From NCBI GenBank assembly GCA_035221665.1, contig CM069135.1:26474001-26538000 (forward strand): a stretch of DNA of 64,000 nt. The letters are read 5' to 3'. This DNA comes from Okamejei kenojei (Eukaryota). Below are positions 1 through 64,000 of the stretch, in pieces; within the stretch, counting starts at the first letter, position 1, and every line of letters begins with the position of its first letter. Below the pieces are notes generated by a model. It did no database searches, was not told where the DNA came from, and saw only the letters and a program-made list of their open reading frames with translations. The translations under genes were made by a program, and so were the position numbers.

Positions 1-1491
1 CAACTGCTGATGGTAGTAGCATAATGAATTCTGAAGTGTATAGACATATTCTATCTGTAGGTATGTTACAAAACGTACCTTGAGCAGCGCTGCAGTTTGC
101 CGCTCCCCGTGTGTGTGACTTTGGCGCCTTTCAGATGGGGGCGGGTTTAAAATGCCGTTTTTCCACAGACTGGGCAAATCGATCCATGTCGGGCGATTTC
201 GTTGTTGAAGAAAAATCGCTCCGACATTTCATTCATGAAGGTATTTTTAAATTACGCTAGATTATTTATTAACTAGAGTAATTTAAAAATCATCTTCTAA
301 AGCCGTGAGCACCGACAACGGGAAGGATTTTACGTAGGGGAGAAAATAAAGTACACAGTTTATTTTTACATTAAAACTTGGTTTTTAGGAAGCCTTTAAT
401 CACATTTTCATGTTGCGAAATGGAGACAAAAAAAATGTATGAACCGGCAGTGTTTTTCCTGCCGACTTCACCGCAAACCGCAACGTTCCAATCCACCGCA
501 TTCCATTAAAACCCACTCGCAAGTTGATTTAAATGGCAATTAATTTACAGGAATTAAACACTAAATTCCTTCCATTTGGCCTATAAATTCATGAAAATGA
601 GATTTAAAAATCATTATTGTGTGAATGTTATTTGGACACTTAGGCAATTTAAAAAAGTTTATCTTTTCTTAAGAAATGGATAGATGTTTAGATCTAGTAA
701 TTGAATTTTGTAATTAGTTACAATTAGGTAACTAACTAATTATATGCTTTAATTTCAGGTCATCCAAGTAATATTGTTTCATATTTGTTTCAGAATGCTT
801 CAATCTATAATAACTGAAAATTTTATTGAGTTCTCTTAATTTTTAAGAAAGTTATGGGCTTTTGACTGTCCTAGATCACAGTTTGTGTGTTAAGTCAATG
901 GAAAGGCAATTGGGAACAAGATGCTAATTTCCGAGTATGAAAATGGCCATACCCTTTTTAATACTGAAGATATGAAAGTGAATTAGGTGTCAAATTAAAC
1001 TTATTTTTATGCTTTATCTGAAGGGAAAAATTGCAGACTTGATTTTTTAAATCTCAAAATGTTGTAACATTGCTACTATCTGCTCAAGTTCAGACAAATG
1101 CCTCAAAACTCATTGGCTGGTGATTCATTCTACAGCAAGCCAATGATCCCAAACATACTGCTAAAGCAACAAAGGAGTTTTCAGAGTAAATAATTGTCAT
1201 TTCTTGAGTGGCCAAGTCAATCACCCGATCTGAACCCAATTGAACATGCCTTTTATATGCTGAAGTGAAAATTAAAAGAGGACTAGCCCCTAAAACAAGC
1301 ATAAGCTAAAGATGGCGGCAATAAAGGCCTGGCAGAGCATCACCAGAGAAGACACCCAGCAACTGGTGATGTCCATGTATCACAGAATCCAAGCAGTCAT
1401 TGCATGCAAAAGATATGCAACAAAATACTAAACATGACTACTTCCATTTGCATGACATTACTGTGTCCCAAACATTATGGTGCCCTGAAAT

Positions 1492-1526
<35 letters not shown>

Positions 1527-1720
1527 CGGGGACTGTGTATAAACACAGCTACAATTTCTACATGGCGAAACCAAAATGTGTAAAAATGGCCTTTATTAAA
1601 ATCTGACAATGTTCACTTTAACCACGTGTGATTGTTTTCTATTACAAATCTCAAATTGTGGAGTACAGAGGCAAATAAATAAATGATGGGTCTTTGTCCC
1701 AAATATTATGGGGGGCATTC
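1..1720 (+). mobile_element. Tc1/mariner transposon, 3' part (degenerate transposase and right IR/DR-type TIR), interrupted at 58-1075
   Basis: 1-57 plus 1076-1720 align with 43901-44553. Remnants of ILQQxNDPKH and EWPSQSPDLNPIEH. Ends GTCCCAAATATTATGGGGGGCATTC followed by TA. Confidence 0.9.
58..1075. mobile_element. Non-autonomous TIR DNA transposon, superfamily unassigned (TAG...CTA ends, 7-bp TSD)
   Basis: Ends TAGGTATGTTACAA and TTGTAACATTGCTA (imperfect 14-bp inverted repeat). CTATCTG duplicated at 51-57 and 1076-1082. The empty site is seen in the second Tc1 copy. No ORF. Confidence 0.85.
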
Positions 1721-3480
1721 TATGACCTCATATGCCACATATGACCTTCCAGTGCTCTTTGTCACAAGCTCGGATTGAAAGAATGTAGATTTAGCATCAT
1801 TGGAACAGTCTATGCTGAGGTAATTATCCTTACACAATTGAGACCAAGGGGATATTTAAAAAACTGCTATTACTGGAAAATTGAAGGAAAATAAAATTGC
1901 TGGAAAAGCAGGTAAAGCAGCATCTACAGAAATGGAAACAAGAGTTAACATGTCAGTTCCGAGATCCTGCTATTTCTCTTTCTAGAGATGGTAACTGGCT
2001 CACTGAAGGATTCCAGCATTTTCTGATACTGAGGGAACATTTCTTTGAGGTGCGATAAATTACAAGAGGACTATAAAGGGCAAACAGCAAGGACCTATTT
2101 CCCTTCGAAGATATGTTAGTCGGTAATATACGTGGATTCAAATTAATTGATGGAGAAATTAGAGGGAAATTGAGCAAAAAAATCTTCAGTCTGAAAGGAT
2201 TGTGAAGGTAAAAATCTTCACTACATTTATTATCTACCATGACAATCTGAAGAATCTGCAAACTTAATGGAAGTAGAATCAACCCAAAGCCAATTGTTAT
2301 GATGACATGGACCCGCTGGGCCAAATGGCTTCCGTTTGGTACTGTAAATATCTAATTCCTAATAAAGTTGGATGAAAATGCAAAACTGGTAAATTTACAC
2401 TGAAGAAAAAACAATGTTTTAAAATAACATGAGTCAAAATGAGATACCAATGATTCATTGGTGAAAAAAAAAACATTTGCTCACAAAAAAATCCCAAAAT
2501 ACCTTTGCATGCCATAACGTGTTATAAAATATAGTGTATACTCTTTTAAAATGTATCCATTCTTTAAAACACTTGGTTATAAAGGACAAGGATTCCCAAG
2601 ATGTCTTTTGATCATTATCAAGCATTCTTATGCAAATCCTTTTGCAGCAGAGATCGCTGACAGAAATTGGGTCAGCCTATCTAGATATTTCCATAAACGG
2701 CACAGATTGAAATCGAAACACAGCTGGCCCAAAAATCACCGACTCCTGAACAATATTTTCACATATTTCAAAGCAGCATAGGCTACATCGACAGCATATG
2801 TGTGAAGAATTGCAAGTTGAAAAAATAATTTATTTACTTTTTGTTATGTACATAAATTCTGTAAAAGCAACTCCATATCTCTTGGGGAGCAAGTTGTACA
2901 TTATGCAAGGGCTAATTTCTGTAAGGCCGATCCAAACAGTTGTAACATGAGCTTTATTGTATTGATTTTCAAACACTATTTTACTGCTGTTTACGCTCTG
3001 CTAATTTACAGCAATATGCCTCTCCTCCCACCCACCACTTACCCTCCTACACAGGCTACATAAAGCACACTCTATAGTACTCCAATTAAAACATAATACA
3101 TTTCATTATCACACTTACATGGTCTCATGGACTTCCTAGTGAGTTTAGCTTGGAAAAGAATGCTCAAGAATTTCAAACCAGCAACATAAGCCCTGGGTAA
3201 CTGTCCTGCTAAACTTTCCTCTTCTGACCAAGGCTGTATAAATATTTAATAAATATCAGTACAATAATTCCATATATTTCAGAGTCCTGTTGATTTTTAA
3301 TGCCCATTTTATTGCTGATAAGGATAGAACAAATTGCAATCTGCCACTTCCCACCGTGAGCCTCCCCACCCCATTCCTCAGTTCGTTCCAGGCAGAAAAC
3401 AGCGCAATATTACATTCATTGGAACAATCAGTTTTCAACAGTCAGTTTTCGGTCTTCATCCGAAGAAGGGTCTTTATCTG

Positions 3481-3806
3481 AAGATTGTTTCCGATGTTGG
3501 GGAAGTCCAGAACAAGAGGTCACAGTTTAAGGATAAGGGGGAAGTCTTTTAGGTGAGAAAATCATTTTTCACAGAGAGTGTGAATCTGTGGAATTCTCTG
3601 CCACAGAAGGTAGTTGAGGCCAGTTCACTGGCTATATTTAAGAGGGAGTTAGATGTGGCCCTTGTGGCTAAAGGGATCAGGGAGTATGGAGAGAAGGCAG
3701 GTACAGGATACTGAGTTGGATGATCAGCCACGATCATATTGAATGGCGGTGCAGGCTCGAAGGGCTGAATGGCCTACTCCTGCACCTATTTTCTATGTTT
3801 CTATGA
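3481..3806 (+). mobile_element. CR1/HER1-type LINE 3' fragment inserted in a Penelope pLTR
   Basis: Encodes [18 protein letters not shown]-type C-terminus and has a TTCTATGTTTCTATG tail. The pLTR halves lie at 3455-3480 and 3806-3880. Confidence 0.85.
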
Positions 3807-3904
3807 AATGTCACCTATTCCTTTTCTCCAAAGATGCTGCCTGGCCTGCTGAGTTATTCCAGCTTTTTATGTCTAGTATCCAACGTAGTTGTGCTAACTT
3901 CACA

Positions 3905-4465
3905 CTTCCCATCACAGCCATTCGGAGTTATACAGCGAGGAAACAGGCCCTTTAGCCCAACTTGCCTACACCGACCAACATGTCCCGTCTACACCAGTCC
4001 TACCTGCTGCCGTTTGGCCAATATCCCTCCAAATCAATCCTTTCCATGAACCTGTCCAAATGTTTTTTTTTTTAATATGGTGATAGTATCTGCATCAACT
4101 ACCTCCTCTGACAGCTTGTTCCATATACCTACCAACCACCCTTTGTGTAAAACAAAAGTTGCCCCTCAGGTTCCTATTAAATCTTTCTCCCCTCATCTAA
4201 AACCTATGCCCTCTGGTTCTTGATTCACCTGCTTTGGGTAAGAAATTCTGTGCATTTATCCGATCTATTCTTCTCATGATCTTATACACCTCTATAAGAT
4301 TATCCCTCGTCCTCTAGAGGCAATTTAAGAGACCAATTAACCTACAACCGCGGATGTCTTTGAGGTGTAGGAGGAAACTGGAGCACCCTGAGGAAACCCA
4401 CATGGGCACCACGTCTTTGATGCTGTGAGACAGGGCCTCCGCCAGCTGTGTCACTGTGTTGTCCC
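3905..4465 (-). mobile_element. Old CR1-type 3' fragment followed by a V-SINE fragment
   Basis: Similar to other CR1 tails and SINE bodies in the window (GGAGGAAACTGGAGCACCC...GGAAACCCAC). Confidence 0.65.
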
Positions 4466-4880
4466 GGAATTATAAAAAATAAAGGACGATTTATAAAGAG
4501 CAAATTATTCAAGTCCAGGCTAGCTAGATTCTCCCTCCAATGTACTTAAGGACTTTCTTCGCAGCATCTCTGACGAGATTCCAACCCCCCCTTAATGCAC
4601 TAAATCCAATTCAGCCGCTTCCTGGCATCACTGCCTCATCAGTTGCCTGTGGAGTTCCCAAATTCCAACTTCTTTTCAGCTCCACTGTTCATTCTCAAAC
4701 ACCAGCTATCAAACTATCCCTTTTAGCGTCTATGACTTTTCCAATGTCAGTCTCGATATTTTCTCAGCTGTACTCTCTGAACCTTGGATGACCTCCAGTT
4801 CACTGGCATTTTCCCCATCCTAATGCTTAATCCCTCACCTGAGAATTTTCAAATCTCATTATACTCAGCTCCATAACTAA

Positions 4881-5282
4881 AGGGGCTATCCCACTTGGGC
4901 GACCTAATCTGCGAGTTTTGAAGAGTGTCTTCGACCTTCAAACTCGCAGCATGGTCGACACTGGTCCTAGGAGGTCGCTGGAACTCTCCTTCATGCTCGA
5001 GGGAAGTTCCCGAATACTCGTGACCTCATCTAGGTTGCGGAAAATTTGTCAGCATGTTGAAAAATTTTCCGCGAGTAAAACTTGGTCGGCATGGTTCTTT
5101 TGAACTCGTAGAGCAGTGGAGTGGGGTCGCTATTTAGTTACAGGCAGTCGAGGGCAATCTCCTTGGCTGACCGGGCTTTTTGATTCATCGCGGGTGTGAA
5201 TGTCACAGCGCTTCCGGGGGGATGGGGGGGGGGGGGGGGGTGTGGGTATGTGGATTTGGTCGCCCAAGTGGGACAACTCCCT
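4881..5282. mobile_element. PIF/Harbinger-like MITE
   Basis: TIRs AGGGGCTATCCCACTTGGGCGACC and GGTCGCCCAAGTGGGACAACTCCCT, flanked by TAA-like trinucleotides. Confidence 0.75.
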
Positions 5283-5749
5283 AAATTCTAAACCTTTACT
5301 GTCACTCCCTCCAAGCCACACTCTCCTCAACCACCTGCTTCCTCCAAAGACTCAGAGATATCTCATTCATTGTTTATTTATATATACATGTTTCAGCACT
5401 GCAAGGACATTTAATTGTCTGCGCAAAATTAGGTTATATGACAAGCCACCTTTTGAATTTGCCTACATGGGGTGGAGAGGGGTGCCATGAGTTCTAGCAA
5501 TTCAAAAGAAAAGTCACCTACAAGATTGGAAAAAGGTGTTTGGAGATGGAAATGGATTGAAAGCCAGGAACCATTTGTATAATTGTACAGCATGATCTTC
5601 ATTTCCCCATTTCCAGCACTATGTTTAAATATCTAGTGTAACCAACAGCAATGATTTGTAAAAGGTTCTATTTATTTCAAAGATCCTCCACAAAGTTAAT
5701 TTTAAACCAGTGGTACTGAACACTTAGATACAAGGAACTAAATGCTAAT

Positions 5750-6240
5750 TTACAAAAAAAAAGACAGTACTGGAATAACTCAGTGGGTCAGGCAGCATCT
5801 CTGCTGAACATGGACAGATGACATTTCAGGTCGGGACTCTTCTTCAGACTGATTGTAGTAGTCAATCACTACACAATGAGAGTAGTTGTTCACTACTCAT
5901 GACTCTGAGAGGCGGGTTCAGGACAAAGCCAGGTAAATGATATGTGGACAAGTGGAACTGCAGGTGCTGGTTTACAAAAGAAGACACAAAGTGCTGGAGT
6001 AACTCAGAGGGTCAGGCAGCATATCTGGAGAACATGGATAGGTGACGTTTCAGATAGATACCGGAGAGGGGGGGGTTTGATTAGCAGACGGGTGGACAAA
6101 GGCCAGATGGGAAGATGCGAAAGGAGAGACGAAGCATGAAATGTGAAGCCAAAGGAAAGGACATAAGTGGAAGAGGCAAAGGGTATGCAGGGGAGGGAAG
6201 TGTGAGAAAAAGGTGCTCAATCAGGTAGTTCACGGTACTG
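5750..6240 (-). mobile_element. Two degenerate Penelope pseudo-LTR remnants
   Basis: ACTCAGnGGGTCAGGCAGCAT...TGACnTTTCAG occurs twice. Hammerhead-like core on the minus strand at about 5820-5848. Confidence 0.7.
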
Positions 6241-7479
6241 AAAAGTTGTTCTGTCGCTAAATTTATTTTAAAAGCTTTTTAAAAATGAGGTAACAAAGAG
6301 GAATTAACCATTCTGTGCCCCATTTGCTACTTTTCAATCTAGATTTAGTCCTGAATGTGGGGATCCCAGATCTCCCATCTGAACAGCACTGTGCGAGTAC
6401 TATTTTCATTAGAAGCATTGCAGAGAATCGTGGTGACTCACTACCATCTCATCATGTGTATTTAAAGACAGATAATAAATTCCAGTTTTGCTCATGAATT
6501 AATTAAAACAAAATGCTTACAGTTGTAAGATGGTTTGCGTTAATATTGTTTTGCCTTTTTTTCGGGAATATACATCAGTGAATCTTAATGTAATGATAAG
6601 TTTGACATCAACTGGTATTACATTATCAATTAAGGGAGATATAACTTTTAACTGTTTCCTTCCATGGTTCTGGTCCACAGATAAAACTTGGGTAAATAGG
6701 TGTCAGAAAAGCATTGATTATGCATAAACTCATTTAAATAGATTTAAACCCTTTGTGCACCCACATCTTCACCAAAGAGCTAAAAACAGTTGAATAACAT
6801 CCGCCAATAGGATTTCAATAAATTCCTTCGCTGTATTTTCAGAGATGTGCTTTTGCTCTGAACTGTATTTCGTCTGGGAATACGAGAAGCTGAAGCACAG
6901 ATGAAGTGTACATATCGTGACGATAGAAAGTGAAACGCAAGAACATTTCCTTTGACTACCACAATTTTTTTTGAAAATACTCTTTTTAAAGTGGATACGA
7001 TAAGAAAATCAAACAAGGAAAAAAAAACACATTTTTACCTTTAGCATAATATTTAGGCTGTATTTGTCACCTGTATTGCAAATCTGATTTAAGAAAAACA
7101 ACAAATCTACATGGGCCAACTGCCTAGAAAATGATGAATAATACAATCATATGAATTTATTATAAAACAGGCCATTTGACCCATCATGCTTATACATAAG
7201 AACTGATTTATCCCTGCTAATGGATGTGATTAATCACTTGCCGAGTTTTTACTTCACTCCTGGTACGATGACGCATTTAATCAGCTCCTGTCGCTAGGTA
7301 CTAGCTTTGTTCCCGACTCTTGCGTGGGCTCTAAACACTCTTTGACCTTGCTTTTTAACCAACAATCCTATCTGCGCCAACTTCTGTGCCTGCTTTAAGT
7401 TCAGTTTCTGCTTCTCTGTACATGCTTCTGTACCTGACTAAGCAGTTTCCCAGTTGATTTCAAATATCTACAATATCTT

Positions 7480-8017
7480 CTGCAGTTGTATAGGGTTCTG
7501 GTGAGACCACATCTGGAGTATTGTGTACAGTTTTGGTCTCCTAATTTGAGGAAGGACATCCTTGTGATTGAGGCAGTGCAGTGTAGGTTCACGAGATTGA
7601 TCTCTGGGATGGCGGGACTGTCATATGAGGAAAGATTGAAAAGACTAGGCTTGTATTCACTGGAGTTTAGAAGGATGAGGGGGAATCTTATAGAAACATA
7701 TAAAATTATAAAAGGACTGGACAAGCTAGATGCAGGAAAAACATTCCCAATGTTGGGCGAGTCCAGAACCAGGGGCCACAGTCTTAGAATAAAGGGGAGG
7801 TCATTTAAGACTGAGGTGAGAAAATACTTTTTTTACCCAGAGAGTTGTGAATTTATGGAATTCCCTGCCACAGTGGAGGCCACGTCACTGGATGGATTTA
7901 AGAGAGAATTAGATAGAGCTCTAGGGGCTAGTGGAGTCAAGGGATATGGGGAGAAGGCAGGCACGGGTTATTGATGGAGAACGATCAGCCATGATCACAA
8001 TGAATGTTTCTATGTTT
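7480..8017 (+). mobile_element. CR1/HER1-type LINE 3' fragment
   Basis: ORF 7486-7974 contains [15 protein letters not shown]...LEFRRMRGNLIETYKI...RTRGHSLRI, followed by a TGTTTCTATGTTTC tail. Confidence 0.93.
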
Positions 8018-8954
8018 CCTTTTGCTTCGACATTTTCTGGACATTTTTCTACTTCACAGCTGAAGTCCTTCAGAAGGCAGTTTCATTCCAGAAAACATTA
8101 TGCCAAGACAACTGAGCATGTCAATATCTGGGGAAAGTGAGGGAAGAGGAGGAGAGGAAACTTGATTGTTATGAACAAAAAACCACATAGAAATAGAGGT
8201 AGCAAGAAGATAGAAATATTAAGGGGGAAAAACAAAGACTACTTTAATTGAAAAACAATATGTGCAATAAAAAAGTGACCTCATGCATTTCTGGCAATAG
8301 ATGACACATCTATAATTTGAACATAAGGCATGCTAAAGACACAGTGCAGCCGATTACAGAGTACACATATACTCTGATGGTGTGTACATTGAGGCATAAG
8401 ACCTGGCATTCACTCAGAGTGCTTGATGCATACTCACTCAGCCACTGATAATCTGCTTCATAATGTTCATAATGAGAAATAGGCCCTGGGCCACAGTGAT
8501 GGAAAACATATGTGTGCTTCAAAATAATACTCAAACCTGCCCAAGCTTTCTTTAAAGATGTAGCAGATAGTAAAGCGCATCAGTCAAAAATGAGTGGGGA
8601 GGGGTAAGGTCAATGTTGGAGTACAAGATGCTTTACAATTTATATTTCCAGCACCCAGAAATAACAAATAAAGCATCCTTCCTGCAGTTTAATCACAATA
8701 CTACCCAAATCCTATGATAGTTTATCCTTCAGTTTTACCTATTCTCCAAGCCTTTGTTAATTACTGCCTCTTTTTATTTTCAGCTGCGCGTTCCGATTGA
8801 AATTGTGCAGACTGGTGCCAGTTGTTCGGCACAGAGCTTGAGGGTAGAGGGTGAAACATTGTCCGGCCCTGGAGATTTCCAGCTTTTCTGTCTCCTGAAT
8901 AGCTTTTCCGTCTTCTCAATTGCTTTTGTTAATGTTAGTGTGTAATAAATGGAA

Positions 8955-9525
8955 GTTTAGTTTACTTATTTTAGAGACACAACTTGGAAATAGGCCCTTT
9001 GGCACACCGAGTCCACACAGACCATCGATCATCCGTTCAAATTAGTTCTGTTGTCTCACTTTCGCATCCACTCCCTACACAATGGGGGCAATTGACACTG
9101 GCCAATTATCCTAAAGTTCATTCATTTTTGGATGTGGGAGGAAACTGGAGCAATAAACAATAGGTGCAGGAGTAGGCCAATCAGTACCCCGTTCCTGCCC
9201 TCTCCCCATATCCCTTGACTCCGATATCTTTAAGAGCTCCATCTATCTCTCTCTTGAAAGCATTCAGAGAATCGGCCTCCACTGTCTTCTGAGGCAGAGA
9301 TTTCGAAATTTACAACTATCTGGGTGAAAATGTTTTTCCTCATCTCTGTTCCAAATGGCCTACCCCTTATTCTTAAACTGTGGCCCCTGGCAGCTGGAGG
9401 AAACCCACACAATCACTGGGAGAATGTGCAAACTCACACTGACAGCACCCGAGGTCAGGATTGAACTCGGTCTCTGGTGCTGTGAGGCAGCAGCTCCTCC
9501 CAGCTGCATCACTGTGCCACCCTGC
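8955..9525 (-). mobile_element. HE1-like tRNA-derived V-SINE interrupted by a CR1 3' fragment (about 9152-9390)
   Basis: SINE head (GGTGGCACAGTG...GCTGCCTCACAGCACC...GTTCAATCC on minus) and tail. GGAGGAAAC recurs on both sides of the CR1 piece. Confidence 0.75.
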
Positions 9526-10279
9526 GTAGAAAACATGCTCTTCTCTTCGACAAAATAAGAACAATTGTCCAGGCCAAGAGGGAACGCTCATCTGACAGAT
9601 TATATCCCCCAGCAATACATCATTCAGTAATTCAGTTCTGTCACTATAGATTACAGTACTTGTGTGCCTGGAGTAGATCTTTCTCATTATCCTCTATGCC
9701 AAACTACATTGCTCTCTTCCAATGCCAATGCATGGCACCCTCCTACACACTCCTGAAGGTGTCATCACACAGTGTCAAAGCAAAACACATTCCTTTTGAA
9801 AGTACACCATCTTTTCCAAACTATCTAATCTATCTGAAATATACAAAGCATGCACTATCAAAGATAACACCAAGCCAGTCTCCCCAAGTCAAAATCAGCC
9901 ACTATCCCAACTTTTCATGCCAAAGCACGACAGTGGCCAAACCATTCCCTGCAACAAAAACCACCAGCCTTACCACCCTGCACTAATGACAACTAGCCCT
10001 GCCCCTTCCTCCTCAATCATAGGGGCAGTGAATCATTTCCCACATCGCCCCTTCTGCCAAAACATGTCATTCTCCCATGCAAAAACTTATCACTCTGCCC
10101 GCATTAAAGTCCCCCCCCCCCCCCCCCTGCTGTGTGCCCGGGCTTGCCATCCATGCGGACTCATGCCCCCTAACAAACCACACCGCGGGCAACATTCCCC
10201 GCAAGGCGTGGCATCTCCTGGCCACCCTCCCCACAGTTTGTTCCCTCCACGCTGGGCGCTGCAAACTCTGCCCGTGCCT

Positions 10280-10790
10280 CGGTCTGCAGTCGGGGCCGGT
10301 CGGCTGCCGTGCATCGGGACGGTGCCAGGTCCCCCCCTCTCCTCACCTGTTGCTGCTGCTGCTGCGACTCTGACTCCCGGTAGCTCCGCCACGCATGGTT
10401 CAAGCTGTCACTCGGGCTCCGGGGCATCTCTCCCCCCCACCACACACACGGACCAAACTTTTGCCGGGCTCCTCGGCAGCCCAACCTCCTGCGGGCCGGC
10501 AACTCCTGGCAGCGGTTGTTCAGTGTCGCCGCACTGCAGCTGTGGCCCTGGCCCTCTCCCTCGCCCTCTGCCGCCGCCGCCGCGCCGCCGCGTCGCTCGG
10601 TCGCTCGGCCCCTCCACCTCCTCCTCCTCCGCCGTCGCCGTCGCCGCCGCCGCCGCCTCCGTCCGTCCGTTACCCGCTCCCGTCTCGCGACCTCTGGTCC
10701 GCCTGACGTAATCACGCAACGCCCGCGCGAGACGAGCCCGGGCCGTGCAAAACCGCGCGCCTGTCAGTCAAGATTAGAGCTCGCGCCAAC
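10280..10790 (-). promoter_or_regulatory. CpG-island promoter of a minus-strand gene (probably LYST by synteny with NID1)
   Basis: Unique GC- and CpG-dense block with GCC repeats (10570-10660), TCTCGCGA (10683-10690) and TGACGTAA (10704-10711). A strong minus-strand donor lies at its left edge. In human, NID1 is followed by LYST on the same strand. Confidence 0.75.
10347..10700 (-). other. Putative first exon (5' UTR with upstream ATGs); the TSS position is approximate
   Basis: Consensus donor CAG|GTGAG with the intron GT at 10346-10345, inside the CpG island. Confidence 0.65.
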
Positions 10791-10829
10791 TGCACCTCTC
10801 TATCTGTGTGTGTGTGTGTTTACGCCGGA

Positions 10830-11035
10830 AGACAGACAGACCCACCAAATGCAACACAACTGGCAGGGACTCAAGGGACAGCCAGCCAGCATCTCTGGAG
10901 AAGAAGGGGAATGCGTGATGTTTCTCAGGTCGAGACTTTTCTTAGACTGCCCGTCCCCGCCGAGTTACTCCAGCATTTTTGCGTCTATCAGATCTTCGGC
11001 GCATAACCATCATCTTGCAGTTCCTTCCTGCACAC
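10830..11035. mobile_element. Degenerate inverted pair of Penelope pLTR remnants
   Basis: CAGCATCTCTGGAG...GTCGAGACTTTTCTTAGACT followed by the opposite-orientation GAGTTACTCCAGCA...GCAGTTCCTTCC. Confidence 0.6.
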
Positions 11036-11769
11036 ATATGTGGTTTTTCGTCTGCGAGCTGGCATTGGACTTGAGATTAGAGTGCCCCGTTGCAATCCTC
11101 GAATGTTGTTGTCACAGATCCGTTTTCACCCGTTTTCAGCCCAAAACTACACAAGCAGTAAGTAGCATTGCAAGAAAAATGCAATGCATCACTACTCCGA
11201 TCCAATTAAAACCACCGTTTACTTTGAAAACTTTCCCGTAGGTATTGTGCGTTTTGATGATTCATTTGCAGGATTTACAACCCCAACCGTCCGCAGCAAT
11301 GGCCAGACCTCAACCCCAATGTGCTTCAACGATATTCTTTGTGGTTTTGCTGCTTCCTGTAGTTACTGCGTAATAGTAATGTTGACAAAAGAGCAACGTT
11401 ATTCTGTAACATCTATTCTGAAATAAAACACCATGGCAAAATACATGTTGCTCTGAATATCAATACCTCATCAGCGTATTTCATAATTTAGCACCTAGCC
11501 TACTCACTGAAACTTCATTGCAACCACTACAATTCGCGTGAAATGTGGAAAAAACATAAAGGAATTCATAACATCGAAATCATAATTTATAATCTCAAAG
11601 AGAACATAGGCAATTTGAGTTCTCGCTAGTTTTCACCAGATAATTAATATCTGCTGGAGCATTTCAAAAACATGGAAGTAACAACCCTTGTGTTTATAAA
11701 TCGGGAAGTGTCAGGAAGGAGGAAATCAGTGTTGACCTGAACCACCGGTAGGGAAAGACTGCAATGTAC

Positions 11770-12185
11770 ACAAACTCAGGACATCCTAATAGGCTTTACA
11801 TTATGTAGTTGTGAGCCATTTTTCCGGCTGTGCCACTCCGTGCCAGTGAGGCATGCCATCTTTCCAGCACCCGCCGGGGGGTCCAACCTTGTGACTTTGG
11901 GCCTGGAGCGGGGCCGTACATCACCCGGCGCGGCCTCAATGGACATGGGACTTAACACCGCCCGCCTGGGGCTTCGACATCGGGAGAGAGATGGTGCGGG
12001 GGGGAGAGAAGAACTTTGCCTTCCATCACAGTGAGGAGGGATCCACTGTGATGGATGTTTGTGTGAATTTAATTGTTTGCATGTTTTTCTATGAATTGTT
12101 CTGTTTGTTTGTTTGTATGGCTTGTAGAAACGGAGTTTCGTTCGAGCCTCTCTGAGGTTCGAACGACAAGCAATAAAATCAAATT
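11770..12185 (+). mobile_element. Non-autonomous retroposon, 3' part (same family as 19787-20655)
   Basis: Shares CTTTGCCTTCCATCACAGTGAGGA...ACTGTGATGGATGTTT and a GTTCGAAC/GACAA/AATAAA tail with the element at 19787-20655. Confidence 0.65.
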
Positions 12186-13859
12186 TACTTGTCATTATCA
12201 TCAGTTCACTCGTGTGTCAGACGACATTCAGCCAGTGCCACATCTGTGCCTCTACAGAGATCGTCCGCAGTGCATTCCTCTCCGCCGCAATTCAGTAGGT
12301 GGGCAATTGTCTGTACCTCTCCAAAGTTGCACATGTCAGAGTCCGAGAAGCCCCAGTTCTTCACTCCAGTACGGAAGCGGGTTAGGTCTTTTCAGGTAGT
12401 ATAAGGCAGGTGGTGTCCTGGTGCTGTCTGTTGTTTGGTTTTGGTGCCTGGCACGGTTGGATCTAGTTCCACGAAGCTGTTTCCGACTCTTCAAGCGTTT
12501 CTTGGCATGTTGGTGATTGTGCAAAGGGCGACTGCAGCTGCCCGATCACCTCTTCAGGATGGTTCGTCGATGCCAGCCGGCTCGTACAGATGTTCAACCT
12601 TTGTCGGCTTCAGGCATCCTGTGGTTTTCCTGCAGGCAGTGTTCAATGCAGAGTCCCCTTGCGTGCATGTTTAGAGCGGCTCCAGAGGGCTTGCATATTC
12701 TGCCAATGAGAAACTGAGCGCCAGGGCTGCTGTGTGGATTGTTGTTGGGTCACTTCCAAATGAGCTGTTTGCCAATTTTTTTGATGACATTGTTCCGGGT
12801 GTTGACCACTGCCTTGGTTTTCTCAACATGTTGGCGATATGATAACGTGCGATCGAGGACCACACCTAGGTACTTTGGGGCTTTGCAGTGTTCCAACAGG
12901 ACATCATTCCATCGCACCTGCAGTGGACGTTTTGCATCCCGGTTCCGGAGGTGGAAAGAAGGCGCTTTGCACTTTTGTTGGGTTTGGGCGCAGGGAGATC
13001 TGTTGGTGGTATGTTGTCATATTCTGCAGAGTGGCCTCTAGCACGGTCTCAATCTGGCTGAAGTCTGAGGATTGCGTTGTGATGCATAAGTCATCGGCAT
13101 ACAGAAACAACCTAGTTTTCGGGGTGATGGGTTGGTCATTGGTGTATATATTGAACAACGTTGGGGCAAGAACGTTCTTTTGGTATGGTATTTTGGTGTC
13201 TCCAACGGCTGTTCTGACCATTCAGGCATATGAAGAAGCATTGTCATGATGAACTGGACAAGATGAGAGTCCTGCAGTGTTTGTTGCAGTTTAGCTTTCA
13301 TGGTACGGTGGTTTGCAGTGTCATATGCTGTGGACAAGTCTACAAATACTGCACCTGTGATCAGCTTCCACTCAAAGACATCTTCAGTGTGCTGAGTGAG
13401 GTTCAGCAGTTGTCCTGTTGTTGACTTTCCGTGGAGGAACCCAGCCTGTTCAGGTATCAAGACATTGTCTATATCCAGCGTGATGCAGTTCTGTATGCAT
13501 CTTCCCATCAGTGTCTATGGGTGGTACAGCAGGGATATTGGCCAGTAGCTGCTGGGAAGATTGGCATCTTTGCCTGGTTTTGGTAAAGCAACAACCTTCG
13601 ATTTCCGCCAGACTGGTGGAATGGAGTTGGTTGCTATGCAGATGTTAAACATCTCCAGGAGCACCAGTTGTTGCCATCAGCAACTTTTGGGATGATGGTT
13701 TCTTACCACTACTCTTGCCGTTTAGCAACAACTGGTGGGCAACCTGGTTAGCGGTCATATTTCCATATGGTTTACTGTGGGTGGGGTCATTACTGAGACG
13801 TTTCAGTGTCGCCCATGCCTTCCTGCTGCTGTGGAATAGGCCTTTGTTTCTATTAGCTC

Positions 13860-16516
13860 AATCAATCAATCAATCAAATACTTTATTGTCATTCAAAAAT
13901 ACACCAACAAATGCAAATCTGAACAACATTTTGTTGCATCTGGCTCACTGTGCAACATAAAATAACAAAAGGATCAAATAGATAAAAAAGATAAAAAGAT
14001 AGATAATAGTGGCGGCACGTTATAAGGAATTCAAGAGTCTGATGGCTCGGGGGAAGAAGCTGTTGCAAAACCTGGCCGTTATGCTCCTAATACTACGATA
14101 CCTTTTTCCCGAGGGCAGCAGAGTGAAACATAGAAACATAGAAATTAGGTGCAGGAGTAGGCCATTCAGCCCTTCGAGCCCTGCACCGCCATTCAATATG
14201 ATCATGGCTGATCATCCAACTCAGTATCCCGTACCTGCCTTCTCTCCATACCCTCTGATCCCCTTAGCCACAAGGGCCACATCCAACTCACTCTTAAATA
14301 TAGCCAATGAACTGGCCTCAACTACCCTCTGTGGCAGAGAGTTCCAGAGACTCACCACTCTCTGTGTGAAAAAAGTCTTTCTCATCTCGGTCTTAAAGGA
14401 TTTCCCCCTTATCCTTAAGCTGTGACCCCTTGTCCTGGACTTCCCCAACATCGGGAACAATCTTCCTGCATCTAGCCTGTCCAAACCCCTTAAGAATTTT
14501 GTAAGTTTCTATAAGATCCCCTCTTAATCTCCTAAATTCCAGAGAGTATAAACCGAGTCTATCCAGTCTTTCTTCATAAGACAGTCCTGACATCCCAGGA
14601 ATCAGTCTGGTGAACCTTCTCTGCACTCCCTCTATGGCAATAATGTCCTTCCTCAGATTTGGAGACCAAAACTGCACGCAATACTCAGGTGTGGTCTCAC
14701 CAAGACCCTGTACAACTGAAGTAGAACCTCCCTGCTCCTATACTCAAATCCTTTTGCTATGAAAGCTAACATACCATTCGCTTTTTTCACTGCCTGCTGC
14801 ACCTGCATGCCTACTTTCAATGACTGGTGTACCATGACACCCAGGTCTCGCTGCATCTCCCTTTTCCTAATCGGCCACCATTTAAATAATAGTCTGCTTT
14901 CCTGTTTTTGCCACCAAAGTGGATAAAACCTCACATTTATCCACATTATACTGCATCTGCCAAACATTTGCCCACTCACTCAGCCTATCCAAGTCACCTT
15001 GCAGTCTCCTAGCATCCTCCTCACAGCGAACACTGCCCCCCAGCTTAGTGTCATCCGCAAACTTGGAGATATTGCCTTCAATTCCCTCATCCAGATCATT
15101 AATATATATTGTAAATAGCTGGGGTCCCAGCACTGAGCCCTGCGGTACCCCAACTAGTTACTGCCTGCCATTGTGAAAAGGACCCGTTACTCCTACTCTT
15201 TGCTTCCTGTTTGCCAGCCAGTTCTCTATCCACATCAATACTGAACCCCTAATACCGTATGCTTTAAGTTTGTATACTAATCTCTTATGTGGGACCTTGT
15301 CGAAAGCCTTCTGGAAGTCCAGATATACCACATCCACTGGTTCTCCCTTATCCACGCTACTAGTTACATCCTCGAAAAATTCCACAAGATTCGTCAGACA
15401 TGATTTACCTTTTGTAAATCCATGCTGACTTTGTCCAATGATTTCACCACTTTCCAAATGTGCTGCTATCCCATCTTTAATAACTGACTCTAGCAGTTTC
15501 CCCACTACCGATGTTAGACTAACTGGTCTGTAATTCCCCGTTTTCTCTCTCCCTCCCTTCTTAAAAAAGGGGTTACATTTGCTACCCGCCAATCCTCAGG
15601 AACTACTCCAGAATCTAAAGAGTTTTGAAAGATTATCACTAATGCATCCACTATTTCCTGAGCTACTTCCTTAAGTACTCTTAAGTACAGTCAGCAAAGG
15701 AGATGTGTGGGGTCTTTTATAATGCTGTTGGCCTTGGACAAGTAACGTTTGCACGCAATGTCCCGGATTGAAGGAAGAGAAGTCCCGATGATTTTTTCAG
15801 CCATTCTCACCACTCTCTGCACAGATTTCCAGTTGGAGGCTTTGCAGTCCCCAAACCAGACAGAGATGCAGCTGGTCAAAATGCTCTCTATGGTGCCCCT
15901 GTAGAAAGTGGCGAGGAACGGGATGGGGGAGGTGAGCTCTTCTCATCCGGCGCAGAAAGTGCAAACACTGCTGCGCTCTCTTAACTAGTGATGCGATGTT
16001 TTGTGACCAAGTCAGACTATTCGTGATCTGCACCCCCAGGAACTTAGTACTACTGACCAACTCCACATCGATGTCGTTAATGTGTAGTGGTGTGTGACTG
16101 TGCCGGTTTCTCCTGAACTCAACGATGACCTCCTTTGTTTTGTCAACATTCAGGATCAGATTGTTCGTGTTGCACCAGTCCACCAGTTGTTTCACCTCCT
16201 CCCTGTAAGCCAGTTAATTGTCGTCCCGGATAAGGCCCACCACTGTTGTGTCATCTGCGTACTTCATGATGTGGTTTGTACTAAACCTGGCACAACAGTC
16301 GTGGGTCATCAGGATAAACAGCAGTGAACTCAGGATGCAGCCCTGAGGGGAACCGGTGCTCAGAGAGATGATGTTAGAGGTGTTGTTTCCAACCCGCACT
16401 AACTGGGGTCTGTCAGTAAGGAAGTCCAGTAGCCAGTTACATAAGGGGGTGCTGAGGCCCAATGAACCCAATTTGCTTACCTAGTGCTGAGGGATGATTG
16501 TATCGAACGCTGAGCT
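13860..16516 (-). mobile_element. Rex1/Babar LINE, 5'-truncated, nested in Vingi and interrupted by CR1
   Basis: [41 protein letters not shown] and LPSGKRYRS. (ATTG)n tail at 13860-13877. GAGCT at both junctions. Confidence 0.9.
14128..15680 (-). mobile_element. CR1/HER1-type LINE, 5'-truncated RT region
   Basis: NYRPVSLTSVVGK, QHGF, YLDFQKAFDKVPH, LGPQLF..YINDL and KFADDTKL. (TTCTATGT)n tail. Several frameshifts. Confidence 0.95.
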
Positions 16517-17414
16517 CCTGCCATTGTCTCCATTTTGCCTCATTGAGTGCATCTGTGAGCTGTTTCCTGATCTCAGCTGTTTTGTCTGCAAATGGGTCTT
16601 CACCGTAAAGTTCTTCGGACATAGATAGTAAGTCAGCAGTTTCAGCGTCCACGCCTGCAATGTAGTTAAACCAGCAGCGCCACGGAATGGTCTTGTGTGC
16701 TGCTGTGTGGATCGCATGAACAAACTGGTTGTAGTTGTGTGGTGAACTCTCTATATCTTGCACAAGTTCATCCGTAACCTTAGCAAAAGCCTCTCAGTCC
16801 GCCTTTCTGAGATTGCATCACCGTTGGAATACGGGAGGGTGTTTTGGGGTCACTGCGGCCGTGATGTGGATCCCAATTGATCGATGCTGAGACCCTGGAA
16901 TTGGCTGATCAAGCGTTTTGTGGCAATTGGTAATATTTCTTGAGGCGATCAGGTCAGGGTTGTAGCTTTTCTTCCATCTACAGCTGTTGAACAATTTTGA
17001 TAGTTTTGCATCATGAAGTAGCGTTTAGTCCGCCAGTTTACGCCCACATGCAAGCTGCCTCACCATCTTCATTGTTTTCGTTGTAGCCCCATTGGGTGTG
17101 GTGGCAATTGAAGTCACCAATCCAGATTAGGGATGCAGCAGTTGAGACATTCACTGACGATGGTAGATTCAGTTGCGTTTGCGGTGGTTTGTATACTGAT
17201 GTGATGGCCACTGATGTGAAGCTGAATGTGATGGTCTCTGTACCTCCTTCATCAGAGACAGAGGTGCTTATTACCTCTTTTTTGTCTATTTGTTATTACA
17301 CTTTCTTTTCCCTGTAATAAAATCTGGACAGCACATACACAGAAGTATGGGTTGACTCTAAAAGGTTTTGTGTGTTTATTCCTGCATTTCTCCATTGAAT
17401 AATTTACCCCCCTT

Positions 17415-17790
17415 ATCAAGGGTTTGGACATGCTAGATACAGGAAACATGTTCCCGATGTTAGGGATGTCCAGAACCAGGAGCCACAGTTTAAGAATAAG
17501 GGGTAGGCCATTTAGAACTGAGATGAGGACAAACTGTTTCACCCAGAGTTGTGAATTTGTGGAATTCTCTGCCTCAGAAGGCAGTGGAGGCCAATTCACT
17601 GGATGCATTCAAAAGAGAGTTAGATAGAGCTCTTAGGGCTAGCGGAATCAAGGGATATGGGGAGAAGGCAGGAACTGGGTACTGACTGTGGATGATCAGC
17701 CATGATCACATTGAATGCTAGCTCAAAGGGCCAAATGGCCTACTCCTGCACCTATTGTGTACGTATCTGCGTCTATGTATCTATGTATGT
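17415..17790 (+). mobile_element. CR1/HER1-type LINE 3' fragment
   Basis: MFPMLGMSRTRSHSLRIRG plus a 3' UTR matching the other copies. Confidence 0.88.
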
Positions 17791-17849
17791 CCATAAAATT
17801 AAATGCTGAGCATCTCAGAGAGCTTGTGGAGGCAGATGGGAACTTTTTT

Positions 17850-19190
17850 GAATGAATGAATGAATGAATAAGTTTATTGGCCAAGTATTCACATACAAGG
17901 AATTTGCCTTGGTGCTCCATCCGTAAGTGACAACATGACATACAGTGACAGTTAGGAATGACACCTAAAACATTAATAATAAAACATTATTGATTAAACA
18001 TGTGAATTAAATAAAATACCAAAGCAAAAGGAGGCTACAGATTTTTGGTTATTGAGTAGAGCTACTACTCGTGGGAAAAAAGCTGTTTTTACGTCTGGCT
18101 GTGGCAGCTTTGACAGTCCGGAGTCGCCTTCCAGAGGGAAGTGATTCAAAGAGTTTGTGGCCAGGGTAAGAGGAGTCAGAGATGATCTTACCCACTCGCT
18201 TCCTGGCCCTTGCAGTGTACAGTTCGTCAATGGAGGGAAGGTTGCAGCCAAGGTTCTCAGCTGATCGGACGATTCGCTGCAGCCTCTGGATGCCGTGCTA
18301 GGTGGCTGAGCCAAACCAGACCATGATGGAGAAGGTGAGGACAGACTCTAAGATGGCCGTATAGAATTGAACCATCATTGCCTGTGGCAGATTGTGCTTC
18401 CTCAGCTGCCACAGGAAGTACATCCTCTGTTGTGCCTTTTTGACTGTGGAGTTGATGGAGGCCCCCCATTTAAGGTCCTTGCAGATGATGGTTCCCAGGA
18501 ACTTAAAAGACTCCACAGATGTGACTGAGGAGTTGTTGATGGTGAGTGGGGTGAGGGGAGGGGGAGCTCTCCTAAAGTCTACAATCAATTCCACTGTCTT
18601 AAGAGCATTGAGCTCCAGGTTGTTGCGATGGCACCAGGACGCCAGCTGTGACACTTCCTGTCTTTAGGCAGATTCCTCCTCATCCTGGATCAGTCCAATC
18701 AGGGTACACAAAAAGCTGGAGAAACTCAGCGGGTGCAGCAGCATCTAAGGAGCGAAGGAGATAGGCGACGTTTCGGGTCGAGACCCTTCTTCAGACTCAG
18801 TCCAATCAGAGTTGTGTCATCCGCAAACTTGAGAAGCTTGACAGAGGAGTCAGTGGAGGTGCAGTCATTGGTGTAGAGAGAGTAAAGGAGAGGGGAGAGT
18901 TCGCAGTCTTGTGGTGCTCCTATGCTGAGGGTTTGCGTGTCAGAGATGTGCTTTCCCAGCCTCACATGCTGCTTCCTGCCTGTCAGGAAGCCGGTGATCC
19001 ACCGACAGAGGGGTTCAGGAACAGTCAACTTGGAGAGTTTGGAGTGTAGTAGCTCTGGCACAATGGTGTTGAATGCAGAGCTAAAATCAACAAACAAAAT
19101 CCTCGCATAGGTCCCCTGGCGGTCTAGGTGCTGGAGGATGAAGTGCAGGCCCAGGTTGACTGCGTCATCCACAGATATATTTGCCCGATG
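17850..19190 (-). mobile_element. Rex1/Babar LINE, 5'-truncated
   Basis: DDAVNLGLH, LFVDFSSAFNTI, KFADDTTLIGL and KKAQQRMYFL. (ATTC)n tail at about 17850-17868. Confidence 0.92.
18703..18796 (-). mobile_element. Solo Penelope pLTR unit with minimal hammerhead core and 13-bp TSD
   Basis: TCAGTCCAATCAG at 18690-18702 and 18797-18809. The insert appears identical to the reverse complement of 29577-29670. Confidence 0.9.
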
Positions 19191-19563
19191 TATGCCTGAG
19201 TTGACAGGTGTTTGAGATTTTAAGGTTAAATAAAAGTAAACACATTGTCAAAGGATAGACACAAAATTCTGCAGTAACTCAGCGGGACAGGCAGCATCTC
19301 TGGAGAGAAGGAATCTCTGGAGACAAAGAATGGGTGACGTTTTGGTTCGAAACCCTTTGTCGGAGGATATTGGGGTGAGGGAGTGGCAGGGAGAAGGAAT
19401 ATGAATTGAAACCATTTGAGATAGGCTGCTGAGCAGGATTGATTAAATGACAATGGTACAAAGCAATTTGAAGGAGATGCTGAGACATTGCAACTGCATT
19501 TATAATGGTAGCGAGATGGTAGTAAAATAGTAGCGATGCAATGGTCAGAATGTTGGTCTAAAT

Positions 19564-20864
19564 CGCTGGTTTCCAACCTCCAGCTGCTGCCAAAAATTGT
19601 GCCGCGAAGATTTGAAATTGGGCCGCGAGGGTGACCCAAAATTTTATTTAAGGTATTATGGAATATCCCAGCAAAAGTTGTTCAAATGACATGCAGCGAT
19701 GCAGCTGTTGTGCATGTTTCATCGAGCAAGGGCCAGGTGGGTAGATTGGTTGCCGGCTTTCGATATTGTAACAATGTTCATTGTGAATAGAATAGAATAG
19801 AATGCCATTTATTGTCATTCAAACAGACATGGTTCGAACATAATTTTGTCCCTGCAGTCACAACATCAAAAAAAAACAAGACGCACAATTAACACAATTT
19901 TCATAAACATCCATCACAGTGAATCATCAAACACCTCCTTCCTCACTGTGATGGAAGGCAAAAGTCTTGTCTCTTCCCTGTTCTTTATTCTTCTCCCGCG
20001 GTCAAGCAGTCCAACTGCTGCGTCAAGTCGAGCGGGGATCCCGATGTTGGGCGATAGTAAGTCCCGCGGCTGTTAAGGCCACGCTGGGCGATGTAAGGCC
20101 CTGCTCCGGGACTTGATGTTAGAGTCGCCGGTGGGCAGTCCCGCGGCCGTTAAAGCCACGTCGGGTGATGTAAGGCCCCGCTCCGGGTCGTTTTAACCCC
20201 GTGATTCGGGCGAGAGAAGTTGCCGTTGCGGGAGCTCCGAAAAGCGGTCTCCCACCAGGGATACTGCGAGCTCCCGATGTTACCGTCCACGGCGCCTGCT
20301 GCCGGAGCCGCCGAAACTCCGAAGTCGGGTCGCAGCTGCGCGCCACCACAGCGCTCCACGCTCCGAAGTCGGGTCGCAGCTGCGCGCCACCACAGCGCTC
20401 CACGCTCCGAAGTCGGCCAGCTCCGCGATGGTGAGTCTGCAGGTTGTTTCCGGTTGGAGGCCGCCGTCTCCACGATGTTAGGCCCAACGACAACGGGGAC
20501 CCGACAGGGAAAAGGTCTGGTCCCCGTACAGGGAAGAAATTAAAAAGTTTAAAGAGATTAAAATTCTAAAAAATAAAACCAAAAACATACTCCTAACGGG
20601 ACAAAACGAAAGAAAAGACGGACGGACTGCAGTCAAGCCGCTGCCACACCGATGAGTCTTTTATTTCATGTTTTAATTTTGTTTTCAATTAATTTATTTA
20701 ATTTTAATTCATGATTAATAAGCTGTAAAGCTAAACTAAAATGTTTTGAAAATTCAAATCATTTTAACAGTATTATCAATTCATTTATCATGCTATCTTA
20801 AAATAAGTAAGTCCAAATGTTTGATCAATTTTCGGCAATGGATGAGAAAGGTTGGGAACCACTA
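19564..20864. mobile_element. hAT (Charlie-like) non-autonomous element carrying a nested retroposon
   Basis: Ends CGCTGGTTTCCAACCT and AGGTTGGGAACCACTA. 8-bp flanks GTCTAAAT (19556-19563) and GACTAAAT (20865-20872). Confidence 0.65.
19787..20655 (-). mobile_element. GC-rich non-autonomous retroposon with internal tandem repeats and (ATTCT)n tail
   Basis: (GAATA)n at 19786-19803 next to TTTATTGTCATT. About 44-bp tandem units at 20317-20416. 3' portion shared with 11770-12185. Confidence 0.7.
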
Positions 20865-21114
20865 GACTAAATAGTGACCAAAATAAAAACTTAACTTGAA
20901 TTTAAATAGTAACTCTCACAACCTAAGGATATCTGAAAACACTTTTCAGCTCGAAGGGCCGAATGGCCTCCTCCTGCACCTATTTTCTATGTTTCTATGA
21001 TGGAATTATTATCTCAGAGGAGGTTTCAAGTGCTCAGTGACCATGATCTTAAAAGGATAAATGTAATCTTGAGGCTGGAGGCCAGGAAAGAGTCTCAATG
21101 AAAGACAAATGCTT

Positions 21115-22062
21115 AGAAACATAGAAAATAGGTGCAGGAGGAGGCCATTCGGCCGTTCGAGCCAGCACCGCCATGCATTGTGATCATGGCTGATCGTCCG
21201 CTATCAATAACCCGTGACTGCCTTCTCCCCATATCGCTTGACTCCACTAGCCCCTAGAGCTCTATCCAACTCTCTTTTAAATCCATCCAGTGATTTGGCC
21301 TCCACTGCCCTCTGTGGCAGGGAATTCCATAAATTCACAACTCTCTGGGTAAAAAGGTTTTTTCTCACCTCAGTCTTAAATTACCTCCCCTTTATTCTAA
21401 GGCTGTGGCCCCTGGTTCTGGACTCACCCAACATTGGGAACATTTTTCCTGCATCTAGCTTGTCCAGTCCTTTCATAATTTTATATGTTTCTATAAGATC
21501 CCCCCTCATCCTTCTAAACTCCAGCGAATAAAAGCCTCGTCTTTTCAATCTTTCCTCATATGACAGTCCCGCCATCCCAGGGATCAATCTTGTGAACCTA
21601 CGCTGCACTGCCTCAATCGAAAGGATGTCCTTCCTCAAATTAGGGGACCAAAACTGTACACAATACTCCAGATGTGGTCTCACCAGAGCCCTATACAACT
21701 GCAGAAGAACCTCTTTACTCCTGTACTGAAATCCTCTTGTTATGAAGGCCAACATTCCATTAGCTTTCTTCACTGCCTGCTGTACCTGCACGCCAACTTT
21801 CAGTGACTGGTGTACCTCCCCCTTATCTAACCTAACCTAACCCCATTGAGATAATAATCTGCCCCCTTGTTTTTGCTGCCAAAGTGGATAACCTCATATT
21901 TATCTATATTATACTGCATCTGCCACGCATCTGCCCACTCACTCAACCTGTCCAGGTCCCCCTGCAACCTCCTAACATCCTCTTCACGGTTCACACTGCC
22001 ACGCAGCTTTGTGTCATCCGCAAACTTGCCAGTGTTGCTCCTAATTCCCTCTTCCAAATTAT
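21115..22062 (-). mobile_element. CR1/HER1-type LINE 3' fragment with an internal deletion
   Basis: ORFs 21827-22120 (KFADDTKL) and 21381-21791 ([15 protein letters not shown]). TTCTATGTTTCT tail. Confidence 0.93.
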
Positions 22063-22744
22063 TAATAGAAATTAGAAATTTGATTGTATGCATTTCTGTT
22101 GTGTTCAAAACAAAGGGCACGGTTCAGTGTGATCCCAACTGGGTCTCCTGCCAAAACAAATCATTCAAATTGACAAAATGTAGTTTGAAATGGTACTAGG
22201 ATGGTTAACAACTGAATAAAATACACTAAAACAGAACCTGGATGATTTTTAATACAACTTCACTCAATGTTGTGCATCTCCTGCTATGTTGCTGCCTAGC
22301 AACCGGAGAAGGGTGCCAGCCTTTGAAGGCGCATCCCCCAGGGCAGCTACAGAACACAAACACACACTTCCTGCTGCAGAGAAGACAGAGGCACCAGAGT
22401 AAAGGGCGCAGCTTCCATATTCGTTCAAAGGGAAATGCAAGTCCTGGTCATCCAGGTACAAGCCAGGCGTAAGATGCTGGGCAGCGGGAAGACCAGGAGA
22501 CCTGCCAGCTCCAGCAATAGAGGAGGCCATCAGGGAATGACTGCAGTAATCCCCGGGCAATGCTGACAGAAATGTCATGACGTCACCAGATGCGTTAAGG
22601 CAATCTGGCATTTCTGTTTACATTCGCAGGGGGGAATATCCTCACTGCAATCCCTGCTATTTGCAGAGGTCTGAGATTTCCAAAGCAAGGTGCTCTCAGC
22701 AGGAAATGCAGAGATGTGGCAGCCTATGAAAGTGGTGGCGCAAG

Positions 22745-22970
22745 AAAATGCAGATGCTGGAATCTTGAGCAAAGCACAAAGTGTTGAAGGAACTCAACGG
22801 GTCAGGCAGCATCTGTGGAGGGAATGGTTGGGTGACATTTCGTGTCAGGACCCTTCCTCAGACTACTAGGGTGGTTAAATAAGTGCCCCGACCTGAGATG
22901 TAACTTATCCATGTTCTCCAGAGATACTGGCTGACCCAATGAGTTACTCCAGCACATTGTGCCTTTGTTT
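22745..22970. mobile_element. Inverted pair of Penelope pLTR remnants
   Basis: Minus-strand pLTR ending ACCCTTCCTCAGACT, a short spacer, then a plus-strand pLTR (TCTCCAGAGATACTG...GAGTTACTCCAGCAC). Confidence 0.7.
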
Positions 22971-23579
22971 TTTGGTTGGATCTGAGCTCAATCAGTTATG
23001 TGTTATATTCATTGGAAATGAGAGAGGGTGTAATTTGGGCCCTCATAATTACTTATTGGTGGACTCTATTAATGTTAGAGGTTGTAGAGAATAGACACGG
23101 AAGAAATTGGATCGTGCAATGCTTAACAATTAAGGATTGTATAATACAATATCAAGGTTTTGTACACATAGCTATCTGTGAATAGGCAAGAGTCAACAAA
23201 CTACCTAATCTTCTTGTACAACCTGTCCTTTCACCATGAACAGGAACAGTGATGAAGGCCAAACATTAACAGGAACTTCTTGAACCATATCAAATTCCAT
23301 TTACTACTGGCCAAATTAATTAGCAAATTACCTAAAAAATCTTGATTTTTATGCAGTTGTGAATCAAGAAAGAGTGTGTCACGCAGTTTACTTGTGTCAT
23401 AGTAAGACCAAGCATGAAAAATCCAGATGAACACTGGTGAAAGTAGAGTGAGAGACAGTCGTGGTCACAGTGAAAAATTTGAAATGGGATTACTCATTGC
23501 ACCACACAGAAGCCACAAAAATCAAGTAGGAACTCTTGAATCCCAAGGAATGGCCTAAAATGATTCAGATATAATATTG

Positions 23580-23978
23580 ACGTCTACACACACCAGGACT
23601 GTGTTGATGCCTCAAAAAGGCTGGCAGCATCATCAAGGACCCACACCACCCTGGCCACACTCTCATCTCCCCGCTACCTTCAGGTAGAAGGTACAGGAGC
23701 CTGAAGACTGCAACGACCAGGTTCAGAAACAGCTTCTTCCCCACAGCCATCAGGCTATCGAACTCAACAAACAAAACTCTGAACATTAATAGCCCATTAT
23801 CTGTTTATTTGCACTTTAGCTGTTTCATTTATTCATTTGTGTATATATCTATACAATGGTATATGGACACACTGATCTGTTCTGTATTCATGCCTTCTAT
23901 ATTCTGTTGTGCTGAAGCAAAGCAAGAATTTCATTGTCCTATCTGGGACACATGACAATAAACTCTCTTGAATCTTGA
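23580..23978 (+). mobile_element. Rex1/Babar 3' fragment
   Basis: KKAGSIIKDPHHPGH..LPSGRRYRSL..RFRNSFFP. Tail GACAATAAACTCTCTTGAATCTTGAA. Confidence 0.88.
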
Positions 23979-23999
23979 ATGGAACCAAAATCCTTTGAT

Positions 24000-24720
24000 T
24001 CATAGAACATAGACAGTATGCCACAGGAAAGTCTATTTGGCCCACATTGTTTGTACTGAACATGATGCTAAGTTAAGCATCAAATCTGCCTGCTCATGAC
24101 CCATATCCCTCTATTCCCTGCACTTATGTGCCTAGCTAAACGCCTCTTAAATGCCACTAATGTGTCTGCCTCCACCACCTCCCCTGGCAATGCGCTCCAG
24201 GCCCCCACCACTCTCTACGTAAAAAACTTGGCCTGCACATCTCCATTAAACTTTCCCCCTCTCACCTTATAGCCCTCTAAAAATAGTTGACATTTCGGGT
24301 CGAGACCCTTCTTCAAACTGAAGAAACGTCACCTATTCCTTCGCTCCAGGTTCCTTCGCTCCATAGTTCTATCAAGGTTCCCCTGAACCTCCAATGTTCC
24401 AGAGAAAACAATCCAAGTTATCCAACCTGTTGGAATCAGGATTCAGGATTCTTAATTGTATTCATGTGTAGTCTTTTCTTTGACTGAATTGCCACAAACA
24501 AAAGCTTCACTGTACCTCAGTACACTTGACAAAATGAACTAAACTAAATTCTTCTTGTAGCTGAAACCCTCTAATCCAAGCAGCATTCTGGTAAAGCTCC
24601 TCTACATGTTTTCCAAAGCCTCCACATCCTTCCTGTAATGCAGTGACCAGAAAACTGCCCACAATATTCCAAATGCAGCCTAACCAAAGTCACAGACAGC
24701 GGCATCATGATCCCAACTCA
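24000..24720 (-). mobile_element. Old CR1-type 3' fragment with embedded pLTR and Rex tail pieces
   Basis: CR1 C-terminal similarity. Back-to-back hammerhead-like cores at about 24288-24330. Confidence 0.6.
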
Positions 24721-25632
24721 AAGCTTGGAAAGCTGCCCCAAATTCACCCTTGTCTTTGAGTGTTGATGAATGAGATTAGTTGTATTAGTTCTGCTTTTGT
24801 TCATCATTCTCTCCAAACCTGCTAACGTAAACCAGGACAAGAAAGGTTACAAGGTCTTGTGCTTGCTAGTTATGTAATAGAAGAAAAGCAACCATTGTGT
24901 TGCAATGTCTTTGAAATGCCTTGAAACAGTCATGCTCTAGTATCTGCTGTCTTAATTCATTTTCTGCTCCCGTTTCAAGAATGACTCAGACCTCAACACA
25001 AAGTCCCATGCTTACTGTCCTTATTTTTTGCACCATATTTTCTTCCCCCTTTCAAAAAACATTCAACAACATTTTGAATTTTAGAAAAACAATGGATTCA
25101 TTCATCAGGTTAGCAATCGCGTCATTGAATAAGATCAACATTACATTAAAAGAGAAAGATTCGGTTAAAGAAATCTTATGATACCACTTGAAGAGGATAT
25201 TATAAGTGACAACACTGCTCATTTTTAAGACAACCATAAGAATCACTGACAAGTTCAAGAACAACACAGCACGTTTAATGCATCCAGTTAAAAGTGCTTT
25301 ACAAAAGTACTCACAAAATGGTGCAGTGGTTAGTCACATGGTGCAGTCACAGCGCCACACGACCCAGGTTTCAAGCTGACCTTGGGTGGTGCCTAGGTAG
25401 AATCTGTATGTTCTCCCTTTGAATTCATCTCCTTTAAAGTTTACCCCTCCTCATCTTAAAGATATGCCCTCTATCTTTGACTCTTCCACTCCGGGGAAAA
25501 GGATTTGACCATCTACGCCTTTCATAATTTTATAAACTTCAATTAGGTCTCCCCTAAGCCTCCGATGCTCCAAATAAAACAATCCAAGTTTGTCCAAGCT
25601 CCCCTTATAGTTAATACTCACTAAACCAAGCA

Positions 25633-26340
25633 GGGGGGGGGGGGGGTGGGGGAGAGACGGGGGGGGGGGGGGGGGGGGGGGAGACGGAGAGGGGGGAGAG
25701 GGAAGTGAGTAGTTGAGGGGGGAGGGGTGAGTGGAGGTGGAGGGAGAGGGGGGGGGGGGGAGGGGAGAGGGGGAGGGGGGGAGGGGAGGGGGAGGGGAGG
25801 GAGGAGGGGTGGAGAGGGCGAGTGGAGGTGGAGAGAGAGTAGCCTAAGAGAGAGAGAGAGAGGTAGAGAGAGGAGGGGGAGAAAGAGCAGGGGAGAGAGA
25901 GGGGGAGAGGGGACGGGGAGAGAGAGGAGGGGGAGAGAGGGGGAGAGAGTGGGAAGTGGAGGTGGAGGGGTTAGGGGGAGTAAGGGGAGGGGGAGGGGAG
26001 AGGGGGAGAGCGTGGGGGGAGAGTGAGGGTGGATAGAGAGTGGAGGGAGGGGGGAGAGAGAGGAGGGGGGAGAGGAGAAAGAGAGGGAGTGAGAGGAGGG
26101 GGAGAGAGGGGGGGTAGCGGGGGGAGGGAGGGATTAGAGGGGGAGAGAGGAGTGGGAAGGACAGGGGGGGAAGTGAGAGGGGGAAAGGGAGGAGGGTGGA
26201 GGGGGGAGAGAGGAGGGGGAAGGGATGGAGGGGGTAGTGGGGGGGGAGGTAAGAGGGGAGGGAAGGGGGTTAGAGGAGGAAGTGGAAGGGAGGGAGGGGG
26301 AGGAAGAGAGAGGAGGGGGGAGGGAGGAGGTGGGGAGAGG
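25633..26340. repeat. About 700-bp G/A-rich low-complexity tract
   Basis: Almost pure purine on the plus strand, with many G runs. Confidence 0.95.
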
Positions 26341-26946
26341 GGTGGCCCGACTCTCTGGAAACCCGGAGCGGGTGTAGCAGCGGGGGGGGGGGAGGAGCAG
26401 GATAGGAACGGTTAGCAGTGGGAGGGAGGGGGCAGGGGATGGACATGACTTCATTCGCTGCGCAGGCCACGAAGAGAAGAGAGTTGTTCTTCAGAAGCAA
26501 TCGTGAAAAGCTCTTGAACGCAGGTGAACGCCGGTGTGTGACCTCGGGATTTGAAGAACCTGTTCGTACTTTCTGCGCCTTTTGAAGAATTGGGGGGGGG
26601 GGGGGGGAGGGTGGTGACATAACTCATGGAAAACAGTGCGCTGAACACAGCAGCTGCTTTAATCCAGAGCAGGGTGGGGGGGGGGGGGGCCTGGGCCACG
26701 AGCAAAGGCATTGTGGTGTCATCAGCTGGCCAGCGGTTAGATTTGAAAATAAGTAAATGGTAAACAATTTTAGTAAACGACTTGGAAATAATTAACCAAA
26801 TTTACAGATAATGGGACTTTTGAAATCATTAGGTAAATCCATACTGGAATATGTAAAATTTACACTGTTTCGGTGTCGGGTTTTCGAGGAGATGTGAATC
26901 AAAGGCGAAATGACATACACACACACAGAGTTTTAATAAGTATATA
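25633..26946 (-). mobile_element. Possible non-autonomous Helitron-like element, truncated
   Basis: The minus strand begins TATATACTTATTAAAACTCTGTGTGTGTG, resembling Helitron-N 5' ends. No CTRR 3' end is visible. Confidence 0.35.
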
Positions 26947-27792
26947 ATATATATGATATGATATATGATATGATACCTTAACCGATGAAGCCAAGCAAGC
27001 TGCACACTTTTTTAATGGTAATTCTTGGCTTAATTCTCAGTCTTAATTTTTGTTAAGTGACAAACTCATGGAAGACACAGAACATAATTAAATTTAATTC
27101 AGCCAAATCTTGAGGCAAGTAGTAACTCAGACAGAAGCAAAACGATAATGTTTGAGTGCTAACATTGCACGACATCAGACATTGAAAAATTGGAGCAATA
27201 GTTGAACCATGCAATACAAAGAGATATCTTGTGAAAACGGGAGGTACAATCAGTGGCGTGCACATAAATCACTTAAATCCTGCGAATGATGTGCAAGACA
27301 ATGTGTGATGTTGAGTGTGTTCCAGAGGACGATCCAGAGGAGACCGTAGAAGAAATAGACAAGACGATACCAGACTGAAGTTCGGAATGATATTTTGCTC
27401 GTCAAGAAATGGATACAATACAACCACACATACTCGAAGATCAAATGAACCAAAAAATCCTGTGAAGTTTATATTTATAACGTGGAAATGTGAATCAGGC
27501 TTTCTCTTAGAAAAGGAGAAAGTATGTGCACACATGATGTACATACACATGCAGAGTGCAGATGAAATATGAATAAACAAAATGCATATAATGTAATGGA
27601 TCTTCGTGTTGCCCTGATTCTCAATATTTCTTCTGTTACAACCGTTGGAACAAGTTATGTTTATATACACACATAAGTTAGTGTTCAGAATCAGCTATTG
27701 TTCGGTTCAGTTTAAGGCCATTTATTCAGCAGCGCCTTTGTTATTGGAGATGGTTTAAAAAATATATTTATTGAATGTCTGCATTTGTATAC

Positions 27793-27990
27793 AGTGGCAT
27801 AGTGGCAGAGTTGCTGCCTTACAGCAAAATGCAGTGGCAGAGACATGGGTTCGATCCTGACTACAGGGGCTGGCTGTACGGAGTTTGTACGTTCTCCCCG
27901 TGACCTGTGTGGGTTTTCTCCGAGATCCTCGGTTTCTTCCCACACTCCAAATACGTACAGGATTGTAGGTTAATTGGCTTGATCAATTGG
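27793..27990 (+). mobile_element. HE1-like V-SINE
   Basis: A-box-like GTGGCATAGTGG and B box GGTTCGATCC, followed by the V-domain GAGTTTGTACGTTCTCCCCGTG. Confidence 0.85.
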
Positions 27991-29562
27991 CTTGATAAAA
28001 AAAGTAAAATTGTCCAAGTTGGCGATATGCAGAGTACTGCCCTGCCGACTACAAAATTCAGAAGGTATATTTGGAGTTGGGAGAACATTTGAATCTAAAG
28101 GTGAACATTTAAAATTGGAAAATTCTGTTAGATATTTTTGATAAATGTTTTCTCAACTGCTGTGAAAAATGAAGAGTTTGTTTTTTAGAAATACCATGTG
28201 ACCCAATTTCTAAGCTTCAGTGTCTGGTTTTAAATCGGAGCTTTGCCAGGTATAATGGGGTTATTGTTCGAAGTAACTGGTTCTATGCAGTTTAAATTCA
28301 TTTTATTCAGTATTCTTGTTTCCTGAAGAAATGTATAGGAGTCCAATGAAAGGGTGACCACATGATGTAATTTGTTGGGTTGTTATGAGCATAAACCCTT
28401 TATTTTCCCATTTATTTTCCCATTTATTTTCCATTTCTCTTCTTTTTTTCAATTAATAATCAGTCTTAATTATAATAGGAAGAAACAGCACAGCTCTGAA
28501 TTCTGCAATAGTCATTTTCAATTGCTAGTTAATGTTTTACATGAGAGAGTCCTAGTCTTGGATAGGAGACCAAAATGTATAAACGTTTGTTAGGATTCAA
28601 CCTCACAGTGTATACACATTTCTGGAGTGTTGTAGTGATTATGTTGTTTTGTCTGATTTTTGTTTCAAGGGAATACTTTGAATGTTTTAAAATTACGCAA
28701 ATGGAACTATTTAGTTTGAAGAAAATTGATTTAAAAAAATCACAGCATTTCTGTGCAGTTTTAATGTGGGGGTTTTAATAGTGGTGATATATTACCAAGG
28801 TTATAAGGTCATACGTGATAGGAGCAGAATTAGGCCCTTTGGGCCCTTCGGCCCATCAAGTCTACTCTGCCATTTCATCATGGCTGTTCTGTCTCCCTCC
28901 TAACTAAAACGATTTACCACCTTGCATTGCCCTTCATGACCACAGCGCAAACCCAATGTATTTCACAGTTCAAGTACTTCTGAGGCATTGTCATTGATAA
29001 GCACCAGGAAACATGTTAGCAACATCTCACAACCTGCAACATAACTGTGACCAGTTAGCTGCTATCCTCTGCTCCTCGGTGAAGGAAAAAAATTTAGTCA
29101 GGACAGCGAGGACTGCCCCTCACCTCTTTGGAATAATGTCCAAAGGTTCTGTGGTTGATGGTCAAAGTCTCAGTAAACTGGTTTCTCTGGAAGACAGCAC
29201 ATCCAACTGTTCAAGGCTCCAACTCTGGGTGATTCAGCCTTGAATCTGGGCTCAGGTCCATGAGTGATGTGGTCTGAACAGGCCAGGTTTAATAGCATGT
29301 GCAGAAGGGTGAGGAAAGTGGAGCAAGATAAATTTGGATGTGTTTGGATAATTGGGTAAACTTTATTAGAAACCAAGGACTGAGGGAACGGGTTCAGTGC
29401 GAGGCAGTTGAAGGCAGATGTTTCTTCCAAATGCACGATTGCAGAATTATAAAAAGGCGATTTATCTGTGTTTGATTTTGAAGCTCGTCGTGAAGATGAA
29501 TGCATTTGGTTTGTCAGATCATCAAATACATTCGGCAGCATTCAGGAAACCCACTAGTTTTC

Positions 29563-29670
29563 CTGATCCCTGACCAGTCTGAAGAAGGGTCTCGACCCGA
29601 AACGTCGCCTATCTCCTTCGCTCCTTAGATGCTGCTGCACCCGCTGAGTTTCTCCAGCTTTTTGTGTACC
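29563..29670 (+). mobile_element. Solo Penelope pLTR unit with 9-bp TSD
   Basis: CTAGTTTTC at 29554-29562 and 29671-29679. Ends TTTTTGTGTACC like the Penelope terminus at 31180. Confidence 0.9.
29579..29606 (+). ncRNA. Minimal type I hammerhead ribozyme motif (Penelope pLTR type)
   Basis: CTGAAGA-A-GGGT(CTCG)ACCC-GAAAC-GTC gives the conserved core, helix II and GUC triplet. Helix I is only about 2 bp. Confidence 0.7.
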
Positions 29671-29751
29671 CTAGTTTTCTCCTTAGTTTGTGGCTCAATG
29701 TGGCCCTCTGATGGCTGTGTTATGAATTACACAAAGCTATGGCAAGAAGAT

Positions 29752-31161
29752 TTATCGCAGTGTTTTTTTTTTAATGAGGACCAACTCCGCTAGGCGGAGG
29801 AGGGTGTCAGTGGACGGGTATGGGTTGCTCCTCTGGTCGAGGAAGAACCGGAGGGCTTTGAGACCGTCCTGGTGGGGGGATGGAGGTGTAGAGTGACTGG
29901 ACGTCCATGGTAAAGATGAGAGGATGGGGGCCTGGAGAATGGAATGCACGGAGCCGACGGAGAGTGTCTGAGGTGTCTTGAACATAGGTGGGGAGGGATT
30001 TAACAAAGGGGGATAGGATGGCGTCAAGGTATGTGGAAATTGTGTTCGGTGGGGCACGAACAGGCAGAGACAATGGGTCTGCCAGGGCAGTCGGGTTTGT
30101 GAATTTTGGGGAGAAGGTAAAATCGGGCCGTGCGGGGCTGGGAAACGATGAGGTCGGAGGCTCGGTGGGGTAGGGAGCCCGAGCTGATGAAGTTGGTTAT
30201 GGTGCTCGAGATGGTGGCCTGGTGTTCGTCAGTGGGGTCATGGTCTAGGGGTAAGTAGGAGGAGGTGTCCGAGAGTTGGCGCGCGGCCTCCGCTTTGTAG
30301 AGATCAACGCGCCAGACTACCACGGCACCTCCCTTGTCGGCGGGTTTGATAACCCAGTCTGGGTTGTTACGGAGTGAGTCGATGGCAGTACGTTCAGGGC
30401 TGGAGAGATTGGAGTGAGACAGGGGGGTGGAGAAGTCGAGGCGGTTTGATGTCCCGACGGCAGTTCTGGATAAATAGTTCCAGAGCCGGAAGGCTACGAG
30501 GGGGGTTCCAAGTGGAGGCGGTACGTGGGAGACAGGAAAAGGGATCATCAGTGGGGGGCGAGGGCTTCTTCCCGTGGAAGAACGCTGTGAGGCGGAGGCG
30601 ACGGTTTAGAAGAGCTCCAAGTCGTGGTGGGCGCGGAACTCATTGAGGTGGGGACGGAGGGGGACAAAGGTGAGACCTCTGCTGAAGACAGACCGTTCGA
30701 TGTCGGAGAGGGGGAGGTCCGGGGGGGGATGGTGAACACGCGGCAAGGATGGGGGTTTGTGGCCGGAGGAAGGCAGGTGAGTGCACTGAGGACGAAGCGT
30801 TGTGTGGTGGGGGGGGTGGAGGGTGGTCAGGCGGTAGGGGGGTATGGGGGCTGTGGTGTGGGTGGGGAAGAGCAGGGGTTACATGGTAGGGGGGGATGGG
30901 GAAGACCCAGTGGAATAGCCACTAAGGTTACTGGGGGCTGGGAGCCAGGCACTAGGACCCAGTGCCGTTAAAGACAGAGTGGTGGGGGGCGTTAGCAACG
31001 TGGAGGCTTCAGGCCCACTGCAGAGTCCAGTCTGCAGGTGAGGCGACGGCTGCGGGCTGCTGGAGGGCGGTGGAGGAGAGTCTCGGCCCGAAACGTCGCC
31101 TATCTCCTTCGCTCCTTAGATGCTGCTGCACCCGCTGAGTTTCTCCAGCTTTTTGTGTACC
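29752..31161 (-). mobile_element. Penelope-like element: N-terminal ORF part (minus) joined to an inverted pLTR end (about 31080-31161, plus), 15-bp TSD
   Basis: SNLS, IKPADKGGAVVVW, FYLLPKIHKP..PGRPIVS and FTMDVQSLYTSIP. CTATGGCAAGAAGAT at 29737-29751 and 31162-31176. Confidence 0.9.
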
Positions 31162-31178
31162 CTATGGCAAGAAGATCA

Positions 31179-32589
31179 TGGGTACACAAAAGTCTGGAGA
31201 AACTCAGCGGGTGCAGCAGCATCTAAGGAGCGAAGGAGATAGGCGATGTTTCGGGGGAGGGGCCCTTCTTCAGACTGGTCAGGGATCAGGGAAACGAGAG
31301 ATATAGACGGTGATGTGGAGAGATAAAGAACAATGAATGAAAGATATGCAAAAAAAAGTATCGATGATAAAGGGAACAAGCCATTGTAAGCTGTTTGTAG
31401 TGTGAAAATGAGAAGCTAGTGCGACTAGGGTGGGGGAGGGAGATAGAGATAGAGGGAATGCCAGGGCCTGAGGGCTGAGGGAGAGGTGGGAAGGGGAGGA
31501 GACAGCAAGGGTTAACAGAATTGAGAAAATTCAATGTTCAAGCCCAGAGGATGCAGACTCCCCAAGCGGAATATGAGGTGCTGTTCCTCCAACTTGCGGT
31601 GTTGCTCACTCTGGCCGTGGAGGAGACCCAGGACCGAGAGGTCGGATACGGAATGGGAGGGGGAGTTGAAGTGCTGAGCCACCGGGAGGTCGGCTTGGTT
31701 ATTGCGGACCGAGCGGAGGTGTTCGGCGAATCGATCGCCAAGCCTCCGCTTGGTCTCACCGAAATATATGATCTGGTGGCATCTGGAGCAGCGGATGCAG
31801 TAGATGAGGTTGGAGGAGGTGCAGGTGAACCTCTGTCAGACCTGGAAGGACTGCTTGGTCCCTGAAAGGAGAGGAGGGGGGAGGTGAAGGGACAAGTGTA
31901 GCATTTCTTGCGGTTGCAAGGGAAAGTGCCCGGGGAAGGGGTAGAGCGGGAGAGAAAGGAAGAATTGACAAGGGAGTTGCGGAGGGAGCGGTCTTTGCGG
32001 AAGGCAGACGGGGGGGAGATGGGAAGATGTGGCGAGTGGAGGGGTCACGTTGGAGGTGGCGAAACTGGCGGAGGACTATGTGTTGTATTTGCCGGCTGGT
32101 GGGGTGAAAGGTGAGGACCAGGGGGACTCTGCCCTTGTTGCGAGTGGAGGAATGGGGAGAGAGGGCAGTGTTGCGGGGTATGGAGGAGACCCTGGTGCGA
32201 GCCTCATCTATAGTGGGGAAGGGGAATCCCCGTTCTCTGAAGAAAGAGGACATTTGTGATGACCTGGTGTGCAACACCTCATCCTGGGAGCAGATGTGGC
32301 GTAGACGGAGGAATTGGGAATAGGGGATGGAGTCCTTACAGGAAGCAGGGTGGGAGGAAGAGTAGTCCAGGTAGCTGTGGGAGTCAGTTGGTTTATAGTG
32401 GATGTCGGTCAGGAGTGTATCACCTGCAATAGAGATGGTGAGGTCAAGGAATGGTAGGGAAATGTCGGAAATGGTCCAAGTGTATTTGAGTGCCGGATGG
32501 AAGTTGGTGGTGAAATGGATGAAGTTAGTCAGTTGTGTGTGGGTGCAGGAGGTGACACCAAAGCAGTCGTCGATGTGAAGATGCAAGAT
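31179..32589 (-). mobile_element. Penelope-like element 3' part (RT C-terminus, GIY-YIG endonuclease, pLTR), 12-bp TSD
   Basis: IDDCF, LPFLDL, YKPTDSHSYL and IPYSQFLRL. Frameshifted GIY-YIG region. GCAAGAAGATCA at 31167-31178 and 32590-32601. Confidence 0.92.
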
Positions 32590-33339
32590 GCAAGAAGATC
32601 ACTCCTGAATGCTGACTTTGTTATTGTCTTCACAGAATTTGACATTGCCCCTGTAGTCTTTAATAGAGCAATTCTTCCAATCCTGCTAATTATTATAATA
32701 GGTTTCAAGCTTAAACTCTTGAAATGCTTATGGTGCAAATGTTTTGAAACCCACTACTCCCGACTTTATTGAGTTACTTAGAATTGGTCACTAAATGACC
32801 AGTGTGTCTTTCGAGTATTAAACCTGCGTGCACTCCTCGTTAAGGCTTAGATTTATTGTATTGACGAGGTACATTGAAAGCTTTGTTTTGCATGCTATTC
32901 AATCAGATCAGTGAGTACTGTACATAAATACAATTAAGTCAAACTCAAGTACAACAGATGGGGCAGAGGGAACGATACAGAGTGCAGAATATAGCTCTCA
33001 GCAGTGTGGAAAACCAGTTCCATAGACAAATTCCAATTCTCCTAGAGGTGAGCTTTCACCTTTCGAAGTTCCATGTTGTTAATAGAAACTGCATGTGCAA
33101 GGCTCACACAGGCACGGAGGCCAAGTCATTGGGTACTTTTAAGATGGAGATTGACAGATTCTTGATTAGTAAGGGAGTCAAGGGTTATGGGGAGAAGGCA
33201 GGAGAATGGGGCTGAGGGAGAGATAGACCAGACATGATCGAATGGCTGACTCGATGGGCCGAATGGTCTATTTATTTAACTATGACATGAATTTATGAAC
33301 TTATTAATGTCATATGGAAAAACAATGTGCAAATGTGCT

Positions 33340-36147
33340 GTGATCAATTCATTTATTGAAACTGATATTCTTATCGGGTCTGAATCTTGGCTGGACCCAT
33401 CAATCAAATCTGCTGAGATTTTCCCTCCTCACCTCCAAATTTTTAGAAAGGACAGAAACAAGCATGGAGGAGGTGTCTTCATCGGAGTTAACAATCCCAT
33501 TCCCTGCTTGTGGTCAGCGACTCTGAGCAAATCTGGTGTCAGGCTACGCTTGGGGGTCAGTCGTTACAGATCGGAAGCTTTTACCGACCTCCTGACACGA
33601 AAACGGAGCCTCTTTTAGATCTTGGATCGAACATCTCCAAAATTAATGCCTCTTCACGCTCACCACTTATCATCCTGGGGGGCGATTCCAATGTCCCGGG
33701 TGTAGATTGGTCAGATGGCATACAAAGCGAACCAAAAGGGGCTCTCCCGGAAGCCCTAGCTGACTTTACTCTGGAAAATCACCTGTCCCAAAAAGTCTCT
33801 TTCCCTACCAGGCGTGATGAGACAAGTGGCACCGAAAATACTTTAGATTTACTGTTCACTTCACACCCAGATTTAATCTCGGAACTATCATCATGTGCAG
33901 GAATTAGTGATCATTATATTATCCAAGCAAAATTGCGCTTAAAGCTTAAAGCCCCTTCAAAACCACCGCGAAAATTTTCCCTCTGGAATGAAAGTGAACA
34001 GCGAGGAATTTAAAGGCTTAGCTAAAAAACTGGCAAAAGATTTCTTCAACCTGCAACCAGATAAAAGATCCATAGAAGACAACTGGGTGTGGCTGAAAAA
34101 CTCTTTAAATAATATTGTCACAAATCATGTTCCTCAAAAACTAATCAAGGGCCGTATGCGTCCTCCTTGGTTTTCGGCAAAACTGAAACGTCTCTGCAGT
34201 AAGAAAGAGAACTTTTATATCCGTGCCAAAAAAGGGGGTACAAAATTGGACTGGGACAATTTTACTAGTGTGCGAAAGCAAGTCGATCGTGCAATTAGGA
34301 GTGCTCATAGACAACATGTTTCCTCTATTCTTGGGGGGGGAGAACAACCCAAGGCTTTTTGGAGATATGTGAAATCCAGACGGACAGACAACACTGGTGT
34401 CCAGATGTTAAAAGTGAACAACTGCCTGATCACTGAGGACCAGGCGAAAGCAGAAGCTCCTGAGAACCAATTCCAACACGTTTTCACCCGGGAAGATGTG
34501 GAGCCTTCATCATTTCCAGTCCTTCCGCCCAGCCCATATGCTGATATGCCTGCTATTAAAATTGAGGTTGAAGGTGTCAAGAAGTTATTGCTCAACATTA
34601 ATACCACAAAAAGCAATTGGACCAGGTCCGATACAAAATCAAGCTCTCAAGATCGCAGCCGAAGAACTGGCTCCAGTTTTACAGTTCATTTTTTCAAAAA
34701 TCGCTTGACTCGGGCGATGTACCGCTGGATTGGAGGAAGGCCAACATCACTCCTCTCTTTAAGAAGGGTTCAACCACCAACCCAGCGAATTATCGTCCTG
34801 TTTCACTAACAAGTACTTGCTGTAAATTGCTGGAGCATATCATTGATAGTAATCTGATGCGTCACGTGAGCAAACATAATATTCTTGCCCACAACCAACA
34901 TTGCGTTTAGGAGGCATAGATCATGCGAGTCTCAGCTTATCCTGACAACAAATGACCTGGCCAAGCACCTTGACTGTAACGTCATCATGGATTTAGTTGT
35001 ACTGGACTTTTCTAAAGCATTTGATGTCATCCCACACCAGAGACTGCTTCGGAAGCTTGACTTCTACGGTATTCGTTCCAACACGAAACGATGGATTTCC
35101 AGTTTCCTGACAAAACGTCTTCAGCGCGTGTGTGTGAACGGAAAGAGCTCCAATTGGCGCCCAGTGTTGAGTGGTACACCCCAGGGCACAGTACCTGGCC
35201 CACACCTATTTTTGCTTTACATCAATGACATCCATGAAAAAGTCGCAAGTACGACCAGACTATTCGCTGATGATTGTTTGCTGTACCGTCCAATTAAGTC
35301 AGCTGATGATGAAGATGCTCTCCAAAAAGATCTCAATACTATGGTCGAGTGGTCACAACAATGGGGCATGCAGTTCAACCCTTCCAAATGTGAAACCATG
35401 CGTGTCACCAGAAAGAGGAATCCAGGCGTCATATATTACGACATACTTGGTGTCACCCTTGAAGAATCCAAACAAACCAAGTATCTTGGCATCAAATTGC
35501 AGAATGATCTATGTTGGAACGGTCAGACTCATCATGCAACAGTGAAAGCAACAGGCGTCCTAAATTTCCTGAGGCGCAACTTCCATCATTGTTCAGCGCC
35601 TGTCAAGGAGAAGCTGTATTTCACCCTCGTTAGACCTCATCTGGACTTCGCAGTTGCAGCTTGGGACCCATACACAGATAAAAACATTCCATCCATCGAA
35701 CGTGTCCAAAGACAGGCCGCTCGATTTGTTACTAACACCTACGAGAGAGAAGCGAGTGTCACCAAACTTCTGAATTCTCTGGGGTGGAACCCTCTCCAAG
35801 ACAGACGTGAAGCTCACCGTTTGACCCGTTTTTACAAAATGTTAAATGGTCAGCTAGACATAGATCACAAGGCCTACACCAACCCCAAACCAATTAGGAG
35901 CAGACGAGGACATTCGATCCAATTTGTGGTCCCAGCCACAAAGACAGATGTGTACAGCAATTCGTTCTTCCCACGCACAATTAAAGCATGGAATAATCTC
36001 CACCAAACCACGGTTGCCCAGCCAGATGCAACTAAATTTAAAGTGGCACTCTCTTCCCAATAACCCTCTCTGGCTAAACCCCTCCCTTCACCACCTCCAG
36101 TTTAAATTCCGGTTGGAATATTTTGGAGGACCAAGTAACCAAGAACC
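33340..36147 (+). mobile_element. CR1-group LINE distinct from HER1 (APE and RT ORF2 nearly complete, a few frameshifts)
   Basis: IGSESWL, YRPP, ILGGDSN, TLDLLF and SDH. NYRPVSLTS, LDFSKAFD, GTPQGTV and FADD. SFFPRTIKAWN. Stop at 36063, 3' hairpin and ACCAAG(T/A) tail. Confidence 0.9.
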
Positions 36148-36434
36148 TTCCTGCCGAAGAGACACTGCAAAGTGACTTTCTAGACCCAGTATGGAAGCAC
36201 TGACTGAGGGTAAAAGGCTGGTCGTGTCACTGTTTACTCGGTACCGTGATATTCCACAATCCAACTGTTCTGAAATTCTGATGGTTCGGCATCTGACTCA
36301 CTGGGAATGGTTGCCGTGCGGGAATCATTCACCTGAGCCCTAGTTGCTGCATCCCCTTCAAACTTACCTCATGGAAAAATGTATTGTAATATTGCCTAAC
36401 GTCTAAAAAAAAGTAAATTTAAAATGTGTTAGAA

Positions 36435-36835
36435 CTAAGTCCACACTGACCATCAACCACCCATTCATATTAGTTCTATGTTATCCCATTTTCGCATCCA
36501 ACACACTGGGGACAATTTATAGCTAATTAACCTATAGACCTGTATGTATTTGTCGGAGGAAACTGGAGCACTCGGAGGAAATCCATACGGTCAGAAGGAG
36601 AACGAACAAATTCTGCACAGACAGCACCGAGGTCAGCATTGAACCCAGGCCTCTAACTCTGTAAAGCACCAGCTGTACCAGCTGATGTGCCTCTGTGCCG
36701 TCAACAGTCTGAATCTATCTGCAAGACCTGCACCACCAAAGTCTGAAGAAGGTTCCCGACCAAAAACGTCACCTATCAATGTTCTCCAGGACTGCTGCCT
36801 AGCCCGCTAAGTTACTCCAGCACGTTGTGTCCTGT
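36435..36835. mobile_element. V-SINE (minus, to about 36700) followed by a pLTR remnant (plus, about 36740-36835)
   Basis: SINE body motifs. CTGAAGAAGGTTCCCGACCAAAAACGTC. Confidence 0.7.
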
Positions 36836-37888
36836 TTGTATACTTAAGGGGGTTTGGATCAGTTGCAGACAATCTATCCTGCAGTCATGGCCTTAGTTAA
36901 CATTTTGTCCAACATACGGCCCCTCCAATGGTGAAATACTTGAGAATGCACTGAGCTATGTTGGGCTTTGTTAATATACTCCTCCCTCCTCATGTAAAAC
37001 TTTGCGACTTAAGAGATAAAAGCATCACCCATTAAGCCCTATCTGGATGGCATGCACACGAGTTGCAGGATATGGTAGCTAATATGAAGAATGTTGCTGA
37101 TGACAGCTGGAATTAGCCATCTGAGAAATCTGATAAGAGTAATTACTGGAGCTGCTGTAAAGTATCCCTTAGTTATCCTTAAGGATTAAAGGGGAGTTAG
37201 TGGAATGTGAGAGAGAAAATAAACTGCATATCTACAAGGGAATAAGGAGAGGGACAGATCAGTTTGTTCTGCTGAGGGCTGGCATTGGCCTGATGGGCTG
37301 AATGGCCAATTTGAATATAAAGATGAGTGTTTAATTACAACCTTTTGAGGCAGTAGTCACTGAGGATTGGTGGGAGGGGAACGTAGTACATAGCAGGCTG
37401 CAACACATTGATAAATGGGTTTCAACTGATCAGAGCTGTTAGAAATTACTCTGTGGTAGTGCCTGAATCGGAAAGTGCAGTTTGCTTAAATTTAGCCAAT
37501 CTTCAGTGCAAACTGGAAAGACCTGTCTTGTCCCTGGAAATAGGTTTTTAAGTGAATCATCAAATCGGCAACATTCTATGTGAATCTGGTTTAGGAAGGT
37601 TACTTAACAATGAACCACAAGCTTCTGACTGATTCACAAATGCTTCCATCTGGCTCCATTTCTCTCCCCCAACCTATCACCTGTTACCACTCCCCTTACA
37701 TAAACACTCTCAGTAGCCCCATTCTCTTTAACCCATCAACCTCAATGTCTCACTCACCACGACCTACAGTGCCCTCCATAATGTTTGGGACAAAGACCCA
37801 TCATTTATTTATTTGCCTCTTTACTCCACAATTTGAGATTTGTAATAGAGAAAAAAAATCTCATGTCATAGAGAAAAAAAAATCACAT

Positions 37889-38172
37889 TCTTAGAATAAA
37901 TGGGAGGTCATTTAAGACTGAGGTGAGAAAAAACTTTTTCACCCAGAGAGTTGTGAATTTATGGAATTCCCTGCCACAGAAGGCAGTGAAGGCCAAATCA
38001 CTGGATGGGTTTAAGAGAAAGTTAGATAGAGCTCTAGGAGCTAGTGGAGTCAAGGGATATGGGGAGAAGGCAGGCACGGGTTATTGATAGGGGACGATGA
38101 GCCATGATCACAATGAAGGCCGGTGCTGGCTCGAAGTGCCAAATGGCCTCCTCCTGCACCTATTTTCTATGT
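37889..38172 (+). mobile_element. CR1/HER1 3' fragment inside the left Tc1 TIR
   Basis: Matches 7780-8000 and ends TTTTCTATGT. Confidence 0.88.
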
Positions 38173-39345
38173 AATTAAAGTGCAAATGTCAGATTTTATT
38201 ATAGGGTATTTTTATACATTTTGGTTTCACCATGTACAAATTACAGCTGTTTATACGTAGTCCCCCCATTTCAGGGCACCATGTTTGGGACACATGGCTT
38301 CACAGGCATTTGTAATTGCTCAGGTGTGTTTAATTGCCTCCTTAATGCAGGTATAAGAGAGCTCTCAGCACCTAGTCTGTCCTCCAGTTCTTCCATGACC
38401 GTTGGAAACTTTTATTGCTGTTTATCAACATGAGGACCAAAGTTGTGCCAATGAAAGTCAAAGAAACACTTATGAGACTGAGAAACAAGAATAAAACTGT
38501 TACAGACCGCAGCTAAACCTTAGGCTTACCAAAATCAACTGTTTGAAACATCAATAAGAAGAGAGCACTGGTGAGTTTACTAAATGCAAATGGACTGGCA
38601 GGCCAAGGAAGACCTCCACATCTGATGACAGAAGAATTATCTCTATAATAAAGAAAAATCCCTAAACACCTCCGACAGATCAGAAACATTCTTCAGGAGT
38701 CATGTGTGGATTTGTCAATGACCACTCTCTGCAGAAACCTTCATGAACAGAAATAGAGGTCACACTGCAAGATGCAAACCACTGGTAAGCTGCAAAAATA
38801 GTAAGATTAAACGAGAACTTACCCGTTTGAAGTTTGATCTTTATTTTATGAGGCGTTACAATGAGGGATTACGTGAAGCCCTGCCAGGTGCATGCTCTGC
38901 AAACTTCAAAGCAGAAGTGTGAAAAACACAGAACCAATAGCCGAAGTAAGATAGTAAGGCTCACACAAGACTAGAACTACCAGATGATCGTTTAGATAAT
39001 GAGGGTCGGGAGCAGAGGGCACGTAATCCCTCATCGTAACTCCTCATAAAATAAAGATCAAACTTCGAACAGGCAAGTTCTCGTTTAATCTTACTATTTT
39101 ACTTTGGAGTCACGTGAGTGACTACGTGAAGATTTTGAAGCTCTGTGATTTTCATGCCGTAGATTCATTACATACGACACACTGCTTCAGTTGACACAGT
39201 AGTGAGTAAATAATATTATTGAACATTGCTTGAATTATGCAATAAGTATTTTAATAATAATAAAAGAGAAAGAAAAGTAATAACCCCTCTTTCTCAGGGG
39301 GAGATAACAAAAGATATGAACCATTACATAAAAGAAAGCAAACAA

Positions 39346-40242
39346 TCAAACAGAACTCAACACTGCGTGTCCAAACCCTGGCACCGTGAGAACAGGTTTC
39401 TTGTAAAACTTGGAAAAAGTTTCTTCTTTACACCATCCTGCGGCCTCTAAAATTTGGTCGAGCGGTGATGTGCCTTCGCCACGGATGTGGACGCTGCCCT
39501 GGTGGAGTGAGATTTAAGCACATCAGCGTCTACTCCAGCTAAATCCAAAACCTGTTTTAACCATCCAGAAATAGTTTGTACTGACACTTTTTAATATGTT
39601 TTTTTATGGGTAATAAGCATTGCTGTCTCACAACCTCTGAGACTCTTGGTTACTTCAATATATCAAGTCAGATGCTTGGTCGGCAGGGTATGCTCTAAAG
39701 ATTCCAGACTTCCCCGGTCCGCTTTGTTTGATTAGATCATAAACATAAAAAGTAATGTTATCTGCAGACAAATGCATACAATCTAAACGTTACATTTGCA
39801 ATGTTTGTACTCTTTGTGCTGAGCCTAATGCCATGAGCATTACCACTTTAAATGTTAACTTCTGAAAAGACAGTGACGTAATTGGAGCCCATTGCCGAAG
39901 CAATGTGAGAACTATACTGACATCCCAAATTTCTGTATATCTGGGTTTGGGAGGATTTTTATTAAACATCCCTCTCATAAATCGGGATATTAATGGATGA
40001 GACCCGATAGATTGATGTTCTGAAAATTGTCGTAAATAGGAAGACAAAGCACTACGAGCACTATTAATGGAACTATAACTAAGGTGCTGATCAAAATGCA
40101 ACATAGCAAGGAACTCCAATACATCTGATATGTTTGCAGTATAAGATATATCTGACTGAATACAAAAAGCTTCCCATTTCTTTATATGAGACATATATTG
40201 TTTCTTAGTGCTATCTCTCCAAGCTGCAGTTATGACATCCAT
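39346..40242 (-). pseudogene. DIRS tyrosine recombinase (disrupted)
   Basis: SYSSINSARSALS, PPKPRY..WDV and SAQRVQTL. Downstream of stops and frameshifts: HSTRAAS, AAGW and TFSKFY. Confidence 0.9.
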
Positions 40243-40279
40243 GGTCCTATCCGACAGTCCAAGCCCTTGTAATGTCTGG

Positions 40280-42132
40280 TCAGAACCTGCAGATTAACAA
40301 ATTAATATGATCATGCAATGGATGAACTTGTTCTGTCACTGGTTGTACCAACAAATCACTGGAGCTGGGTATCATCCTAAATGATTCAATTATCATTCTA
40401 AGCATCAATGGGAACCACGTAGGCCAGTTTGGAAGCACCAAAACGCCCGTGGCAGAGTCTTGCTCTATTTTAATGAGACATTGCCTAATCAGGCAGAATG
40501 GGGGAAAAGCATAGAAAAACATATTTCCCCAATGTAGCGAGAATGCATCCAACACTACTGCTCCTGGGTCAGGCTCCCATGAGACGTATTTAGGCAACTG
40601 GTGATTTAATCTGAACGCAAACAGATCAATGTCTGGTAAACCATATGGACTGACAATCTTTTTGAAAATTTGTGGATTTAACATCCATTCTGTATTGTCT
40701 TTGAACTCCCATGATCTGTTGTCTGCCACAACATTGTCTTTCCCTGGGAGATAGATAGCTGAAAGCCAGATATTCCTAGATATACACCAATGCCACATCA
40801 GGTTGACCAGATGATCACATGATACTGATCTTACTCCACCCATGTGATTGATATATGCTACAGCTGTGGTATTGTCTACTTGTAATTGAACATACAAGTC
40901 CTTCATTGTAGAACAATAAGCTTTTAATCCAAAAAAGGCCCCCAATAACTCCAAATAATTAATACCATATGTTTGGAGAATTAAATCCTCTTGGACAGTC
41001 CATCTACCACCACAGCTGGTGTTATTGTCCGTAGCCCCCCATCCAAGAGCACTTACATCAGTTTGCAAAACCACTGCAGGTTGCTGAATAACAATGTTTT
41101 TAACAGCTTGTGCAACATTCCCAATCCACCACTAATTCAGCTAAAGCTTCCGATGGCAACTGCATGGGTCTATCAAAATGACCTGCACGTTTTTTTTAGT
41201 GCTTGTGCTCTTGCACTTTGAAGATTTTGATAATGCAGAGGACCAAACTCAACAGCAGGGAATGCTGCTACTATCTTGCCAATAACCCTAGCTACTTCTC
41301 GGATGGAGGGATAAGGTTTGTCAGCAAGGCAGCTACACGCATTTGTAATATCCACAACTTTATCTGTTCGTAAAGTTACTGACATAGCAACTGAATTAAT
41401 GACAAACCCCAAATACTCAATTGTTAGTGATGGCTGTAGCTTAGATTTCGTTGGATGGATCAGAAACCCTAGCCTTTCAAACAGGCTTATAGTTGCAGAA
41501 ACTGATTCTTCAGCTGATTCCCGAGTGGCATTAACAATTAAAATATCATCAAGATAAGCCATGACAATGTGATTTTGAGCCCTTAACAATGCAAGTGCTG
41601 GTTTCAATCATTTTGTGAACAGCCTGGGAGCTGAACTTAACTCGTTAGGTAATGCTTTATATTGCCACAGCTGACCCATCCAATTAAACTTCAAGTACCT
41701 GCGATAATGGTGATGAATTGGCACTGAATAATATGCATCTTTTAAATCTATAGTAGCCATGTAACAGCCTATGGACAACAACTGCTTTGCAGTGTTGGAG
41801 GTGTCCATTTTGAAATGTCTATACTGGACATATGAATTCAATTTTGTGAGATCCAGAATGACTCTACAACCCCCATCTTTCTTTGGCCTGGGGAAAATAT
41901 TTGACACAAATTGTTGCGGATGATTCCCCGTACTTTCAATTACCCTTTTTTCAAATAAATTTTTTACTTCTCCTTTTGCCTGACAATTATCAGGTGCAGA
42001 AAACACCAAAACCCGATTAGGTTTATTCTGTACAGGTGGATCAACTCCATCCATAAATTCTATTATAGCACCTGACACAGTATCTAATATAAACCGATCA
42101 GATGTTATACAGTACCATTCATCATAAAACAA
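40280..42132 (-). pseudogene. DIRS pol: RT, RNase H and DNA adenine-methyltransferase-like domain (disrupted)
   Basis: IDLKDAY and YLDD, in-frame TGA at 41608-41610, frameshift near 41190. TDVS..GWG, INYLEL and DNTTAVAYIN. DLFA...YAFPPF. Confidence 0.92.
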
Positions 42133-42138
42133 TTGTAA

Positions 42139-43260
42139 TCAACCACCAACCGGAGGTTCCCCAAAAGTTTCCTCTGTGATAGAATAAAGTTTTTGTACCT
42201 CAGCAAATGACCGTGACGGTCTCCTCCTTCCAACATATGGATGGACATTGGGCTGTGATGGGTAATAAAACCTTCTCACCATACCCCTGCCTCTGTTTGT
42301 TCCTGCTCCTGAATCAAACCCCCTTCTCATCCAGCCAGATTGTCTCCTTTGGCCAAATTTGAAAGGTTTCATGAGGCTGATAGTCTTTGCCTCCTCATCG
42401 ATTTCTTTAATTTGTTTAGGCAGCTTTTCTCCGAATAAATAATCTGGAGCTTGAACATTGCTTGATTTACACAGACCTGCAAATCTTGGGTGCAGGATGG
42501 GCCGAATGGCGATTTTCCTCATACAATTAATCTCAAAATAAGAGTTACAAAACAATGCCAACATGTCTTTTTGGATTTTGGACATAGCATGCCCTTCCAC
42601 CTGCCTCCCAAAAGCAGTAATGCCAGCCGCAATGAGCTTGAGGACCCTCTGGAACCGTATTTCCTGTCCTCGCATTGTTGAAGTCATGGGTGTCCAAATT
42701 GCCGGATTCACCGTCGGCACCCTCAATGACGGACAATTAACAGGTATTTTATAGAGGTCTGCTGTCTCAACCATGACAGTCTCCTGAAGCTGGTGAGAAA
42801 CCAAATAATTAATGTTGGCCGCCAGGTTTTCTTCCATGACCTCACCGCTCCCCTCTGGTATAGCAAAGGATTGTGCTATATCTGGTACACCTGGAGTTTG
42901 ACTCTTGTGCTGTGGTGAGTACTCATGACCAGAAACACCACCTTCAGGGTCAGTCTCCTGCTGCCCTGGTACTCCTGAGACTTGCTCAAAGGAGACTTCT
43001 TCCAGACCTAAACAAGGCTCTGGAGGTTCACATTCCCATGTTGTAAAGGCACCATATTCATGATATGGAACCCCCTCAGGGGTTGCCTGGGAATATTCTG
43101 GGTCTTTGGACCCTTGGTTGATAATAGTTTGGAGCATTTTCTCCATTTGGTCCATCCTGAGCCACATGGCTCGTCTGTCTGGAGGATCTTCTTCATCAGA
43201 CTCGTCTGATATTACGGGCCTAACAGACTTCCTTTTATTTTTTTCTATCCACTGGAGCAC
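42139..43260 (-). CDS. DIRS ORF1 (gag-like), open for 373 aa
   Basis: Position upstream of pol. PVNC..LRVPTVN..IW and YLFGE motifs resemble DIRS ORF1. Confidence 0.75.
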   Translation of the reverse strand: MLQWIEKNKRKSVRPVISDESDEEDPPDRRAMWLRMDQMEKMLQTIINQGSKDPEYSQATPEGVPYHEYGAFTTWECEPPEPCLGLEEVSFEQVSGVPGQQETDPEGGVSGHEYSPQHKSQTPGVPDIAQSFAIPEGSGEVMEENLAANINYLVSHQLQETVMVETADLYKIPVNCPSLRVPTVNPAIWTPMTSTMRGQEIRFQRVLKLIAAGITAFGRQVEGHAMSKIQKDMLALFCNSYFEINCMRKIAIRPILHPRFAGLCKSSNVQAPDYLFGEKLPKQIKEIDEEAKTISLMKPFKFGQRRQSGWMRRGFDSGAGTNRGRGMVRRFYYPSQPNVHPYVGRRRPSRSFAEVQKLYSITEETFGEPPVGG

Positions 43261-44880
43261 CCTCAGTGGCCTGGGGCTGTGGAGCGTCTAAAGGCTGAAT
43301 TACGGCTGGGTCTACGGCTACCGGTATCAGAACCGGCTCCGTACTTATCTACTTATCCCTGATCTTAATTGAGTTGCTTCCACCCGGGAAGCGCACTTTC
43401 CCCGCGCTGATTTTTTCCCAGTACTCTCCATTTTTACTTCCCAAACTCCTCCAGGCTAGTCCAGCCAGCATCATGGAGCTTAACACCCAGGAAGTAGTTT
43501 CAAACCCACTTACCCGCGGGTTGGTTACTCACCGCTGGTGGAGCTGCGATCTGCAGCCCGTTCCTACCGACATGCGTCGACGTAATGCCGAGCATGCGCC
43601 TGGCGGGGCTTCTTCACGTAGTCACTCACGTGACTCCGAAGTAAAATAGGATGGCCAGGTTACAGTTTGCCAAGCAGTACGTAAAAGATCAACCACAGTT
43701 CTGGAAAAAGGTCTTGTGGACAGATGAGACGAAGATTAACTTATATCAGAGTGATGGCAAGAGCAAAGTATGGAGGAGAGAAGGAACTGTCCAAGATCCA
43801 AAGCGTACCACCTCATCTGTGAAACACGGTGGTGGGGGTGTTATGGCCTGGGCATGTATGGCTGCTGAAGGTACTGGCTCACTTCTCTTCATTGATGATA
43901 CAACTGCTGATGGTAGTAGCATAATGAATTCTGAAGTGTATGGACACATCCTATCTGCTCAAGTTCAAACAAATGCCTCAAAACACATTGACCGGTGGTT
44001 CATTCTACAACAAGACAATGATCCCAAACATACTGCTAAAGCAACAAAGGAGTTTTTCAAAGCTAAAAAAGTGGTCACGTCTTGAGTGGCCAAGTCAATC
44101 ACCCGATCTGTACTCAATTGAACATGCCTTTTATATGCTGAAGAGTAAACTGAAGGGTACTAGCCCCCAAAATAAGCATAAGCTAAAGATGGCTGCAACA
44201 CAGGTTTGACAGACCAAAGACACCCAACAACTGGTGATGTCCATGAATTGCAGACTTCAAGCTGTCATTGCATGCAAAGAATATGCAACAAAATACTAAA
44301 CATGACTACTTTCATTTACATGACATTGCTGTGTCCCAAACATTATGGTGCCCTGAAATGGGGGAACTATGTATAAACACTGCTGTAATTTCTACATGGT
44401 GAAACCAAAATGTATAAAAATGGCCTTTATTAAAATCTGACAATGTGTGCTTTAACCATGTGCGATTATTTCTAGTACAAATCTCAAATTGTGGAGTACA
44501 GTGGCAAATAAATAAATGACGGGTCTTTGTTCCAAAGATTATGGCGGGCACTGTATCACCTGCTATCATCTCCCCCACAACCCAGCAGGCTTGGTCTCTT
44601 CCCTCTTCTCCCATCAAACCACAGCTTCCTTCCCTCCCCACCATCCTACCGCCCTCACCCCCCCCCCCCCAACCTCAGGTCCTAGGTTTTCCATTTCCCC
44701 ACTGCCCTCACCCTGTCCTAGGTTCTCCATCTCCCCAAATCCAAATAAAGTTCCCCCACTCTAATCACTCCACTAACCTTTTTTTTTAAATCCTCTATTG
44801 TGCTTCCCTTCTCTCCCCCTGGTGCACTCAAGTTCCCCCCCTTGCTCACACAACTCTGCCACCACAGTCCTATCCACCTT

Positions 44881-45657
44881 ATTCAATTCAATTCAATTCA
44901 ATTCAATTCAAATTTAATGTCATTGCACAGATACAGGTATGGGTACAACGAAATGCAGTTTAGTGTCAGTACGTAGTGATAGCAATGTTTAGATAAATAC
45001 AGATAAATAAATACAGATGTGGGCATCTATCGGCGGGACTCCGAGTTCAGCAGTGCGATGATGTTATTGTAGAAGCTACTCCTCATCCTGCTGGTGCGGG
45101 ACCTGAGGCTCCTGTACCGCCTCCCCGATGGTAGGAGGGCAAACAGTCCATGGTTAGGGTGGGAGGGGTCCTTGATGATCTTCCCAGCCCGTCTCAGACA
45201 CCGTTTTCGGTGGAGGGCATCCAAAGCAGGGAGCGGGGCACCGATGATGTGCTGGGCGGTTTTCACCACCCGTTGTAGTGCCTTCCTGTCTGCTACGGTG
45301 CAACTGCTGTACCAGACCGTAAAGCAGGTGGTCAGGATGCTTTCGATGGTACAGCGGTAGAAGTTGGTCAGGATCTGGGGGGACAGGTGGGCTTTTTTGA
45401 GCCTCCTCAGGAAATAAAGGCGCTGCTGCGCCTTTTTGACCAGCTTGGAGGTGTTGAGGGACCAGGACAGATCCTCCGAGATGTGTACCCCCAGGGATTT
45501 GTAGTTGGAGACCCGCTCCACCTCAGTCCCGTTTATATGGATGGGGGTGTGTCTGCCCCCTCTGTTCTTCCTGAAGTCGACAATGATCTCCTTCGTCTTT
45601 TGGGAGTTAAGGACGAGGTTGTTATTGGCACACCAGGTTGTCAGGTGCTGGACCTCC
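44881..45657 (-). mobile_element. Rex1/Babar 3' fragment
   Basis: ORF 45027-45521 contains KKAQQRLYFLRRL..YRCTIESIL..LPSGRRYRS. (TTGAA)n tail. Confidence 0.92.
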
Positions 45658-46384
45658 TCAGATGCTTATTCCCTCCTGACCATTTTTGCAGTGCCCTTTC
45701 GTTCTCCTCTCTCTTCCCTGCCTTTTTCCCTTTCCCTGGTTTTCCCGCCCTCTCTTCTGCAGCCTTTGGTTTCCATTTTTTACCCCACACACAGCGCCTC
45801 CTCCCTCACCCTCTGGTTCCCGAGTCCAGTTGTCCTTCTCACACACAATTTCCAGGTTTCTAGCCCCTAGCTCAGGGTGGCAGTGCTCGAGACCCAAACC
45901 TGATCTCTGGTGCAGAGTTTGCATGTTCTCCGGTGGGATTCCCCCGGGTGCTCTGCCTTCCTCCTACATCCCAAAGCCACACAGCTCGGCAGGTTAATTG
46001 ATCGCTGTAAATTGTGCCTAGATTGTTTGTGACTATTAGACCCTAGTAGGGAGTTAATGGAAATAATTTTAACATCTCTCACAGAAAACAACAGGAGGCA
46101 CATCCTTTTCAGGGGGCATAGGTCCAAAAAAATGGCTGGGAATTATATTTTTTGTTTGATTTTTCCACAGTAACTTTTTGATTTAAAAAGCCTGGGTTTA
46201 TAGGGCACACAGCCAAAAGATTCTCCAGACATCTGTTCTGAGCTGGTCTGTTCATAGCTGATCTATGGTGAGATTGCAAAACAAATGAAATCAAATTCAT
46301 TAAGACCTCTTCCAATGGAGTGATGTAATTTGGAAAAATCCCACGTTCGTGGTGACATTTAAATATTGTTTGGACCAATTCATA

Positions 46385-46620
46385 GGCTGCAGAAAATGGT
46401 GGGCATCGCAGGTACTGATTTCCCTACCATTGAAGGGATCCACAGGAAGCACTGCCTCAAAAGGCAGTTAATATCACCAAAGACCCACAGCACCCTGGCC
46501 CCACTCTCAACTCGCTGCTACCATCGGGATAAGCGTCCAGGAGCCTGAGAACCGTGACCACCAGGTTCAAGAACAGCTTCTTCCCATTAACCAGCAGGCT
46601 CTTGAATGCACAATCCTAAC
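46385..46620 (+). mobile_element. Rex1/Babar 3' fragment (old)
   Basis: Similar to 23580-23780. Confidence 0.7.
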
Positions 46621-46730
46621 TGTTATTTCAGCAACGATCTCCTATGGACTTTGTTTAGTTGCATTATGTACTGTGGTTTAGACTATTATGGTCTCATTAC
46701 CTCGTGTTCCTGATATTATTCTATGATTAA

Positions 46731-46987
46731 TGGGCCTGTCCCACTTTGGCGATATTTTCGGTGACTGTCATGGTCGTAGCAGGTCGCCGAAAACCCCCTA
46801 CAACAATGTCTACAACAACCTACCACCTAGTCGACGGCAAGCTACCGACAACCGGCGACCCATTAGGACGTCCACCTACGACCACACCTACGACAACCTG
46901 TCCTCCCACAACGAGCTATGACCCTGCCGGCGACAATTGAAGATAACTTAAGACAATTCAGTTGCTGACGGTACCTGTCGCCGGTTG
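46731..46987. mobile_element. PIF/Harbinger-like MITE truncated by the assembly gap
   Basis: TAA|TGGGCCTGTCCCACTTTGGCGA, a TIR related to that at 4881, followed by CTACGAC-type internal repeats. Confidence 0.6.
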
Positions 46988-47182
46988 NNNNNNNNNNNNN
47001 NNNNNNNNNNNNNNNNNNNNNNNNNNNNNNNNNNNNNNNNNNNNNNNNNNNNNNNNNNNNNNNNNNNNNNNNNNNNNNNNNNNNNNNNNNNNNNNNNNNN
47101 NNNNNNNNNNNNNNNNNNNNNNNNNNNNNNNNNNNNNNNNNNNNNNNNNNNNNNNNNNNNNNNNNNNNNNNNNNNNNNNNNN
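46988..47182. other. Assembly gap (195 N)
   Basis: Run of n. Confidence 1.
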
Positions 47183-47250
47183 TGCTCTGTAGTTATGCCT
47201 ACAATATTCTGTTGTGCAGCAGCAAGCAAGAATTTAATTGTCCTGTCTGG

Positions 47251-47358
47251 GACTTGCGGCGGAGAAGCATAGACTGCGGACGATCTCCGCAGAGGCACAG
47301 ATGTGGCACTGGCTGTGGCAAAGCGATGGCAGACCCTCGCCTGACACACGAGCGAAAA
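47251..47358 (+). mobile_element. Vingi-like 3' terminal fragment
   Basis: Matches the reverse complement of 12205-12290 (ACTGCGGACGATCTC..AGAGGCACAGATGTGGCACTGGCTG..CTGACACACGAG). Confidence 0.85.
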
Positions 47359-47554
47359 ATGCATATGACATTTAAACACGTGACTCTTGATATAGAAAAG
47401 GGATTAGGTGATTAAGAGTCAATTTTTTATCCGGGCATTTACAAAAATTGTATTTTTTAAACATTTAGTGCACATGATGCCTCCACATTCACCAACATTC
47501 ACTGTCCTGATATAAACCAAGGCTTTGATGGGTTTGTTTAAGTCCCACTCCAGA

Positions 47555-47885
47555 GAGGCACAGCTCGCAGAGATGCTGCCTCACAGCTTCAGTTTTGGGT
47601 GTGAAGTTTGCACCTTCTCCCTGATACTGTGCGCGATTTCCCAGGGTGCTCCAGTTTCCTCTCACCCAAATGATGTGTGGATTGGTAAGGTGATTGGTTG
47701 CAGTTAATATGTCCTGGTGTGTGCATGAGGGGTGGAATCTTGTTTGGGAGGAGTGGGGTTGATGGGAATGCGTAGAGAATAAAAAAGGAGGGGTAGGGAA
47801 GAATGAGCGTAAAAGTGGATGATTGATGGTTGTCACAGACTCAGTGGTAGAAGGGTCTGCTTCCAAGCAGTGTTTCACAAGCATG
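47555..47885 (+). mobile_element. Degenerate V-SINE
   Basis: GGCACAG..GCTGCCTCACAGC..AGTTTGCAC.TTCTCCCTG. Confidence 0.7.
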
Positions 47886-48104
47886 ATATTCACATCCTGA
47901 AAAAAAAATGAAGTATTGGCTGGGGGTCCAGGAGGGTGACTATGCCCCCGGTGGGGTCCAGGGGCAGTGCCCTCTGAAGCTCCTGCATTTTCAATAAATT
48001 GAAAGTGATTCTCAAGCTTTCTGCTGGTAGTTTACATAACAGAAGCTTAAAATTCTTCTAATACGTAAGCAGTAAAATAGCCCCCAAAATATATATATTT
48101 CATG

Positions 48105-48470
48105 AAATAGACAATAGGTGCACGAGTATGCCATTCATCCCTTTGAGCCAGCACCGCCATTCACTGTTATCATGGCTGATCATCCACAATCAGTACCCCA
48201 TTCCTGCCTTCTCCCCATATCCCTGGACTCTGCTATCTTTAAGGGCTCTATCTATCACTCTCTTGAAAGCCTCCAGAGAATTGGCCTCCACTGCCTTCTG
48301 AGGCAGCAAATTCCACAATTTACAACTCTCTGTATGAAAAAGTCTATCCTCATCTAAATGGCCAACCCCTTATTCTTAAGGTCATCCTGGTTCCGGATTC
48401 TCCCAGCACTGGAAACATGTTTTCTGCTTTTAGCGTGTCCAAACCCTTAATAATCTTATATGTTTCAATA
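48105..48470 (-). mobile_element. CR1/HER1 3' fragment
   Basis: IETYKIIKGLD..MFPVLGESGTR plus 3' UTR. Confidence 0.85.
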
Positions 48471-48639
48471 AATGACTTCACACAGCTAAAAAAGTTTTTA
48501 CAAAAAATGTTACCTGAAATGTCTCTTTGTCGCGCACTTTTTGTGAAAATTGTGAATTTGTGGAATTCTCTGCCACAGAAGGCAGTGGTGTCATCGCCTT
48601 CAGCAGCACCTCGGTCTCCGTTCCTGAGCTCAGACACCC

Positions 48640-48920
48640 ACTTCTCCTCACCTACGCTCACTTCCCCTCACCTACACCTCGACTAATCCCCTCGCCTCAC
48701 TAAACCCCTCGCCTCGACGATACCTCACTACCAAACTTCTCCTCACACCTAAACCTCGCCTCGACTAAACCGTACCTCACTAAACCTCGCCCCTCAAATA
48801 AACCTCACACCTCACTAAACTTCACCTCACACCTTAACCCCACCTCAACTTAACTAAACCTCCCACCTCACGACTAAACTACACCTCACATCTAATCCGC
48901 GCCTCGACTAATCACCACCT
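48640..48920. repeat. Degenerate C/A-rich minisatellite
   Basis: Recurring CCTCACTAAAC and CCTCGACTAA units. Confidence 0.8.
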
Positions 48921-49548
48921 CTCTCCCACTATTTACTCAAGGAACTGCAGATGCTGGAATCTGGAGTAAATAAAGTGCTGGGCTAACTGAGCGGGTCATT
49001 AGCATCTCTGAAGAACATGGATTAGTGATGTTTCAGGTCGAGACCCTTCTTCAGAACCTGAACATCATCTAACCCCTCATCTCCAAAGATGCTGCCAGGC
49101 CCACTGAGTTATTGATTTGCATCAATCCTCAGTGCTTTGCACCCCCTCCACTCTCTCACCATTGGTCATCCAACATGATACCCTGCCTACCCTACTACCT
49201 AACCATCTGTTATCCAACATGTCCATTTTCATAAAGCCCTGCCCACCCCACTCTCCTACCATTGATTATCCAACATGTCCATCCTCACAATGCCACATCC
49301 TCTCAATCAGTTGAAAAGTGACTTAAATGTGCTTCCACCAAAAAGGCAAATAATGTTTATTTTTAAGCCTCTGGGTTCGCTGCCAGCCATATCCTGGAGA
49401 GATGTCTACAATTGTTGGTGTTTCGTCATCTCCAGCTGCACTACACAACTGCAGTAGGTGTTCCCATAGCTCGTCTCTTGCCTGTTATGCTGCTGCAAAT
49501 AAGAATTTCATTGTTCTGTTTTCAGTTCATTTGATAATTAAACACACT

Positions 49549-51026
49549 TGTTTTATAATCTTTAAAACCTTCAGACACCTCACCTCTCCTGACACTAGCT
49601 TGGCTGAGAGTCCACTCTAAAGTGGCTTGTTAGGGTCAGTGTTTTCCTTCAGGTCCATGCGAGATGAATTGATAAACTGAAGGTATCCAGTGCACCAGTG
49701 CAGCACTGTGGCAGTCAGTAGAACTGGTGGCTCCCAGCACCAGAGACCTGGGCTCAATCGGACTTTGGGGGCGGTCTGTATCAACCCACTCTTTGCTCTT
49801 CAATTAAGACATATATTGACATTGACATATTGACAATAAAACACTCTTGACTCTTGAATCGAGTTGAAAATCCTTCCCTCAGATAATCTGGCCTGGTCTC
49901 AAAATAAATTGCTTATGTCTGTGGATAACTGATCAAACCCCTTGTCCTATGTCACTCGAGACAACGTTTCCAACACTGCTGGAGTCTGCAGTAATTATGT
50001 AAAGTTCCTGCACCTCAACTGTAATTATGTAAAATTACTGCACCTCAAATGTTGGACCTTTGATCCATAACGCCAAGGACTACCTAACAAAACTGCAATA
50101 AAAAGCTCTGGATGAATACAAATTGTGTCTATAGTAATCTAACCTGACATTTTGAAAATCCATATTAAATATTCTGCCTTCTTAGATTCCCAATCAATCA
50201 GTCCACTTGGTCTTGTGAGTATTTACGCTGTACTTGTGCTGCAAGGCTGCTATCAATGCAAAGCAGTTTCATTGATTTTGGGTTGTTGTTTAAACAGCAT
50301 CTGAACCCAGAGTAACCCAGCATTAGACAAGATCTCCTTCAATCACAGCTGCCCTGGACCAATTCTCCAAATCCATAAATCTAGTATCATGTGAGGTCTG
50401 TTTGGGCCTGAATCACTGCCAAAATAGGAGGACCATTTTAACCAATGTAAAACTCGCACCGTAACTGCAAGTCCCAAAACTGGAGAAGCCCACTGATCAT
50501 TTCTAATCCTCTTTAAGTTTAACCTGATGTTGCTTACATAAGACAAGCAATGTAGGAAGGCAAGCAATCTTTCATTCTCAGAGGATGGCCAGCCATTTAA
50601 ACCAATACTACTTCAATCCCATTTCTTTCAATCTCCCCAGGTTGTTATCAACTCTCCCCAGATGTTACCACTCACTTACAAACAGGGGCAATTTACAGTG
50701 GTTAATTAACTGACGTTAGGGATGTGGGGAAAAAATAGGAGCACCCAGGAAACCGATACAGACCGCACCTGAGGTTAAGATCGAGCCCAGGTCTCTGGTG
50801 CTGGGAGGCAGCAGTTCACACTAGCTGTGCCACTGTGCTGCACTGGTGCACTGGATACCTTCAGATTATCAGTTCATCTCACACGGACCTGAAGCAAAAC
50901 ACTGACCCTAACAAGCCACTGGAGAGAACTCTCAGCCAAGCTAGGCTGACCCAGAGGATGGAATCATGTAGGAAGAAAGGAGTCAGGAGAGGTGCGGTGT
51001 CCGAAGGTTTTTAAAATTATGAAACA
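49549..51026. repeat. Long inverted repeat, arms 49549-49782 and 50755-51026
   Basis: For example AGTGGCTTGTTAGGGTCAGTGTTTT versus AAAACACTGACCCTAACAAGCCACT, and CTGAAGGTATCCAGTGCACCAGTGCAGCAC versus its reverse complement. Confidence 0.9.
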
Positions 51027-51120
51027 TTTTGTCTGCACAATTTCAGCAGGATATTTCTGCTAACCGGACACTTCGGAACTAGAGGTGTTTGACCCCATTA
51101 AAGTACATTAATCCAATAGT

Positions 51121-51461
51121 AGCTCAGCGGGTCAGGCAGCATCTCTGGAGAACATAGATAGGTGATGGTAGACAAAAGTGCTGGAGAAACTCAGCGGGTG
51201 CAGCAGCATCTATGGAGCGAAGGAAATAGGCAATGTTTCGGGCCGAAACCCTTCTTCAGACTGATGGAGGGTGGGGGGGGGGGGGGGGGGGAGAAGAAAG
51301 GAAAAAGGAGGAGGAGCCCAAGGCCTGAGGGAGAGCTAGAAGGGGAGGAAGATAGGTGATGTTTTGGGTTGGGACCCTTCTTCAGAATGATTGGGTCCCA
51401 ATTCACCACATTGCCTCTACAGGTGCTGCCTGACCATTTGAGTTCCTCCAGCACTTTGTGT
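51121..51461. mobile_element. Old inverted pLTR pair containing a younger Penelope 3' end (51168-51349, 12-bp TSD)
   Basis: AGATAGGTGATG at 51156-51167 and 51350-51361. Confidence 0.8.
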
Positions 51462-51520
51462 GGGGGTGGGAGATTGCAACCCTCATGTGGTCCGTCGCCC
51501 CCGTTTCAACTAATGCAATC
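51462..51520 (+). ncRNA. Minimal HDV-like self-cleaving ribozyme motif
   Basis: P1 GGGGGUGG/UCGCCCCC, P2 GAUUGCA/UGCAAUC, P3 ACC/GGU, 7-nt L3 CUCAUGU, P1.1 AU/GU, J4/2 CUAA. Confidence 0.75.
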
Positions 51521-51607
51521 AACCTGGCGTGCACAATCAAATAAGATCAAATAGAACAAGTTGTCCTACAACTTTAGGCTGCGCATGCAATACGCAAGAA
51601 GAAGAGA
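51462..51607 (+). mobile_element. 146-bp SINE-like retroposon with HDV-like ribozyme head, 3' hairpin and (AAG)n tail, 12-bp TSD
   Basis: AGCACTTTGTGT at 51450-51461 and 51608-51619. Hairpin AAGTTGT-CCT-ACAACTT. Ends ATACGCAAGAAGAAGAGA. Confidence 0.85.
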
Positions 51608-52800
51608 AGCACTTTGTGTTTTACTTGAGAGAGAGGTTTGCTGACAGAAAGACTGCGCCAATGGGGCATACAGCTGGGTATTTGTAAAGTACATTCAATT
51701 GCGGACGAAAAAAGTATCTGATCTATGTTTATTTGTCTCCACAACCGGATTCTGACACAATAGCAGTGATTGTACGGAAAACAAAATGTCACACCCATCA
51801 GCTGGAAGTGAACTATGGGACAACAATTGAACCAAGGCAATTGTCGTCATGTTTTCCAAAAGAAAGGAAATCCCAAGGGGTAAAATTCACCAGAGTGGCA
51901 TTTGCAAATCATTACTTAAACAAGACCAGCCACAACTAAAGAGACTAAACTATCTGACAGTGCAATATTTATATTTCTGTACTGACTTATGCCAAAACAA
52001 AAGTGTAGGGTCAATCCTTGTGAAACAGAGTATGGGAAATGTCTGTTGCACAATTTAACCTGGGTCAGACAGAGGGTGACTCACAGAAATCTGTATCTCA
52101 TTGAATCTCGTTAACATTACAACAGCTGAGCATGTTGTGTGGCACAGTTGTGTTTTCCAAAGAATAATTTAGGATAAAAATATCCTGCAATAAGTTTAAA
52201 AAAATCTACACATTTAAATCTGAGTACCGGCAAATTATTAACATAAAGCACATAGATATGAATAAGTTCAATTCAATGCCAAATTATTATTTTTGTACCA
52301 TTTTCACACTGCAGACCATTAGGTTTCAAGAGATTGTAGCCAGCAGAAACCCAGACATCTTTGATTAATTTTAAATCGTGGCAGTATTAAGATTGCTATC
52401 ATGCTTGTTTGAGAGTGCATCTGAGTGGGTCTTGCACCAACGCTCAATTTCCTTGCCGTACAATATGGACGTACATCACTCCCACTACATCCTCTTGCTC
52501 AAAGGCTGAATTCCAGCCTCGATAAATCACATAATCTAAAGAGTTAATCATGATCCAATTTAGCTTCCAACCTAAACCATTTTGGAGAGCAAGTTAATTA
52601 TTTTATAACCGAGTTTGTGAAGATGTAATTCCTGACATCCCTTCAATAGCCTGGCTCCAATTTCGAGGTTATTACCTCCCCCATCCCACCCCCTCCCACC
52701 CACAGATCAGGTTCAAATGTTTTCCCTCCAGAGGAAGTGGTTTCTCTCGGTTCCATCAACTTTTAATCCCCTCTGCAAAGGAGAATAATAATATTGATAT

Positions 52801-52955
52801 GGCGAGTTTAACAGGAGCTCAGAAGATAGGCCTCTGGGGAATTTAATGGGAATTCAGTGAGTTTAACAGGAGCTTGTAAAATGGGGCCCTGGTGAGTTTA
52901 ACAGGAACTCCGTAACTTCAGGCAAGTTTAACAGCAGCTTGGTGAGTTTAACAGG
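52801..52955. repeat. Five copies of (G/A)AGTTTAACAG with irregular spacing
   Basis: Copies near 52804, 52859, 52894, 52924 and 52944. Confidence 0.85.
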
Positions 52956-53855
52956 TTTCCCTGAGCTCTTGGGTCTAGTGTAGACAGGGTACCTTGGATT
53001 GTTGGAGGTTTGTCATCTCCAGCAGTCCCATTTTCCTGAGCTTTTTTGTTAATGATCTTACACTGTGATCTGAGCCACCTTCCATTTCAAAGTTTCTTCT
53101 TGTCCATTCTATCAAAAATCCATGATTACCTCTGATATCACTAACCTCTCAGCTCAGATATCCTCTCAGATCAGAGGAGAACTTCCATCTTCTCCAGTTC
53201 TTCCATTCCCCTGCACAATTCAGGTCCAAACATCTCTGAAAGGAAAACTTAGGCAGTGACACAACCTCCTTGCTTTTGTACTCCATTAAGCACTGCACAT
53301 GGTTTGCTTATGTATATACACAACTTAATTTGCCCCCCTGCATCCTTTATAGTCTGATGTATGTGAACCAAATCCCACCTCCCTCCCTCCCTATACCCAG
53401 CTCCTGCTCCCCCCGTCTTGTTGCTGCTGCACCTACTTTAAAGTTTAATCCTTACGTTCAACTCCATGAATCTATTCCAAGGGCATGTCGCCCTGACCTC
53501 CAAAACCAAGAAGAGGGAGGAAGAAAGCTACAATATTTTAGGAACTGCCCCAGATAAGTTTCACAAGATTATGACCTTCAATTCCCATATTGCTAATTGG
53601 TGCCATGTCAAAATCCTGGGATGCTTCACTCAACAGCAGCTTCACCATAGAGACGGTAGCAGGTTGAGAGGATGGTTCAGTGCCGCTCGACATGGAGGTG
53701 TTTGATCTCGAAAGGCAAGAAATATCAGGGTAACTGGCCAACCATGCAGGGTCTGCTGGCTTCTCCGGCTTCCATTCCCCTCAGTAGCAGCAGTAGCAGA
53801 GCAGGGTAGGGATCAAAAATGCGCAAGGAGAAAATGGTACAAAAAAAGGTTGGAT

Positions 53856-54190
53856 TTTATTTTGTTTGCTATATTTTGAATATCTTCACAGAGCATAACA
53901 TAATACCTGATGTGTTGGCTTCATTCACGGCGAAGTGACAGTACAGTGAAGCAGCATAAAGTTAAAACTAAATATCACTCGTAATACAATTTAGTGAACT
54001 GTAAGAAAACATATTTACAGTTGTAATTTTATTAAAAAAAAGTGAATTAACATCCAAATAAAAAAAGTTATTACAAAAAGACAAAACATTTTTTTTAAAA
54101 GGTATATTAAAATTTTCACGGCAGAGTTTGGCTTCTGAGGAAGAGGTTTGACTCTTAACAGTAATGAGAACTCGCTGAAACACTCAGCTG
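53856..54190 (-). terminator. NID1: NID1 AU-rich 3' UTR with candidate polyadenylation signals
   Basis: AATAAA on the minus strand at 54028-54033 and 53856-53861, downstream of the stop codon. Confidence 0.6.
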
Positions 54191-54312
54191 TTAGTTTGAC
54201 TCCAGGCAGCTGATGGATGTCACGGCATCAGGACAACGGCAGGACCTTCTCTCAGGTGTTGCCAGGCATAGATGAGTGCAGCCTCCATTGTTTACAGCGC
54301 AGTGGTTCTGCC
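54191..54312 (-). CDS. NID1: Nidogen-1, last coding exon (C-terminal EGF-like domain)
   Basis: AG acceptor, phase 1. (G)[39 protein letters not shown]. This terminal EGF is characteristic of NID1 rather than NID2. Confidence 0.96.
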
Positions 54313-54874
54313 CTATTAAAATCAATCCAAACAGGCATTATCCACATATGTCTGTGCCTTCAGCAATCAACAACTCTCTTTTATTTCGCACCAATGCTCA
54401 AGTGAAACTGTGGGAGGAGAGTCACCAGATTGTTAGGAAGAGTTTACAGGGATCAGAGTCAAATGTGGGCAAATAGGACAAGATCTCTTACAGCATGGAA
54501 TGGGACCAGGCAAATGGATGGGCATCTTGGTGTTTAGCGTGGACAAGTTGAGCCATTGTTTCTGTGCTGTATGACTCTGCGACCAGACAAACTAACTCCA
54601 GGCTACATAAAAAGCTGCTGAGATGGGTGATCCAAAGCTCGGCTAAAGAGGAGGAGAGGAAGGTGACGTGGCAGAAGGCATTTAGGCAGTGCTTTGGAAG
54701 CTGTAGGATTGGCAACTACGGTGACATGCATGCACGCAGGCTAGAATGTCAGACAGTCAAGAGCGCACAATTGACGGAGCTAACTAAGATAGCAGAAGAG
54801 GGTGGTGGGGAATTACAGAGAGATCAAAGGGATGATGTTGTGAGGGGACAATAAGAATTTAGAGTAAGATTTAG

Positions 54875-55180
54875 GCGGCACAGTGGCACACCAGATTAAA
54901 TAACTGGTAGTGCTGCTGCCTCACAGCGCCAGATACCCAAGTTGGATTCTGACCTCTGTATGGAGTTTGCATGTTCTCCCTGTGAGCGCTTGGGTTTCCT
55001 GCAGGTATTCCGGTTCCCTCCCATATCCCAAAGATGTGGGTTTATAAATTAATTGGCCTCTGTAAATTCCATCCAGTGAATGGATGTGAAAGTGCGATCA
55101 CACAGAACTAGTTGTGAATGGTTGGTTGGCTTGGACTTGGTAGGCCAAAGGGCCTGTTTTCATGTTGTATCTTTCAAGCA
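54875..55180 (+). mobile_element. HE1-like V-SINE, near full length
   Basis: GGCGGCACAGTGGC head, V-domain and GGGCCTGTTTCATGTTGTATCT tail. Confidence 0.85.
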
Positions 55181-55199
55181 ATCAGAGTGAATCTTCTTG

Positions 55200-55515
55200 A
55201 CAGCTCTGGGTCTGTACTCACTACAGTTTAGAAGGATGAGGGGGAACCTCATTGAAACTTATAGAATAGTGAGAAAGGTGATGATGAGAAATTTCTTCAG
55301 TCAGTGGGTGGTGAATCTGTGAAATTAATTGCCACAGATGGCAGTAGAGGCCAAGTTATTGGATATTTTTAAAGCAGACATTGACAGGTTCTTGATTAGA
55401 CAGGGTGTCAAAGGTTATGGGGAGAAGGCAGCAGAATGGGGTTGAGAGGGAAAGAATAGATCGGCGGAGTAGACTTCATGGGCCAAATGGCTTAATTTTG
55501 TCTCTATATTATGAA
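55200..55515 (+). mobile_element. CR1 3' fragment
   Basis: LGLYSLQFRRMRGNLIETY plus 3' UTR. Confidence 0.8.
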
Positions 55516-55689
55516 CATAAAAATCGAGCTCAAACCACTTGAATCAAAAATTGGGAAACCAGAGGAATGGTCTTCCTAAAGTTTGCATTACAACATGTCC
55601 GTGTGACAATCTGTAGTGAAGGCAGCAATGATACCAAACCAAACGCCCCAAACAGCACAAGTTCAACTCCAGACCCAAATCATTTGGTC

Positions 55690-57280
55690 AATCATACAGT
55701 CATACAGCATGGAAACAGGCCCCCGGCAACAACCAAGCCCACCAACATGCCCCATCGGCAACAGTCCCATCTGCTTGCGTTTGTTTGGCGCATATCCAAC
55801 TAAACCTATCCTATCCATGTATCGGTCGAAATGTTTCTTAAAAATTGCGATAGTACCTGCCTCAACTACCTCCCGCGACAGCTCATTCCATACACCCACC
55901 ACCCTTTGTGTAATAACATTAGTCCTCAGGATCCCATTAAATCTTTCCAACTTCACCTTAAACTCACGGAACTGGATCTCTGCACATCCCTCTGCAATTG
56001 GATCCTTGACTTCCTCATCCACAGACCACAGTCTGTTCGAATTGGCAGAAACACTTCATCCTCAGTGATAATCAGTACGGGAGCACCTCATGGCTGTGTG
56101 CTCAGCCCCCTGTTCTACTCACTCTACACTCATGACTGTGTAGCCGGACATAGTGCAAACTCCATTTTAAAGTTCGCTGACGACACCACCGTTGTGGGAC
56201 GAATTACAGATGGTGATGACCGACCGACCATATCGACCGACTGACCATATGGTGCCAGCACAACAACCTGGCTCTCAATATCAGCAAAACCAAAGAACTG
56301 ATTGTGGACTTTGGAAGGGGGAGGTTGTGGACCCACAATCCTGTTTACATCAACGGGACGATGGTGGAGAGTCAAAATCTTCAAATTCCTGGGTGTGCAT
56401 ATTTCCGATGATTTTTCCTGGACCCAGCACACTGATGCAATCATAAAGAAAGCACATCAGCGCCTCTACTTCCTAAGAAGATTATGGAGATTCACAATGT
56501 CAAAGAGGATTCTCTTGAACTTCTACAGTAGGGAACATGCTGACTGGTTGCATCGTGGCCTGGTTTGGCAACTTAAACGTCCAGGAGCGAAAATGACTGC
56601 AAAAGGTTGTAAACACTGCCCAGGCCATCACCGGCTCTGACCTCCCCACCATCTAAGGGATCTATCATAGTCGCTGCCTCAAAAAGGCAGCCAACATCAT
56701 CAAAGACCCACACCATCCTGGCCACACACTCATCTCACCACTGCCATCGGGAAGAAGGTACAGGAGCCTGAGAAATGTAACATCCAGGTTCAGGAACAGC
56801 TTCTTCCCTACAGCCATCAGGCTATTAAACACAACAATCTCATAAGCTATGGACTACAATAGACTATTATTATTATTATTGCACTTATTGTTTGGTCTTT
56901 TTTTCCGAGGTTTTTGTTCCATTATTTATTACAATTACATATTCTGTTGTGCTGCAGCAAGTAAGAATTTCATTGTTCTATCTGGGACACATGACAATAA
57001 AACACTCCTAACTCTTGATCTATGTCCTCTGGTTCTCAATTCCCCTACTCTGGGCAAGAGACTCTGTGCGTCAACCCAATCTATTTCTGTCATGATGTTG
57101 TACATCTCTATAAAATCACCCCTCATCCTTATGCGATCCAAGGTCCTAGCCTAACACTAACCTCCCTGTAGCTCAGGCCCTCGAGTCCTGGCAACATCCT
57201 CGTAAATCTTCTCTGCACCCTTTCCAGTTTAACATCATCTTTCCAACAACATGGCGCTCATAACTGAACACAATACTCTA
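55690..57280 (-). mobile_element. CR1-type 3' fragment interrupted by a plus-strand Rex1/Babar piece (about 55961-57018)
   Basis: CR1 motifs RMRGDFIEMY..RTRGH and [11 protein letters not shown] flank Rex motifs [17 protein letters not shown] and KKAHQRLYFL. Confidence 0.85.
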
Positions 57281-57335
57281 CAACACATGCAGCAAACGCA
57301 GGGTCAGTGGGAGTACAGAGAAGAGTGCCCGTTAC

Positions 57336-57448
57336 CTGGGGGGCACTGTGAGTACGCCGTGGTTATTCCATAGAGACGCGATCGTCTGGTTGGCTTTTCT
57401 TCATCAGTCTCTCGTCCGATAGCACGATCCACGGCTACGACAGCATCC
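57336..57448 (-). CDS. NID1: Nidogen-1, penultimate coding exon (end of G3 beta-propeller)
   Basis: AG/GT boundaries, 113 bp, phases 2 and 1. (R)DAVVAVDRAIGRETDEEKPTRRSRLYGITTAYSQCPP(G). Confidence 0.95.
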
Positions 57449-57979
57449 CTTAGGCAACACAAGGCAGAAGCAAGGTTAAATGTCTGCCGGACGGAATCCA
57501 GCTGAATTTATTACTAATTTTCTTAGACACAGTATCATCTGTGGAATACTTGGCTATACTTAAGATAATATTCCTTCGACTTCAAATCATGCAAAAGGCA
57601 GCCATTTCTGTGGCTCTTTGATAGACTAATTCAATTAGTCTCACATCTCCTTGTGTCTCCAAATGTTATCGTTTCACATATACACACAATCCCTAGTACT
57701 GAGTCAACTTGCATCAAGCTTTCAAACTACAACTTTCTGCTTAAAATCCAACCAAGTGTCACCTCTGTCCCTTCTGCCAGCTGCCTTGAATCTGTGTCCT
57801 TTGGATACTGACCTTCCTGCTTCTCTTAACATCATCTCGCACAGAACAGTACAGCACAGGAACAGGACCTTCAGCCCACAATGTCTGTGCTGAACTTGAT
57901 GCCAAGATAAACTAAATTTTATCTGCCTGCATGTGATCCATATCCGTGTGCCTATTGCAAAGCATCTTGTGCACTACCA

Positions 57980-58755
57980 TGGTAGATTAAAATGCTGGAG
58001 AAACTCAGCGGGTGAGGCAGCATCTATGGAGCGAAGGAATAGGTGACGTTTCGGCTCGAGACCCTTCTTCAGACTGATGTGGGGGTGGGAAGAAGAAAGG
58101 AAGAGGTGCAGACCGTGGGCTGTGGGAGAGCTGGGAAGGGGAGGGGAAAGAGGGAGAAAGCAAGGACTACCTGAAATTGGAGAAGTCAATGTTCATACCG
58201 CTGGGGTGCAGACTGCCCAAGCAGAATATGAGGTGCTGCTCCTCCAATTTACGGTGGGACTCACTCTGGCCATGGAGGAAGCCCAGGACAGAAAGGTCGG
58301 ATTCGGAATGGGAAGGGGAGTTGCAGTGCGGAGCCACCGGGAGATCAGGTTGGTTGAAAAAAAGATCGAAGGTGTTGGGTGAAGCAATCGCCAAGCCTAC
58401 GCTTGGTCTCACCGGTGTAGATCAACTGGCACCTAGAGCAGCGGATGCAATAGGTGAGGTTGGAGGAGGTGCAGGTGAACCAATGTTGCACCTGGAAAGA
58501 CTGATTAGGTCCTTGGATAGAGTCAAGGGGGTAGGTAACGCGACAAGTGTAGCATTTCCTGCTGTTGCAAGGGAAAGTACCAGGGGAGGGGGTGGTTTGG
58601 GTGGGAAGGAACAAATTGACCAAGGAGTTACGGAGGGAGCGGTTTCTGCGGAAAGCCGAAAGGGGAGGAGATGGGAAGATGTGGCCAGTGGTGGGATCCC
58701 GTTGGAGGTGGCAAAAATGTCGGAGGATTATCTGTTGTATGTAACGGCCGGTGGT
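57980..58755 (-). mobile_element. Penelope-like 3' fragment (GIY-YIG and pLTR) in a NID1 intron
   Basis: FTCTSSNLTYCIRCSRCQLIYTGETKRRL. Hammerhead core at about 58045-58073. Confidence 0.9.
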
Positions 58756-60739
58756 AAAAAACTTTCTCCACATTTCTCCTTTAAACTTTGCCCCTCTCGC
58801 CTTAAACCTGTGCTCTCTAGTCTTTAACATTTTCACGCTGGGTAAAAGATTCTGACGTCTTTCAATTTTGAAAACCTCCATTAAATCTCCCGTTAACTTG
58901 GTTTGCTCCATGCCAACCCCGTCTTCTCTTAATTTGTACCTTAGGTAGGTGAACCATAAAATCCAGCCTGCTAGATGCTTGAAGTGCCAGAAAAGTTGCG
59001 CGAAAATGTCGCAGTCACTTCATTACTTTTACTTTAACCTTTTTAACATGGGCCGCATTTACAATGCAATCTCTAAAAAAAACAAAATTAGAATTGCCTA
59101 CTTGAAACCTTTACTGTCAATTCCCTAATCAAGCAAAGAGGCATTTGTACATTTTTCAGCTAAAAAAAAAAAATCCCACGATGTCCTGTTTCAGTGTAGG
59201 TTTTTTGCCTGACTTCACACACAGGAAATGTATTTGAATATGTTCAGTGTGTGCACGGAAGATTTTTAACCAAACATTCATACCACTTCATTTAAAACAC
59301 TGAACAAATTTGAGTCCAAGATAAATGAAGGCATGCCAGATAGTATTTGCAGTCACAACGAGAATGGCTCAGCTATCTAAGACTTGATGTAGGCTAAATG
59401 TCAGAAGGTGATGGTTTTCCCAGACCTCTGGAACAGACGCTCATTTTGTGATGTAAAGACAACTTGTTTCTGCGGCTCGTGGAGATTTCCTTATGTGCAA
59501 GGTCACTACTGGGCAACACGCTGGCTTTCTTTGGCTCCGGAGCTGGAAAGGATTTTGTAACTTGTACTTCTGATCCAGTTTCTCACCTCCCTCGAGGTCA
59601 CATTGTTTCAGCTGGAATGTAGAGTGTTGATAAGGCGATGTGCAGAATTATGTGGCCTAGATTAAAACGAACAAACCTTCCTACTGACATATGTTTAGGA
59701 AAAGACTAAACAAGCTGGCCCTTTTCCCCAGGAAAGAGAATGTTATGGGTTGACACAAGGCACTGCAGATGTTGGTATGTGGAACAAAAATACAAGCTGC
59801 TGGAGGAACTCAGCAGATCAGGCTGCATTTGTGGTGGGAAAGGGATGGTTGATGTTTCAAGTTGAGATCCAGCATAAGGACTACATGTCTCTTATTTGTT
59901 ATTCTTGTCACATATACTGATGTATAGTGCAAAAAACTGAGCTATCCAGATAGTACAAAGGGAATGGAAACACTGTGCAGATGTGGTGTTGCAGCTGGCC
60001 AGGATATTTACTATTCTGAGAAGCTTGACAAAGGGAGATAGAGGGCTTTAAAATATTTGTATATGTAGCCTGTAGGATTACAAAGGATTTTCGATTCAGA
60101 AGACCATTTCACTTGTTGTGTCTGTGCTATTGAAAAACAGCTAGCAACCTGATCCACATTCCAGCAATAGGATCCTGGCCTGTAGGTCACAGCTCATCAA
60201 GTGCGCACACAAGTGCTATTTACTTTTTAGATTTTTCGTTTTTTAGAAATACAGTGTGAAAACAGGCCCCCACCCCTTTTTCCTCGTCTCCCTGGTAAGT
60301 AAAAGGATAAATTGAAATAAATTCCTTCCCATTTTTTCTATTCATGTCAATCAATCGTATACGTCTCAATTAAGTCCAACCCCCCCCCCCCCCCCCCTCC
60401 CCTTCTTTGTTCCAAAACAAAACAATCCTAGCTTATCCAATCTTTCTTCACAGCTGGGATTTTCAAGTCCTGGCACCATCCTCATCAATCTCCTCTGCAC
60501 CCTCTCTAGTACATCACGTCCCTCCTGCAACACCATGACTAGAACTGTGCAGAATATTCAAATTGTGGCCCGGAGAGCATTGGAAATCTGGGAATGCCAC
60601 GACAAGCAGGAATGGATGTGAACGGTCTTGGTCACATCTCTTGGAAAATAAGATAAACACACAAGGGAGAAGGGTGTGTTCACAGGTTGGGTTGAAATTG
60701 GGCAGACTCTTTTGTAAGAGAATATTAATCAACGTGAGC

Positions 60740-61025
60740 CACTAGTAAGGCCACAGGGCCAGCGACCCGGTTCAATCCCGAATACCGATGACTTCTGTGT
60801 GGAGTTAGCATGTTCTCCCTGTCACCAAATGAGTTTCCCCCAGGTGCTCTGGTTTCCTCCCATGTTCCAAAGACGTGCGGGTCGGTAAGCTAATTGGCCT
60901 CTGTAAACGTCCCCTAGTATGCAAGCAATTGTCAGAATCTGGGGGGAACTGATGGCAATGTGAGAGCATAGGTTACATGGAAATTAGCACAGGAGCCGCT
61001 GTGGACGGAAAGACTCAATGGGCTC
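60740..61025 (+). mobile_element. V-SINE
   Basis: B box GGTTCAATCC and V-domain. Confidence 0.75.
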
Positions 61026-61143
61026 CTTCCACATTGTAAAGAAATGTGTTGCACCACCTGCGGCAAATGGGCGACTTTATGCCACAGATTCTTTGTAATA
61101 CATGGCGCTATCACAGAAACCCTGGTGGAAACGGTTACTGCAC

Positions 61144-61267
61144 CTCCTCCAGTCCGTGTAGTACAGGTATCTTCCGTAACTGGTAATTCCGAAGGGGTAC
61201 TGGATGCCCTGAAGGATCCTCTTGCGACCAGTGCGATTCGGATTTATACACTCTAACCTCTGGGTCC
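61144..61267 (-). CDS. NID1: Nidogen-1 exon (G3 YWTD-type repeat)
   Basis: AG/GT boundaries, 124 bp, phases 1 and 2. (G)TQRLECINPNRTGRKRILQGIQYPFGITSYGRYLYYTDWR(R). Confidence 0.96.
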
Positions 61268-62964
61268 CTGCAGCAAATGAAATGGTTACATATCTCACCA
61301 CAGAAGAATGCTGGTTTTGGTTAAATGTTACTGGACGAATTATCCAGAAAAAACTCATCTTCAAATCTCACATCAGCAGCAGTCGACTTAATTTCAAATA
61401 ATTATATAAAGTGCAGAATAAAACTTAGTATGAATTATGGCAGCATAGAACCACTGTATTATTAAAAACCCAATTGGAGAGAGAGATCTGGCATCTCAGT
61501 TCAGCCCATCGGTGACTTCACATCTTCGCCACTGTTTGATTTTTACCTGCCCACAGAACCTGCCTAGAAAGCCACTCATAATCAAAAAGGATAAAAATTC
61601 AGATGCTGGGAAGTGGGAGGAAATCAGAGCAACTCTGGGGAATCCACACAGTCACAGGGAAAACTTGCAAACCAAACTTAGAAACCGTACAAGGCCCGGA
61701 TCGAGGAACAGAGCAGGAGTTTCCCCAAAATAATTGAGCAGATATTTGTTGGACACAGGGCTTCTTGTTCCACGAGAAAGAGTGCGAGAGGCAGGAGGTA
61801 GAGATGGGGGGGGGGGGTGTGTGTGAGAGAAAGGGGTGGTGAGCGTGCCCACAGGAAAGAGGGAGAGGAGGGGAGAGTGGAGGGTGGTAGTGGGGGGGGG
61901 GAACGTGAGCAGCAGGATGAGCAGGACAGCAGAGGGGAGCAGTAGATCAGGAAGGGGAGGGAATGAGAGGGAAGCGGGTGAGCTGACGAGGCAAAGATGG
62001 AGAGAGGAAAAAAAAAGTTTCACCAGAAGAATTGCGCTGATATTTGTTGAACACAGAGCCTGCTCTTTAACAGTTTATTGCAATAAAATGTTGGATCAAG
62101 TGGATCTGAAACATTAATCTGTAAAATCTGACGTGGAGTGATGCAGTTGGGCCTTCAACACTTGTTCAACAGCATCCATTGTGCGTTATTCAATGTTGAG
62201 AGGGCGTGGGTGTTGCCGGAGGAGCCAGCATTCATCACCCACCCCAAGCAGCTGCAAAAGAAACTGGCTGCAAAACCTCCCTCATGCCTTTACTACAAGC
62301 ATGCCCCAGTTTGGAGGCTGAATATCTTCCCTCACTCCAATACACTATGATATTTTATCGACAGAAGCTGCAGTGTTTGGGCGCCCACTAATCAGAGGAA
62401 TGGAGCCTCAACAATGAGCTACAGGGCACCGCCTGGAGACCACAAAACAGTTAGTTATTTTCTGTCAAACATTAGTCCCATTCAGAAGTGCTCAGTGATT
62501 TACATACATCACATTTTTATCCTTAGATGTTCAAATCTCTCTTGCATATATCTGGGACTTTTCAGCTCTGGAAATCTTAAATTATATACAACTCCCATTT
62601 GTGACAGTGGCTTTTAATGTTCATCTGGATGACATTTCCCCACACCTGATGAATGTTTATCAGACAGGCGCACATCAAAACATCAAGTACTGGGGGGAGG
62701 GGGGTCAAGTTTCTTTACGACAAAATGATGGTTTTAAATGCATACAAATTGGTTATTCAAGTTTAATCCTCAAGAGAAGAACCCATGTCCAACATGGAGG
62801 CAGCAATGTAAACACTGTATGATTGCAGTGAGAGGTCAGATGAATTGGGAAATGTTAGGATCAGTTAAAAGAGCTGCAGAAATGTAACAGCATAGTGGGG
62901 TTAGGTCATAAACGCATCTACATTGAAAATCAGTGATTAGAAAAACTCTCCCACTTGCACATAC

Positions 62965-63122
62965 CTGCATCAGCCCAGCATAACACTGCAGCGTAGGGGT
63001 CATAGGTCAGGCCGTTGGGCAGGCCCAGATCATCTTTCACAAGAACCCGTCGGTTTGTTCCATCCATGTAAGAGGTCTCAATTTTGGGAGCGGCTCTGTT
63101 CCAGTCTGTCCAGTACAGGTTT
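62965..63122 (-). CDS. NID1: Nidogen-1 exon (G3 YWTD repeat); the gene continues beyond the window
   Basis: AG/GT boundaries, 158 bp, phases 2 and 1. [52 protein letters not shown](G). Confidence 0.97.
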
Positions 63123-64000
63123 CTGAAAGAATACAATTGAGAGGTGGTCGCAGTGTCGGGATGAAGCTCAAAGGTTTCCCTGCGTGACTGATAGCGAGAC
63201 GGAAAGCTGGAGTCGACGGGTGGAACGGAAAGTGGGCAATAGCAATTCAGTGCAGAGAAGTGCAAGGGAACACATTTAAGGGCAATCAAGCTTGCGAAAA
63301 CAAAATAAATGGAGGGGATAGCAAGTATAGTGAAGCAGAACATTCTCGGAGTGCCAGAATAGGGAGAAGGCACAAGTGTAGAATGTTAGAGCACAAAGGC
63401 CATGTTGGCCCGTGCCAAACTCCAGCTGGGCCAGTGTACAGTGCTTACAGACCTATTAGGTTGCTACATGTAAGAATTAAATACTCTCGACTACACTATG
63501 CTGTGTACAAAACATCACCATGCTACTTGTGATGGACTTCTGTGCAATAGTTCTCAGGAATCCAAGTGGCACATCTTCAATGTAACAATAAAAACACAAT
63601 TGCTGGCCACCAATATGTGAAGTGGTGGAATTAAATAGTACCTGGAAGAGCGCAACATGACTGTTCATTTACAAGGCTATGGGCCAGCACTGGGAAAGAG
63701 AATTTGCCAAATGGTCATTTTTTTGGTCTGTATTGACATGATGGGCTGAATGGCTTTCTCCTACACTGTCAATTTCTCAATTTCTGGAGGAGTTTGGCAG
63801 AGGGTGGTGGGAGTCAAAACCAGCAAAGAAAGACACACAGTACTAAACTGGTTCCTGCTTTTTGAAAAGCCATTTATCTAGCCTCAGTCTCCCTGCTATT
63901 TTCCCATAGCTCACAAACAACTTATTTTCATGTATTAACCAAATCCCCTTCGAATGGCATTGATTGCATCATTGCTTCCGTTAGTCTAAACCAGGTCAAG

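Follow-up and report, generated by a model that had tools for sequence, protein, structure and literature searches.

An insert with HDV-like and LINE-like ends

The 64,000-nucleotide window analyzed here contains a second repeat, itself recurrent in the window, whose end harbors a 146-bp insert bounded by an exact 12-bp target-site duplication (TSD) that extends on neither side (Table 1). The initial annotation had described a retroposon of this length made of a minimal HDV-like ribozyme and a LINE-type tail, and re-reading of the letters bore out both the length and the boundaries. The nested stems that it had proposed stand as well: P1 (51462-51469/51495-51502) pairs at 8/8 positions, two of them G.U, P2 (51472-51478/51514-51520) pairs at 7/7, and P3 is ACC/GGT around a 7-nt loop, while C51510, within CTAA, remains the candidate catalytic C and the 7-bp hairpin further downstream exists. 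The three extra nucleotides (CCG) reported before the P1 3′ strand are present, separating it from P3, but compared with the family the insertion at this point amounts to 4 nt and is accompanied by an extra 5′ G. The window copy also carries a U20C change at 51482 that had gone unflagged.

Owing to the 4-nt insertion and U20C, the predicted ribozyme of this copy is probably impaired, as had been suspected, and the insert is a decayed family member. Its 3 to 4 extra nucleotides mean that it does not have the 7-bp P1 directly after P3, and it fails a strict HDV descriptor; in the CPEB3 ribozyme, the U20C mutant has lost the Mg-dependent G25.U20 signal (PMC4836649). An HDV search, suggested at the outset as a check and run here with Rfam, gave no match for the window copy or for L007, and plain minimum-free-energy folding of the window copy, a method that excludes pseudoknots, was no better than shuffles (z 0.25).

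Table 1. Parts of the insert in the window (positions of the whole stretch)
Feature	Position	Strand	Basis or remark
Left TSD, 12 bp	51450..51461	+	Identical to 51608-51619
Predicted HDV-like ribozyme fold, P4-less; 59 nt here vs 54 nt in typical copies	51462..51520	+	Stems, family columns, covariation
P1 5′ strand; family G1 = 51463, one extra G in window copy	51462..51469	+	
P2 5′ strand	51472..51478	+	Stem reading
P3 and 7-nt L3; 51482 = C vs T in 29/30 sampled copies (U20C)	51479..51491	+	
P1 3′ strand with 4-nt insertion vs family	51492..51502	+	Family comparison
J1/4 (P1.1 G), 5-nt loop replacing P4, candidate catalytic C51510, J4/2	51503..51513	+	C in 30/30 sampled copies
P2 3′ strand	51514..51520	+	Stem reading
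End-to-end pairing, 5′ arm; 5 nt past ribozyme	51526..51534	+	Pairing analysis
Remainder of K-derived 5′ part, to deletion breakpoint	51535..51547	+	Comparison with K
Junction filler, 13 nt; provides 5′ arm of 7-bp hairpin	51548..51560	+	Resembles local duplication
7-bp hairpin	51558-51564/51568-51574		
K-derived 3′ end, terminal ATACGC	51561..51595	+	40 nt 97.5% in L278; 45 nt 91% in L277
Last codons and stop of parent ORF; stop at 51575-51577	within 51561..51595	+	
End-to-end pairing, 3′ arm	51581-51589	+	Within K-derived 3′ end
(AAG)n tail	51596..51607	+	Same tail on K
Right TSD	51608..51619	+	Identical to left TSD

The short-element family and LINE family K

The insert belongs to a family of elements without an ORF and with a typical length of ~139 bp. 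A DNA search of the source genome (G000, 2.76 Gb) returned 2,335 candidates, 40 of which were scored (91 to 92% over near-full length). Genome-wide, a 26-nt pattern from the ribozyme core had 9,132 exact matches and a 20-nt tail pattern had 8,197, the reversed control giving 0 in each case. The copy number is at least 9,132; the overlap of the matches listed for the first 18 Mb of C1 (41/100 core matches, 94 tail matches) leads to an estimate of about 20,000 to 21,000, which is rough because the sampled stretch is a copy-rich chromosome end. At least 24 public runs, spanning 10 studies and 7 organisms, also contain near-identical sequence, as do a metagenome run and a sample without a label.

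Copies are dispersed and occur on both strands. Their 5′ ends stack at the first base of P1, which is reached by 29/30 tail-anchored copies, and 25/30 core-anchored copies open with the same 7 nt. There is no variable extension 5′ of P1, the 30 nt upstream being unrelated (mean identity 0.27; 26/30 copies parsed), and TSDs were detected automatically in 19/30 copies. The thousands of exact matches against none in the reversed controls, the TSDs, and the sharp 5′ limit support a real retroposon family. A widespread subfamily with a P3 mismatch (T29C), suggested by 6/30 copies in the chromosome-end sample, was dropped after a genome-wide comparison (383 versus 9,132 matches). In the first 7 Mb of G000:C1 (L103-L132), copies seem to lie closer together and to carry more T-to-C changes than is average for the genome.

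The absence of pol III boxes noted earlier holds, in that no exact A or B box is found, there being a single B-like word with one mismatch at nt ~80, and a tRNA search found none in or near the insert. The short element therefore lacks the tRNA, 7SL, or 5S head and the A and B boxes of a classical pol III SINE; its head is the 5′ end of a LINE. The autonomous-type LINE with the same two ends, whose existence the initial annotation had anticipated, is a Vingi-type family of ~3.1 kb with a single ORF, here called K, which came to light when P0093 (domains PF03372/PF14529 and PF00078), a relative from public data, served as protein query. The first ~79 and last ~45 nt are common to K and the short element. 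Nucleotides 1 to 77 match four K copies starting at G1 at 88 to 92%, the segment at 51462..51520 having the same sequence as the K 5′ ends from which it derives, and the last 40 to 45 nt match the K 3′ end at 88 to 98%. The stop codon of the K ORF falls inside the shared 3′ stretch, and K also carries the (AAG)n tail.

In one K copy (G000:C5:39647928-39651020), the two ends lie within 3.08 kb, complete except for the first 9 nt and flanked by an 11-bp TSD, and the EN-RT frame is co-linear with P0093 at 34 to 48%. The family is represented by at least 40 3′ ends at 90 to 92% to L278 and by 44 matches to the 5′ region. Twenty of these 44 5′ loci were fetched; 15 begin within ribozyme nt 1 to 13, with 4 at G1 and 2 at G2, and reading of the 20 loci revealed no shared sequence upstream of G1. 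No intact ORF was seen among the K copies examined.

Because it shares both ends with a single LINE, the short element is an internally deleted LINE and not a classical SINE. By comparison of the ends it is a derivative of K; the initial view of a SINE is not borne out, and neither is an independently gained ribozyme head. The 13-nt filler at the junction may have been born by local duplication. The 7-bp hairpin to which it contributes is specific to the short element and absent from the parent tail, for which reason we rejected this hairpin as the 3′ recognition stem of the LINE. Other parents were considered and discarded: Vingi-type families A to J (H shares only the last 17 nt) and the candidates from a PF14529 search, which were Nimb-like (with RNase H) and CR1-like and had no shared ends in 30/30 loci and 12/12 longer stretches. 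A guessed junction pattern gave 3 matches, two of which were read and are ordinary short copies; GTDB and viral scans yielded no usable full-length element, and no relatives of the parent protein were found in viral contigs.

Two RT motifs, taken by us to be Vingi-type markers, have 164 and 189 matches in G000 and led to about ten Vingi-type families, all of which end in a CACG/TACG/CTCG-like word followed by (AAG)n or a similar short repeat. The K RT stands at 53% to P0093 versus 32% and 30% for a Nimb-like and a CR1-like element, respectively. No RNase H was found in P0093 or in the C-terminal part of family A, and K gave one weak match only, located before the RT and containing a stop. K fits a Vingi-type LINE, a label that rests on architecture and these motifs. 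Its one ORF is compact and comprises an APE endonuclease and an RT, the Vingi architecture as defined in PMC13708176.

At least 11 distinct Vingi-type LINE families coexist in G000. A member of one of them, family B, is present in the window itself (12229-13807, minus strand) as a 5′-truncated, decayed copy at 84 to 89% to other copies. Family H (L256, L258, L422) is young, with ~3.2-kb copies 98 to 99% identical and flanked by TSDs; it has a canonical HDV-like ribozyme with P4, its last 17 nt are the same as in the short element, and it is a possible cross-mobilizer. In many K copies (L306, L309, L311, L313, L315, L318) the 5′ segment is inverted against the 3′ segment in a twin-priming-like arrangement, and several of them have their junction on or close to G1. 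L310 (G000:C12:5534200-5535030) is a second internally deleted K copy, of ~650 bp and with a damaged 5′ end, and L299 and L319 are short elements with TSDs inserted within copies of their own parent LINE. Outside the Vingi type, L091 is a Nimb/I-like LINE that looks intact and has ORF1 as well as an EN-RT-RNase H frame of 1,276 codons. L399-L411 are Vingi-like LINE fragments in prokaryotic MAG records, most simply read as eukaryotic contamination.

Covarying fold and pairing between the ends

The predicted fold of K spans 54 nt and comprises a 7-bp P1 opening with G.U, a 2-nt J1/2, a 7-bp P2, a 3-bp P3, and a 7-nt L3; its core has U20 and G25 in L3, C22-G37, and 5 nt at the P4 site, followed by C-N-A-A. 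The same scaffold, with different stems and 16 to 40 nt in the P4 region, is found in families H, J, and B and in two metagenome elements. The stems covary between LINE families: 77/77 cells were paired across P1, P3, and P1.1 over seven rows, with two-sided change at 6/11 pairs, 0/500 shuffles equal and slid controls at 38 to 51%, in a comparison of these three elements whose rows, three of them near-duplicates, were picked after the motif had been seen. Two-sided covariation is found between families; within the short family, changes are one-sided only. The strict descriptor matched upstream of the ORF in 2/79 metagenome loci and in families K, H, and J, against 0 matches in five shuffles of 265 kb. 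A relaxed descriptor failed on 7/13 family 5′ ends (decayed or bulged copies). HDV-like folds were seen, some by eye alone, at the 5′ ends of eight families (A, B, D, G, H, J, K, N).

Typical short copies resemble K in having a 7-bp P1 that opens with G1.U and follows directly after P3. Among 30 sampled copies, T20 is present in 29 and G25 in 27, and the J4/2 region has the candidate catalytic C in 30/30 followed by A in 29/30 and A in 29/30; every pair and core base is kept in 10/30 tail-picked copies. One exact 54-nt ribozyme variant occurs 330 times. In four public runs, the family variants that reach ≥5% affect P1 (U.G/U-A), the loop, and the variable J4/2 base. Against Rfam RF02682 (gathering cut-off 44), K scored 17.5 bits (E 4.6) and H 31.6 bits (E 1.8e-4), both below threshold, and the two align end to end with the model. 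The comparative data support a predicted HDV-type double pseudoknot in K and the short family, which would cleave 5′ of G1; minimal ribozymes without P4 cleave in vitro (PMC10879173).

A second structural feature links the two termini, in that bases ~5 nt after P2 complement bases just before the terminal motif. In ten Vingi-type families, with the two ends taken from different copies in most of them, cognate pairing averaged -20.1 kcal/mol versus -9.6 ± 3.6 kcal/mol for non-cognate ends. The cognate pairing was best in 9/10 rows and 9/10 columns, and 0/100,000 permutations were as good. Among 720 assignments, the cognate one ranked first for the six first-seen families (K, H, J, A, G, and metagenome M), for which the pairing windows were fixed after looking. 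It was also the best of 24 permutations, with the same windows, for the four families read after the rule had been set (B, C, D, and N), where 0, 57, 1, and 8 of 1000 shuffles, respectively, were as good. The pairing is accordingly marginal in C; it is not significant in G (270/1000) and occurs in a shifted register in A, and the K arm contains a palindrome, 2/99 internal K windows scoring at least as well. In 8/10 families, pairing starts 3 to 7 nt after P2 and ends beside the terminal motif. Both arms are kept in the short element, 25/29 parsed copies (of 30) pairing at 8 or 9 of 9 positions in a count in which the 3′ arm was preset by the search pattern.

This complementarity could be a functionless by-product of fold-back or template switching in replication, much as the junction filler created a hairpin absent from the parent, and the result for family G would agree with this. 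We regard such an origin as improbable, if not negligibly so: the pairing is found again and again in 10 families whose sequences at these sites are unrelated, its start and end are similarly placed in 8 of them, and it held in the four families for which the 5′ ends were read only once the rule had been fixed. The end pairing may instead act in recognition or in completing full-length insertions.

Origin of the short family and its place among known elements

We propose, with a probability of roughly 0.7, that the short family is a non-autonomous retroposon that arose by internal deletion of the Vingi-type LINE K, keeping the three cis-acting parts that the LINE RNA would require, namely the ribozyme, the end helix, and the 3′ terminus with its tail. 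This best accounts for what is observed: the ends shared with K, the TSDs, the sharp 5′ limit, the covarying fold, and the complementarity of the two ends. A transcript would arise by read-through or from an internal promoter, and the minimal HDV-like ribozyme would cut it in front of G1, thereby fixing the 5′ end. The 5′ and 3′ regions would join by a short helix, and the K protein, which the shared ends suggest copies the short element in trans, would use the 3′ terminus and (AAG)n for target-primed reverse transcription at a nick, the insertion leaving TSDs of about 9 to 15 bp.

With the same origin, the 5′ end might depend chiefly on a pol II promoter located internally, in the first ~77 nt, the ribozyme being a back-up or only weakly active after loss of P4. 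The Pr77 sequence of L1Tc/NARTc is promoter and ribozyme both (PMC3383444), and Kojima states that pol II very likely transcribes bipartite LINEs (PMC5786205); the dispersal of copies on both strands agrees with this, and the sharp limit at G1 could reflect a +1 start no less than a cut. Covariation of stems whose sequence changes completely between families is, however, nothing that a DNA promoter requires, and the catalytic C, G25, and C22-G37 are kept; we consider this scenario improbable. That the fold is a non-catalytic module (for 5′-end protection, protein binding, or an IRES-like role) that descends from a formerly active ribozyme, with cleavage lost in the P4-less K form, is very improbable: IRES and protein-binding roles have also been ascribed to the HDV folds of R2 and L1Tc (PMC6765202), some well-folded SIDER ribozymes are inactive (PMC4035085), and K has just 5 nt at the P4 site, but ribozymes lacking P4 do cleave, as mentioned above (PMC10879173), and all core residues are kept in K and most short copies.

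As an internally deleted K derivative with a predicted ribozyme head, the short family resembles NARTc, RIME, and SIDER, ribozyme-headed two-ended derivatives that share their first ~77 nt (HDV-like ribozyme) and last ~30 nt with the trypanosomatid L1Tc/ingi LINE (PMC3383444, PMC4035085). Unlike NARTc (263 nt), it is ~139 nt long, resides in an animal host in ~20,000 copies, and has an (AAG)n tail and a P4-less predicted ribozyme; unlike L1Tc/ingi-clade LINEs, its parent is without RNase H. Activity is demonstrated for the trypanosomatid elements; in the short family it is predicted. The R2 SIDEs are likewise ribozyme-headed, ORF-less, and copied in trans (PMC3414825, PMC6765202). R2 is rDNA specific, its endonuclease is restriction-like, and its ribozyme is larger, while the short family is dispersed and has an APE parent. 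Among vertebrate Vingi LINEs, internally deleted derivatives of Vingi-1_EE are known, and these and SINE2-1_ACar (from Vingi-2_ACar) are bipartite derivatives like the short family, although SINE2-1_ACar has a tRNA head (PMC5786205).

The predicted ribozyme shares the P4-less double-pseudoknot core of minimal HDV-like/theta ribozymes of the drz-Mtgn-1 type. Nearly 99% of these are in tailed phages, often beside tRNAs, in a survey whose eukaryotes were human, mouse, and protists (PMC10879173). The K fold, in contrast, has no phage location or adjacent tRNA and heads a eukaryotic retroelement. With the CPEB3 and F. prausnitzii ribozymes it has in common a 7-bp P1 with G1.U36, U20/G25, and a single C22-G37 P1.1 (PMC4836649), the numbering being the same to position 38 (PMC4836649; RF02682 alignments). 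Both of these have P4, which K lacks, and CPEB3 is single-copy and intronic.

In the accessible portions of the published literature, including PMC13708176, PMC3747384, and PMC5753468, we found no report of the short family or the end pairing; Vingi ribozymes or the short family may already be described in Ruminski 2011, Kojima 2011, Webb 2009, supplements, Repbase, Dfam, or patents. PMC5786205 omits Vingi from the ribozyme-bearing clades and leaves unexplained the bias of two-ended derivatives toward a few LINE clades. Two-ended LINE derivatives are a known class; new are a predicted P4-less ribozyme at such copy number and clade-wide end pairing.

We tentatively put forward, at somewhat less than even odds, that Vingi-type LINEs carry an undescribed RNA module (HDV ribozyme, end helix, and tail) sufficient for mobilization, of which the short family would be the minimal natural form, seeding several thousand intact and active P4-less ribozymes in an animal genome. 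If true, this three-part module would explain why the Vingi clade spawns two-ended non-autonomous derivatives. The end pairing may explain how stripped-down elements are copied, offering a directly testable answer for Vingi. Vingi-1 serves RNA-only gene-insertion platforms in which the donors carry both UTRs (PMC13708176), so that a natural minimal donor of 139 nt, like a helix between the UTRs, bears on donor design. An HDV ribozyme that lacks P4 and has a clear role in a eukaryote would broaden a group known almost only from phages, and should about one third of the ~20,000 copies still be able to cleave, intronic copies in sense orientation could influence host transcripts.
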